DNA of 64,000 nucleotides, taken from contig OX597817.1 of assembly GCA_951406725.2 (NCBI GenBank), positions 96,286,001 through 96,350,000 on the forward strand, read 5' to 3'. Made by a program: the position numbers and the translations under genes. The notes below the pieces were generated by a model. That model made no database searches and was not told the origin of the DNA. It saw only the letters and a program-made list of their open reading frames with translations. Source of the DNA: Octopus vulgaris (lineage: Eukaryota). Positions 1-64,000 of the stretch are shown here, in pieces (the stretch's first letter is position 1; every line of letters starts with the position of its first letter).

Positions 1-54
1 TATATATATATATATATATAAACATATATATACATACATATATACATATACATA

Positions 55-400
55 TCATCATCATCATCATCATCATTTAGCGTCCGTTTTCCATGCTAGC
101 ATGGGTTGGACGGTTCTGCTGGGGTCTGTGAAGCCAGAAGGCTTCATCAGGCCCAGTCAAATCTGGCAGTGTTTCTACGGCTGGATGCCCTTCCTAACGC
201 CAACCACTCCGTGAGTGTAGTGGGTGCTTTTTTACGTGCCACCCGCACTGGTGCCAGCCAGAGCTGGCAATCGATTTCGATTCTGATCCTCACTTGCCTC
301 AACAAGTCTTCACAAGTAGAGTTTTGTGTCCCAAGAAGGGAAGGTATGCATACGTAGGCTGGCTCCATCCCATGTAGAAGGCCACGGGTTGTGGACTCAC
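55..400 (-). mobile_element. RTE LINE 3' terminal fragment with (GAT)n tail
   Basis: (cat)n + tttagcgtccgttttccatgctagcatggg...ggatgcccttcctaacgccaacc, matching the 3' end of the RTE at 30720. Confidence 0.8.
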
Positions 401-595
401 TACATATATACATATATACATATATATACATATATATATATATACATATACAAATATATATACATATACATATACAAATATATATACATATACATGTATA
501 CATATATATATATATACATATGTATATATATATACATATATATACACATATACATATATACACAAATACATATATACACAAATATACATATATAT

Positions 596-679
<84 letters not shown>
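400..679. repeat. (TA/CA)n and (TG)n microsatellite
   Basis: Direct inspection. Confidence 0.95.
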
Positions 680-681
<2 letters not shown>

Positions 682-832
682 AGGCGCAGTGGCCCAGTGG
701 TTAGGCAGCGGACTCGTGGTCGGAGGATCACGGTTTCGATTCCCAGACCAGGCCTTGTACCTGCTGTACTCTTTCGCCACAACTTTCTCTCACTCTTCTG
801 TTGGCCTGCTCGCTTAGCCAGTCTGTTACGGT
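680..832 (+). mobile_element. tRNA-derived SINE (family 3)
   Basis: Pol III A box TGGCCCAGTGG and B box GGTTTCGATTCCC followed by a non-tRNA body. Confidence 0.65.
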
Positions 833-940
833 GATATATACATACACACACATATATATATATACACACATATATATATATACATATATATATACACACA
901 TATATATATATATATACATATACATATGTTTTTGCTTAAT

Positions 941-995
941 AAACACACACAATGCCCGGTCTGGGAATCGAAACAGCGATCCTCCGACCACGAGT
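941..995 (-). mobile_element. Partial head of the same SINE family, inverted
   Basis: Reverse complement matches 713-752 (ctcgtggtcggaggatc...tttcgattcccagacc). Confidence 0.65.
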
Positions 996-1319
996 TCCGA
1001 CCATGTTTGAATTCACAATGCCAGCGTTTTACAAGGTCATATGATGGGGCATCATCACCAGAAGTTACTTTTACTTCATTAAAAGTTTCCCGTGGTATGC
1101 GTCCTTTCAAATACAAAAACCTGATCACTGCTCGACACTCAACAGGCTCCATTTCACACTTGACTCAGTTCAAACACCTGTAAATCAGAAACCATAATTA
1201 GTTCAGAGCTGTAATTTGCCACTTAATCTATAGAGATATAAATAATTGCACATGCAAAATTTCAGCTAGATCAAACAACTGCAAGTGGGTCAGGGGCATT
1301 ACTTATTGAACGTCCCTCA
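992..1319 (-). mobile_element. Mariner 5' fragment (same family as 8987-10248)
   Basis: TIR and MEPVECRAVIRFLYLKG N-terminus near identical to the full copy; TA at 1320-1321. Confidence 0.9.
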
Positions 1320-1399
1320 TAGGTTTGTCCAACTACACAAGGTATGAAGGCCTGCTTCAATATATGTTACTCTGTTGGTACAAATTCCAACCTTAATAT

Positions 1400-1720
1400 A
1401 TACCTACACCAACTTTCTTCTTCATACATTGTGCAATTGTAATTTCTTATGCATTTAAAAACTATGAGCTATCAGACAACAGGTGTACTGTTTAATCGAA
1501 ATAATTTCAAAGCTAAATCAAAGACTACAATATTTACTCGATTTGTTGTATGCTAATGATTATAATCTTGTGGATCACTTAGAAAAAGATATTCAGAAAA
1601 TAATGAAATGCTTGTTTTTGGACTTACATTAAGCTCAAAGAGAACTAAGGTAATGTTTACACCAACTTCCAAAGAGACTTATGTAGAACCATGTATACTT
1701 GTTTAAGAGACTAGACTTGG
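1400..1720 (+). mobile_element. Old, decayed RTE-type RT fragment
   Basis: Piecewise translation LFNRNNFKAKSKT / LLYANDYNLVDHLEKDIQKIM / TKVM resembles the RTE YADD region. Confidence 0.45.
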
Positions 1721-2327
1721 CAGCTAGAGGATTCAGGTCACTGAAAACATTAGAATCTATAATTTTTGCATCATCACATTTCTGCCATACTCATTTGAGA
1801 CAGATCCCATAGTGATGACACATCAAAATATTTGACGGAATTCACCAGTAGTGTTTCGATCTTATATAGCAAATACTAAAAGGGATAACAATATTCTTAA
1901 GTATTTAATAAACCTGGAAAAATATAGGACAAGAAGTAAGCCTAAAATAAAATAAAAGAAAAAATATTTGAATGGGTTACCAATTAAATAAAATATTCAA
2001 ATAAGCCAAGCCATTCAATACTGATCAACTATCTTTCACCCACAAAGTAAGCCTAAAACAAAAGAGCTTAAAATATAAAATTCAATGAAAATAATCTGAT
2101 GTTTTATCATAAATTCACATGGTACCAAACAAAAATTGTTTTAAGATTTTTGAGAGATTCACATTTGTTTACTTATTAATACAATGTTAGATGATCTTTA
2201 TTTTCTTTCATTACGATTAACTGTATGACATTTGCATTTATTTGAGGGAAACTTAGACTTACCTAACAGTAAAATGAACTGACAAACAGTTAACTAGCTA
2301 AGAATTAAAATTTTAAAAGTGAAGTAA

Positions 2328-2722
2328 GGTGCAGGAGTGGCTGTGTGGTAAATAGCTTGCTTACCAACCACATGGTTTCAGGTTCAGTCCCACTGCATGG
2401 CACCTTGGGCAAGTGTCTTCTACTATAGCCTCAGGGCAACCAAAGACTTGTGAGTGGATTTGGTAGACGGAAACTGAATGGAATCCATCGTGTGTGTGTA
2501 TATATATATATATATATGTATGTGTGTCTGTCTGTCCCCCCACCATCACTTGACAACTGATGTTGGTAAGTTTACATCTCCATAACTTAGCAGTTCGGCA
2601 AAAGAGACTGATAGAATAAGTACTAGGTTTACAAAGAATAAGTCCTGGGACTGATTTGTTCAACTAAAGGTGGTGTTCCAGTATGACTGCAGTAAAATGA
2701 CTGAAACAAATAAAAGAATAAG
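2328..2722 (+). mobile_element. Full-length tRNA-derived SINE (family 1) with internal microsatellite and CR1-like 3' tail
   Basis: A box TGGCTGTGTGG, B box GGTTCAGTCCC, CORE-like accttgggcaagt, tail ...gactgaaacaaataaaagaa. Confidence 0.85.
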
Positions 2723-2789
2723 ATAATTTTGCCAAAAAATAAAACAAAGAAAACATCTGATTACTTAAATAGGCTTAAATTTTATTATA

Positions 2790-4782
2790 GGCGCAGGAGT
2801 AACCAACCACATGGTTCCAGGTTCAGTCCCATTGCGTGGTATCTTGGGCAAGTGTCTTCTACTATAACTTTGGGCCGACCAAAGCCTTGTGAGTGGATTT
2901 GCTTGACAGAAACTGAAAGAAGCCTGACGTATATCATCATCATCATCATCATCGTTTAACGTCCGCCTTCCATGCTAGCATAGGTTGGACGATTTTGACT
3001 GAGGGCTGGCGAACCAGATGGTTGCACCAGGCTCCAATCTTTATTTGGCAGAGTTTCTACAGCTGGATGCCCTTCCTAATGCCAACCACTCCAAGAGTGT
3101 AGTGGGTGCTTTTTACGTGCCACCGGCACAGGGGCCAGTTATGCGGTACTGGCAACGACCTCACTCGAATCCTTTTACACATGCCACCAGCACAGGTGCC
3201 AGTAAGGCGACTTTGGTAATGATCACGCTCGAATGTTGCCCTTTTATATGCCACTGGCACGGAAGCCAGTTGGCTGCTCTGGCAGGGGCCAGTCAGGTGG
3301 TACTGGCAATGACCTCACTCGAATCCTTTTTACACATGCCACCAGCACAGGTGCCAGTAAGGTGACTTTGGTAACGATCACGCTCGAATGGTGCCCTTTT
3401 ACGTGCCACTGACACGGAAGCCAGTTGGCTGCTCTGGCAACGATCACACTCAGTTGGTGCTCTTGGCACCCTACTAGCACGAGCACAAGTGCCAGTAAGG
3501 CAACACTGGTAACGATCACGCTCGAATGGTGCCCTTTAAGTGCCACAGGCACAGAAGCTGGTTAACTGCGCTGTCAATGATCATGCTCGTATGGTGCTCT
3601 TTGCACCTTGCCAGCATGGACGCCAGTCATCAAATTTGATTTTGCTTTGATTGATTTGATTTCACTTGCCTCAACAGGTCTTCCCAAGCAGAGTTTTAGT
3701 GACCAAAGAAGGAAAAGGTTATGCATATTTCCAAAGGTCTCGGTCACCAGTCATTACTTTGGTGAGGCCTAAAGTTCGAAGGTCATGCTTCACCACTTCA
3801 TCCCAGGTCTTCCTGGGTCTACTTCTTCCACAGGTTACCTCAACTGCTAGGGTGTGGAACTTTTTCACACAGCTGTCCTCATCCATTCTCGCCACATGAC
3901 CATACCAGCGCAGTCGTCTCTCTTGCACACCACATCTGATGCTTCGTAAGTCCAACTTTTCTCTCAAGGTACTTACTCAGTTGAGTATGAACACTGACAT
4001 TACACATCCATCGGATCATACTGGCTTCATTCCTTGTGAGCTTACGCATGTCCTCAGCAGTCACAGCCCATGTTTCACTGCCATGTAACATGGCTGTTCA
4101 TACACAAGCGTTATACAGTCTACCTTTTACTCTAAGCGAGAGGCCCTTTGTCACCAGCAGAGGTAAGAGCCCAAGCTATTCTTATTCTAGCAGCTACACT
4201 TTCAGCGCACCCACCTCCACTACTGACTTGGTCCCCTAGGTAACGGAAGCTATCTACTACTTTTAGCTTTTCTCCCTGGAATGAGGCGGAAGTTGGTCTC
4301 TGAGCATTTTCAGTGTTTATTGCTTCCGAGCATCTGCCACATACAAAAACTTTCTTCCCAGTTAGCCTCCCTTTGATATGACTGCACCTCTTATGTGTCC
4401 ATAGCTTACACTGGGTACATCTTATAGAGTTTTTACCTACGCCTCTACTACAGATTGAGCAGGGCCATCTACCTGAAGGGATTTGTGGTTTGCCTGCCTT
4501 CCTACATATTAGGACTTTGGGTTTAGCTAGGTTGATTCTAAGGCCCTTCGATTCTAATCCTTGTCTCCACACTTGAAACTTTGCCTATGTTTGTGTGTAT
4601 GTCCCCCAACATTGCTTGACATCGATGCTGGTGTGTTTATGTCCCCGTAACTTAACGGTTTGGCGTAAGAGACCAATAGAATAAGTACTAGGCTTACAAA
4701 GAATAAGTATTGGGGTCGATTTGCTCGACTAATGGCAGTGCTCCAGTCAAAATGACTGAAACGAATAAAAGAATAAAAGAAA
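2790..4782 (+). mobile_element. SINE family 1 copy split by an RTE insertion (2790-2933 and 4582-4782)
   Basis: The two halves align colinearly to 2328-2722. Confidence 0.8.
2934..4581 (-). mobile_element. 5'-truncated RTE LINE (RT C-terminus, PHD finger, repeat-rich 3' UTR)
   Basis: Frameshifted ORFs 4132-4572, 3879-4091 and 3719-3967 match the 32674-34401 protein; (cat)n tail. Confidence 0.92.
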
Positions 4783-5642
4783 TAGTCAAACATTTAATTT
4801 ATTTACTTGCTTTACATTTGTAAAACATTTTAGTAAGTAAAAAAATGTTACAAAATATTATGGCAGTTATCACTTTATTTTCATATATTAATTTAAAATT
4901 TATTTACAGTGAAGCTCAGCAATAGTGAAATAATTTGGGTGAAAGATGGTTGATCCTTATTGAATGGCTTGATTTATTTGAATATTTTATTTAATTGGTA
5001 ACCCATTCAAATTTTATTTCAGCTGCAATATTTTAAGCTCTTTTATTTTAGGCTTACTTTTTGTCCTGTATTTTTTCAGGTTTATTAAATACTTAAGAAT
5101 ATTTTTATCTCTTGCTCACATTTTTCATTGTAGTCCACTTTTTTTTCAAGTGATGCAGAAAAATTAATAATTTTTATTCTAATAATAAATTTAGCTTACT
5201 TTTTCATTTTCTTTCATTTCTTATTGATCAATTGATGCCTATTCATTTTTGTTAGAAATTCTTAGGAATATTTTTTTTAAAAAAGAGAGCAATAATAAAA
5301 AAAATATAAAGCACAAACTATGAGCTGAGGAATCAAATGAATTAGGAGAGAAGGTCAAATAAAAAAAAAACAATTATAGACTGGATTTTCTGTTTGCCTG
5401 TATTGACAAGTTGCCATTTAAGTATCTTTGTAATTACAAGGCATATATTTACAACTGGCAATTATTGAAAGCTGCATAACTTTTTTTCTCTTTAATATAT
5501 TTTTATGGGGTTAAAAAGAAAAGATACATCCAGTGGAGAGCTTTCATTTGAACACAAAGTATAGTATGCTTTTCAAATAGCTGAGATAATTTGAGTTAAA
5601 GTCAATCTTATGGTTACTTAAAGCAGCATAATTAAACTCACA

Positions 5643-7031
5643 ATGTGTTCAATAGTAGTATTTATAGTTTGCCCACAGTAAAAAGTGCATCAACAAAATC
5701 ATACCTGTTTCTTTATTACCCACAAGGGGCTAAACATAGAGGGGACAAACGGATTAAGTCAATTACATCAACCCCAGTGCATAACTGGTACTTAATTTAT
5801 CGACCCCGAAAGGATGAAAGGGAAAGTCAACCTCGGCGGAATTTGAACTCAGAACATAGCGACGGGCGAAATACTCGCCGCCTTCAACAAAATCATACCA
5901 CCTATGCTTTAAGCAGTCACGTGACCACAAAGAATTGTCTTTTTCATCTTCGCTTGCAAAACCAGAGAGCAATGTTCAAATTTTTTATACAGCAATCCTT
6001 TTATGCACTGTATCTCATCCTATTGATTTTTTTTTTTTTAAAGATATTTGCCTTTACTTCATTAATTTTCTGGGTCTCTATTTTTTCTGTAAGATATTTG
6101 CCTTTAGTTAATTAATTATGGTCTTTTTTTTTTTTTTCCCCCGCTTTTTGAAACATGTTCACCTTTAGTTTTCCGCTGAAATTTATTTTCTGACAGTTGG
6201 CTGTTGTCACTGTTCAGTGAGAACACTTGCTCTTTCAGTTACTTATTTTATTTCATTAAAAGATCTATTTTCTGGTTCAAGTTTTTTCCTACCACATTCC
6301 TGCAACTGCTGTGTATACTTTTCTTTGACTTCATGGTAAGATTTGGTCTCCTCTATAAAGTTTTGACTCAACACTTCTTTTATCTTGCAGACATCTTTCT
6401 GTATTGACTTCTCTTTCAGAACATTCCATTTCTTTACACTGCGCAGGCACCATCCTCTGAGCCAGTTGCTCAAATGGGCAATGATCTCCAGTGTCAGTAT
6501 GGTGCTTCTCACTACAATGGACAGTAGTTCTAATTTCGGTGGGATCACTGTCATCTATAACGCTTTCACTTCACCACCAGCAATAGTCTGCTTTATCACC
6601 ATCACATCAAACTGACTTCTAATCATTCTCCTCACAGCAAAGACACCACTATTCACATTAACCACTGGCATTCACCCTCGCCATACATATCCCACTTCTG
6701 ACACAAATTACTGTGTTAACTGTTCAACATGAACTGCTGGACCTCGACCACTTTGCATCAACCTTGAACCAATTATTCACATAAACTACTCACATTGACT
6801 TCCAGGAGACTCTAAACCAACCTCTTCACATGTCAATGTTGCACATCAGCTGCCGTCACTCAGCTCCCAGCACAAGACTAAACTCGCCATGTGTTCAATA
6901 GTTAAATTTATAGTTTGCACACACACTAAAAGGTGTGGCACAATCATACCACCTACACTTTAAACAATCACGGGATCACAAAGAATTATTTTTTTGTCTT
7001 CGCTTGCAAAACCAGAGTGATGTTCAAATTT
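5643..7031. repeat. Dispersed direct repeat of about 145 bp (5643-5985, interrupted by the SINE, and 6889-7031)
   Basis: atgtgttcaatagt...tttatagtttgc...cacaaagaatt...tcttcgcttgcaaaaccagag...atgttcaaattt occurs twice. Confidence 0.75.
5706..5883 (-). mobile_element. SINE family 2, internally deleted, with 16-bp TSD
   Basis: TSD tcaacaaaatcatacc at 5690-5705 and 5884-5899; B box GAGTTCAAATTCC; matches 42506-42734. Confidence 0.88.
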
Positions 7032-7409
7032 GCATTGTATGAACAAGAAACTATCTAAACAGAATTTTTAGTTTGTAACAATAAAGAAAAAAGTAGCTAA
7101 TAATAATGTTAAGAGAATGAAAATATATTTTTTAGAGCAATAAGAGCATTGTAGTTTGTTTGAACATTATGATACCGGAGAATGTCAAAGGAGAGAAAAT
7201 AGCTTCTAAAAGTGCAGTAAATTCAACAAAACCTTTATATTTCAGGTGCAAGGGGCCCATCTTTGTAAGAAAAACAGTCTGGGGAATGTTCAGTTATGCA
7301 GGGTTCATTAACCCATTCAAATCCCTGGCGTTTTCGTAGCAGTAGTAGTCAATTGTTGCAGCAGTCACTCCCCAAATGTAGGTGTAAACAAACCAAATGA
7401 AAATCAAAT

Positions 7410-8360
7410 TATCACTTTTTTTTTTATCACTTAAAGCAGCATAACTGTTTTTCTATCAAATATCTTCTAAAGAGATTTTCACCAAAAGATTCTACTCATT
7501 GAGTTCTTTTAAAAGGGTATAATTAAGGGATAGTTTGCTTTTGAAATACCTGAGACATTTTGACTCAAACTCTATTTTTAGCCACTACTTATCAACTTTT
7601 TAGCTACTTCAAGCTGCATAACTTTTTCTATCAAATATCTTTTAACAAGGTCTTCACCAAAAGATTCGATTTGTTGAGTTCTTTTAAATAGCCATAATTA
7701 AAGTATAATTTTTCTTTTAAATAACTGAGAAATTACGAATCAAAGTAAATATTTGGCATTACTCTCCATTTTTGACCCTACATTTTTTGTCATAACTTTT
7801 TTTCTACTGAATCAAATTTCGATTATTTTATGTCAAAATGTAGCTAATCACTGGTCCATCATAGCACAAAAATTAAATTAAGATTGAGCTAAAACTGAAT
7901 TAGTGGTAAAGTATTAAATTGACTGCAAGTGAGTAAAAGTTTGAAACAGCAAATTATAACTTTTTCCATCACTTAAAGCTGCATAACATTTTTTCTACCA
8001 ATATCTTTCCATCAAGTTCTTTGTTACCAATTTTTTGGCTACTTAAAGCTGCATAACTTTTTTCTATCTACTATCTTTTAAAGAGGTTTTCACCAAATGA
8101 TTCTACTTATTGAGTTCTTTTAAAAGGGTATAATTAAGGTATAGTTTTTCTTTTAAATAACTGAGAAATTACGAGTCAATATCATGCATTATTCTTCCAT
8201 TTTGGCCCTACATTTTTTTATAACTGTTTCTCTACTAAACCAAATTTTGATTATTTTATGTCAAAATGTAGCTTACCACTGGTTCATCATAGTACAAAAC
8301 ACCGAATTAAGATAGAGCTAAAACAGAATTAGTGGTAAAGCATCAAATTGGCTGTGAGTA
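7410..8360. repeat. Degenerate tandem subrepeats (about 180-bp and larger units), probably the interior of a non-autonomous DNA transposon; related unit at 5470-5640
   Basis: Recurring gc(t/a)gcataact...ttttcaccaaa...ttgagttcttttaaa...tataattaa...ctgaga. Confidence 0.6.
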
Positions 8361-8374
8361 AGAGTTGACCATAA

Positions 8375-8600
8375 CCCATTAAGTCCCACTGTTCTATAAA
8401 TAGGACACTAAATAAAAACATTAAACAAGCTATATCACATTGTCTCAGTATCCTATTTATAAGACACTGAGTATTTCCATTTCTACTTGAAGTAAAGGAG
8501 TTTTAATAATTTTTTTTTTTTTCATTTTAACTTATTTTCAATCATCTGTAAAAATTTAAAAGTAATATTCTGAAATTTAAATACACTGGGACTTAATGGG
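8375..8600. mobile_element. piggyBac-type MITE
   Basis: 14-bp perfect TIR cccattaagtccca / tgggacttaatggg; flanks ATAA and TTAA (one decayed TTAA TSD). Confidence 0.85.
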
Positions 8601-8986
8601 TTAAAAATATTATTCACACGCTGTTGTGTGAATGATTAATTAGAAATCTTTTACACCTGACAAAAAGTTCTGGAAAAGTTAAGGTCATCAGTTTGGAAGT
8701 TCATCTTCTCAAGTACCAAATGTAATGGATAGATAAAACTTCTGAAATGATTACTTTATAAAAAAAATTAGTTCTCTCCAGTACAAAAAAACAAAAATTT
8801 CATGACATCACAAAAAATAAATCTTTGAACAATAGCAAGCACGTTGGGAACAACTTGCACTGAACAGAAATAAATGACAATTGATAACTAGGGAGTTTCA
8901 GATAATACTAAAGCATAATGCCTGAAAACTGCAAGAAATTTAAGTATTTTATGGTAAAAGTTCCAAAGATAATCTTGCTTGCTTTA

Positions 8987-10248
8987 CGAGGGACGTTCAA
9001 TAAGTAATGCCCCTGAACCACTTGCAGTTGTTTGATCTAGCTGAAATTTTGCATATGCAATTATATATATCTCTATAGATTAAGTGGCAAATTACAGCTC
9101 TGAACTAATTGTGGTTTCTGATTTACAGGTGTTTGAACTGAGTCAAATGTGAAATGGAGCCTGTTGAGTGTCGAGCAGTGATCAGGTTTTTGTATTTGAA
9201 AGGATGCATACCACGGGAAACTTTTGATGAAGTAAAAGTAACTTATGGTGATGATGCCCCATCATATGACCTTGTAAAACGCTGGCATTGTGAATTCAAA
9301 CATGGTCGGAACTCTGTGGAAACGGCTCCCAGATCTGGTCGCCTCACCATCTGCCATTGATGAGGCATCTGTCCGTCAAGTTGAGGCTGCCATTTTGGAA
9401 GATCGACGCATAACTATTCGCCAAATAGCCCATGAGGTCAAGATTAGTACCGGGTCTGTGGAAGCTATCATTCATGACCATATGCATATGCCAGATGGAT
9501 TCCTAGGTTGCTCACAGAAGCAAGAACACGTCGAGTGCTCGAGGATGAATTTGGAGATGTGCCAAGAAGATGAGTCAAAATTTTTCAAAAGACTGATTAC
9601 ACAGGATGAAACCTGGGTCTATCACTATGATCCAGAGACCAAAGCCCAGTCAATGCACCGTGACTCACCTCCTCCAAAGAAGGCAAGGGTGCAGCCCTCT
9701 GCTGGCAAGGTCAAGCTCAGTCTTCTGGGACCAGGACGGAGTAGTGATGACAGATTTCCTGGCAAAGGGTACCACAATCGCAGGAGCCTATTATGCTTCA
9801 CTTTTGAGGAAATTAAGAGAAGCTATCAAAATCAAGAGGCGGGGCAAGATCAGCAAAGGCATCATCCTCCTGCAGGATAACGCTCCAGTCCACATCTCGC
9901 GTGTCGCCAGATCAGAAGCACAGTCGTGTGGCTATGAACTCCTCCCCCATCCCCCCTACTCTCCTGACCTTGCACCATCTGATTTTCACCTCTTCCCAGC
10001 CATGAAGTTGTTTTTGAAAGGAAAGCATTTCCCAGATGATGCAGCCTTGATTTCTGAAGACACATTGTGGTTGGAGGACCAAGCTGGGGTCTTCTACAAA
10101 AACGGTCTCCAGAGCTGCATCAAACAATGGGAGAAATGTGTAACTCTGGGTGGTTCCTATGTAGAAAAAGACTAATAACTGTGCCAAGTTTCGTTGCTCT
10201 ACTGCTATGGGAAGTGGGTCAGGGGCATTACTTATTGAACGCCCCTCG
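8987..10248 (+). mobile_element. Full-length mariner (DD34D), transposase frameshifted
   Basis: About 35-bp TIRs, TA on both sides; DETW, QDNAPVH and HPPYSPDLAPSD with 34 residues between the last two Asp; ORF broken over three frames (9154-10175). Confidence 0.95.
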
Positions 10249-10929
10249 TACATTTTCAAAAACCAAACTTATCATCCATGAAAGATTACATATCGGGAGA
10301 CCAACTTAGGATGCTCACATGCATACATTTGTCAAAAAGCTATAAAACAAAACTAGGGCATCTACAGGCCCATGTTAGAAATACTGTCAAATCTGTTACA
10401 GGCATATGACTGCAATGAGAAAGTCATGTTTTAAACTGAGTTGACAACCACAAGACAGACAACAAACTTATCCTACAGTCATATTAATTTCTCTCTTACT
10501 TAGAAGTAACAGAACTTTGCGATTCTATTTCTATGGACATAATTATCTAATTTCACGCTTTACAAGTACATGGGTTTTCCCATGTCTGGTATCTGGTTTA
10601 TTTGGGCAATTCTTGTGGTATGTCAAAGAAATTTCTAACCAGGGAAGCAAGGAACATAGTGAGATATCTCTCATGACACTTTAACAGTGCAGTGTAGCTG
10701 ATTTTCAAAGAATAATCAATCCGTTACTTGCTTAATAGTTTATATATTGACACTTCTGTACAAAAGGGTAGAAAATAAATTTGGCCTCTGCAGGATTTGA
10801 ACTTAAAATGCTAAGAGCAAAAACAATTACTGCCCTTTGTCTGATGCTCTAACGATTCAACCAATCAATTAACTTAATTATCTTGCCATATAGAGGAATA
10901 TATAAACTCATACATTCACAAATATATAT

Positions 10930-10935
10930 TTTATT
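10930..10935 (-). promoter_or_regulatory. Candidate polyadenylation signal of RNF113A
   Basis: AATAAA on the minus strand 12 nt after the stop codon; AT-rich context makes a chance match possible. Confidence 0.4.
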
Positions 10936-10947
10936 TCAATTTTTTTT

Positions 10948-11030
10948 TTATTTCTTTTCTTCATTGAGTTCCTCATCACTTTCTTCTGAACTTTCAATTT
11001 TTTTCTGTTTATTTAGTTTAGAAATCAATT
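10948..11030 (-). CDS. RNF113A: RNF113A terminal coding exon
   Basis: Poly-T tract + cag acceptor; in frame gives (E)LISKLNKQKKIESSEESDEELNEEKK*, continuing the conserved FNPAKELIxKL motif with an acidic tail. Confidence 0.85.
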
Positions 11031-11811
11031 CTGAAAAAAAAAGAGAATATAAAATTTTATAAATAAATGTTTATGTATACAGATATGTAAATATGCAAAT
11101 GTTTGTGTGTGTGTTTTCCTATGTCATGCCCTTATGAACTACTACTGAACTGTCAAGGGATTACTTCTGAAAGATTCTTCTAAAGTCATCACATCTCAAA
11201 ATGCCAAGAATTTCTTTTTAATTCCAGAAGAGATTGCAAAGAACTGCACTTACAAAAAAGTAATGAAAAAAACATACTAAATGAAATTACAAACACACAT
11301 ATACACACACACACACACAAACATATATATATATATTATATATACTAGCATTATGACCCGTCGTTGCCAGGTCATAGTGCTAGTGCATGTATATATGTGT
11401 ATATATATGTGTACATATTACATGTACATCTATATATATATATACATCTACACATAAAATACAAAATACAAAGTTATATCTTGATATCGCGAGTGATAAC
11501 AATACTCAAAATATATAACAGACTGGAATTGTAAGCCCGTCTCTTACAATTTCGATCGATTGTATCTTGTCCTCCCTCTTGTATCCAGCCTACCTCAACT
11601 TCTGGAGAGGGGGGGGGACATTTTTAATTTTTATCCGGCACGTCCTACGTCCCAGATATAAAGGTAAAAATAAAATATTTCCACTTTGCAAGTTCGAGTT
11701 GAGTACTCCCTTGCACGCTCCGTTGACTCGAACCTTGCTTCTATTGTGGCAAATTTACCCCTCTTTCATAGTCGCACCAAGACACTTTTCGATGGTGCTT
11801 TCCTCCAGGTG

Positions 11812-13577
11812 ATTTTATTACTACCCACAAGGGGCGAACATAGAGGGGACAATACAATCGGGGAACTTAAAATAAGAAAGCGAAATGACAAGAAGGGAAA
11901 AAATAAAAATAAAAATGACAAATGAAAGAATATTTACAATGAGATGCAAATGCCCACTCGATCCCCGGAATCGAGAGGTTACATTTTCGTCACATATAGT
12001 TCACAATTTTTTTCTCTTTTTTCTCTTCTTTCTTCTCTCTCCTCTCACAATCTCACACGTATTCCATAATACTTTTCAAGTCTCTAAAGTCAATCACTGA
12101 GCCCTCAGGCAGCCGCTCTTTCACTCGAACACCCGTGTAAAAAATTACACTCTCTCCAGCTGCTCTGAGGAACTCAGCGACTCTTTCTTCGGGGATCAGA
12201 GCAGTCTCCTGCCACTGATCAGTCATCCTGTTGACCCACACATGTCCCTCCATACTACATGTCAATTCCTTCATTTCGGGGCTGAAATGGAAGGTTATTA
12301 ACTTGTAGTAATCTTGTTTCCGTCCTACGTTTTCTCTCGTTTTTCTTTTCGGGCTTACTTCTTCCTTGTTCTCCTCTCTTTGTTTCTCTCTTTCTCTCTT
12401 TTTGCCTTCTTTTCTTTCTTCTTCCTTCTCTTGTCTTTTTGGTTCTTTGTCTGTTCTCTCTTTCTCTCGTGTTTTATGTTCCTTTTCTTTTTCTTTTTGT
12501 GTGCCGTCTTTTCTTTTCGTTTGGTTCTGTTCTCTCTCTTGTTTTTTTCCTGTTGTTTCTTTTTCCTTTTTCTTTTCCTGACTCTGTTTTGGTTCTATTT
12601 CTTTCTTTTCTTTTATTTCTTTTTCCTTCGTTGACTTATTATTTCCTTTCTCTTGTTGTTTTGTCTCCTTTTCTATGTTTTCTTTTTCATTTACCGTATT
12701 CTTCTTTTCTTCATTTTCCTTCTCATACTCCGCCATGAATTCATATAACGGGCACTCTTTTTTAATGTGCCCCCTTGTCCCGCACAAGTAGCAGTTTGGC
12801 TTTCTTCCCTCTACAATTACACTGAGGGTTTTCTCGTCTTCGATTTCTATTCTATAGGGGAACCTTTCAATGTCCTCTTTTGTGGCCATCAAACACAGTT
12901 CTACCCCATATCCTCTCCAATTTACTGCATTGGACTCCTTAAAGGATTCCACCTCCACTTCCTCTTCTGCTGCTCCTAGAATAGCTGTTGCCAGCCATTC
13001 TGTTTTTACTTCTGGGGGTATATTCGGGATTTTAACCCGGACCCCTCTTCTTCCCTTGTATGAGGGCCACATTATAAATGATTCCGCTCTTAGAACAGTG
13101 GTAGCCAGTGAGGCTGCAATTTCTTCCGTTGCACATCTCACCTCCACCGTACCAAATTTTTTCCTCTACTCACGTAGGTCGATTTATCCATTATGTCTCC
13201 CAGACATTTTTCGATCTCTGCTATCTCCACTCTTGCCAGTTTCTTTGTACTTTTGTCCTGGGTTCTATACGTTACAGTTTTGTTTTCCTTGTCCTCCTTT
13301 GCTTTCGCGGGGGGATTAGCTTCACGCTATCACCCTCCCTTTTGAATAGCTTTTCATATTCTTTGATTTTACTTTTCTCAAAGAAAACATCCTTCACGAT
13401 TATTGCCGAATCATTATTATTCTTTCCCGTGACCCCCGCGTAAGTCGCCATGACTAGTGGGTCAATTCACCTTCTTCTGAAGGTTTCCAAACGTGGAGGC
13501 AAACGCCTCGCGCGATATTAATCACTTTACACAACAAAATTTCACTGTCTAATCACAGATAACAACACGCAAATAGA
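11812..13577 (-). mobile_element. ORF1-only Tx1/L1-like non-LTR element, copy 1
   Basis: Short 5' UTR, one ORF (ATG 13451 to stop 12053), 240-nt 3' UTR ending in a tail shared with SINE family 2; no endonuclease or RT. Confidence 0.7.
12053..13451 (-). pseudogene. Gag-like ORF1p (RRM-like region, CCHC knuckle, K/E-rich tract); about 466 aa if two 1-nt homopolymer indels are corrected
   Basis: MATYAGVTG start; VRVKIPNIPPEV and VIVEGRKPNCYLCGTRGHIKKECP (CX2CX4HX4C) resemble Tx1-clade ORF1. Confidence 0.7.
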
Positions 13578-13590
13578 TTTCCTCCAGGTG

Positions 13591-15363
13591 ATTTTATTAC
13601 TACCCACAAGGGGCGAACATAGAGGGGACAATACAATCGGGGAACTTAAAATAAGAAAGCGAAATGACAAGAAGGGAAAAAATAAAAATAAAAATGACAA
13701 ATGAAAGAATATTTACAATGAGATGCAAATGCCCACTCGATCCCCGGAATCGAGAGGTTACATTTTCGTCACATATAGTTCACAATTTTTTTCTCTTTTT
13801 TCTCTTCTTTCTTCTCTCTCCTCTCACAATCTCACACGTATTCCATAATACTTTTCAAGTCTCTAAAGTCAATCACTGAGCCCTCAGGCAGCCGCTCTTT
13901 CACTCGAACACCCGTGTAAAAAATTACACTCTCTCCAGCTGCTCTGAGGAACTCAGCGACTCTTTCTTCGGGGATCAGAGCAGTCTCCTGCCACTGATCA
14001 GTCATCCTGTTGACCCACACATGTCCCTCCATACTACATGTCAATTCCTTCATTTCGGGGCTGAAATGGAAGGTTATTAACTTGTAGTAATCTTGTTTCC
14101 GTCCTACGTTTTCTCTCGTTTTTCTTTTCGGGCTTACTTCTTCCTTGTTCTCCTCTCTTTGTTTCTCTCTTTCTCTCTTTTTGCCTTCTTTTCTTTCTTC
14201 TTCCTTCTCTTGTCTTTTTGGTTCTTTGTCTGTTCTCTCTTTCTCTCGTGTTTTATGTTCCTTTTCTTTTTCTTTTGTGTGCCGTCTTTTCTTTTCGTTT
14301 GGTTCTGTTCTCTCTCTTGTTTTTTTCCTGTTGTTTCTTTTTCCTTTTTCTTTTCCTGACTCTGTTTTGGTTCTATTTCTTTCTTTTCTTTTATTTCTTT
14401 TTCCTTCGTTGACTTATTATTTCCTTTCTCTTGTTGTTTTGTCTCCTTTTCTATGTTTTCTTTTTCCTTTACCGTATTCTTCTTTTCTTCATTTTCCTTC
14501 TCATACTCCGCCATGAATTCATATAACGGGCACTCTTTTTTAATGTGCCCCCTTGTCCCGCACAAGTAGCAGTTTGGCTTTCTTCCCTCTACAATTACAC
14601 TGAGGGTTTTCTCGTCTTCGATTTCTATTCTATAGGGGAACCTTTCAATGTCCTCTTTTGTGGCCATCAAACACAGTTCTACCCCATATCCTCTCCAATT
14701 TACTGCATTGGACTCCTTAAAGGATTCCACCTCCACTTCCTCTTCTGCTGCTCCTAGAATAGCTGTTGCCAGCCATTCTGTTTTTACTTCTGGGGGTATA
14801 TTCGGGATTTTAACCCGGACCCCTCTTCTTCCCTTGTATGAGGGCCACATTATAAATGATTCCGCTCTTAGAACAGTGGTAGCCAGTGAGGCTGCAATTT
14901 CTTCCGTTGCACATCTCACCTCCACCGTACCAAATTTTTTTCCTCTACTCACGTAGGTCGATTTATCCATTATGTCTCCCAGACATTTTTCGATCTCTGC
15001 TATCTCCACTCTTGCCAGTTTCTTTGTACTTTTGTCCTGGGTTCTATACGTTACAGTTTTGTTTTCCTTGTCCTCCTTTGCTTTCGCGGGGGGATTAGTT
15101 TCACGCTATCACCCTCCCTTTTGAATAGCTTTTCATATTCTTTGATTTTACTTTTCTCAAAGAAAACATCCTTCACGATTATTGCCGAATCATTATTATT
15201 CTTTCCCGTGACCCCCGCGTAAGTCGCCATGACTAGAGGGTCAATTCACCTTCTTCTGAAGGTTTCCAAACGTGGAGGCAAACGCCTCGCGCGATATTAA
15301 TCACTTTACACAACAAAATTTCACTGTCTAATCACAGATAACAACACGCAAATAGATTTCGGA
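13591..15363 (-). mobile_element. ORF1-only Tx1/L1-like non-LTR element, copy 2 (tandem, 1779-bp period)
   Basis: Near identical to copy 1; I could see only three substitutions and two homopolymer indels. Confidence 0.7.
13832..15230 (-). pseudogene. Gag-like ORF1p, second copy
   Basis: Same protein; shifts at the G6 run (15088-15093) and a T run near 14275. Confidence 0.7.
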
Positions 15364-16060
15364 CAGGTGTTCAAATCTTCTTTTTTCTCTACATTGTATA
15401 CTTTATAGACAATAGTCTTTTCTTTAGTTTAATTTTTTATTATCCATCTGGACTATTCCATTTCTGCACACTAATTTTATTTTTAATTTATTCCCATTCA
15501 TGTGAAACCACTTATTCAAGTTCAAGTCATTGATGCAATTTTATACCAATTGCTATTTTTACTTTTGTTATGTTACGATTATATTATACTTTAGTTTGAT
15601 TTTAATTATTACTTACTACATATAATTCAATTGTTATTATTATTTTTATTGTTAAAGTGAAAGTATCTGACATAAAATAGAGAAATGTTTTTGTTTCACT
15701 TTTAACACGTAATACTGAAATAGTGGAGAAGATATGATATTGCTATGGGCTCGCTGTAGACAAGAAGTTGAACATTTTTTTGCCCACGAAACTACATGGA
15801 CCCTAAGTAAGGCATTTGTAAAATTTGAATGAAATTGGTTGTGTAGTTCTCAAGTTTTAGGGAATCGTAGTCGAGAAGATATGATATTGCTGTGGGCTCG
15901 CCCTAAGCAAAAAGTTTTAAAATTTTTTTTGCCGATGACACTCCCTGGACCCTAAGTAAGGCATGTGTAAAATTTGAATGAAATTTGTTGTGCAGTTCTC
16001 AAGTTTTAGGGAAACACACAGACAGACAGACAGACACATTCTCAGTTTTATATATATAGA

Positions 16061-16815
<755 letters not shown>

Positions 16816-19331
16816 TGATTGATTGATTGATTCTAGTTTCAGCTCATGAGCTGTGGCCATGCTGGGGCACCGCCATTTGGTGTTGCTACATGGTTTTACT
16901 TCACAAAAGCTTTTTAGCAACTGCCATTTGGTGCATGAGAGAGTTCGATGCAGCTGCCTTCATCTGCACCTCCTGCCGTGGAGTTGGTTCATCTGGGATA
17001 CCTGACAGGAAGAGATCCAGTTTCATTTTAAAGACATCTGCATCCACCCCATGCAGGTCTCTTAGGTTCTTCGGGAGGATATTGAAGAGCTGTGGGCCTC
17101 GGAAGCCCAGGCTATCACAGTATCTTGTCCTACATCTTGATGGCAAATTTGGAGTCCTTGGTATTACGCAGTGGCGTCCGGTTCTGGCATTTGTGTGACT
17201 CTCGATGCCAAAGTTTGGGACAAGTCCTTCCAGATATATATTATGGCATATCTTTCTCGCCTACGCTCCAGGGAATAGAGCTTTAATATCTTGAGTCTTT
17301 CCCAGTAGCTCATATGCTGCACAGAGGCTATCTTCTTCGTGTAGCTTCATTGGATCGCCTCGAGCTCTGTGATCAACTTGACACTGGATGGTGACCATAA
17401 CTGAGAGCAATAGTCAAAGTGGCTTAGGACAAGTGTCCTCCAGAGGACCATCATGGTTTCTTGTTCTCTTGTTCTAAAGGTTCTGAGAATCCAGCCAGCC
17501 AGCCGTCTACATTTTATTGCCAGTTTAGCAACATGTACATGAAAGGTCGCGTCATCACTCATGTGAATACCCAGGTCACGCACTGATTGTGCCTCTGGGA
17601 TTGCAATCCCTCCGGGTCCAGTGTATTCATTGGGTATTGCATTCAGTTTTGCATGCTGATAGTATAAAGCTTGAAACTTTTCAGCATTGAACTGCATGCT
17701 ATTCTTTTCAGCCCACTTGTATATTTCGTCCAGCTCACATTGCAGGTGCTTAGTGTCTTCAGGGTTCTGTATTGCCTGTGAAACTTTTGTATCATCTGCA
17801 TAACTTGTGATCGTGGCTCTCTGCGTGGCTGAGGGCATGTCTGAGAGGGCCATTATGAACAGTAGTGGTCCCAAAACAGTGCTCTGCGGAACACCGCTCG
17901 CTATTTGTGTGTTAATGGAAGTGGCCCCATTGGCTGCTACCACCTGACTTCTATTCTTCAGAAAGTCATGAAGCCATTCTCCCAATTTTCCAACTATACC
18001 AAGATCACGCAGTTTGTGACATATCATTCCATGATCGACTTTATCAAAGGCCTTTGCAAAGTCGAGATATATGACTTCCACATTTGAGTGGTTGAGCAGT
18101 TGTTTCAGCACCCAGTCATAGTGTTGTAGGAGCTGAGTTAAACAGCTTCTTCCTGGTCGGAAACCATGTTGGGTGTCAGGCAGCAAGTCATTTTCTTCAA
18201 GGAAGGTGATTAGTTTCCTTCTGACTATTGTTCCATGACCTTGCTGATGTGTGAGGTGAGAGAGATAGGTCTGTAGTTCTTGGCCTCTGCTCTGCTACCA
18301 CCTTTATGAATAGGACATATTTTACCTTCCTTCAGTTTTTTTGGAAGTTTGCCAGCTGCAAGGAAGCTCTGAAAGAGGATCTGCAGTGGTCTTGCTAGGA
18401 CTCTCTTACATACTTTTAGGAGGATTGCCGGGAATCCATCAGGGCCAATAGCTGATTCTGTTTTCATTTCATCTATGGCCTTTATTACATCGTCTTCCTT
18501 TATATCGATGTAATTTATCGTCGCCGCCTCTGATTTTATATCTGCAGTGGTAAAGAAGTCAGTTGGATTGGTGATTTGGAAATGCCCGAGGGATGGAGTG
18601 AAAACACTCTTGAATTGCTCATTCAGTATTTCACTTACCCTCATTGGTTTTCCTGTGAGTGTGCCATCCTTTTCAAGGAGTGGCCCTATCCTACAGTGCA
18701 CCGTAGCTGTTTCTTTGGCATACCTGTAGAAAGCTCTGGGGTTAGATTTTATGTTGTCTATAGCCCAGGCTTCTTTGTCTGCTCTTTCCTTTTCATGGGA
18801 GAGTTGCAGACATTTTCAATTTCCAACAGTTTTATTTTCAGGCGGGACTTTTCACTGCTTTCAATCTGTTTGTTTAGGCGATTTGAAATTTTTGTACGCC
18901 GTCTCATTAAAGATTTTCCTCTCTCTGGGGATTTTGTTCTTGTGTACAGTGGCCTTTCTCTCTGGGACACATTTGTAGCATATGGCTTGCGTTACAGACA
19001 TGAATTGTTGAAGTTTCACGTCGATGTCTGGCGAGGAGAGACATTTAGGCCAGTTTTGTTTGAGGATCTCTTTCTCAATTTGTTTCCAGTTTGCCTTATG
19101 GTAGTTCAAGCTGGAAAGATTCTGAGGGTTTCTTGTAGGCTGCATGTCCGTGCTCTCTTTTGGCCCATACATGGTCAGCTCTACCATGTTGTGATCCGAG
19201 AGTAGTGTCGGTGTCACTTTCACATTATGGATGAGATCCATATTATTTGTGAAGCAGAGATCCAGTGTGTTACTTGCCCTGGTTGGTTGGAGTATTACTT
19301 GCTCCATGTACAGGGTGTTGATGAGGTTCAT
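16816..19331 (-). mobile_element. CR1-clade LINE, 5'-truncated, disrupted ORF2
   Basis: Endonuclease end (TLDLCF, SDHNMV), RT motifs [21 protein letters not shown]; 3' stem and (AATC)n tail. Confidence 0.9.
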
Positions 19332-23711
<4,380 letters not shown>

Positions 23712-23753
23712 TAAGAGAGTGGTCACTATATTGATCATAGCACCAGTTAATCC

Positions 23754-23866
<113 letters not shown>

Positions 23867-23870
23867 CATA

Positions 23871-24245
<375 letters not shown>

Positions 24246-24247
24246 AT

Positions 24248-24301
<54 letters not shown>

Positions 24302-24330
24302 GTATTTTAAGCACAAAAATTCAACAAAAT

Positions 24331-24367
24331 CTGTTACTCTGAGTTTCTGTTGCCGTTCATCAGACAG
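24331..24367 (-). ncRNA. Minimal type I hammerhead ribozyme, inverted copy
   Basis: Reverse complement CUGU-CUGAUGA-ACGGCAACA-GAAA-CUCAGAG-UA-ACAG; one nt shorter in stem II. Confidence 0.65.
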
Positions 24368-24371
24368 TTAA

Positions 24372-24409
24372 CTGTCTGATGAACGGCAACGAGAAACTCA
24401 GAGTAACAG
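24372..24409 (+). ncRNA. Minimal type I hammerhead ribozyme (Penelope-type)
   Basis: CUGU-CUGAUGA-ACGGCAACGA-GAAA-CUCAGAG-UA-ACAG: stem I CUGU/ACAG, complete core, stem III CUC/GAG, GUA cleavage triplet; stem II weak. Confidence 0.75.
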
Positions 24410-24521
24410 ATTTTGTTGAATTTTCTGCTGCTTAAAATAAAGCATATTACTCTACCACTGGTATTTGAGTACTCTTTTTTCCACCTTGTTTCACATTTAT
24501 GTGTTTACTCCGGTCTATATA

Positions 24522-24572
<51 letters not shown>

Positions 24573-24689
24573 GTATATGTATATATATGTATATATATAT
24601 ATATATATATGTGTATATATGTATATGTGTATATATATATGTGTATATATATATATATGTATATGTATATATGTGTATATATATATGTG

Positions 24690-24756
<67 letters not shown>

Positions 24757-24921
24757 GTATATATGTATATATATGTATATATATATGTATGTATATATAT
24801 GTATATATATATATATGTATATATATGTATATATGTATATATATGTATATATATGTATATATATATGTATATATATATATATATGTATATATATATGTAT
24901 ATATATATATGTATATATATG

Positions 24922-25078
<157 letters not shown>

Positions 25079-25131
25079 GTGTATATATATATATGTGTAT
25101 ATATATATATGTGTATATATATATATATGTG

Positions 25132-25198
<67 letters not shown>

Positions 25199-25199
25199 G

Positions 25200-25434
<235 letters not shown>

Positions 25435-25441
25435 GTATATA

Positions 25442-25716
<275 letters not shown>

Positions 25717-25727
25717 GTATATATATG

Positions 25728-25760
<33 letters not shown>

Positions 25761-25767
25761 GTGTATA

Positions 25768-25837
<70 letters not shown>

Positions 25838-25928
25838 GTATGTATATATGTATATATATATGTATATATATATATGTATGTATATATATGTATATATATA
25901 TATGTATATATATATATGTATATATATG

Positions 25929-25977
<49 letters not shown>

Positions 25978-26040
25978 GTATGTATATATATGTATATATA
26001 TATATGTATATATATGTATATATATATATGTATATATGTG

Positions 26041-26085
<45 letters not shown>

Positions 26086-26086
26086 G

Positions 26087-26117
<31 letters not shown>

Positions 26118-26120
26118 GTG

Positions 26121-26177
<57 letters not shown>

Positions 26178-26178
26178 G

Positions 26179-26339
<161 letters not shown>

Positions 26340-26571
26340 GTATATATATATATGTATATATATATATATACACATATATATATATACACACACACACACA
26401 CATACATATATATATATACATACACACACATATATATATATACATATCTCTCTCTCTATATATATATATATAGATATATATATATATATACATATATATA
26501 TACATATACATATATAAATACATATATATATATACATATACATATATAAATACATATATATACATATATAT

Positions 26572-27200
26572 CATCATCATCATCGTTAAACGTCCATTTT
26601 CCATGCTAGCATGGGTTGGACATTTCAACTGGGGTCTGGGAAGCCAGAAGAATGCGCCAGGCCCAGTCTGATCTAGCAGTGTTTCTACAGCTTGATGCCC
26701 TTCCTAATGCCAACCACTCCGTGAGTGTAGTGGGTGCTTTTTGCGTGCCACCTGCACAGGTGTCAGATGAGGCTGGCAAATGGCCACGATCAGATGGTGC
26801 TGTTTACATACCACCGGCACAGGGGCCAGATGAGGCTGGCAATGGCCACAACCAGATGGTGCTTTTTACGTGCCACTGGCACAGAGGCCAGTCGGGGCAG
26901 CGCTGGCAACAGCCACGTTCGGATGGTTCTCTTACATGCCACCGGCACTGGTATCACAGCTACAATTTCCATTGATGTTGATCAATTTCGATTTTGATTT
27001 TCACTTGCCTCAACAGGTCTTCACAAGTAGGGTTTGTGTCACAAGAAGGAAAGGCATGCATAAGTGGGCTGGCTACGTCCCCGGTAGAGACCACGGGTTA
27101 TGGTCTCACTTGTCCTGCCGGGTCTTCCCAAACACAGCATACTTCCAAAGGTCTTGGTCTCTGGTCATTTCCTCGGTGAGACCTAAATTTCGAAGGTCAT
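26572..27200 (-). mobile_element. RTE 3' fragment (ORF end and 3' UTR)
   Basis: HDLRNLGLTEEMTRDQDLWKYAV ORF end; (cat)n tail. Confidence 0.88.
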
Positions 27201-30018
27201 GACATTCCTGAGAGACCTTGCGGCATGCAATCCAGCTATATGCATGGCACTCATAGAAACGCATCTTGGACCCAATATAGGGGATGCAGAAATACACATA
27301 CCGCAATATGCTGTCACACGCTCAGATAGAAAAGGGAGGAGCTATGGTGGAGTTGCAATGTACATCCGAGATGACCTCATGCCCCAGGTCCTATTGTCAT
27401 ATTCAAACTCAGTGTGTGACACTCAAACTGAATATCGTCATATATAACTACATATCGCCCACCAGATGCCCCAAATCACACAGGCATGTTTGAAGACTGC
27501 CTAACAAAAATAGGAGAAGTTCTCACCAACCTGGAACAACACAACATGGGTGACTTTAACTTCCTCAATGTGGAATGGCCTGGGGAGCAGAATGCTCCCA
27601 GGGATGACACACCATCAGAAGGCACAGGCAGAGTCCCTGCTCCATCTCACAAACGCCACTTTCATGGAGCAAATAGTGCTGCAACCAACAAGGGAAGATA
27701 ATATACTGCATCTCTGCCTCACAAACAATATGGATATTATCCATAATGTTAAAGTGATGCCGAAAATGATCTCGGATCACAACATAACAGAGCCGTCTAT
27801 GTATGGACCAAAAGCCTCTGCAGACACACAGCCTATACGAAACATCCACAAGCTCTCCAAATTAAACTTTCATAAAGCAAATTGGAAGTTGATTGAGAAA
27901 GAGATCCTCAAACAGGATTGGCCTAAATGTCTCTCCACACCGGATATTGACATGAAACACAAACACTTCATGTCCATAATACAAGCCATATGTGACAAAT
28001 ATATCCCAGTGTGCAGGGCCAACACACACAAAAACAAAAACAGGATCCCTAGAAAAAGGAAGATTCTTATGAGACGACGGACAAGGATTGCGAACCGCCT
28101 GAGCAAGCACACCAAAAGTGGTGAGAAGTCTCGGCTCAAGAGAATGCTAATGGAAATTGAGAAAAGTCTGCATCAGTCTCATGAAAAGGAGAGAGCAGAT
28201 AAAGAAGCTTGGGTAATAGAAAATATAAAGTCAAATCCTAAAGCTTTCTTTAAGTTTGCCAAAGAGACAGCCACAGCGCACCAGAGAATAGGACCTCTCT
28301 TCCAAAAAGATGGCTCCCTCACAGGAAATCCCACGGGGATAAGTGAAATACTGAACGAACAATTCCAAAGTGTATTCACTACACCTCTAGGACACAGGCA
28401 AGTAAACAATCCAGAAGAATTCTTTGCCTCTTTACCTGTGGCCAAAGAGGCAAAAATTGAGTACATCAACATTGAAGATGATGATATCACACTGGCCATA
28501 GATGAGATTGACACAAACTCAGCTGCTGGACCTGATGGATTTCCAGCGATCCTTCTCAAATCGTGCAAACAAGCCCTTGCAAAACCGCTACAGCTTCTTT
28601 TTCAGAGCTTTCTTGCAAGTGGTAAGCTCCCAGTCAAATTGAAAGAGGGGGTAATATGCCCTGTCCATAAGGGAGAAAGCAGAGCAGATGCTAAAAATTA
28701 TAGGCCTATCTCTCTGACCTCACACATCAGCAAAGTCATGGAATGAATAGTCCGCAAGAAACTAATCATGTTCCTTGAAGAAAATGACTTGCTGACTGAC
28801 ACCCAGCATGGATTTCGACCAGGTAGAAGCCGCCTAACACAGCTCCTGCAACATTATGACTGGGTGTTAAAACAGCTACTAAATGGCTCAAATGTGGATG
28901 TGATATATCTCGACTTTGCAAAAGCCTTTGATAAAGTCGACCATGGTATGATTTGTCACAAACTGCGTGGTCTCGGAACAGGCCTAAAACTTGGAGAGTG
29001 GCTGCACAACTTCCTAAAAGATAGAAAGCAAGCAGTTGTGACCAATGGAGCCACCTCCAAGGAAACACAAATAACAAGCGGTGTTCCACAGGGCACTGTC
29101 TTGGGGACACTGCTGTTCAGAGTGGCCCTTTCAGACATGCCTTCAGTTACTAAGATGGTCACACTTGATAGCTATGCAGATGACACAAAAGTCTCCCACA
29201 CAATACAAAACCCTGGAAATATTGCACATCTGCAACAAGAGTTGGATACAATATACAGGTGGGCTGAGGACAACAACATGCAGTTTAATGCAGGTAAGTT
29301 CCAGGCCCTGCGCTACCAGCACACAAAGGTAAACGACATGCAGACTCGATACAGTGGCCCAGGAAGAATTGCAATCCCTGAGTCAAAATCAGTGCGTGAC
29401 CTGGGCATTGACATAAGCAATGATGCCTCTTTCCAAGTGCATATTACTAATTTGGTGATAAAATGCAGACGGCTAGCTGGATGGATTCTCCGAACTTTCA
29501 GAACAAGAGAGAAGGAGACACTGATGGTCCTGTGGAAAACTTTCGTCCTCAGCCACTTGGACTACTGCTCCCAACTATGGTCACCACACAATATAAAACT
29601 AACAGCAGAACTCGAAGCAATTCATTGAAGCTACACAAAGAAGATCGTCTCAATGCAACATATCAGCTACTGGGAAAGACTGAAAGTATTAAAACTCTTC
29701 TCCCTAGAGTGAAGGCGGGAGAGATATGCGGTCATATACATCTGGAAAATCCTGGAGGGTCTTGTCCCAAACTTTGGCATTCAAAGTTACCCCAACCGCA
29801 GAACGGGGCGCTACTGCATGGTGCCAAAAATTCCAACATCACCATCAAAATACAGGACCAGATACTGCAACAGCTTGGGTTTCAGAGGACCACAGCTCTT
29901 TAACATCCTCCTTAAATGCCTGAGAGACTTGCATGGTGTGGATGTAGGTTTCTTTAAAACTAAACTGGATCTCTTCTTGTCGAGGGTCCCAGATGAACCT
30001 ACCTCACAATAGGAGCAA
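27201..30018 (+). mobile_element. CR1-clade LINE ORF2 (APE endonuclease + RT), disrupted, 3' tail missing
   Basis: [34 protein letters not shown] and YADDTK across ORFs 27199-30012. Confidence 0.9.
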
Positions 30019-30181
30019 ATACCCGCGCATCCCCTTTCATTTATTAATATAAAAAAAACAAATTACCACACAAGAACACGGGGTTTCTGCCCTTGGCTTC
30101 AACCGTATTTTCTGACGTGAATTTGCTACCCAGGTATCGATTAACTGAATTATCAATACTAGGATAATTCATTCACCTCCT

Positions 30182-30719
30182 TATATATACATATATATAT
30201 ATACATATATATATATGTATGTATATATATACATATATATACACATATATATACATATATATACACATATATATACACATATATATACATATATATACAC
30301 ATATATATATATATACATATGTATATATACACATATGTATATATACACACATGTATATATACACACATGTATATATACACACATATATATATACACACAT
30401 ATATATATACACACATATATATATACATATATATATATACATATATATATATACATATATATATATACATATATATATACATATATATATATATACATAT
30501 ACATATATATATACATATATATATATACATATATATATACACATATATATACATACATATATATATACACACATATATATATACACATATATATACATAT
30601 ATATATATACATATATATATACACATATATATACATATATATATATACATATATATATATACATATATATATATACATATATATATATATACATATATAT
30701 ATACATATATATATATATA
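30182..30719. repeat. (TA/CA)n microsatellite
   Basis: Direct inspection. Confidence 0.95.
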
Positions 30720-30894
30720 CATCATCATCATCATCATCATCATTTAGCGTCCGCTTTCCATGCTAGCATGGGTTGGACGGGTCAACTGGGGTCTGGGGAG
30801 CCCGAAGGCTGCACCAGGCCAGTCAGATCTGGCAGTGTTTCTACAGCTGGATGCCCTTCCTAACGCCAACCACTCCGAGAGTGTAGTGGGTGAT

Positions 30895-32690
30895 TTTATG
30901 TGCCACCGACACAGGTGCCAGACGAGGCTGGCGAACGGCCACGCTCGGATGGTGTTTTTATGTGCCACCGACACAGGGTCCAGACGAGGCTGACGAACGG
31001 CCACGATCGGATGGTGTTTCTTACGTGCCCACAGCACGGAGGCCAGTCGATGCGGTACTGGCTACGGCCACGTTCGGATGGTTTTCTTGTGTGCCACCGG
31101 CACTGGTACCACAAAGATACAAATTCCATTGATGTTCATCTATTTTGATTTGATTTGATTTGATTTGATTTGATCACTTGTCTCAACAGGTCTTCACAAG
31201 TGTCACAAGAAGGAAGGTATGCACAGGTGGACTGACTACATTCCAAGTAGAGGCCACGGGTTATGGCCTGACTAGTCTTGCTGGGTCTTCGGATGGTGCT
31301 TTTATGTGCCACCAACACAGGTGCCAGATGAGGCTGGCGAACGGCCACGATCGGATGGTGTTTGTTATGAGCCCACAGCACAGAGGCCAGTCGATGCGGT
31401 ACTGGCTACGGCCATGTTCGGATGGTTATCTTGTGTGCCACCGGCCCTGGTACCACAAAGATACAAATTCCATTGATGTTCATCTATTTTGATTTGTTTT
31501 GATTTGATCACTTGCCTCAACAGGTCTTCACAAGTGTCACAAGAAGGAAGGTATGCACAGGCGGACTGACTACGTCCCAGGAAGGGGCCACGGGTTATGG
31601 CCTGACTAGTCTTGCCGGGTCTTCAGATGGTGTTTTTATGTGCCACCGACACAGGTGCCTGATGAGGCTGGCGAACGGACATGATCGGATGGTGTTTGTT
31701 ACGTGCCCACAGCACGGAGGCCAGTCGATGCGGTACTGGCTACGGCCACGTTCGGATTGTTTTCTTGTGTGCCACCGGCACTGGTACCATAAAGATACAA
31801 ATTCCATTGATGTTCATCTATTTTATTTTGATTTTCACTTTCACTTGCCTCAAAAGGTCTTCACAAGTGTCACAAGAAGGAAGGTATGCACAGGTGGACT
31901 GACTACGTCCCAGGTTGGGGCCACGGATTATGGCCTGACTAGTCTTGCCGGGTCTTCGGATGGTGTTTTTATGTGCCACCGACACAGGTGCCTAGTCTTG
32001 CCGGGTCTTCGGATGGTGTTTTTATGTGCCACCGACACAGGTGCCAGATGAGGCTGGCGAACGGCCAGGATCGGATGGTGTTTGTTACGTGCCCACAGCA
32101 CGGAGGTCAGTCGATGCAGTACTGGCTACGGCCACGTTCGGATGGTTTTCTTGTGTGCCACCGGCACTGGTACCACAAAGATACAAATTCCATTGATATT
32201 CATCTATTTCGATTTGTTTTGATTTTTTTTTTTTTTTTTGATTTTCACTTGCCTCAACAGGTCTTCACAAGTGTCACAAGAAGGGAGGTATGCACAGGTG
32301 AACTGACTACGTCCCAGGTAGGGGCCACAGGTTATGGCCTGACTAGTCTTGCCGGGTCTTCGGATGGTGTCTTTATGTGCCACCGACACAGGTGCCAGAT
32401 GAGGCTGGCGAACGGCCACGATCGGATGGTGTTTGCTATGTGCCCACAGCACGGAGGCCAGTCGATGCAGTACTGGCTACGGCCACGTTCGGATGGTTTT
32501 CTTGTGTGCCACCGGCACTGGTAACAAAGATACAAATTCCATTGATGATCATCTATTTTATTTTGATTTTCACTTTCACTTGCCTCAACAGGTCTTCACA
32601 AGTGTCACAAGAAGGAAGGTATGCACAGGTGGACTGACTACGTCCCAGGTAGGGGCCACGGGTTATGGCCTGACTACTCTTGCCGGGTCT
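30895..32690. repeat. Five tandem units of about 333 bp in the RTE 3' UTR, built from subrepeats of about 60 bp
   Basis: cacttgcctcaacaggtcttcacaag recurs near 31175, 31509, 31842, 32246 and 32577. Confidence 0.9.
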
Positions 32691-35450
32691 TCTCACGCAC
32701 AGCATACTTCCATAGGTCTCGGTCTCTAGTCATTTCCTTGGTGAGACCTAAAGTTCGAAGGTCGTGCTTCACCACCTCGTCCCAGGTTTTCCTGGGTCTA
32801 CCTCTTCCACAGGTTCCCTCAACTGCTAGGGTGTAGCACTTTTGCACACAACTATCTACAGCCATTCTCGTCACATGACCATACCAGCGCAGCCGTCTCT
32901 CTTGCACACCACAATTGACGCTTCTTAGGTTCAACTTTTCTCTCAAGGTACTTACACTCTGACGATTATGAACACTGACATTACACATCCATCGGAGCAT
33001 ACTGGCTTCATTTCTTGCAAGCTTACGCATATCCTCAGCAGTCACGGCCCATGTTTCACTACCATGTAGCATGGCTGTACGTACACATGCATCATACAGT
33101 CTGCCTTTTACTCTGAGCGAGAGGCCTTTTGTCACCAGCAGGGGTAAGAGCTCTCTAAACTTTGCCCAAGCTATTCTTACTCTAGCAGTTACACTTTCAG
33201 CACACCCACCCCCGCTACTGACTTGGTCTCCTAGGTAGCGGAAGCTATCAACTACTTCTAGTTTGTCTCCCTGGAACGTGGTAGAAGTTCGTCTCTGCAC
33301 ATTTCCAGTGTTTATTGCTCCTGAGCATCTGCCACAGACAAAAACTATTTTCCTAGTTAGCCTTCCTTTGACATTGCTGCACCTCTTATGTGTCCATAGC
33401 TTACACTTGGTGCACCTTATAGAGTTTCTACCTACACCTTTTTTACAGATCGAGCAGGGCCATCTACCTGAAGTCGTTTGTGATTGGTCTACCTTCCTAC
33501 TTATTAGGACTTTGGTTTTGGCTAGGTTGATTCTAAGGCCCTTCGATTCTAATCCTTGTTTCCACACCTGAAACTTCTCCTCCAGTTCTGATAGTGACTC
33601 AGCAATTAGAGCAAGGTCGTCAGCATAGAGGAGCTCCCAGGGGCATCCTGTCTTGAATTCCTCCGTTATTGCCTGGAGGACTATGATAAATAGGAGGGGA
33701 CTGAGGACTGAACCTTGGTGGACCCCAACCTCTACCCGGAATTCTTCACTGTACTCGTTGCCAACCCTCACCTTACTAGCAGCGTCTCTGTACATGGCTT
33801 GCACAGCTCTCACTAACCATTCATCTATCCCTAGTTTCCTCATTGACCACCAGATAAGGGATCGGGGGACCCTGTCAAAGGCTTTCTCCAAGTCAACAAA
33901 AGCCAGGTACAAGGGCTTGTCTTTGGCTAGATATTTCTCCTGCAGCTGTCTTACCAGGAATATAGCATCAGTAGTACTTTTCCCTGGCACGAACCCAAAC
34001 TGCATATCATCTAAGCTAACACTCTCTCTAATTAGTTGGGCTATAACCCTCTCCGTAACCTTCATTACCTGATCCAGCAGCTTGATGCCTCTGTAGTTAT
34101 TTGTATCTAGGGCGTCGCCTTTACCTTTGTAGCAGTTGACTATTATGCTGCTACACCAGTCATTGGGTATGACTCCCTCGTGTATCACCTGGTTAACTAT
34201 ACGGGTGACTAAGCTATAGCCGACACCACCAGATATTTTGAGCATCTCTGCAGTAATTCCTGATGGGCCTGGGGCTTTCCCTGTTTTCATGCTTCTAATT
34301 GCCTTATCTACTAAGGAACTGTTAACTCGGATTGCTGGTCCCTCTGTTGGGTCGACATTCGGCAGACTCTCTTTATCCCATTCATTTTCTTCATTCAGCA
34401 ACCTTTCATAGTGGCGTCTCCAACCTCTCTCTTTGCATCCTCATTTAGCGCAAGTGAACCGTCATCCTTGCGAACACACTTCTCTCCTACCACGTCACGG
34501 TTCTCTCTCACACACTGTCTTGCAACACGAAATACCTCAAGTCTTTCATCCTCACGGCGCAGGACATTGGCAAATTTTTCCTTATCTGCCTCCCCTCTGG
34601 CTAGATAGACCTCTCTCCTGGCTTCCCTTCTGGCAGTCTGATACACTTCCCTGCTACCACCGTTCTTCCAGGCCTTCCAAGCCTGTTTCTTTTGTCTAAT
34701 AGCCCTGTCAACAATATTGTTCCACCACCACGTTATTTTGGGTCTTAAGGGGACTTTGCACCAGCCACAGATCTGGTCAGCGGCTTTCAGCAGGTTGTCC
34801 CTCAGAAGCGTCCAGTTGTCTTCTACCCCATGCGTAGCTATACTCCCTTCCATTTCGTCTAAGGCTTCAAATAACATATCTCTAAATCTCTGTCCATTCG
34901 CAGGGTCTTTAAGCTTCCAGACCCTTCTTCTCCATGTTGGTCGTCTTCTAGTCGCCCTCTTAGTCCTGATCCTAAAGTCACTAACTACCAGTCTATGTTG
35001 TGGGGTGCATTCTTCGCCTGGGAAGGTTTTGGCATTTATAAGCAGCCATCTTTCCCTTTTTCTGGCAAGGATGTAGTCGATTTGGCTAGTATGCCGGCCC
35101 GATCGGTAGGTGACCAGGTGGCTTGTCGGTTTCCTGAAGTTAGTGTTGCAAACCATAAGACTATTCGCATCGCAGAACTCCAGCAGCCTGGTTCCCTCCT
35201 CGTTGCGGGAACCATAACCGTAGCCTCCATGCACGCCATGGAAGCCCCCAGCACATCGTCCAACATGCCCATTGAAGTCACCAGCCACAAAGAGAAGGTC
35301 CCTGTCGTTCGTCAATGATGTGGTCTGCAGTAGGGTGTCATAGAAACAGTCTTTCTGTCCATCAGGTAGCCCTGGCTGAGGGGCATAGGCCGATATAATA
35401 GTTGCTAAACTATGATGGAGCACTAATCTAATCTTAATTATTCTGTCACA
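32674..35450 (-). pseudogene. RTE ORF: endonuclease + reverse transcriptase + PHD finger
   Basis: ORFs 34395-35450 and 32674-34401 join if one T is restored (REVWRRHYERLLN). Confidence 0.9.
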
Positions 35451-35517
35451 CATACATATATATACATATACATACATAAATATACATACATATACATACA
35501 TACACATATATATATAT

Positions 35518-35564
<47 letters not shown>

Positions 35565-35617
35565 TATATATATACATATATATACATACATACATATATA
35601 CATACACATATACATAC
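35451..35617. repeat. (TA/CA)n microsatellite
   Basis: Direct inspection. Confidence 0.95.
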
Positions 35618-36370
35618 AAGGTATTCAGGCTAAATGTGACAATTTGCATAAAAGGAAAAAGAAAAAGAAACACAATATCCTATCCAAAAAATAACTACTT
35701 TTTAAAAATCAAAAAATATATGATCTAGAACTAGTCTATGGCTGGGATATAACACTTTACTCAAAGAAGCCACCCTCAGCTTCCACTATGGCTTCAAGAT
35801 GGTTCTGGAACCTATGAATAGTTCCTCACCTTGACCTTGAGGAAATCCTTGAACATTCTTTGATCTTGACCACCAGCTCAGCCTTGGTATTGCAGGCAGA
35901 GCAGTTGGTCTCTTTTTCAACCAAGCCACACACATAGAAATCTGAGATTACAAATGAAGGAATTAGGAGGCTACAGATTTATGATGGTGAAGTCATAGAA
36001 ATTCTCCAACAACTACATCTGATTCTTTCCACAGGTGTGAGAAAGAGCCAAATCCTGCTGTTACATATATGGCCTTCAAGTAGCAACCCTCTCCAGTTAG
36101 GATTGATCAGTTCCTAGCAGCTTCGCAGGGCTATCTAAACTGAGCCTAAGATTCTGTTCATAGATGTGGGATGGTATGTGTGGTAGTGAAGGCCCTCATT
36201 CAGAGCTTAGATTCATGATGGTGACTCCAACACTCATCTCTCTTGCCAAAGCCAAGATTCCTTTGCTCAGATCTTCCATCATCTTACCCTGCAATTGTTG
36301 GATAAATTCCAGCATGCAGAAGCAAGAACACCTGCTGTGTTCCATCCTATTGGCCATAGCTTTGTAGTCT
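35616..36370 (-). mobile_element. Decayed Tc1/mariner-superfamily element, maT (DD37D)-like
   Basis: Piecewise translation QQDLALSHT, PPNS, RFQNHLEAIVEAEGGFFE; Asp spacing about 37. Confidence 0.6.
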
Positions 36371-37099
36371 CTGTTGTAGCTATCAATCTTACAGCTTTTA
36401 CAATGTTCATAGAGGATTGAGCAGCAGTTATGATGTTAGCTGTTTGTACTTTACTGTTGTTATTTCTTTTGGCCAAATGCAATTTTTCTAAGTATGTTAA
36501 TGTGTTGCTCTGCTCCTTTTCTAAGTGATCTGAAAGTAGTGAATGTTGTAGAGGTATTGAATAGAACTCATAATACTTTTATCTTTTATGCATGTCATAT
36601 GTCTATGTCATTGATTTTTCTGGTTGTTTATATTTGATTTCTGGTATTGCTTTTAGGAAGAGAGACACTAGAATTGGTAGATGTTACAGAAAGTTAATTA
36701 TTAAAGTTAGGTTACTAGGTGACTGATGTAGAGTAGAAATAGTTACGCAAATTTTCCTGGAAAGTGGTGGAAGAATGTGATGAAATCTGTATATGTGGCT
36801 CTGTGCAAACTTTGCAGACAATTATTATAAGGTCAGAACCTCTCTCCTCGCTTACACAATCCAAACCAAATTAAGTAAGAGATACATGGCAAAATATTAA
36901 AATGTTAATCAATTCTCACTCATTTTCTTGAACATTCGTGAATTCCATATATCACCTTCAACTAACACACAATCTGTATATCATACTCCTTTCTGTAAAT
37001 CAAATCTCTCACCCCTTTTATCTATAGCTAATTTCTGCTATCTAGGTTATGTTCTCTATTCAAACTACAACAGTTGAGAGATGCATCTATATATCATGT

Positions 37100-37500
37100 G
37101 ATGTCTGCACATGATATGTAGATTCCTCTCTCAACTGGACATCAGAAACAACAAGTTCTAAGTTTCCTTCCCCACTCACACCTCTAAATAAATCTGCTGC
37201 ACCTACCACATTCTGAATTCTTCCAACCAACAACAACTCTTTGGCCTTATATCTTCTGGCATCAAGGACAAATATCTCTCTCCCTTCATCTCTGAAGTCA
37301 TTCTCCTAAGTGACTTCCATGTTTAGAACCTTTCTTAGTTTCCACACTCATTCACACTGATGATGTTGATGCAGAGACTAAATAGACTGAAATTTTAACC
37401 GTCTACTACAATTAGTTTCTTTTTTTTTTACATATACCCCTGACTGGCACACAGATACTGAAAAAATCTTTGATTACTTTCTCACTTCTAAATGTCTAAC
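37100..37500 (+). mobile_element. Very decayed LINE endonuclease fragment
   Basis: SEVILLSDFHV (GDFN-like) and FDYFLTS (LD-like) motifs. Confidence 0.3.
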
Positions 37501-37626
37501 TCAAGCAAATCATCACCATCTCTACATCAGCCAACTAGTGCCTCACCACAGCTATTCCCACACATTAATAGTAATACAAAACATGAATGTAATGCAAAAA
37601 TAACGTATAATAAATTTAGACAGATG

Positions 37627-38541
37627 TTATTATCTTTGCCGCAGCAAAGGCAGAGGTATTGTTTTCAGTTGTGTTTGTTTGTCAGCTTGTCCATGAACAA
37701 GATGTCTCAAGAACTACTGGATGGATTCAGATGAAACTTGTGACTGGCACAAACTGATTAGATTTTGGAATCGATCCAGTACTGGACAAGGATTCTGGAT
37801 TATCTGTTATATTTACTTTACATGATTATGATCTTACATTCACTTTCAAGTCTTTTTTAGTTGTCCCCCTTTAGGCTGTTTCCAAAGTTTTATTTTCATT
37901 TCCCTATTATTAATTTTATTCATGTCTCTATCTTAGTAGAAAATGATGAACAAAGAAATCAAACTGCATAAACAAACAGCAGCAAGACTGTTCAGAAATT
38001 AAATAACATTAACATTTTTATAATACATATATTATACATACATGTTAACACTTTACAGTATACTTACATATATACATACATCTATACATCGATCTAAAAC
38101 AACAGGAATACTAAAGGAAGGCCACAATTTAAGAGGAGAGAAAACTAAAAGGTGTCATGCTAAGCATTTAAAAATTCCTGACTAGAACTTATTATTATCA
38201 CCTCCATCTTTGAAACTATTCTGAATGGTGAATTTGTTAACCTTGGCTTGTCTTAGATAAGGATAAACTATTTATTACTATTACTAAATTTTCTACAGCC
38301 AACTTCACATTCCATGACTATCACTGGGATTGATCAGGTATTGGACAAGGATTCTAGATTATTTTTCCATTTTTTTTTACTTTATTTTTGGGAGTAGTCG
38401 GGTTCATTTTTAGTATTCTCATTTGCGAGAGCAGTCAAGTTTATTTCAGATATTCTCATTTTTTAAATCATCTCTGGCCAATCGTAGAAAGGATGTCAGT
38501 GTTGCCTTAGTGGAGGTTTGTGCTCTCTGAGTGCTCTTGTT
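37627..38541 (+). mobile_element. Non-autonomous Helentron-type (HINE/DINE-like) element with an internal insert
   Basis: 5' ttattatctttgcc..ggcagaggtat sub-TIR hairpin, (gttt)n, 3' gtggaggtttgtgctctctgagtgc sub-TIR plus hairpin. Confidence 0.6.
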
Positions 38542-38690
38542 TGATTATACGTTTAGTACTATACTTTAGCATGTGGTGACCTAGCGTATCCACAGTCCAA
38601 TGCTTGAAACTAATAAAAAGGGAAGGGAAAATGAGAGGAAACAATCCCAAAATGGAGCTGGTTCAATTTTTTATGATGAAATTTACCATT

Positions 38691-39183
38691 CATCATCATC
38701 ATCGTTTAGCGTCCGTTTTCCATGCTAGCATGGGTTGGACGGTTCTACTGGGGTCTGTGAAGCCAGAAGGCTTCATCAGGCCCAGTCAAATCTGGCAGTG
38801 TTTCTACGGTTGGATGCCCTTCCTAACGCCAACCACTTCGAGAGTGTAGTGGGTGCTTTTTACGTGCCACCCGCACAGGTGCCAGACAGAGCTGGCAAAC
38901 GGCCACGAACGGATGGTGCTTTTTATGTGCCACCGGCACGAGGGCCAGGCGGGGCTGGCAACGGACACGAAACGGGGCGGTGCTGGCAACGGTCGCGAAA
39001 CGGAAGGTTCTCTTACATGCCACCGGCACTGGTAACACATCTGCAATTTCCATTGATCGATTTCCATTGATCGATTTCAATTCTGATCCTCACTTGCCTC
39101 AACGGGTCTTCACAAATGGAGTTTCGACATGCCACCGGCACTGGTAACACATCTGCAATTTCCATTGATCGATTTCGATTCTG
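38691..39183 (-). mobile_element. RTE 3' terminal fragment with local duplications
   Basis: Near identical to 55-320; acatgccaccggcactggtaacacatctgc is duplicated. Confidence 0.85.
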
Positions 39184-39514
39184 AAAATGAATCACTAAAA
39201 CATATCAATCGACTAAAAAATTTTACCCCTCAACAAAAATTTACCCCAGGGCCAAAAAGTTTTGAGTTGATTGATATGTTTTAGTAATTCATTCTGATGC
39301 CCTTTTTAAGTTAATTTGTATATGCTTTTTCCAGACAGGCTCCTCTATATATTTTGTATTTTCACATGCACATATATATTTTTTACTTTCTGTGCAAGAA
39401 ATATGTATTTCTTTCACATGTTGAAGGCCATGGTATTATTTGTATATGATGAAATGCATGGGGGTTATATAAAGTCATTGGCCTGAATTTGATGTTTATT
39501 CTCTAATCAATGAT

Positions 39515-39546
<32 letters not shown>

Positions 39547-39870
39547 TTTTTCTTTGGTTGTTTATTTGTGTGTGTGTTTGTTTCTGTATGTCTTTCAACT
39601 TATAGACAATGCAACACAGACTTCAAAAAAGACTTTCACTATGAACAATTTATGAAGTTACATGCATGATTAACAAATGTTTTTACCAGCAGCAGCATAG
39701 CAATAGGTAATGACCAACCTAGTTCTTCATTATTTTTAAAAAATTAAATGAAACAAAGACATTGTATTTCAACTGAAATATGGTAGTAACAAAAAAAAAA
39801 AAAGTTAACATCACTTTATACCCTCTGAAACTGAAAAAAAAAACAAGCAAAATATCTGCAAGATTCATAC

Positions 39871-39977
39871 CTTTTGCAGGATTAAACACACCATTTGTCT
39901 GTTCATTGCATACAAAACAACGTTGGGATTTCTTGTAACGTGTTAATGCACATTTCTCACAAAAATAGTGTTTACAT
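39871..39977 (-). CDS. RNF113A: RNF113A exon (RING finger)
   Basis: ttgtag|...|gtatga; 107 nt, [35 protein letters not shown]. Confidence 0.95.
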
Positions 39978-41517
39978 CTACAAAAGAATTATTATTTTTA
40001 ACAAACTAAAACAAATATTAAAGATAACATTTTAATCAACATCATAGCAATAACAGTAATAAAATTAATGATAATAACTATGTTGACAATAATAAGAGAG
40101 GAGGGTGGTGGCAGTGGTGATGATGAGGAACTTAAGCATTTTATCAGAAACCTATGATTTAATAATATATTCAGTACTAGATTAGTTAAATAAGCAAAGT
40201 TAAATAATATCAGGTTTACTCAGTAGTAAGATAAGTGATATCTAGAAATTTCCTACATATTTAGTACAAGAAGAATTATTTGAAAAAGTTTTGGTTTTGA
40301 TAAATAAGAACTTATCAAACTAAAACAATATTGAAAAGAATTGCCTAAGGGGTCAGATTTTTATATTTTTACCATAATTATATTCGATTATGAAATAAAA
40401 CTTACGAAACTACTTTATATTCAAATTACATACTCATGTATTGAATATCAGTGCTTTGCAACAATTGATCACATATGCAAGAATACATTTAATTTATGAA
40501 TATACAATGAAAGTATCAATCTGATAAATTATAAAGCAAAAGAGTTTGAGTTAAGTGGATAAACAGAGTAGACACTAAAATAATAGCAACATGGAACCAA
40601 ATTATTTTAAGAATTGCAGACACCCTCATAATAATTGTTAGTTGCAGTGATCAAAATGTGTAAAAATATACATTTTTCTTGATTCAAAATTAAGTCAAAG
40701 CAAAACTGATCGTGTCATATTCAACATTTTAGTTATTTTCCCTTTAAAAAAAATTCATAACAATTTTTTTTTAATTATTTTCCAAAAATGTTCGTAACAT
40801 AACATAATAATTAACAAAGATTTCAAAGCTGAATATATAAGTTGTAGATAGTTTTAAAATACGTTAGTAAAGTTTAAAATACATTAGTAAGAAGATATAG
40901 AGTTGTGTGCATAAACTATTAAAACAAGAATAGAATCTAAAAAGGTACTTATAAAGGAAGTATACCAATTGAGCAAATTAAAATATCTATTACAAAGAGC
41001 CATGAGAACATAAGACTAGCTGAAATATTGTATGTATCATGACTGTTAACACCTAACAAAGGAAATTCAATAAATGACTTCCCATTTGTTTTAGGCATGT
41101 GTACTAAGAATAGGTTTAAAAGTTTAAAACATCAAGAACTATTCAGATTAGTTTCCAGGTACACAAAATTTAAATACAATCTAACAATTGGAAAATTAAA
41201 ATTTAAACTAACTGCTATGTAGTTTCAGAAAAATTTTAAATGACTTTTATACAGTTCCAGAGAAAAAAAGAAACAACAAAGATCTCACTTAGTGAAGTAC
41301 AACTAATTTATCTTGCATCTTTTATCTTTTATTTATTTCAGTCATTGGACAGTGACCATGCTAGCACACTGCCTCAAAAGGTTTAGTCAAACAAAAAGAC
41401 CTCAAGATTTATCTTTTAAGTCTGATACTTATTCTATCAGTCTCTCTTTGCCAAGCTGTGAAGTTCAACATTGATTAGTCGTCCAATGGTGGTGGAGGAC
41501 AAATGTACACATAAATA

Positions 41518-41985
41518 TCAGATCATCCCATAAGTTCTATACAAATTTTGAATAAAGAAAACAAGTGGTCAAATTTTATATTTTATAATAAGTGGTCAAA
41601 TTTTATAATGTACTTTCCCATATTATCTATGACTTCCTTCCATCTATTTACAAGCTTTTTAATCCCATCAATGTAAAACTCTTTTCGTTTCAAAGTGAAG
41701 AACTCTGAAATGTCAGTTTCGACCTCCTCCTGACTTGCGAAAGTTATGTCCCCCAAATGATTCTGTAAACTACGAAACAAATGGTAGCCTGAAGGAGCAA
41801 AGTCGGGAGAATAAGGTGGATGAGGAATTTTTTCCCAACCAAGCTCTTCAATCTTCTGTGATGTGATCTTTGCAGTGTGGGGTCGCGCATTGTCCTGATG
41901 AAACATCACTGCTTTTCAATTCACTAAAGCGGGTCTTTTTTTCTTCAAAGCTTGGTTCAAATGCTCTAATTGCTCACAAACAGAC
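41518..41985 (-). mobile_element. Mariner C-terminal fragment with TIR
   Basis: HQDNARPH...HPPYSPDFAPSGYHLF in ORF 41583-41909. Confidence 0.88.
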
Positions 41986-41989
41986 TACG

Positions 41990-42150
41990 ACAAGAATACA
42001 CAGGACCAGGGAGTAGTACAATCCTAGAGTCAGAGTCGGTACATGACCTGGGAATCCACATAAGTAATTATGCAACATTCCATATTACCAAGATGGCAAC
42101 ACTGTGAAGGCAAGTAGCTGGATGGATTCTGAGATTATTCAGAACCAGGA
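41990..42150 (+). mobile_element. CR1 LINE fragment
   Basis: ESVHDLGIH...AGWILRLFRTR, as in the other CR1 copies. Confidence 0.65.
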
Positions 42151-42505
42151 AAAATGGTAATATTTTGGTGGGGTATGCGTAGGGTTACGTTGAATTTATA
42201 TACCTTTTGTACACAATGTTTAGTATACCAATAAGAGAAAGGGGGTAATTCGGAAATGAGTAATTAAAAAAAAAATTTACATCCCTTCTCTGTGGACAAT
42301 TTTAGCAAATTTTTGAGACATTAGAGACAACAGGTTGTTTTCATCATATTCATAAGATCTGATGTCACTAAAGGGGGAATAAAATTATTTCCTTCGATTT
42401 AGTGGTATGTGAAAACATGTAGGTAATTACAAACACGTATGTGTGTGTGTTTGTATGTGTGAGTGTTTGTGTGTGTGTGTGCATGCATGTGTGTATGTAG
42501 TATAT

Positions 42506-42734
42506 ATTTCTTTACTGCCCACAAGGGGCTAAACATAGAGGGGACAAACAAGGACAGACAAACGGATTAAGTCGATTACATCGACCCAGTGCGCAACTGG
42601 TACTTAATTTATCGACCCCGAAAGGATGAAAGGCAAAGTCGACCTTGGCGGAATTTGAACTCAGAACATAACGGCAGACGAAATACGGCTACGCATTTCG
42701 CCCGGCGTGCTAATGTTTCTGCCAGCTCACCGCC
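42506..42734 (-). mobile_element. Full-length SINE family 2
   Basis: Head GGCGGTGAGCTGGCAGAAAC, B box GAGTTCAAATTCC, central gcctttcatcctttcggggtcgataaattaagtacc, tail gtcccctctatgtttagccccttgtggg. Confidence 0.88.
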
Positions 42735-43027
42735 TTGTGGTCAGTACTGAAAGCAATGCCATCTTAATTCCCTATGGAGAAACAAACTGGAGAGAGACTT
42801 ATGTGTGCAGGTGTGTCTAAGAGTAGTGACTTTTGTCTCTGACGACAAAAAAATCTAGGGACGCAAGACAAATGTGGTACTGCAGAGTGTTGATAGGACA
42901 ATAAATGGCGTTGCGGGGTGAGGGATGAAAGAATTGAATGGTGTGAAATGGGTTGAAATGGAGTGGAAGTAAGTAGCGTCAGTGAAGGAAGAGAAAGAGG
43001 CAGAAAAAGAGAGAGAGAGAGGGAAAC

Positions 43028-43064
<37 letters not shown>

Positions 43065-43334
43065 TTTATGGTACTGGTAATGCACACATACACACACACA
43101 TATATATATATGAATAGAGATGAAAATTAATGGGTCATTTTATTCCCACCAGCCAGTTTTGTGAATTCAGCAAAAAGTTAAGAAAAAACTTCCATCATCT
43201 GAAAAGATTCACGGAATATTGTTTCTTTTTGAGCATATTTTCCAAAAGTTTATACTGAAATCGTTTTGAAGAAATTGTTGAAAAAATTTGCTTGAACTGA
43301 AATTGATTCAAAGGCATCCAGATTTCTGTCCCAA

Positions 43335-43940
43335 CCCCCAACTTTGGATGATCATAACTTTCAGAAAAATTGATATTTTTTAATGAAATTGTCTACAAAT
43401 ATGTGTTATATCAAGTAGATTCCGAATATAGAAAGATTTGGGGGTAAAGTGTATTCAAAGGGGTTGGGGTAGGGAATTTTGGAAATTTCACCGGAGTCAA
43501 CTTCAATTCGTCTTTTAATGAAATTTTCTACAAATATACCTTGGACTATGTAGATTCCAAGGACATAGAAATTTTGGGGAAAAACAATTGGGGGCTATTT
43601 TTGAGAAATATGGATGACTTGTTCATAAACACTCGTCACTGGGGAACAGTTCTCAAAAATAGCCCCCAATTGTCTTTCCCCAAAATTTCTATGTCCTTGG
43701 AATCTACATAGTCCAAGGTATATTTGTAGAGAATTTCATTAAAAAATATCCATTTTCTTGAAAGACGAATTGAAGTTGACTCCGGTGAAATTTCCAAAAT
43801 TCCCCACCCCAACCCCTCTGAATACACTTTACCCCCAAATTTTCTATATTCAGAATCTACATGATATAATACATATTCGTAGACAATTTCATTAAAAAAT
43901 ACCAATTTTTCTGAAAGTTATGATCATCCAATGTCGGGGG
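43335..43940. repeat. Foldback palindrome, arms about 275-290 bp, 42-bp spacer
   Basis: 43335-43607 is the near reverse complement of 43650-43940. Confidence 0.9.
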
Positions 43941-44414
43941 TGCTGAAATCTATAACTATGCCGATTCAAAACTACATAAAATGAGTAGTGCAAGTAAAAA
44001 AAGTTCATCAATATTCAGTGGAATATTTAAAATTTGGATTTATACCTGCTATCCATGATAAACTGTCACCAAGTAATGGGCAAAAAACTCAGATCTTGTG
44101 AATTTTCCAAAGTCCTCTCCCCACCCCTCAGAAAAGATTTTCCCACAAATTTCTTTATAATCGTAATATATGCCGGGTGAAAGGTATTTATATAAAATTT
44201 CATTTTAAAAAAAAACATTATCCTAAAAGTTATGAGGGAAAAACTAGGATCTTGTGAATTTTCCAAAGTTTCCCCATTGATTTCCAAGTATTTTTTTTCA
44301 TATTCGTTTCGTACACATTTTTTTTAATGTCCATTGCACTGTTTTTTTTTATTTTGTTTCCGAGTAATATTATAAACATTAACCAAATTTTGAATAACAA
44401 AAATTAAATATCAC

Positions 44415-44482
44415 AAGGGGGCATCAGGATTTTAGAAATGATTTGGTGGGGCATAGCCAAAAATCGCTTGGGAATCACAGCT
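44415..44482. mobile_element. Possible hAT-type terminus
   Basis: aaaaatcgcttgggaatcacag resembles the hAT end motif aaaaaggttgggaaccactg. Confidence 0.35.
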
Positions 44483-44544
44483 GTAGTGTGTCAAACTGGT
44501 GGTGGAACTTGAGGCAATCTAGCACCCCTAAACAAAGGAGAATG

Positions 44545-44908
44545 ACTCAGTAGTGATATACATATGGAAGATCCTGGAAGGTCCAGCTCCTAACTTTGGA
44601 ATTGAAAGCTATACCAACCAATGACCTATTTTCCAACTAGAATAAGGACCCAGTACTGTAACAGCTTGGGTCTCAAGAGCCCACAACCTCAGAGATTTGC
44701 AAGGTGTAAATGTGGAGGTTTTCAAAGAATGTTTAGACAAATTTTTATCTGAGATACCAGATGAACCAACATTGCAGCAGGAGGCACAAAGAAAACCAGC
44801 TCTATCCAACTTGCTACTTCATGAGAAACAGTACAGAAAAGAAACCAAAACACACTGAAAGGTGGTATTCCAGCATGGCCTGAGCCTCTGACTGAAACTA
44901 GTAAAATA
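44545..44908 (+). mobile_element. CR1 LINE 3' end, decayed
   Basis: VIYIWKILEG, LDKFLSEIPDEP, tail ggtattccagcatggcc...ctgaaactagtaaaa. Confidence 0.75.
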
Positions 44909-45045
44909 TATATATATATCATCATCATTGAATGTTTATTTTCCATGCTAGCAAGAGTTAGACAGTTTCACAGAAGCAGGCCAACTAGAGCTACCCTGGC
45001 AACAATTTTGAATATGTATGTATGTATATATATATATATATATAT

Positions 45046-46197
45046 ACTCTCCTTCATTTTCTTCAATGTTCTTCCATCTATCTGGTAGACTTGCAAGGCC
45101 CCTCTTCCAAAATTCACTTCTCTGTGACAAAAAATACTCCTCCAGTGTTCTGGCCTTGTCTACAGCATTCATATTTTTTCCATCCAAATGATTTTGATAA
45201 ATGATAATCAGATGGGGCAACGTCTGGCAAGTATGGTGGGTGGGGCATCATTTCCTATTGAAACTGCTCCAGCCTTTGGAACGTCGTCCTTGCTTTATGT
45301 GGCGAGCATTATCCTGATGGAAGAATACCTTCGTCATGAAACCAAGGATGGTCATTTTTCTTCTAGTGCTGACCTAAGCTGCTCACAGCAGATCTCTTTT
45401 GTTACTGTTTGGTTTGCATTTAAAAGTTCAAAGTGGACTAAACCTTTCATATCCCACCAAACAGGTAACAACACCTTACATAGCTGAAGGCCTTCTTTAG
45501 CCTGATGTGCTGATGTTTCTCCTTTCCCTACCCACTATCTTCGGCGCTAGACATTTTTATAGAAGACCCATTTCTCGTCACCAGTCACTATTTGGTCCAA
45601 AAATAGTGCATTTGATAGACATGACAGCAAAGAAGAGCACACATTCACTGTCTGTGTACAATTAGACTTGGAAAGTTTATGAGGAACCCATTGACCCAAT
45701 TTGCTGACTTTTCTGATGGCACGCAGGTATCAATGAATGGTTGAATGACCAAATCCAAGATTCTCTGCTAGTTCCTTAACAGTTATTATGGATTTTGTTC
45801 CACCAGGGTTTGAAGAATGCCCTCGTTGAGCTCTACAGATCTTCAGGACAAGGCTCGTCTTCCAAGCTGTAGTTTCCAGCTTGGAATTTCTGGAACCACT
45901 GTTGAAACTGGATTACACTTATTGCCCAATCCCCATATACTGCATTAATATTCTTTGCACTATCCATTGCATTGTTGCCTTTATTGAACTCAAAAGCAAA
46001 ATATGCTGAATATGCTCCTTTGTCACTCCCATTATAGCCTTGAAAAAATAACTTAAAATCGAACTGTACTCTTCAAAACTTGTACTAAAATTACTACCAG
46101 CTTTTATAACAAGTTGATGCAGGTAGTTTATCCCACACCCCTCCAACTTTTAGTTCATGTAATTGAAAAAAAACGCATTATTTGAGGGATGACCCAA
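45046..46197 (-). mobile_element. Decayed mariner, nearly full length
   Basis: IVTGDEKW, HQDNARH, YLPDVAPSDY, LASLPDRWK; TIR plus TA at 46198. Confidence 0.8.
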
Positions 46198-46879
46198 TAC
46201 ATATACACAACAGACTTCTTTCACTTTTCATCTACTAAATCCACTCACAAGGCTTTGGTTGGCCCAAGACTATAGTAGAAGACACAAGCCCAAGATGCCA
46301 TGCAGTAGGACTGAACCTGGAACCATGTGGTTACAAAGCAAGCTTTTTATCACATAGCTACACCTGCACTTATATATGTGTGGGGGGGGGGTTATGCATG
46401 TATATTGATGAGGAAATGAATCTTTATTCAGCACAACAATCATTTTGACCCATTCTGCAGTTGTGTCACTTGAGATGCTTGGTGTAAAAAAAGATATCCC
46501 ATGAGATATACTGAGTTCTCTCTTTGGCATGTTGCTCTCACTTGTTGTACATAGGTACACTGACATAAGTGTACATGTGAGCATGTCAACTGAACCAATC
46601 TCCTAACGAGTGGTCATCTGTGGAATCTTCTACACAGCAGGGTGCAAGATGATAGTCTGCCACCAATACCACCATCTTGATAGTTATAACCACAGTAAAT
46701 GACATTCACTTGGTGACATGAGTGTGTGTGAATGTCTATAAATGTGTTCCTGTAGAAGAGTGTATACCCATTCTTCTTAATTTTAACTTTCTTTGACAGG
46801 CTTTATTCTCTATTCTTTATGATCTTAATTTATGTTATATATTCACTGTCAACTATAGCCAGTCCTATTTGTGGGCTAC

Positions 46880-47342
46880 AGCCCCAAAATTATTCTACCC
46901 TTTGTCAGTAGCACATAAAAAGCACCCTTCAAACATTGGGTGGTATGCTGTGCTTGAGAAGACCCATCAAACCAAGTGAAATCATACTCTTGGCCAATGC
47001 CAGTGTAGCGTAACTGGCACCCATGCCAGTGGAACAGAAAGCACCCTTCAAATGTTGGCCCTCAAGAAGGCAGTGACAAGCGACTGAGACCTTTGGTAAT
47101 ATACTGCGCTTGAGAAGACCTGTCAAGCCAAGTGAGATCGTAGTTGTGGTAAATGCTGGTGTTGTGCCACTGGCACATAAAAAGCACCCACTACACTTTT
47201 GGAGTGGTTGGTATTAGGAAGGGCATCCAGCCATAGAAACTGTACCAAATTAGATTGGAACCTGGTGCAGCTCCCAAGCTTTCAGTCAAACCATCCAACC
47301 CACTGCAGCATGGAAAACAGACGTTAAATGATGATGATGATG
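46880..47342 (+). mobile_element. RTE 3' end
   Basis: Repeated ORF-end motif cttgagaagacc, aggaagggcatccagc, (gat)n tail. Confidence 0.8.
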
Positions 47343-47735
47343 TATCTTCTCAGAAACATCTCACCAAGTAAGTGATTCAAGTTGGCACAAAGATGTCTGT
47401 TTATGAACAAAAGTAGGCTCCAAAGCCGAAACAAATGAACAGGTGGTTAAATCTACTGAGAAATGCAGTATAACATCACATGATAAAGCTTGAAGATAAT
47501 GTCAGGTGTACTGTTTGTTCCTCATTATGTCCATATCTAATTGGTTACACAGAATTAGAATCTGCCTAAATGAAGCTGGTAAATCTTGTCATCACTACAG
47601 TGAGCTTGCATTATGTACTACACATGAACTGTTATTTAATATAAGTTGGTTAAGCATTTGATTGATTACTGCCATGCCATGGGTCTGCTTGTGTAGAAAC
47701 AGAGCTATTCAACAAAGCTGGACTATATTTACTTA

Positions 47736-47879
<144 letters not shown>

Positions 47880-48329
47880 TCAGTTGTGATTGCTTCAGAA
47901 CAATATTAATTCATTTCACAACAGATTTTGACAAAATGAGTATGTCATAAGTAATATATTTTCCCATGAGAAAGTTGCCATCAAATACGACAAAATAATT
48001 TTATTCCATTCATATTGTTTAGTCAAACACGAGTAAAATATAGAGCAATAAGACTGGTCCATTGGCCAAAAGAAGTGTTCTTTCAGCAACAGTTAAAGGA
48101 AATCAACCTTATATTTCTGATACTGGCCAAATTTTTACCTTTGAGAAATATACAATTGCAACTACGTCTCTTCTTTTCCTCACATCTCTTATTTTATGCA
48201 TCATACTTACCTCTTACTCCCCAATCCTGTCCTCATGGTCCTGTTCACTGTATCATTACTATCTGGTAGCCCACTCCCCTATATGCCCAGGTTTTCACCA
48301 CTCACTGCATTTCTCTTCCCCACTCTCTA

Positions 48330-48595
48330 CACATGCTTCCTTGGCAATGTCCTGCCATTTATATTATTGCCATGATCTATCTCTCTCTTCTTTTGCTCTA
48401 CCATCCCATTTATATTCTGATTCCCATCCCTTGTGAGTATGCCTGGCACTCTGCCACCATCTCCTTCCTGCTCTCTTGCATTCTTGCTGTCTCCCATGCT
48501 CTCTCTCTCACTCTCTCTCCTTCTGCTCTTCCCTCAGGCTGGGTAACCAAGTATCTCCTTTACAGTAACACACCTGTTTCTGTCCTCATTCCTGA

Positions 48596-48634
<39 letters not shown>

Positions 48635-49070
48635 CCAGGTAACCATGTACCTCCTCTACAGAAAGACACCTGTTTCTATCTCTCTGTCTCACTCTAACCT
48701 ATCATCATCTGACGCAAGATCACCTTCTCCAATACCCTTTCCCTCTCAAAGAATCTTTATCTTGCAAGTTACTTGGTGACCCTGCCAGTACTGATGTCAC
48801 ATAAAAAGTATCCAGTCCACATTGTAAAGTGATTGGCATTTGGAAGAGATCTAGCTATAAAAACATTGCCAAAACTGACCTCGCTTATACTGGTGCCACA
48901 TAAAAAAACACTCAGTCCACTCAGCTGGGTGGTTTGTGTTAGGAAGGGCATCCAGCCATAAAAACCCTGCCAAATCAGACAGAAGTCTGGTGCAGGCTCC
49001 TGTTAGCCCAGCTTCAGTCAAACCGTCCAGCATGGAAGGCAGACATTAAACAATGATGATGATGATGATG
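48330..49070 (+). mobile_element. RTE 3' end with pyrimidine-rich UTR
   Basis: aggaagggcatccagcc...gcatggaaggcagacattaaac(gat)n; 5' boundary approximate. Confidence 0.65.
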
Positions 49071-49559
49071 AATTATGGCTATTCTAATGCAGAACCCACA
49101 GTGTTTGTCAATACCAAATTCACCATAAACGATGGCAACACAAGAAGTGGTCAGTTTTACAAGAGCATGAAAACAATGAAGCCATTAATGCAGATAATTG
49201 AGTTATACAGCACTAACAGAAGAGGGAAGGAGCAATAGTATACCATACGTAGTCTAAATTCAAATCAGCCATATTCCTGCTACATAAAATAAAAATTCTT
49301 AGTAGAGCTTATATTTTCTACTTATTCTAGAAAACTCAGTTCTGAATTAAATTTTGATATCAATACCTATTCAGGTATTTTATGAATTTCACATAATATA
49401 ATTCTAATAGCTTCATGTTTTTATATGATAGCATAAAGTTTAAACAATTTTCTCATTCTAACTTCTACACTTCAGTCTAAGTTTTGGGGCTAGTTATTAA
49501 GAACTTGCTAGGCTATCAAATAAATTCATTTTTTCCCCCCATTTATTTTGATCTTTATT

Positions 49560-50643
49560 TTTCATCAACAATTTTAACAAATCAGTCAATAATATATTCT
49601 CTTTCATTGTTCAGAACTTTTTGCCAACTTTCTACTAGTTAGTCAATTGAAGGTAGAAATCACTAGGTCTTGACTTGAAGAATTCATGAAGCCACATTTT
49701 CAGCTCCATGTTGTTGATCAAAACACCTTTCAGGCTGCTGGACAGCATCTGAAAAAGGTAATAATCTGAAGAAGCTATATTAGATTACAGTGGATGCAGT
49801 AGAACTTCCTAAACATGCTCTTGAACAGTGTTTTGGTCAAATTAGCAGTAGGAGTGGGGCACTGAAGAAGTACACCATGTTGTCACTCATGTCATTTCAG
49901 CTTGAATACATCACTGAGCTAGTGCATTTGCTGAATATAAAGCTCTGCATTGATGGTGTGGCTGTTTTCAAGTATTTCCTGGTGGATTAGCTCTTCCCAA
50001 TCCCACCAAAAGCAAATCATTGTCTTGCATGGATGTGGCTCTCACTTGGTTCAAGGTGTTGCTTGATTATTGGGACTCAGCCATTCTCTCCTTTGTGAGC
50101 AAACTGGCAAGAATAGAGGACAACTGGAGTTTATCTCTTTATTTAGTGTATATGGCCCCATCACTGAATTTTTTAACCTTGCCTATCATGTGAAGGTAAT
50201 GTGTGACTATATCATGAAAGCATCCCACCTGCTGAGCCAATTCCTTAGTGGATTTGTGCAATACTCATGGATGAGCTCATTTAATCAATCCTCATTGAAC
50301 TCTACAGGTTGGCTGAAATACTAAGGTCAAATTTCCTCTCCAACTACGAAAACAATTTCTGTGCATCTCTTTCAGTAATAGTACCTTCTCATTACATATC
50401 ACAAATGCCATAATCTTATTTGAAAGCAAAAAGAAAGTGTCAAAAATGCCCATTTTCTTTTCCTATTTAGCACTCCATTACCATGTCTGAAAAGAGGTAA
50501 AATTTAATCAAAAATGGTAAACAAAAGTTGTAGAGTAAAAATAGAGCTACAAAACAAAGCCCCATACAACACTATGATAAAAGTATTTTATGTGTTAATT
50601 CCAATAATATTGAAAAGAAATTATTGAATTTGTGACAACCCAA
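49560..50643 (-). mobile_element. Highly decayed mariner
   Basis: NIASSDYYLF (PDLAPSDYYLF-like) and TIR-like end gacaacccaa + TA. Confidence 0.55.
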
Positions 50644-50645
50644 TA

Positions 50646-51934
50646 CAATGGGGTACTCAAAAGTAATTAGAAATGTTCTCTGTGGGACAAACTAGTTGTA
50701 GTTCAGACTTCTGCTGCTAGAAGCAACTTGATGTAACCCTCAGGCATCAGTCTGCCAACCAGCAGTAGTGTCTGAAGTTGTATTGCTATGTAGTACAGCA
50801 TTGCTTTGTAGTGCTTCTCCCCTGTTTGTCAATGTTTGCAATGGCTGAAATGAAGGAACAGCATGCTTCCAGGAAATTCTATTTTCTACTGGGGTAAATG
50901 GTAGCCAAAACAATTGTCATGCTTTAAACAGCTTACAAGGATACTGCCATGAACAAAACACAAGTTTACGAGTGGTTTTCACGGTTTTGGAGTGGTCACT
51001 TGTTGTTTGAAGATCAACCTCATTCAGGGCAACTCTTCACTTTCTGAACGAATGAAAACATCCTAAAAGTTCATGAACTGATCTTGGAAGATTGTCACCA
51101 AACAACTAACAAGCTTGTTGATATGACTAGTGTATCATGGAACTCCTGCCAATGAATTTTGAGAAGGGAGTTGCAAATTAAAAAAGGTGCAGCAAAATTT
51201 GTGCCTCATTTGCTCACAAAAAAATCAAAAGCAGTCACAACTGAATGTGTGTCATGAACTGAAAGAACAGTTAGAAGTTGATAAGGTCATTTTTCAAAGG
51301 TCACCACTGGTGATGAAAGCTGGACATGAAGCAGCAATCAAGTCAATGGAAGCATTCAATGTCACCACACCCCAAAAAAGTGTGTTGAGTGAAGTCCAGT
51401 GTCAAGACAATGCTGATTTGTTTCATTGACGCGAAAGGAATTGTTCACACAGAATTTATTATTTTTCCTGGTCAAACTGTTAACCAGACATTTTACTTGA
51501 AAGTTCTGAAGCGCATGTGAGACGCAGAGAGACAAAAATATCCTAACCTGTGGCAAAGTGGAGAATGTTGGTTTCATCACGACAATGTGCCTGCACACAC
51601 CACCTTCAGGGTGAGACAGTCTTAACCAAAAATGACCCAGCTTACCCACCCTCCCTATTCACCTGATCTTGCTCCCAGCAACTTTTTTTATCACCCCAAA
51701 TGAAAAAAGTCCTTAAAGGAAAACATTTTACAGATGTGGAGAGATGAAAAATATGATGGAAGCGTTAAAAAGCATCACTTTGCAAGAGGACTGCTATGAA
51801 CAGTGGAAAATGCATCTGGACTGATGCATTGCTTCAAATGAAGAATACTTTGAAGGCAATAAAAGTGTAAACATGTAAAAGTAGGTGAATAAAATAATAT
51901 TGTAAAATTCCAGTTTCTTTTGGGTACCCCCTCG
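50646..51934 (+). mobile_element. Decayed full-length mariner
   Basis: Ends caatggggtactcaaaag / cttttgggtaccccctcg; TGDESW, HDNVPAH, HPPYSPDLAPS. Confidence 0.85.
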
Positions 51935-52099
51935 CATTTACATTCTGAACATTATTCATTCTATCTACCCTCATAAAAATTCCTTTCATTTTTTTAACAT
52001 CCTAATCACTATCTTAGACTAATGTTAACCATCCATTTGGTCTTATCAATCATCCCAGTATTCAGTTTTTACTTATATTTGTATAGAGCAACATATTTA

Positions 52100-52270
<171 letters not shown>

Positions 52271-53089
52271 CTATTACTTTAGTGACTTTTACCATGACAA
52301 ATGACAATATACAAATAAAATAAGTTGACAATTTGGTGTCAGTTACTTATTCTTGTCATTCAAGTTATCACTTCACCACCTTAAGAAATCTAAAGTTTAT
52401 ATTCAGTTTTGAAGATTATAATATTTCTCATCTATAATGAATGATATCAAACACAGAGAGGGAAATACATATGTTGGCTGAAGGATACAGTTGATTAACT
52501 CTACAAATTTTATGATTTTGGAGGGAGGTGAACTCAGTAACAACGAAAGATTTAATAGGTCTGCTTGAATTTTCAACAACCTTGAAGTTAGAGGTATTCC
52601 TAAATATACCAGCTAGTTCACTATTCGGTGTCACATCTACAAACAGAACACTATCAAATTGCTTGTCATACTATGTTTTAATTTTAATCACCTTACCAGT
52701 ATATTTAATTACCCTGTTCCAGAACTTGCGGTAAAGCGGACATGTCCATCTACAGCCTTTTTAAAAAGTGCATTTAAAACTTTTCTTTGCTCTATTACTC
52801 ACCCCAATTCTATCTACTTGCCATTATGACTCCCTAAATAAGACTTAGGTTAGACATCTTATCTAGTGATGTCTCTGATATTATGTTGACGCAAGTCACT
52901 GAGTTTTTCTACATACGTGAGTACAAGCATAGTTTCAACTGCAAGTCTGAACAGAGTAACACCTATACATCTTATGCAAGAGGTGCTCTATCTCCATCCC
53001 TCCATATTCCACTTTCCAAAATTTATTTTGTAAATTCATTTTTTATTCTATTTTTATTCTAATTATTTTATTTTTATCCTCTTTGTTTC

Positions 53090-56000
53090 TTTGTTGTTAT
53101 TGTTATTACTATCATCATTATAATGTTTGGACTGTGCATTGTATTCATACAAGTCTCACCCACAGACCTCAAGAGACTGCAAGTTTTAATTTCAAATGGG
53201 CATTATGACTAGGATGGTTTATAACTGTCATGTTTTGGGGGAAGAATGTAGTTCGTTGACAGGGATTTGTGTTTTGTGTACCTTGAATTTGTAAGAGGAA
53301 TTGTTTTAGAAAATGTGCTTTTGATAAGTGAAAAAAGATTGTTTTGGAGTTATATTCTGAATTTCTTTCATTTTTGGATTCCCTGAGAAATGACAGGTAA
53401 TTATCAGCTGCTTTAGCTAATATTCCTAGAACACCTACAATCACAGGTATTGTTCTAGTCTTGCCAATCTTTTTCAAGATGTTTGTGGTTGCTCAACTGT
53501 TGGTAGGTCTTGATAGATATATTTATATTAATTGGGAGTATTATATCAATAAGGAGGCAAGATTTTCATGTGAAGTGAAATCCTTCAATATAAATCTGGC
53601 CTATTTGCATTTGTCTTTCTGTCAACTTGAATGGAAAAGTTCCATAGGAGAGAGATATGATCATTTACAAGCACTGGAAGTGGTGTGTGTTCCCACCAGT
53701 TTCCAAGATGAAGCAGGTTCCTCACAAATCCCCTAGTAGATATACTGAGTAGCTTTATCATGCTTGTTGAGATATTCTAAGGGAACAAGGGAAGTTACAC
53801 ATGGAGATGACGGGATTGGTGGTTTCAGGCTGGTTTTTGTTTTTTTTTTTTTTTTTTGTTTTACACTCAACATGTTGGGCTGCAGTCATTCTTTAAGATG
53901 TTGGCCTGATAGCTTCTTCTAGTTGGTAGATCCTGGGCTGCTATGACAAAATCCTTCCATCACTGATTTTAAACCAGAGGAAACTAACCATTGATGGGTA
54001 AGAGTTTTGTCAACATCAGCACTGTTAGCCCTCACTAATAATCTTTCAGATATTTTCTTGCTTTTTTGTTACTGAATACAATTTTTGGCTATTTTCATAC
54101 CTTAAAACAAGTTTTAGGATCCAGTACACAGAATTTTATTGTGGCAAGAGTCATTGACACCCCTGACGGATTGGAAGAATGGACCAGCTTGACTCTTATA
54201 AAGAGTAGCATACTGGTTGAGACCAAAGGTCGATAGGAGTTGTTGAGAGGGAGTTTTCGAGTCTCATGGAGTACGTCATGTGAACACATTCATTTTACCT
54301 CCACTTTATTAAATTATGTATATCCAACGTTTGTCAAGGATATAAATGTGGCAACGAGATATTTGAAGCTTGCATTGGATATTAAAATGTTTTTCTTGGT
54401 ACGAAATCAAAGAAAAATCATTAACATGGAAGACTTATTGCAGTTGCAACAGTAACTACAGCAGTTACAACAACTACAACAGCAACAACAACAATACAAA
54501 CAGTTGCAGGAAGTAGTGTTGAAGAAGTCTGAAAACACTTCAGGTTTGTTCTCATCAGATGGCATAGCAAACTCAATTGGAGAATTTATTTATAACCTAG
54601 AAGAAGGTACTACTTTTTCTACATATTTTCAAAGATTCCCAGATATTAACAAAATTAGAACAGGACCAAAAATTAAATCTACAGGTAGTGGCTGAAGAAC
54701 GTCAGAGAATTATAAATTTAAGACATGACATGGATAAAATTAAAGTAAAAGATTGCTCTCATATACATGCATATCAACCTGAAATGGATAAGGGAAAACA
54801 AACGTCAAGACCAAATCCATGCTATGGGTGCAGTGGTTTACATTTTAGAAGTAACTGTCCTTTTAAAAATCATATATGTTTTGAGTGTGGGAAAATTGGA
54901 CATAAAAAGTCACATTGTATAAGTGAAACAAAAAAAAGGGTCAAGCAAAAACAATTCTAGAAAGAATGTATTGCTAACAAAAATTCTAAGCAAGGCTCAG
55001 AAAAGAAAATTTGTGTCTATGAAAATTAATAATGTGAATACCAAGTTACAATTGGATATGAGCAGTGATATCACAATAATACAGATACATGGAGAAAAAC
55101 AGGGAAACCTAGATTAAAGGAAACTTTGAAAATTGTGCGAAGTGTTTCAGGAAAAAAATTGCATTTTATGGGCAAAATGTTTAGTGATGTGACATTTCAT
55201 GGAAAATCCTTGAAAGCCAAAGTTTTTGTGTTGAAAAATATGACAAATTTATTTGGAACAGACTGGATGGAACTATTTAACTTATGGGACCTTCCCATAA
55301 TTATTTTTTGCAAAATTGTGAATGGTTCTTCCACCAGTACAAATAAGGCATCAGAGGATTTAAAAAAAGAATTTTAAAAGATTTTTCCTGAAGTTTTTTC
55401 TGAAGAATTGGGTCTTTGCACCAACATAGGCAAAGTTTCAAGTGAAAGAAAACACTATACCAGTATTTAAACCTAAATGAATGCTATCTTTCACAGCATT
55501 GAAACAAGTCAACGAAGAATTGGATAGACTTGAAAAGCTTGGCATTGTTGGGCATCCCCAACAGTTTATGTCAAGAAAAAAAAAAAAAAATCCAAGTATG
55601 TGCTGATTTTTCAACAGGATTAAACGAATGTTTGATGCTATATAATTACCCATTACCAAGTCCAGAGTAAATTTTCGCAAAGTTGAATGGAGGAAAATTT
55701 TTTGAAATTTGGACCTATCTGAAGCATATTTGCAAGTAAAAGTCGATGAGGAATGTTCAAAATTATTAACAATAAATACCCATATAGGGCTGTATAAATT
55801 AAATTGACTCCCCTTTAGTATAAAGTTAGTACCTGGCATTTTCCAACAAGTTATGGACATTATGCTCGCAAGTTCAGATTTTGCTGTAGCTTAACTTGAC
55901 AACATACTCATAAAAAGTGAATCTCAGAGTCAGTATGCTGACTCTAGGGCAAGTGCAATAAAAAAAATATGCCTCCCCTAACAAACATTAAAATGTTACA

Positions 56001-58385
56001 AGCCATTTGGGGGATTGCAAATTACTACCAGGTATACATAACAAATATGCACAATTTAAGAGCACCTCTGAATAGCTTGTTAAAAAAAGACATTAAGTGG
56101 AACTGGTCGGACAAATGCCAAAAAGTTTTTGAAGAAACTAAAAACGTCTTAACATCAGAATTATTGTTATCACATGTTGATCTGAATTTAGAAATAGTAG
56201 TGGCAGCAGATGCTAGTGAAAGTGGTATTGGAGCTGTGATTTTACACAAATATGAAGATGGTAGCCTGAAAGTAGTGGCTCATGCTTTGTATTCATAATT
56301 GCCAGCTGAGAAAAGCTACACTCAAATAGAAAAAGTGGCATTAGCCATCATATTTGCAGTAAAAAAATTCCATAAATTTATACATGTAAGAAGGTTCCGT
56401 CTGCAGACAGACCACTACCCATTATTGTCATTCTATGGATCAAAAAAGGGTATCCCCACACATACAACCAACAGATTGCCGTGCTGGGGAATAATCCTAC
56501 TGAATTACAACTTCAAAATGAAGTATTTGCCATCAAAAAAATTGAGACATGCAGATGGTTTGTCAAGGTTAATACCAAAATACAGAGAACCACTAGAAGA
56601 CACAGTAATAGCGGTGTTAAAAGCCGAAAATAAAATTAAAAATATATTGTGCAATGTTGTGCATGAATTGCCTGTGACATTGGAGGAAATAAAAATTAAG
56701 GCAGAGACAGACAAGTTTACCGTAAAAATGAAAAAAATAGTGATATCAGAAGAAACAAAAAGCCACTTATGAGGAGTTACTTTTACTGGCCAAAAATGGA
56801 TCTAGATATTGAGAAGTTGGTAAAATCTTGAAGAGGTTGTGCTTTTGCAGTGAAATCACCCCCTATAAATTTTCAACCTAGGCCCAAGGCCAATATTCCA
56901 TGGTCCAGACTATACATAGACTTCACCGGACCATTAAACCAATCATATTATCTAATAATGGTAGATAGCTTTTCAAAATGGCCAGAAATATGTAAATGTA
57001 ACAAATTGACATCCACAGTAACAGTGGGATTTCTACATGAACTTTTAACTAGGTATGGTGTCTGGATACCATAGTCTCTGATAACGGTACACAATTCATG
57101 ACGAATGAATTTAAGAATTTTTGAACATATCACTATTCCTCCATATCACTCACAATCAAACAGGCAAGCGGAAAGGTTTGTGGAGACATTAAAAAGAGTA
57201 TTAAAGAAATGAAAAAAACAAGCTAGTCGATGACACAGCATTGACACAATGCACAATAACACCAAACCCAAACACTTTTTCAGGTAAGTCACTGGCAGAA
57301 CTAATGTTTGCTCAAAAAATAAAGTCAATTTTCGACAAGCTGTAACCAGTAAGAAAAACAAACAGGGAAAACACGAAAAATACAACAAAGTATTTTAATA
57401 TCAGGAACAAGGTGTATTTTAAAATATATAAAAATGGAAGGCATGGTTGGGAAGATGGAGTAGTAGCAAAAAGAATAGGCAAAATGACATATATGATAAG
57501 AGGTGAAAAATGGGAACACAAATCAGCTAAAAAGTAGATATATATGGAAAAAAGAAAAGAGATACCCATGGAAGTGTTCTATCACACTTTTGATGTTCCA
57601 ATGTCACAAGAAATTGAACCTAGGCATAGCAGCACAAGAAAGAGGAAACAAACAGAACGGCTGGAAAGAGTGCCTAAATGGAAGAAATATTAAACTTCCC
57701 TAGAAGAAAAATCTCAAAAAGGGAGATGTGATGAAAGAAAAATAAATAAATAAAAATAATATTAACTTCCAACAAACGTCAATCTCGAAGGAGGAGATGT
57801 TGTGGCGAGAGTCATTGATACCCCTGGGGGATTAGAAGAATGGACTAGCTGAACTCTTATAAAGAGTAGCCTATTGGTTGAGATGAAATGTCGATAGGAG
57901 TTGTTGAGAGGGCGTTTTGGAGTCTCACAAAGTACATCATGGGAACACATTGATTTTACCTCCACTTCATTAAATTATATATCTCCAACATTTGTCAAGG
58001 ATATAAAAGTTTTTCAGATAAGAGTTTTGACCGATTATGGTAATTTTCACTGACAATTCAAGTTGTAGGAGTCCATGGCTTCCTTCTCTTCATAGTCAGA
58101 AGAATCATTTGATGTCTGCTTTAAGGTGGTGCATTTTATTCACTGTTGAAAATTTCTGAATTTTTCTATCAAGCTTACAAATTTCAGCACTTGACCATTC
58201 AATTATTGTGATAGCATTCTTTTCTGATCTTTTCCCTAACTGTTGAGTGCTGGATTCTATTACTACCAATACTTCCAAGTATTTATACCATGGGAGTATA
58301 TCAGCAATTTTTTGATCAAATTCAACATTGGATGTTTTTGACAGTTACTCTTTGATGAAGGTAGCTTTTTCACATTTATCAAGGC
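53090..58385 (-). mobile_element. R4/Dong-clade (RLE) LINE remnant split by the Gypsy element (53090-54136 and 58008-58385)
   Basis: LDKCEKATF, VIAAQD, LLWNFSIQVDRKTNANRPD, IPVIVGVLG; (AAT/AAC)n tail. Confidence 0.7.
54137..58007 (+). mobile_element. Decayed Gypsy (Mag/K02A2.6-like) LTR retrotransposon
   Basis: LTRs of about 210 bp (54137-54346, 57798-58007), PBS tggcaacgag, PPT gaaggaggaga, double CCHC gag, protease LQLD, RNase H ADASESGIGAV and TDH, integrase IDFTGP and VDSFSKW. Confidence 0.92.
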
Positions 58386-58391
58386 TTATTA

Positions 58392-58762
58392 TTATTTTTT
58401 TATCTTTTACTTGTTTCAGTCATTGGACTACAGCCATGCAAGGACACCACCTTCAAGGGTTTGGTCAAGGAAATCAAACCCCAGTATTTATTTTTTAAGT
58501 CTGGCACTTATTCTATCACTATCTTTTGCTAAACTGCTAAGTTACAGAGATGTAAACAAACCAACACTGGTTGTCAAGCAGTGGTGGAGGATAAAAACAA
58601 CACACACACAGGTTTCTTTCAGTTTCCCTCTATCAAATCCATTCACAAGGCTTTGGCCAGCCCAGAGTATAGTAGAAGATAATTTCCCAATGTGCCATGC
58701 AGTGGGACTGAACTCAGAACTATTGATTAGGAAGCAAGGTTCTTATCTCACAGCCATGCCTA
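58392..58762 (-). mobile_element. SINE family 1, full length
   Basis: Aligns to the reverse complement of 2328-2722. Confidence 0.8.
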
Positions 58763-59617
58763 TCTTATTATTCATGTTTCTTTCTATTTATATAACTACT
58801 GAAAAACATAAGAGAACTTCCACCTTAAGAATTTTTGTCAATCAGCTATATCATTGGTTTTACTATAGTTGTCACTATGTCCCTGGCATTGTGCATGTCT
58901 CTGGCACCCCACCCCCTCACACACTTCACATCAACTTTGCTGCCACCTATTACCTCTCTGACTCACACCTTCCCCCATCTTTCCTTCCAACTGACATTCA
59001 GGATTAACTATGCCTCCATCTGTTTTCACCACTCACTGCATTTCCCTCTAGCCCATTGCTGCCCATCTGCCATTCACTTCTCATACTACTATGAATTTAC
59101 TTGTCGTTACCACTTCTCTTATATTCATCTTTCTATAACTTGAGGTTACACCCTGAGACATCATCACCATCCTCTTTCTTTTCCAACTGAGATAACTGTG
59201 TATCTTCCCTACAGCAAGACATCTGTCCCTATCCCTCTATCATACATAACAGCTTTGCATTTTCATTTGTTATGTTAACAGCATTAAGTGTTAAGAACTT
59301 CTGGACACCAAAGAAATTCCAAGCTGCAATGATTTTTAATAAAGAAATTCAAACTGGGCAAGGAAGTCATTCAAATTTGTGCTGAAGATGTTTTGTAAAA
59401 ATAAAATTCTTTAAATGTTACTTATGCTCTCATATTGTTATCCTGAAGATAACTCTAATAAAACTCATCAGTACGAAGTTTGAGTGCAATGTCCTTACAA
59501 ACTGGATCAAAGAACAGTTGCACTTCATTGGAGAAAGAGCATAACTTCAGAAATCATAGGTTTTACATGACATTTAATGAGTGAATGTTTGTGTGGAGGA
59601 AGATCATAACAAGACAT

Positions 59618-60200
59618 AACAATCAGGTTGCACACGAGGGAGTCATACCCAATGACTGGTAAGGCAGCTGCAGGAGAAATACATAGCCAATGGTAAACCT
59701 TTGTAGTTGGCTTTTGTTGATTTGCAGAAAGCCTTTGACAGGGTCCACCGATCCCTTATCTGGTGGTCAATATGGAAACTAGGGATAGACGAGTGGTTGG
59801 TGAGAGTAGTACAAGCCAGTAAGGTGAGAGTTGGTAACAAGTACAATGAAGGTTTCAAGGTACAAGTAAGGGTTCACTAAAGATCAGTGCTCAGCCCCCT
59901 CTTGTTCATCATAGTCCTCCAGGCAATAACAGAAAAATATAAGACAGGCTGTCTCTGGGAGTTCCTCGATGCTGATGACCTTGTTCTTATAGCTGAATCA
60001 CAACCAGAACTAGATAAGAAATTTCAGGTATGGAAGCAAGGTCTAGAATCGAAAAGCCTTAGAGTTAACCTAGCAAAAACCAAAGTCTTAGTAATTAGGA
60101 AGGCAGTCAAATCACAAATCCCTTTAAGTAGATGGCCCTGCTTGATCTGTAGAAAAAGCGTAGGTAGAAACATTGGTAGAAACTCCATAAGATGTACAAG
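59618..60200 (+). mobile_element. Internally deleted RTE RT fragment
   Basis: NQVAHEGVIPNDW fused to VRQLQEKY; DADDLVL; start of the PHD finger. Confidence 0.85.
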
Positions 60201-60202
60201 TT

Positions 60203-60732
60203 AATAGTATATTAAAGTTAATTTTCTTCCTTATTCTTACAGCTAAAATACATTTGTAATTTTAATTTTAATAGCTTAAATAAATATTTCTATCTATTTC
60301 TTCTATAAATTCTATTTACGCCATATTTTCACGCGATATATTTCTTATAAACGCTAAGTTCAACGTTTTATGTTTAAATTGGTAGTTAACAAAAATCCTT
60401 CGACAAGGTAAGTTTATATTTTTATTTGATAATTAGTATAAATTAAGATAAGTACATTTATTCTATTATTATTTTTTATTTTTTATCTTAGACCTGATGA
60501 GAGTCACTATATTTTTAAATAGAATTAATTTTAGTTCGATTTAATTTTGAATCGAATTGATTTTATTATTATCTATTTAAAAATATAGCCATGAAATGTG
60601 CCTAGTCTTTTTACTACTGTTACTATTTATTGTACTTTATTGATTTAAATAAGGTTGTTTTATAGTACATGTTTTCTATATGGTGTGAATAACATCTTTC
60701 TTTATTGAATTGTTTAATAGTGGTTTTTCTCT

Positions 60733-60735
<3 letters not shown>
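60203..60735 (+). mobile_element. Probable Penelope-like LTR ending in (TA)n
   Basis: AT-rich block containing a hammerhead motif and abutting a microsatellite. Confidence 0.5.
60490..60608 (+). ncRNA. Decayed type I hammerhead ribozyme with a long stem II
   Basis: AGAC-CUGAUGA-[ctatatttttaaataga...tctatttaaaaatatag]-GAAA-UGUGCC-UA-GUCU. Confidence 0.55.
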
Positions 60736-60776
<41 letters not shown>

Positions 60777-61224
60777 ATCACTGTCTCTTTCATTACATCC
60801 TCCTATTATTGCTTCTTTTCATTATTCCTTCAAGCATTGTCACTCCTATTTTACCATTTTCTTCTATACTGTCACTCAAATCACAATATTTCTTCTTCAT
60901 ACTCGCACTTCTTTTTCTTTCTCATCCAAGTTAATCTTCTGTAATCACTCTCTCTCTCTCTCTTCTAACAACTTTATTGGTCACATAACTCTGAACAGAG
61001 GAGCATGTCATTCTGCAGGGTAGAAGGCTACTTCATTAATGCTGGTGCCACAATAAAAGATACACAAAACATTCCAATATAGCTGTTGAATGAAAGGAGA
61101 CAACATAGGAATGATAAAACTCTTTGTCTAGTCTTGTGAAGGACATGACAACCTCTGTAATGCCAATGCTACAACATAATGCATTCAGTATACTCTCTAA
61201 AATGATTGCTGTTAGGAAGCTAGG

Positions 61225-61350
61225 TTAGTGAGCGTCTGGGAGAAGATTAGCCTACGGGAGGGTCTTGACTTCGCATATTAGATGCAGGGCAATTTTTTGA
61301 GCCAAATTTTTTGGAAAAAAGTGCGTCCTATATGCCGTCAAATGCGGTAT
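61225..61350. mobile_element. pogo/Tigger-like DNA transposon end
   Basis: gtgcgtcctatatgccgtcaaatgcggta resembles TACCGTA-type TIRs. Confidence 0.4.
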
Positions 61351-61549
61351 ATAATTTAAGGTAAAAATAAACTATTTTTAGATTTTATAAAATCATTTTA
61401 TCCTAAAAGTTACATTTACGTAATCAACTCTGTGTTATAATTACATATAGTACAGTACAAACATTGTTAGAAATACATTATTAAAAATAATAAATATCAC
61501 CAACAGAAGCAGAAATAATTATATCATAAACAATTGCAAAAAAGATTTA

Positions 61550-61684
<135 letters not shown>

Positions 61685-61885
61685 TTATATTTTGTCATTC
61701 TTTGTAACAATGCATGATAATTACTTAATACTCTTCTAATATAATGCCTAATTTCAGCTATTATTTTAACACATTCAGTCCTATTTATAGTTATAAATTA
61801 TGGTTACAATTTTTTTTTAAATAGTCATAATTTTTAAATGATATCAACTCCCATTAATACATCACTTAAATTTAATAAATAAATA

Positions 61886-62301
61886 CGTAGCAGCACAAGC
61901 GGTCAGTGCCATATTGGAGATCTCATGGCAGCCATTGCCATCTCTGAGACTGGAGCAAGACCTCACCGGCATCCATTTGCCATGCACAAGATCACAATGA
62001 GGCTCACATTGGCAAACTGGATATAAAGGGCCCAACAAAAACAGATTCATTCTCTTTTCACCACAAGCGCTTGCTGAACACACTTCACTGGCTGGGTCTC
62101 CAAGCCAGTCCTTTCTGCATGTTGTATCTCTAGAGGCAATGGGCCCACGTTAACGGAGATACAACAAAATGCACACAGCCTAAGATGGTATGCTGAGAGC
62201 AACACACTTCACATATTCTGTGAAAAATGTAAATAAACCGATTGTGAATTGCATTTGTACTTTTTTCCTCAGCTGCTGGAGCCTGAACTACACGAAGAAC
62301 A
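61886..62301 (+). mobile_element. Possible solo LTR
   Basis: GC-richer island with TATAAA, AATAAA and ends (c)GTAG...ACA; no clear TSD. Confidence 0.3.
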
Positions 62302-62544
62302 ATATTTAATGGGAGAAGTCAATATTCACCCAATATCATAAACCTTGCCTCCCATTATAGATACTTATTTATATGTTTACATGAAAAACTTATTCATTTC
62401 CCAAATTAATAAGGTTTCCTTTTCTTTTCATTATTTTATAATTTTCTTCTAAGCATCTGCAGAATTTATTATTAATTTTGTAACTAGATGCATGTGCAAA
62501 AAATTTTCCATTTAGTTAACTTTATTCCTTTTCAATTTTTTTAT

Positions 62545-64000
62545 TTTTTTATTTTATCTAGTTTCAGCTCATGAGCTGTGGCCATGCTGGGGTACCGCCA
62601 TTTGGTGTTGTTACATGATTTTACTTCACGAATGCTTTTTAGCAATTGCCATTTGGTGCATGAGAGAGTTCGATGCAGCTACCCTCATCTGCACCTCCTG
62701 CCATGAAGTTGGTTCATCTGGGACACCTGACAGGAAGAGATCCAGTTTCATTTTAAAGACATCGGCATTCACCCCATGCAAGTCTCTCAGGTTCTTCGGG
62801 AGGATATTGAAGAGCTGTGGGCCTCTGAAGCCCAGGCTATCACAGTATCTTGTCCTACATCTTGATGGCAAATTTGGAGTCCTCGGCACTATGCAGTGGC
62901 GCCCAGTTCTAGCATTTGTGTAACTCTCGATGCCAAAGTTTAGGACAAGTCCTTCTAGGATCTTCCAGATGTATATTATGGCATATCTTTCTCGCCTACG
63001 CTCCAGGGAATAGAGTCTTAATCTCTTGAGTCTTTCCCAGTAGCTTATATGCTGCACAGAGGCTATCTTCTTCATGTAGCTTCGTTGGATCGCCTCAAGT
63101 TCTGTGATTAACTTGACACTGGATGGTGACCATAGCTGAGAGCAATAGTCAAAGTGGCTTAGGACAAGTGTCCTCCAGAGGACCATCATGGTTTCCTGGT
63201 CTCTTGTTCTAAAGGTTCTAAGAATCCATCCGGTCAGCCGCCTACATTTCATTGCCAATTTAGCAACATGCACATGAAAGGTTGCATCATCACTCATGTA
63301 AATACCCAGGTCAAGTACTAATTGTGCCTCTGGGATTGCAATCCCTCCAGGTCCAGTGTATTTATTGGGTATTGCATTTAGTTTTGCATGCTGATAGCAT
63401 AAAGCTTGAAACTTTTCAGCATTGAACTGCATGAAATTCTTTTCAGCCCACTTGGATATTTTGTCCAGCTCACATTGCAGGTGCTTAGTGTCTTCAGGGT
63501 TCTGTATTGCCTGTGAAACTTTTGTATCATCTGCATAACTTGTGATTGTGGCTCTCGGCGTGGCTGAGGGCATGTCTGAGAGGGCCATTATGAACAGTAG
63601 TGGTCCCAAAACAGTGCCTTGTGGAACACCGCTCACTATTTGCGTGTTAATAGAAGTGGCCCCATTGGCTACTACCACCTGGCTTCTATCCTTCAGAAAG
63701 TCATCAAGCCATTCTCCCAATTTTCCAACTATGCCAAGATCACGCAGTTTGTGACATATCATTCCATGATCGACTTTATCAAAGGCCTTTGCAAAGTCGA
63801 GATATATGACTTCCACATTTGAGTGGTTGAGCAGTCATTTCAGCACCCAGTCATAGTGTTGTAGAAGCTGAGTTAGGCAGCTTCTTCCTGGTCGGAAACC
63901 ATGTTGGGTGTCAGGCAGCAAGTCATTTTCTTCAAGGAAGGTGATTAGTTTCCTTCCGACTATTCGTTCCATGACCTTGCTGATGTGTGAGGTGAGAGAG
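62545..64000 (-). mobile_element. CR1-clade LINE (same subfamily as 16816-19331), continues beyond the window
   Basis: 396-aa RT ORF 62626-63816; same 3' stem ggtaccccagcatggccacagctcatgagctgaaactag. Confidence 0.92.

Follow-up and report, generated by a model that had tools for sequence, protein, structure and literature searches.

The 64,000-nucleotide stretch of Octopus vulgaris DNA analysed here (contig OX597817.1, positions 96,286,001 to 96,350,000; hereafter the window) carries two copies of a short element, A1. The lineage to which it belongs (A) is very probably a non-autonomous, ORF1-only LINE that occupies a fixed site in a Helitron-like repeat beside a full-length APE-RT LINE (family B), likely encodes an RNA-binding protein of its own and likely owes its insertion to the endonuclease and RT of this partner. 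This reading builds on the anatomy and copy number of the element, the target and tail shared with B, the target duplications, the selection on ORF1 and the order of copies in arrays.

Anatomy of the window and the ORF1 protein

The two A1 copies are arranged head-to-tail on the minus strand with a period of 1779 bp and differ in 8 of the 1793 columns aligned, which confirms the two-unit ORF1-only element predicted originally from the sequence alone. The predicted leader of about 130 nt and 3' UTR of about 240 nt were measured as approximately 126–130 nt and 242 nt. Where CAGGTG had been proposed as target-site duplication (TSD), a duplicated target is indeed present, but its length is approximately 12 bp or slightly more (AC[A/C]TGGAGGAAA on the minus strand). 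The Helitron-like host repeat had been overlooked; the flanks of A1 are its two halves and not unique DNA (Table 1). The variant target copy ACCTGTCCGAAA, or a version differing by one base, also precedes young copies on three other contigs.

Table 1. Features of the A1 array and its host repeat, in window positions.
Feature	Position	Strand	Remarks
5' half of host (non-autonomous Helitron-like repeat)	15369..16062	-	Same sequence heads arrays at other loci and occurs in empty copies; begins TC
Internal 149-bp duplication in 5' half of this host copy	within 15369..16062	-	Tandem repeat
Outer target-site duplication copy	15357..15368	-	Variant form ACCTGTCCGAAA
ORF1-only element A1, upstream copy	13590..15356	-	1767 bp
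ORF1 of upstream A1 copy	13832..15230	-	ATG at 15230; two homopolymer frameshifts in assembly
3' tail common to A1 and autonomous partner B	13590..13638	-	90% identity over 58 nt, of which 9 nt are target
Target-site duplication separating both A1 copies	13578..13589	-	ACCTGGAGGAAA
ORF1-only element A1, downstream copy	11811..13577	-	1767 bp
ORF1 of downstream A1 copy	12053..13451	-	ATG at 13451; two homopolymer frameshifts in assembly
Target site, host-side copy	11799..11810	-	ACCTGGAGGAAA; matches empty-host site exactly
3' half of host repeat	11345..11798	-	Decayed captured ORF1 fragment inside; ends with hairpin (11355-11373) and CTAG, then T

In unbroken copies, ORF1 encodes 466 amino acids comprising a predicted pair of RRMs, a CCHC knuckle, a K/E-rich tract and a C-terminal domain of 86 amino acids. 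The ORF of this length that had been reconstructed from the window exists in natural, intact form at a separate locus (L015), and open frames of 465–469 amino acids are present in 6 of 104 full-length A1 copies. The RRM-like region and knuckle described previously agree with the sole Pfam match of the ORF (zf-CCHC) and with the predicted structure of residues 1–244, which resembles tandem-RRM proteins in an alignment-based model (pLDDT 92) that was used in place of a poor single-sequence fold (pLDDT 44). No match to Transposase_22 was obtained for the A1 ORF at E up to 1, and the A1 unit contains neither APE nor RT, as had been claimed. The C-terminal 86 amino acids had no Atlas match and, among the proteins compared, matched only those of the A lineage; by sequence comparison this putative domain is specific to that lineage. 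The RNA-binding domains of ZCCHC3 show a feature-level likeness to the ORF1 core (scores 0.89 and 0.86) that serves as a lead only; ZCCHC3 is a host gene, whereas the A1 ORF resides in more than 100 mobile copies. A spliced host gene was ruled out by this copy number and by the unspliced ORF, which is similar to ORF1 of neighbouring LINEs, and the predicted octopus proteins matching it are fragments of these elements.

Each window copy contains two single-base frameshifts located in homopolymer runs. The short-read contigs of all four runs compared have the extra base at each of the two breaks in the copy at 13590-15356, which suggests that the window frameshifts are likely homopolymer assembly errors; against this, among the 104 assembly copies, a frameshifted six-C run was found in 70 and the in-frame seven-C run in only 23. 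An assembly artefact as origin of the unit itself was ruled out by a single short-read contig of 1811 nt that covers it entirely. Runs guessed to be RNA, none of them recorded as such, also cover the unit, a coverage that is no evidence of transcription.

The A1 family and its target in a Helitron-like repeat

A DNA search yielded 46 scored matches to A1 at 90–100% identity, and 104 full-length copies of approximately 1.77 kb each were aligned; eight of 20 small stretches contained no full A copy (B tails or short pieces) and were left out of this set. The junction between ORF1 and tail recurs at many loci besides the window, as expected of a family, and a one-off deletion of a LINE was thus ruled out. 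ORF2 is lacking family-wide, in all 104 full-length copies and likewise in the related subfamilies. TSDs, the presence of 5'-truncated copies and the tail shared with a LINE indicate that A1 retrotransposes as a unit. These data support the classification of A1 as an ORF1-only non-LTR family of many copies, whose tail and target are shared by a full-length partner of the L1/Tx1 type.

The host is a non-autonomous Helitron-like repeat of approximately 1 kb that holds 42 of 50 A1 loci, counting those where an array is bordered by host sequence on at least one side (at one of them, this border was taken from a separate search). It has the 5' TC, 3' CTAG and insertion between A and T of Helitrons: 33 of 40 5' ends read ATC, and all 21 matched 3' ends read CTAG followed by T. 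A putative subterminal 3' hairpin was read directly off the sequence. Four of the 42 host-borne A1 loci are at a second site and the rest at one duplicated target of approximately 12 bp, which lies in a decayed ORF1 fragment within the repeat. Exact empty target sites in the host numbered 298, against 0 for the control. The first four nucleotides of the left and right target copies were unlike at 8 of 18 loci scored, although two of these eight are false pattern matches. Five A copies outside the host, from seven places tested, have TSDs of 12–19 bp. Independent TSDs in other DNA, suggested earlier as a check, are confined to older or stray copies, and most insertions are at the one fixed host site.

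The partner LINE and the proposed mode of insertion and array growth

Family B is a 5.2-kb APE-RT LINE of the L1/Tx1 type with the same target site and the same host junction as A. It encodes ORF1 and a 1131-amino-acid ORF2 with Exo_endo_phos, RVT_1 and zf-RVT domains. This C-terminal zinc domain and the type I ORF1p (predicted RRM plus CCHC) are as in the Tx1 clade, and an ORF1p of this kind has been reported to fit Tx1 in animals other than mammals (PMC5203782). In pairwise comparison, the B protein scored 339 bits to a protein named YTX2 and 225 bits to human L1 ORF2p. A second ORF1-only lineage (C) uses the same target site, and the tail motif is retained across the A, B and C families. 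Outside their 3' ends (approximately 49 nt of tail plus target; Table 1), A and B have little DNA similarity, and their ORF1 cores are only 34% identical over 206 amino acids (E 4e-45), which shows that A is not a fresh deletion of B. The 76 exact tail-to-host junctions, in a tail form common to B and some A2a copies, reflect a target-sequence preference. A stem-loop in the tail gained no support (four predicted pairs, no compensatory change).

The shared tail and target suggest that A is mobilised in trans by the ORF2p of B. The RNA of A would be packed by its own ORF1p; B ORF2p would recognise the common tail, nick the target at AAC|A and prime reverse transcription at the nick. Each insertion would duplicate approximately 12 bp, and the target thus restored at the 5' junction could be used again, so that later copies would join on the 5' side and arrays would become an ordered stack. 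The ORF2p could in reality come from another autonomous family present at these sites.

ORF1 of A is under purifying selection (dN/dS approximately 0.1–0.2), as the comparison of copies proposed at the outset revealed: nine copy pairs gave 0.09–0.14 in the core and 0.16–0.22 across the ORF, and pN/pS was 0.15 for variants in at least three loci versus 0.50 for private variants (Fisher p 1e-6). Whether ORF1 is kept as a service to the partner or host, by guiding the complex to sites already filled or by restraining B in a dominant-negative manner, and not only for its own RNA, is doubtful. A lands on occupied sites far more frequently than expected from their share, and such proteins have been suggested to multimerise with those of the partner and thereby enhance transposition (Kojima, 2018; PMC5786205), but a benefit in cis fully accounts for the selection on variants common between loci.

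Mixed arrays follow the order C-A-B, with younger copies mostly on the 5' side. The 5' copy was the younger in 23 adjacent pairs, the older in 4 and tied in 34 (pairs are not independent), and polarity per array was 10 vs 3 of 17 (p 0.09). Locus-specific junction variants recur flanking later copies, such as ACATGGCTCCAAG on both sides of an A1 on B. An origin of arrays in single events, with the partner RT copying its own RNA and jumping onto A RNAs, or in unequal crossing-over instead of repeated insertion, would fit the relative position of A and B, since B is on the 3' side in 40 adjacent pairs and on the 5' side in 4, which a jump following cis-priming would predict, and the identical neighbours seen in arrays C7 and C22. 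It is nevertheless unlikely, given that subfamilies differing by as much as 9% are combined in arrays in order of age, that a target copy stands between units and that A also occurs alone between both host halves (9 exact junctions). The runs of identical neighbours in the 22-unit and C22 arrays point to local duplication or conversion, and local amplification probably contributed to some of the long runs as well.

Tentatively, these sites may represent a layered community, in which part of a LINE ORF1 was captured by a Helitron, this captured part came to serve a Tx1-type LINE as landing site, and two ORF1-only lineages of long standing seek LINE-filled sites and join them 5'. Dozens of interstitial, HeT-A/TART-like stacks would result, each a record of the order of retrotransposon activity, with the parasite ORF1p acting as finder of occupied sites.

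Age of the A lineage and related systems

The subfamilies A1, A2a, A2b, A3 and A4 are all short and form a single clade (support 100/99); they have diverged by dS 0.9–2.2 or to saturation, with dN/dS of 0.05–0.15 where computable. A relative also exists in O. bimaculoides. The A1 copies are young and the A lineage is old (dS 0.9–1.6 between subfamilies), so that the description as a young non-autonomous family holds for the copies but not for the lineage. It is very unlikely that A arose recently by internal deletion from an autonomous element carrying the same ORF1 and inherited its low dN/dS from that parent. The search for such an element scored the best 150 and best 93 protein matches, so that one could be missed, and the genome assembly may be incomplete; against this, the deep clade is composed of short elements throughout, purifying selection is visible among the A1 copies themselves and an ORF2 continuing from an A-type ORF1 was found at none of 20 sister-lineage loci. 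At one sister locus (L190), a piece of ORF2 lies approximately 600 nt behind the ORF1 core, with no tail found between them. That A1 is passive cargo of its Helitron-like host, one ancestral insertion having been spread by rolling-circle transposition, was rejected as hardly credible: most A1 copies do occupy one and the same position within the host, and loci C15 and C10 have one composite structure including an identical internal deletion in B, but the host flanks do not follow the inserts (hosts 1.4–6.5% apart where inserts are <0.5% apart; divergences uncorrelated, rho -0.04, 27 loci), array content varies between loci, copies outside the host bear their own TSDs and 5'-truncated copies exist.

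Precedents exist for ORF1-only parasites (HAL1, HeT-A, Ag-Sponge) and for Tx1 families that target transposons. HAL1 is not known to be site-specific. The A ORF does not represent HAL1 in the strict sense, which implies a mammalian L1 origin and a type II (Transposase_22) ORF1p. HAL1 (half-L1) of mammals is described as non-autonomous, of multiple origins and, like A, with ORF1p as sole product (PMC5753468), but it derives from mammalian L1 with a coiled coil-RRM-CTD ORF1p, whereas A has a type I ORF1p (predicted RRM plus CCHC), a partner-shared tail and a fixed target. Among Drosophila telomeric families, approximately 40% are reported to be ORF1-only, and HeT-A and others of this kind form head-to-tail arrays with autonomous partners as A does (PMC13534243). 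In contrast to these Jockey-clade elements, which serve the host at chromosome ends, the A arrays are interstitial, lie in a transposon and have target duplications between units. Ag-Sponge of Anopheles is an ORF1-only LINE derivative like A, but of the CR1 clade, and the available text of the same source gives only Jockey, L1 and CR1 as origins of ORF1-only elements (PMC5786205). Tx1 of Xenopus, Tx1-Mar and Tx1-9_AMi are Tx1-clade LINEs that target DNA transposons (piggyBac Tx1D, Mariner-N4 and Harbinger), and the crocodilian SINEU-3 resembles A as a dependent sharing the target, with tandem copies around the TSD (PMC4494074). This dependent is a non-coding SINE, whereas the octopus dependents encode a conserved protein in two lineages, and the available text of that source names no Helitron among Tx1-family targets, whereas the octopus target lies in a Helitron-like repeat (PMC4494074). 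No paper on the combined features was found in the literature; Repbase, Dfam and a 2026 octopus repeat library (PMC13282606) were outside the comparison.

ORF1-only LINE parasites have been recorded in three clades, and their retention of ORF1p calls for an explanation. With a young family, a full-length partner and an exact 12-bp target in one genome, simple reporters can test cis preference of ORF1p, tail recognition and target choice, and ordered arrays give a locus-by-locus dating of TE activity. An APE LINE that combines site specificity with a short recognition tail is of interest for targeted insertion too. The same tail is carried by a short repeat with more than 40,000 copies, around which Rfam gave microsatellite-driven matches only, and a major octopus SINE may have B as its partner.

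The A1 unit and its ORF1

The minus strand of the window carries two head-to-tail units of the ORF1-only non-LTR family A1, with a period of 1779 bp and differences in 8 of 1793 aligned columns. Each unit has a leader (about 126–130 nt), an ORF and a 3' UTR (242 nt). The arrangement originally noticed is real, and more elaborate than first read. The unit recurs across the genome: a DNA search of the octopus's own genome gave 46 scored matches (90–100% identity), one tail pattern had 102 exact matches, and 104 full-length copies, taken from fetched stretches, were aligned.

The predicted ORF of 466 aa is present unbroken at a different locus (L015), each window copy contains two single-base frameshifts in homopolymer runs, and the ORF is open in 6 of the 104 full-length copies. 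One C run has six C in 70 of the 104 and the in-frame seven in 23. Most of these frameshifts are likely assembly errors, because the extra base is present in short-read contigs at each of the two places where the upstream window copy is broken (4/4 sequencing runs; depth with the extra base at the C run 31/31, 62/112, 3010/4911, and 144/144), and a single contig of 1811 nt covers the entire unit. The sole Pfam match in the ORF is zf-CCHC. A structure model of residues 1–244, built from 125 sequences (pLDDT 92), suggests a tandem-RRM fold, with tandem-RRM proteins as best matches (Foldseek E 4e-5) and a predicted likeness to single RRMs (Z 9.1, rmsd 2.6, 82 aligned). All ten protein matches were labelled Octopus vulgaris, and relatives bore the labels O. 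sinensis, O. bimaculoides, and Argonauta.

Comparison among copies gave dN/dS values of 0.09–0.14 for the core and 0.16–0.22 for the whole ORF (nine copy pairs). Variants found at at least three loci had a pN/pS of 0.15 and private variants 0.50 (Fisher p 1e-6), and stop codons were private in eight of eight cases. Four short subfamilies (A2a, A2b, A3, and A4; core identity to A1 68–86%) form one clade with A1 (support 100/99), with a dN/dS of 0.08–0.12 and a dS of 0.9–1.6 from A1 for A2a, A2b, and A3 and saturation for A4. The A3 tail differs and resembles that of another autonomous family. No ORF2 continuing from an A-type ORF1 was found in 20 sister-lineage loci; at one of these, L190, an ambiguous case, an ORF2 piece lies 600 nt downstream. 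The predicted youth of the family thus holds for its copies, but the lineage without ORF2 is old. A second ORF1-only lineage, C (1.65–1.72 kb), forms a separate clade and uses the same host repeat; its ORF1 is 33% identical to that of A and 38% to that of B, the LINE described below.

A partner LINE and the proposed mode of insertion

At most loci a LINE of 5.2 kb, B, lies downstream of A and ends at the same junction. It encodes an ORF1 and an ORF2 of 1131 aa with Exo_endo_phos, RVT_1, and zf-RVT domains, and is likely a Tx1 element because of the score of its ORF2 against a protein named YTX2 (339 bits, versus 225 against human L1 ORF2p), its RRM-CCHC ORF1, and its target preference; RRM-CCHC ORF1p of non-mammalian animals has been linked to Tx1 (PMC5203782). 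A and B have 58 nt at the 3' end in common (90% identical) and otherwise little likeness at the DNA level, their ORF1 cores being 34% identical. A very similar tail (GCCCCTTGTGGGTAGTAAAGAAAT; 40,542 exact matches genome-wide) terminates a short SINE-like repeat, for whose mobilisation B or a relative of it may be responsible.

The junction motif is AC[A/C]TGGAGGAAA, and locus-specific variants of it flank later copies on both sides; for example, ACATGGCTCCAAG surrounds an A1 inserted on B, and one locus contains three copies of ATCTGGAGGAAA. Compared over their first 4 nt, the left and right target copies agree at 10 of 18 loci scored, two of the eight disagreements being false pattern matches. 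Among seven places tested outside the host repeat, five have copies with target-site duplications (TSDs) of 12–19 bp, one shows a longer repeat plus a 5' extension, and one has no clear TSD. Often the outermost target copy is a variant form seen together with the same element head on other contigs, which suggests that a donor RNA brings along the target copy upstream of its element.

The anatomy, the common tail and target, these TSDs, the selection on ORF1, and the order of elements in arrays are all seen in the sequences. The mode of insertion is inferred: A probably supplies the ORF1p that packages its RNA, and this RNA is probably inserted through the ORF2p of B at the common target. The packed RNA would recruit this ORF2p via its tail, target-primed reverse transcription would insert it, and each insertion would renew the target on its 5' side.

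The host repeat and the order of arrays

At different loci A1 has the same flanks, which together make up a repeat about 1 kb long, one half on each side. This host repeat has TC at its start and a hairpin plus CTAG at its end, and is inserted between A and T, as read at 21 of 21 matched 3' ends and at 33 of 40 5' ends; on sequence grounds it is classed as a non-autonomous Helitron-like element. The joined empty site had 298 exact matches and the control 0. Host sequence stands at one array end or the other in 42 of 50 A1 loci (one via separate junction evidence) and was not seen there in eight, some of these stretches ending inside the array. The middle of the host is a decayed ORF1 fragment, with 12 of 12 empty copies compared matching an ORF1 profile at E <0.01 (best 3e-13; best reversed control 0.34), and the main target, site 1, is situated within it. 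At four of the 42 host-flanked loci the target is a second site, AAC|AATTCCAGTC, which belongs to a shorter host variant and whose empty form has 109 exact matches; AAC|A is found at the inferred nick in both sites.

The common array order is host 5' half, C, A, B, host 3' half, with adjacent pairs numbering 40 for A then B, 4 for B then A, and 12 for C then A. Placed on a rooted tree, 23 adjacent pairs had a younger 5' neighbour, 4 had an older one, and 34 were tied (p 3e-4, the pairs not being independent); per array the younger-to-older ratio was 10 vs 3 of 17 (p 0.09). Host flanks differ by 1.4–6.5% where inserts differ by <0.5%, without correlation over 27 loci, and the Helitron therefore very probably did not transport the inserts. 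Two long arrays contain series of identical adjacent units, which suggest additional local duplication, and two loci on different contigs (L164 and L168) have the same composite of C1, A1, internally deleted B, and B, so that whole blocks are sometimes copied. Exact junction patterns numbered 76 for B-type tail to host (some from A2a), 9 for the A1 tail, 22 for host to A1 head, and 10 for host to full-length B head. As a lead, A1 seems to favour occupied sites, because about 10 of 43 A1 arrays begin on an empty site and 298 of about 383 exact-match sites are empty, in a comparison whose patterns are unequal in stringency and in which some empty hosts may be younger.

Precedents and further features

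LINE derivatives with ORF1 alone include HeT-A (Jockey clade), HAL1 (L1 clade), and Ag-Sponge (CR1 clade) (Kojima, 2018, PMC5786205; HAL1 also in PMC5753468), and elements of this kind make up about 40% of telomeric families in Drosophila (PMC13534243). Some Tx1 families have piggyBac, Mariner, Harbinger, or LTR elements as their targets, and SINEU-3 has been reported in tandem copies on either side of a TSD (Kojima, 2015, PMC4494074). An ORF1-only Tx1 element or a Helitron-targeting LINE was not found in the literature searched, mostly outside subscription journals and Repbase Reports; PMC9004415 and PMC10294476 added nothing. Thirteen recently active L1-Tx1 families were counted in O. vulgaris, none described in the text covered of that source (PMC13282606), whose Zenodo library could contain A1, B, or C consensus sequences. 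The ingredients each have precedent, and their combination (two ORF1-only lineages, a target within a relic of captured ORF1, and mixed arrays with a set order) was not found in the literature searched. Further repeats of the window and of other loci are listed in the table.

Location of features in the window and at other loci
Feature	Location	Strand	Remarks
ORF1 start, upstream A1 copy	window 15230	-	
ORF1 start, downstream A1 copy	window 13451	-	
Host middle	window 11480-11798 and ~15369-15430; also L049-L060		decayed ORF1 fragment of same LINE group
Mariner-type transposase fragment	window 9278-10175		Transposase_1
RT-bearing LINE fragments	window 17228-18294, 28710-30015, 62695-64000		RVT_1; 77% mutually, inverted orientation
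233-bp unit	window 22143-23103		4.1 copies at 99%
(TA)n tract	window 23106-26571		3.4 kb, beside 233-bp unit
GC-rich repeat family	window 26733-26948, 30889-32045, 38852-39003		tandem arrays, 62-bp and 334-bp
Short SINE-like repeat	L203:1500-1700		
C1, C2	L111-L114, L143, L145		usually 5' of A in arrays
22 A1 units then B	L115, L131-L134, L116 (C7:100.087-100.132 Mb)		~45 kb, runs of identical neighbours
Host variant without ~270 bp	L093, L094, L097, L101, L103, L110, L205, L206		missing part includes site 1
Other recurring landing sequence, CAACTGAATACTC	L146:2650-4480, L103, L109		in a repeat
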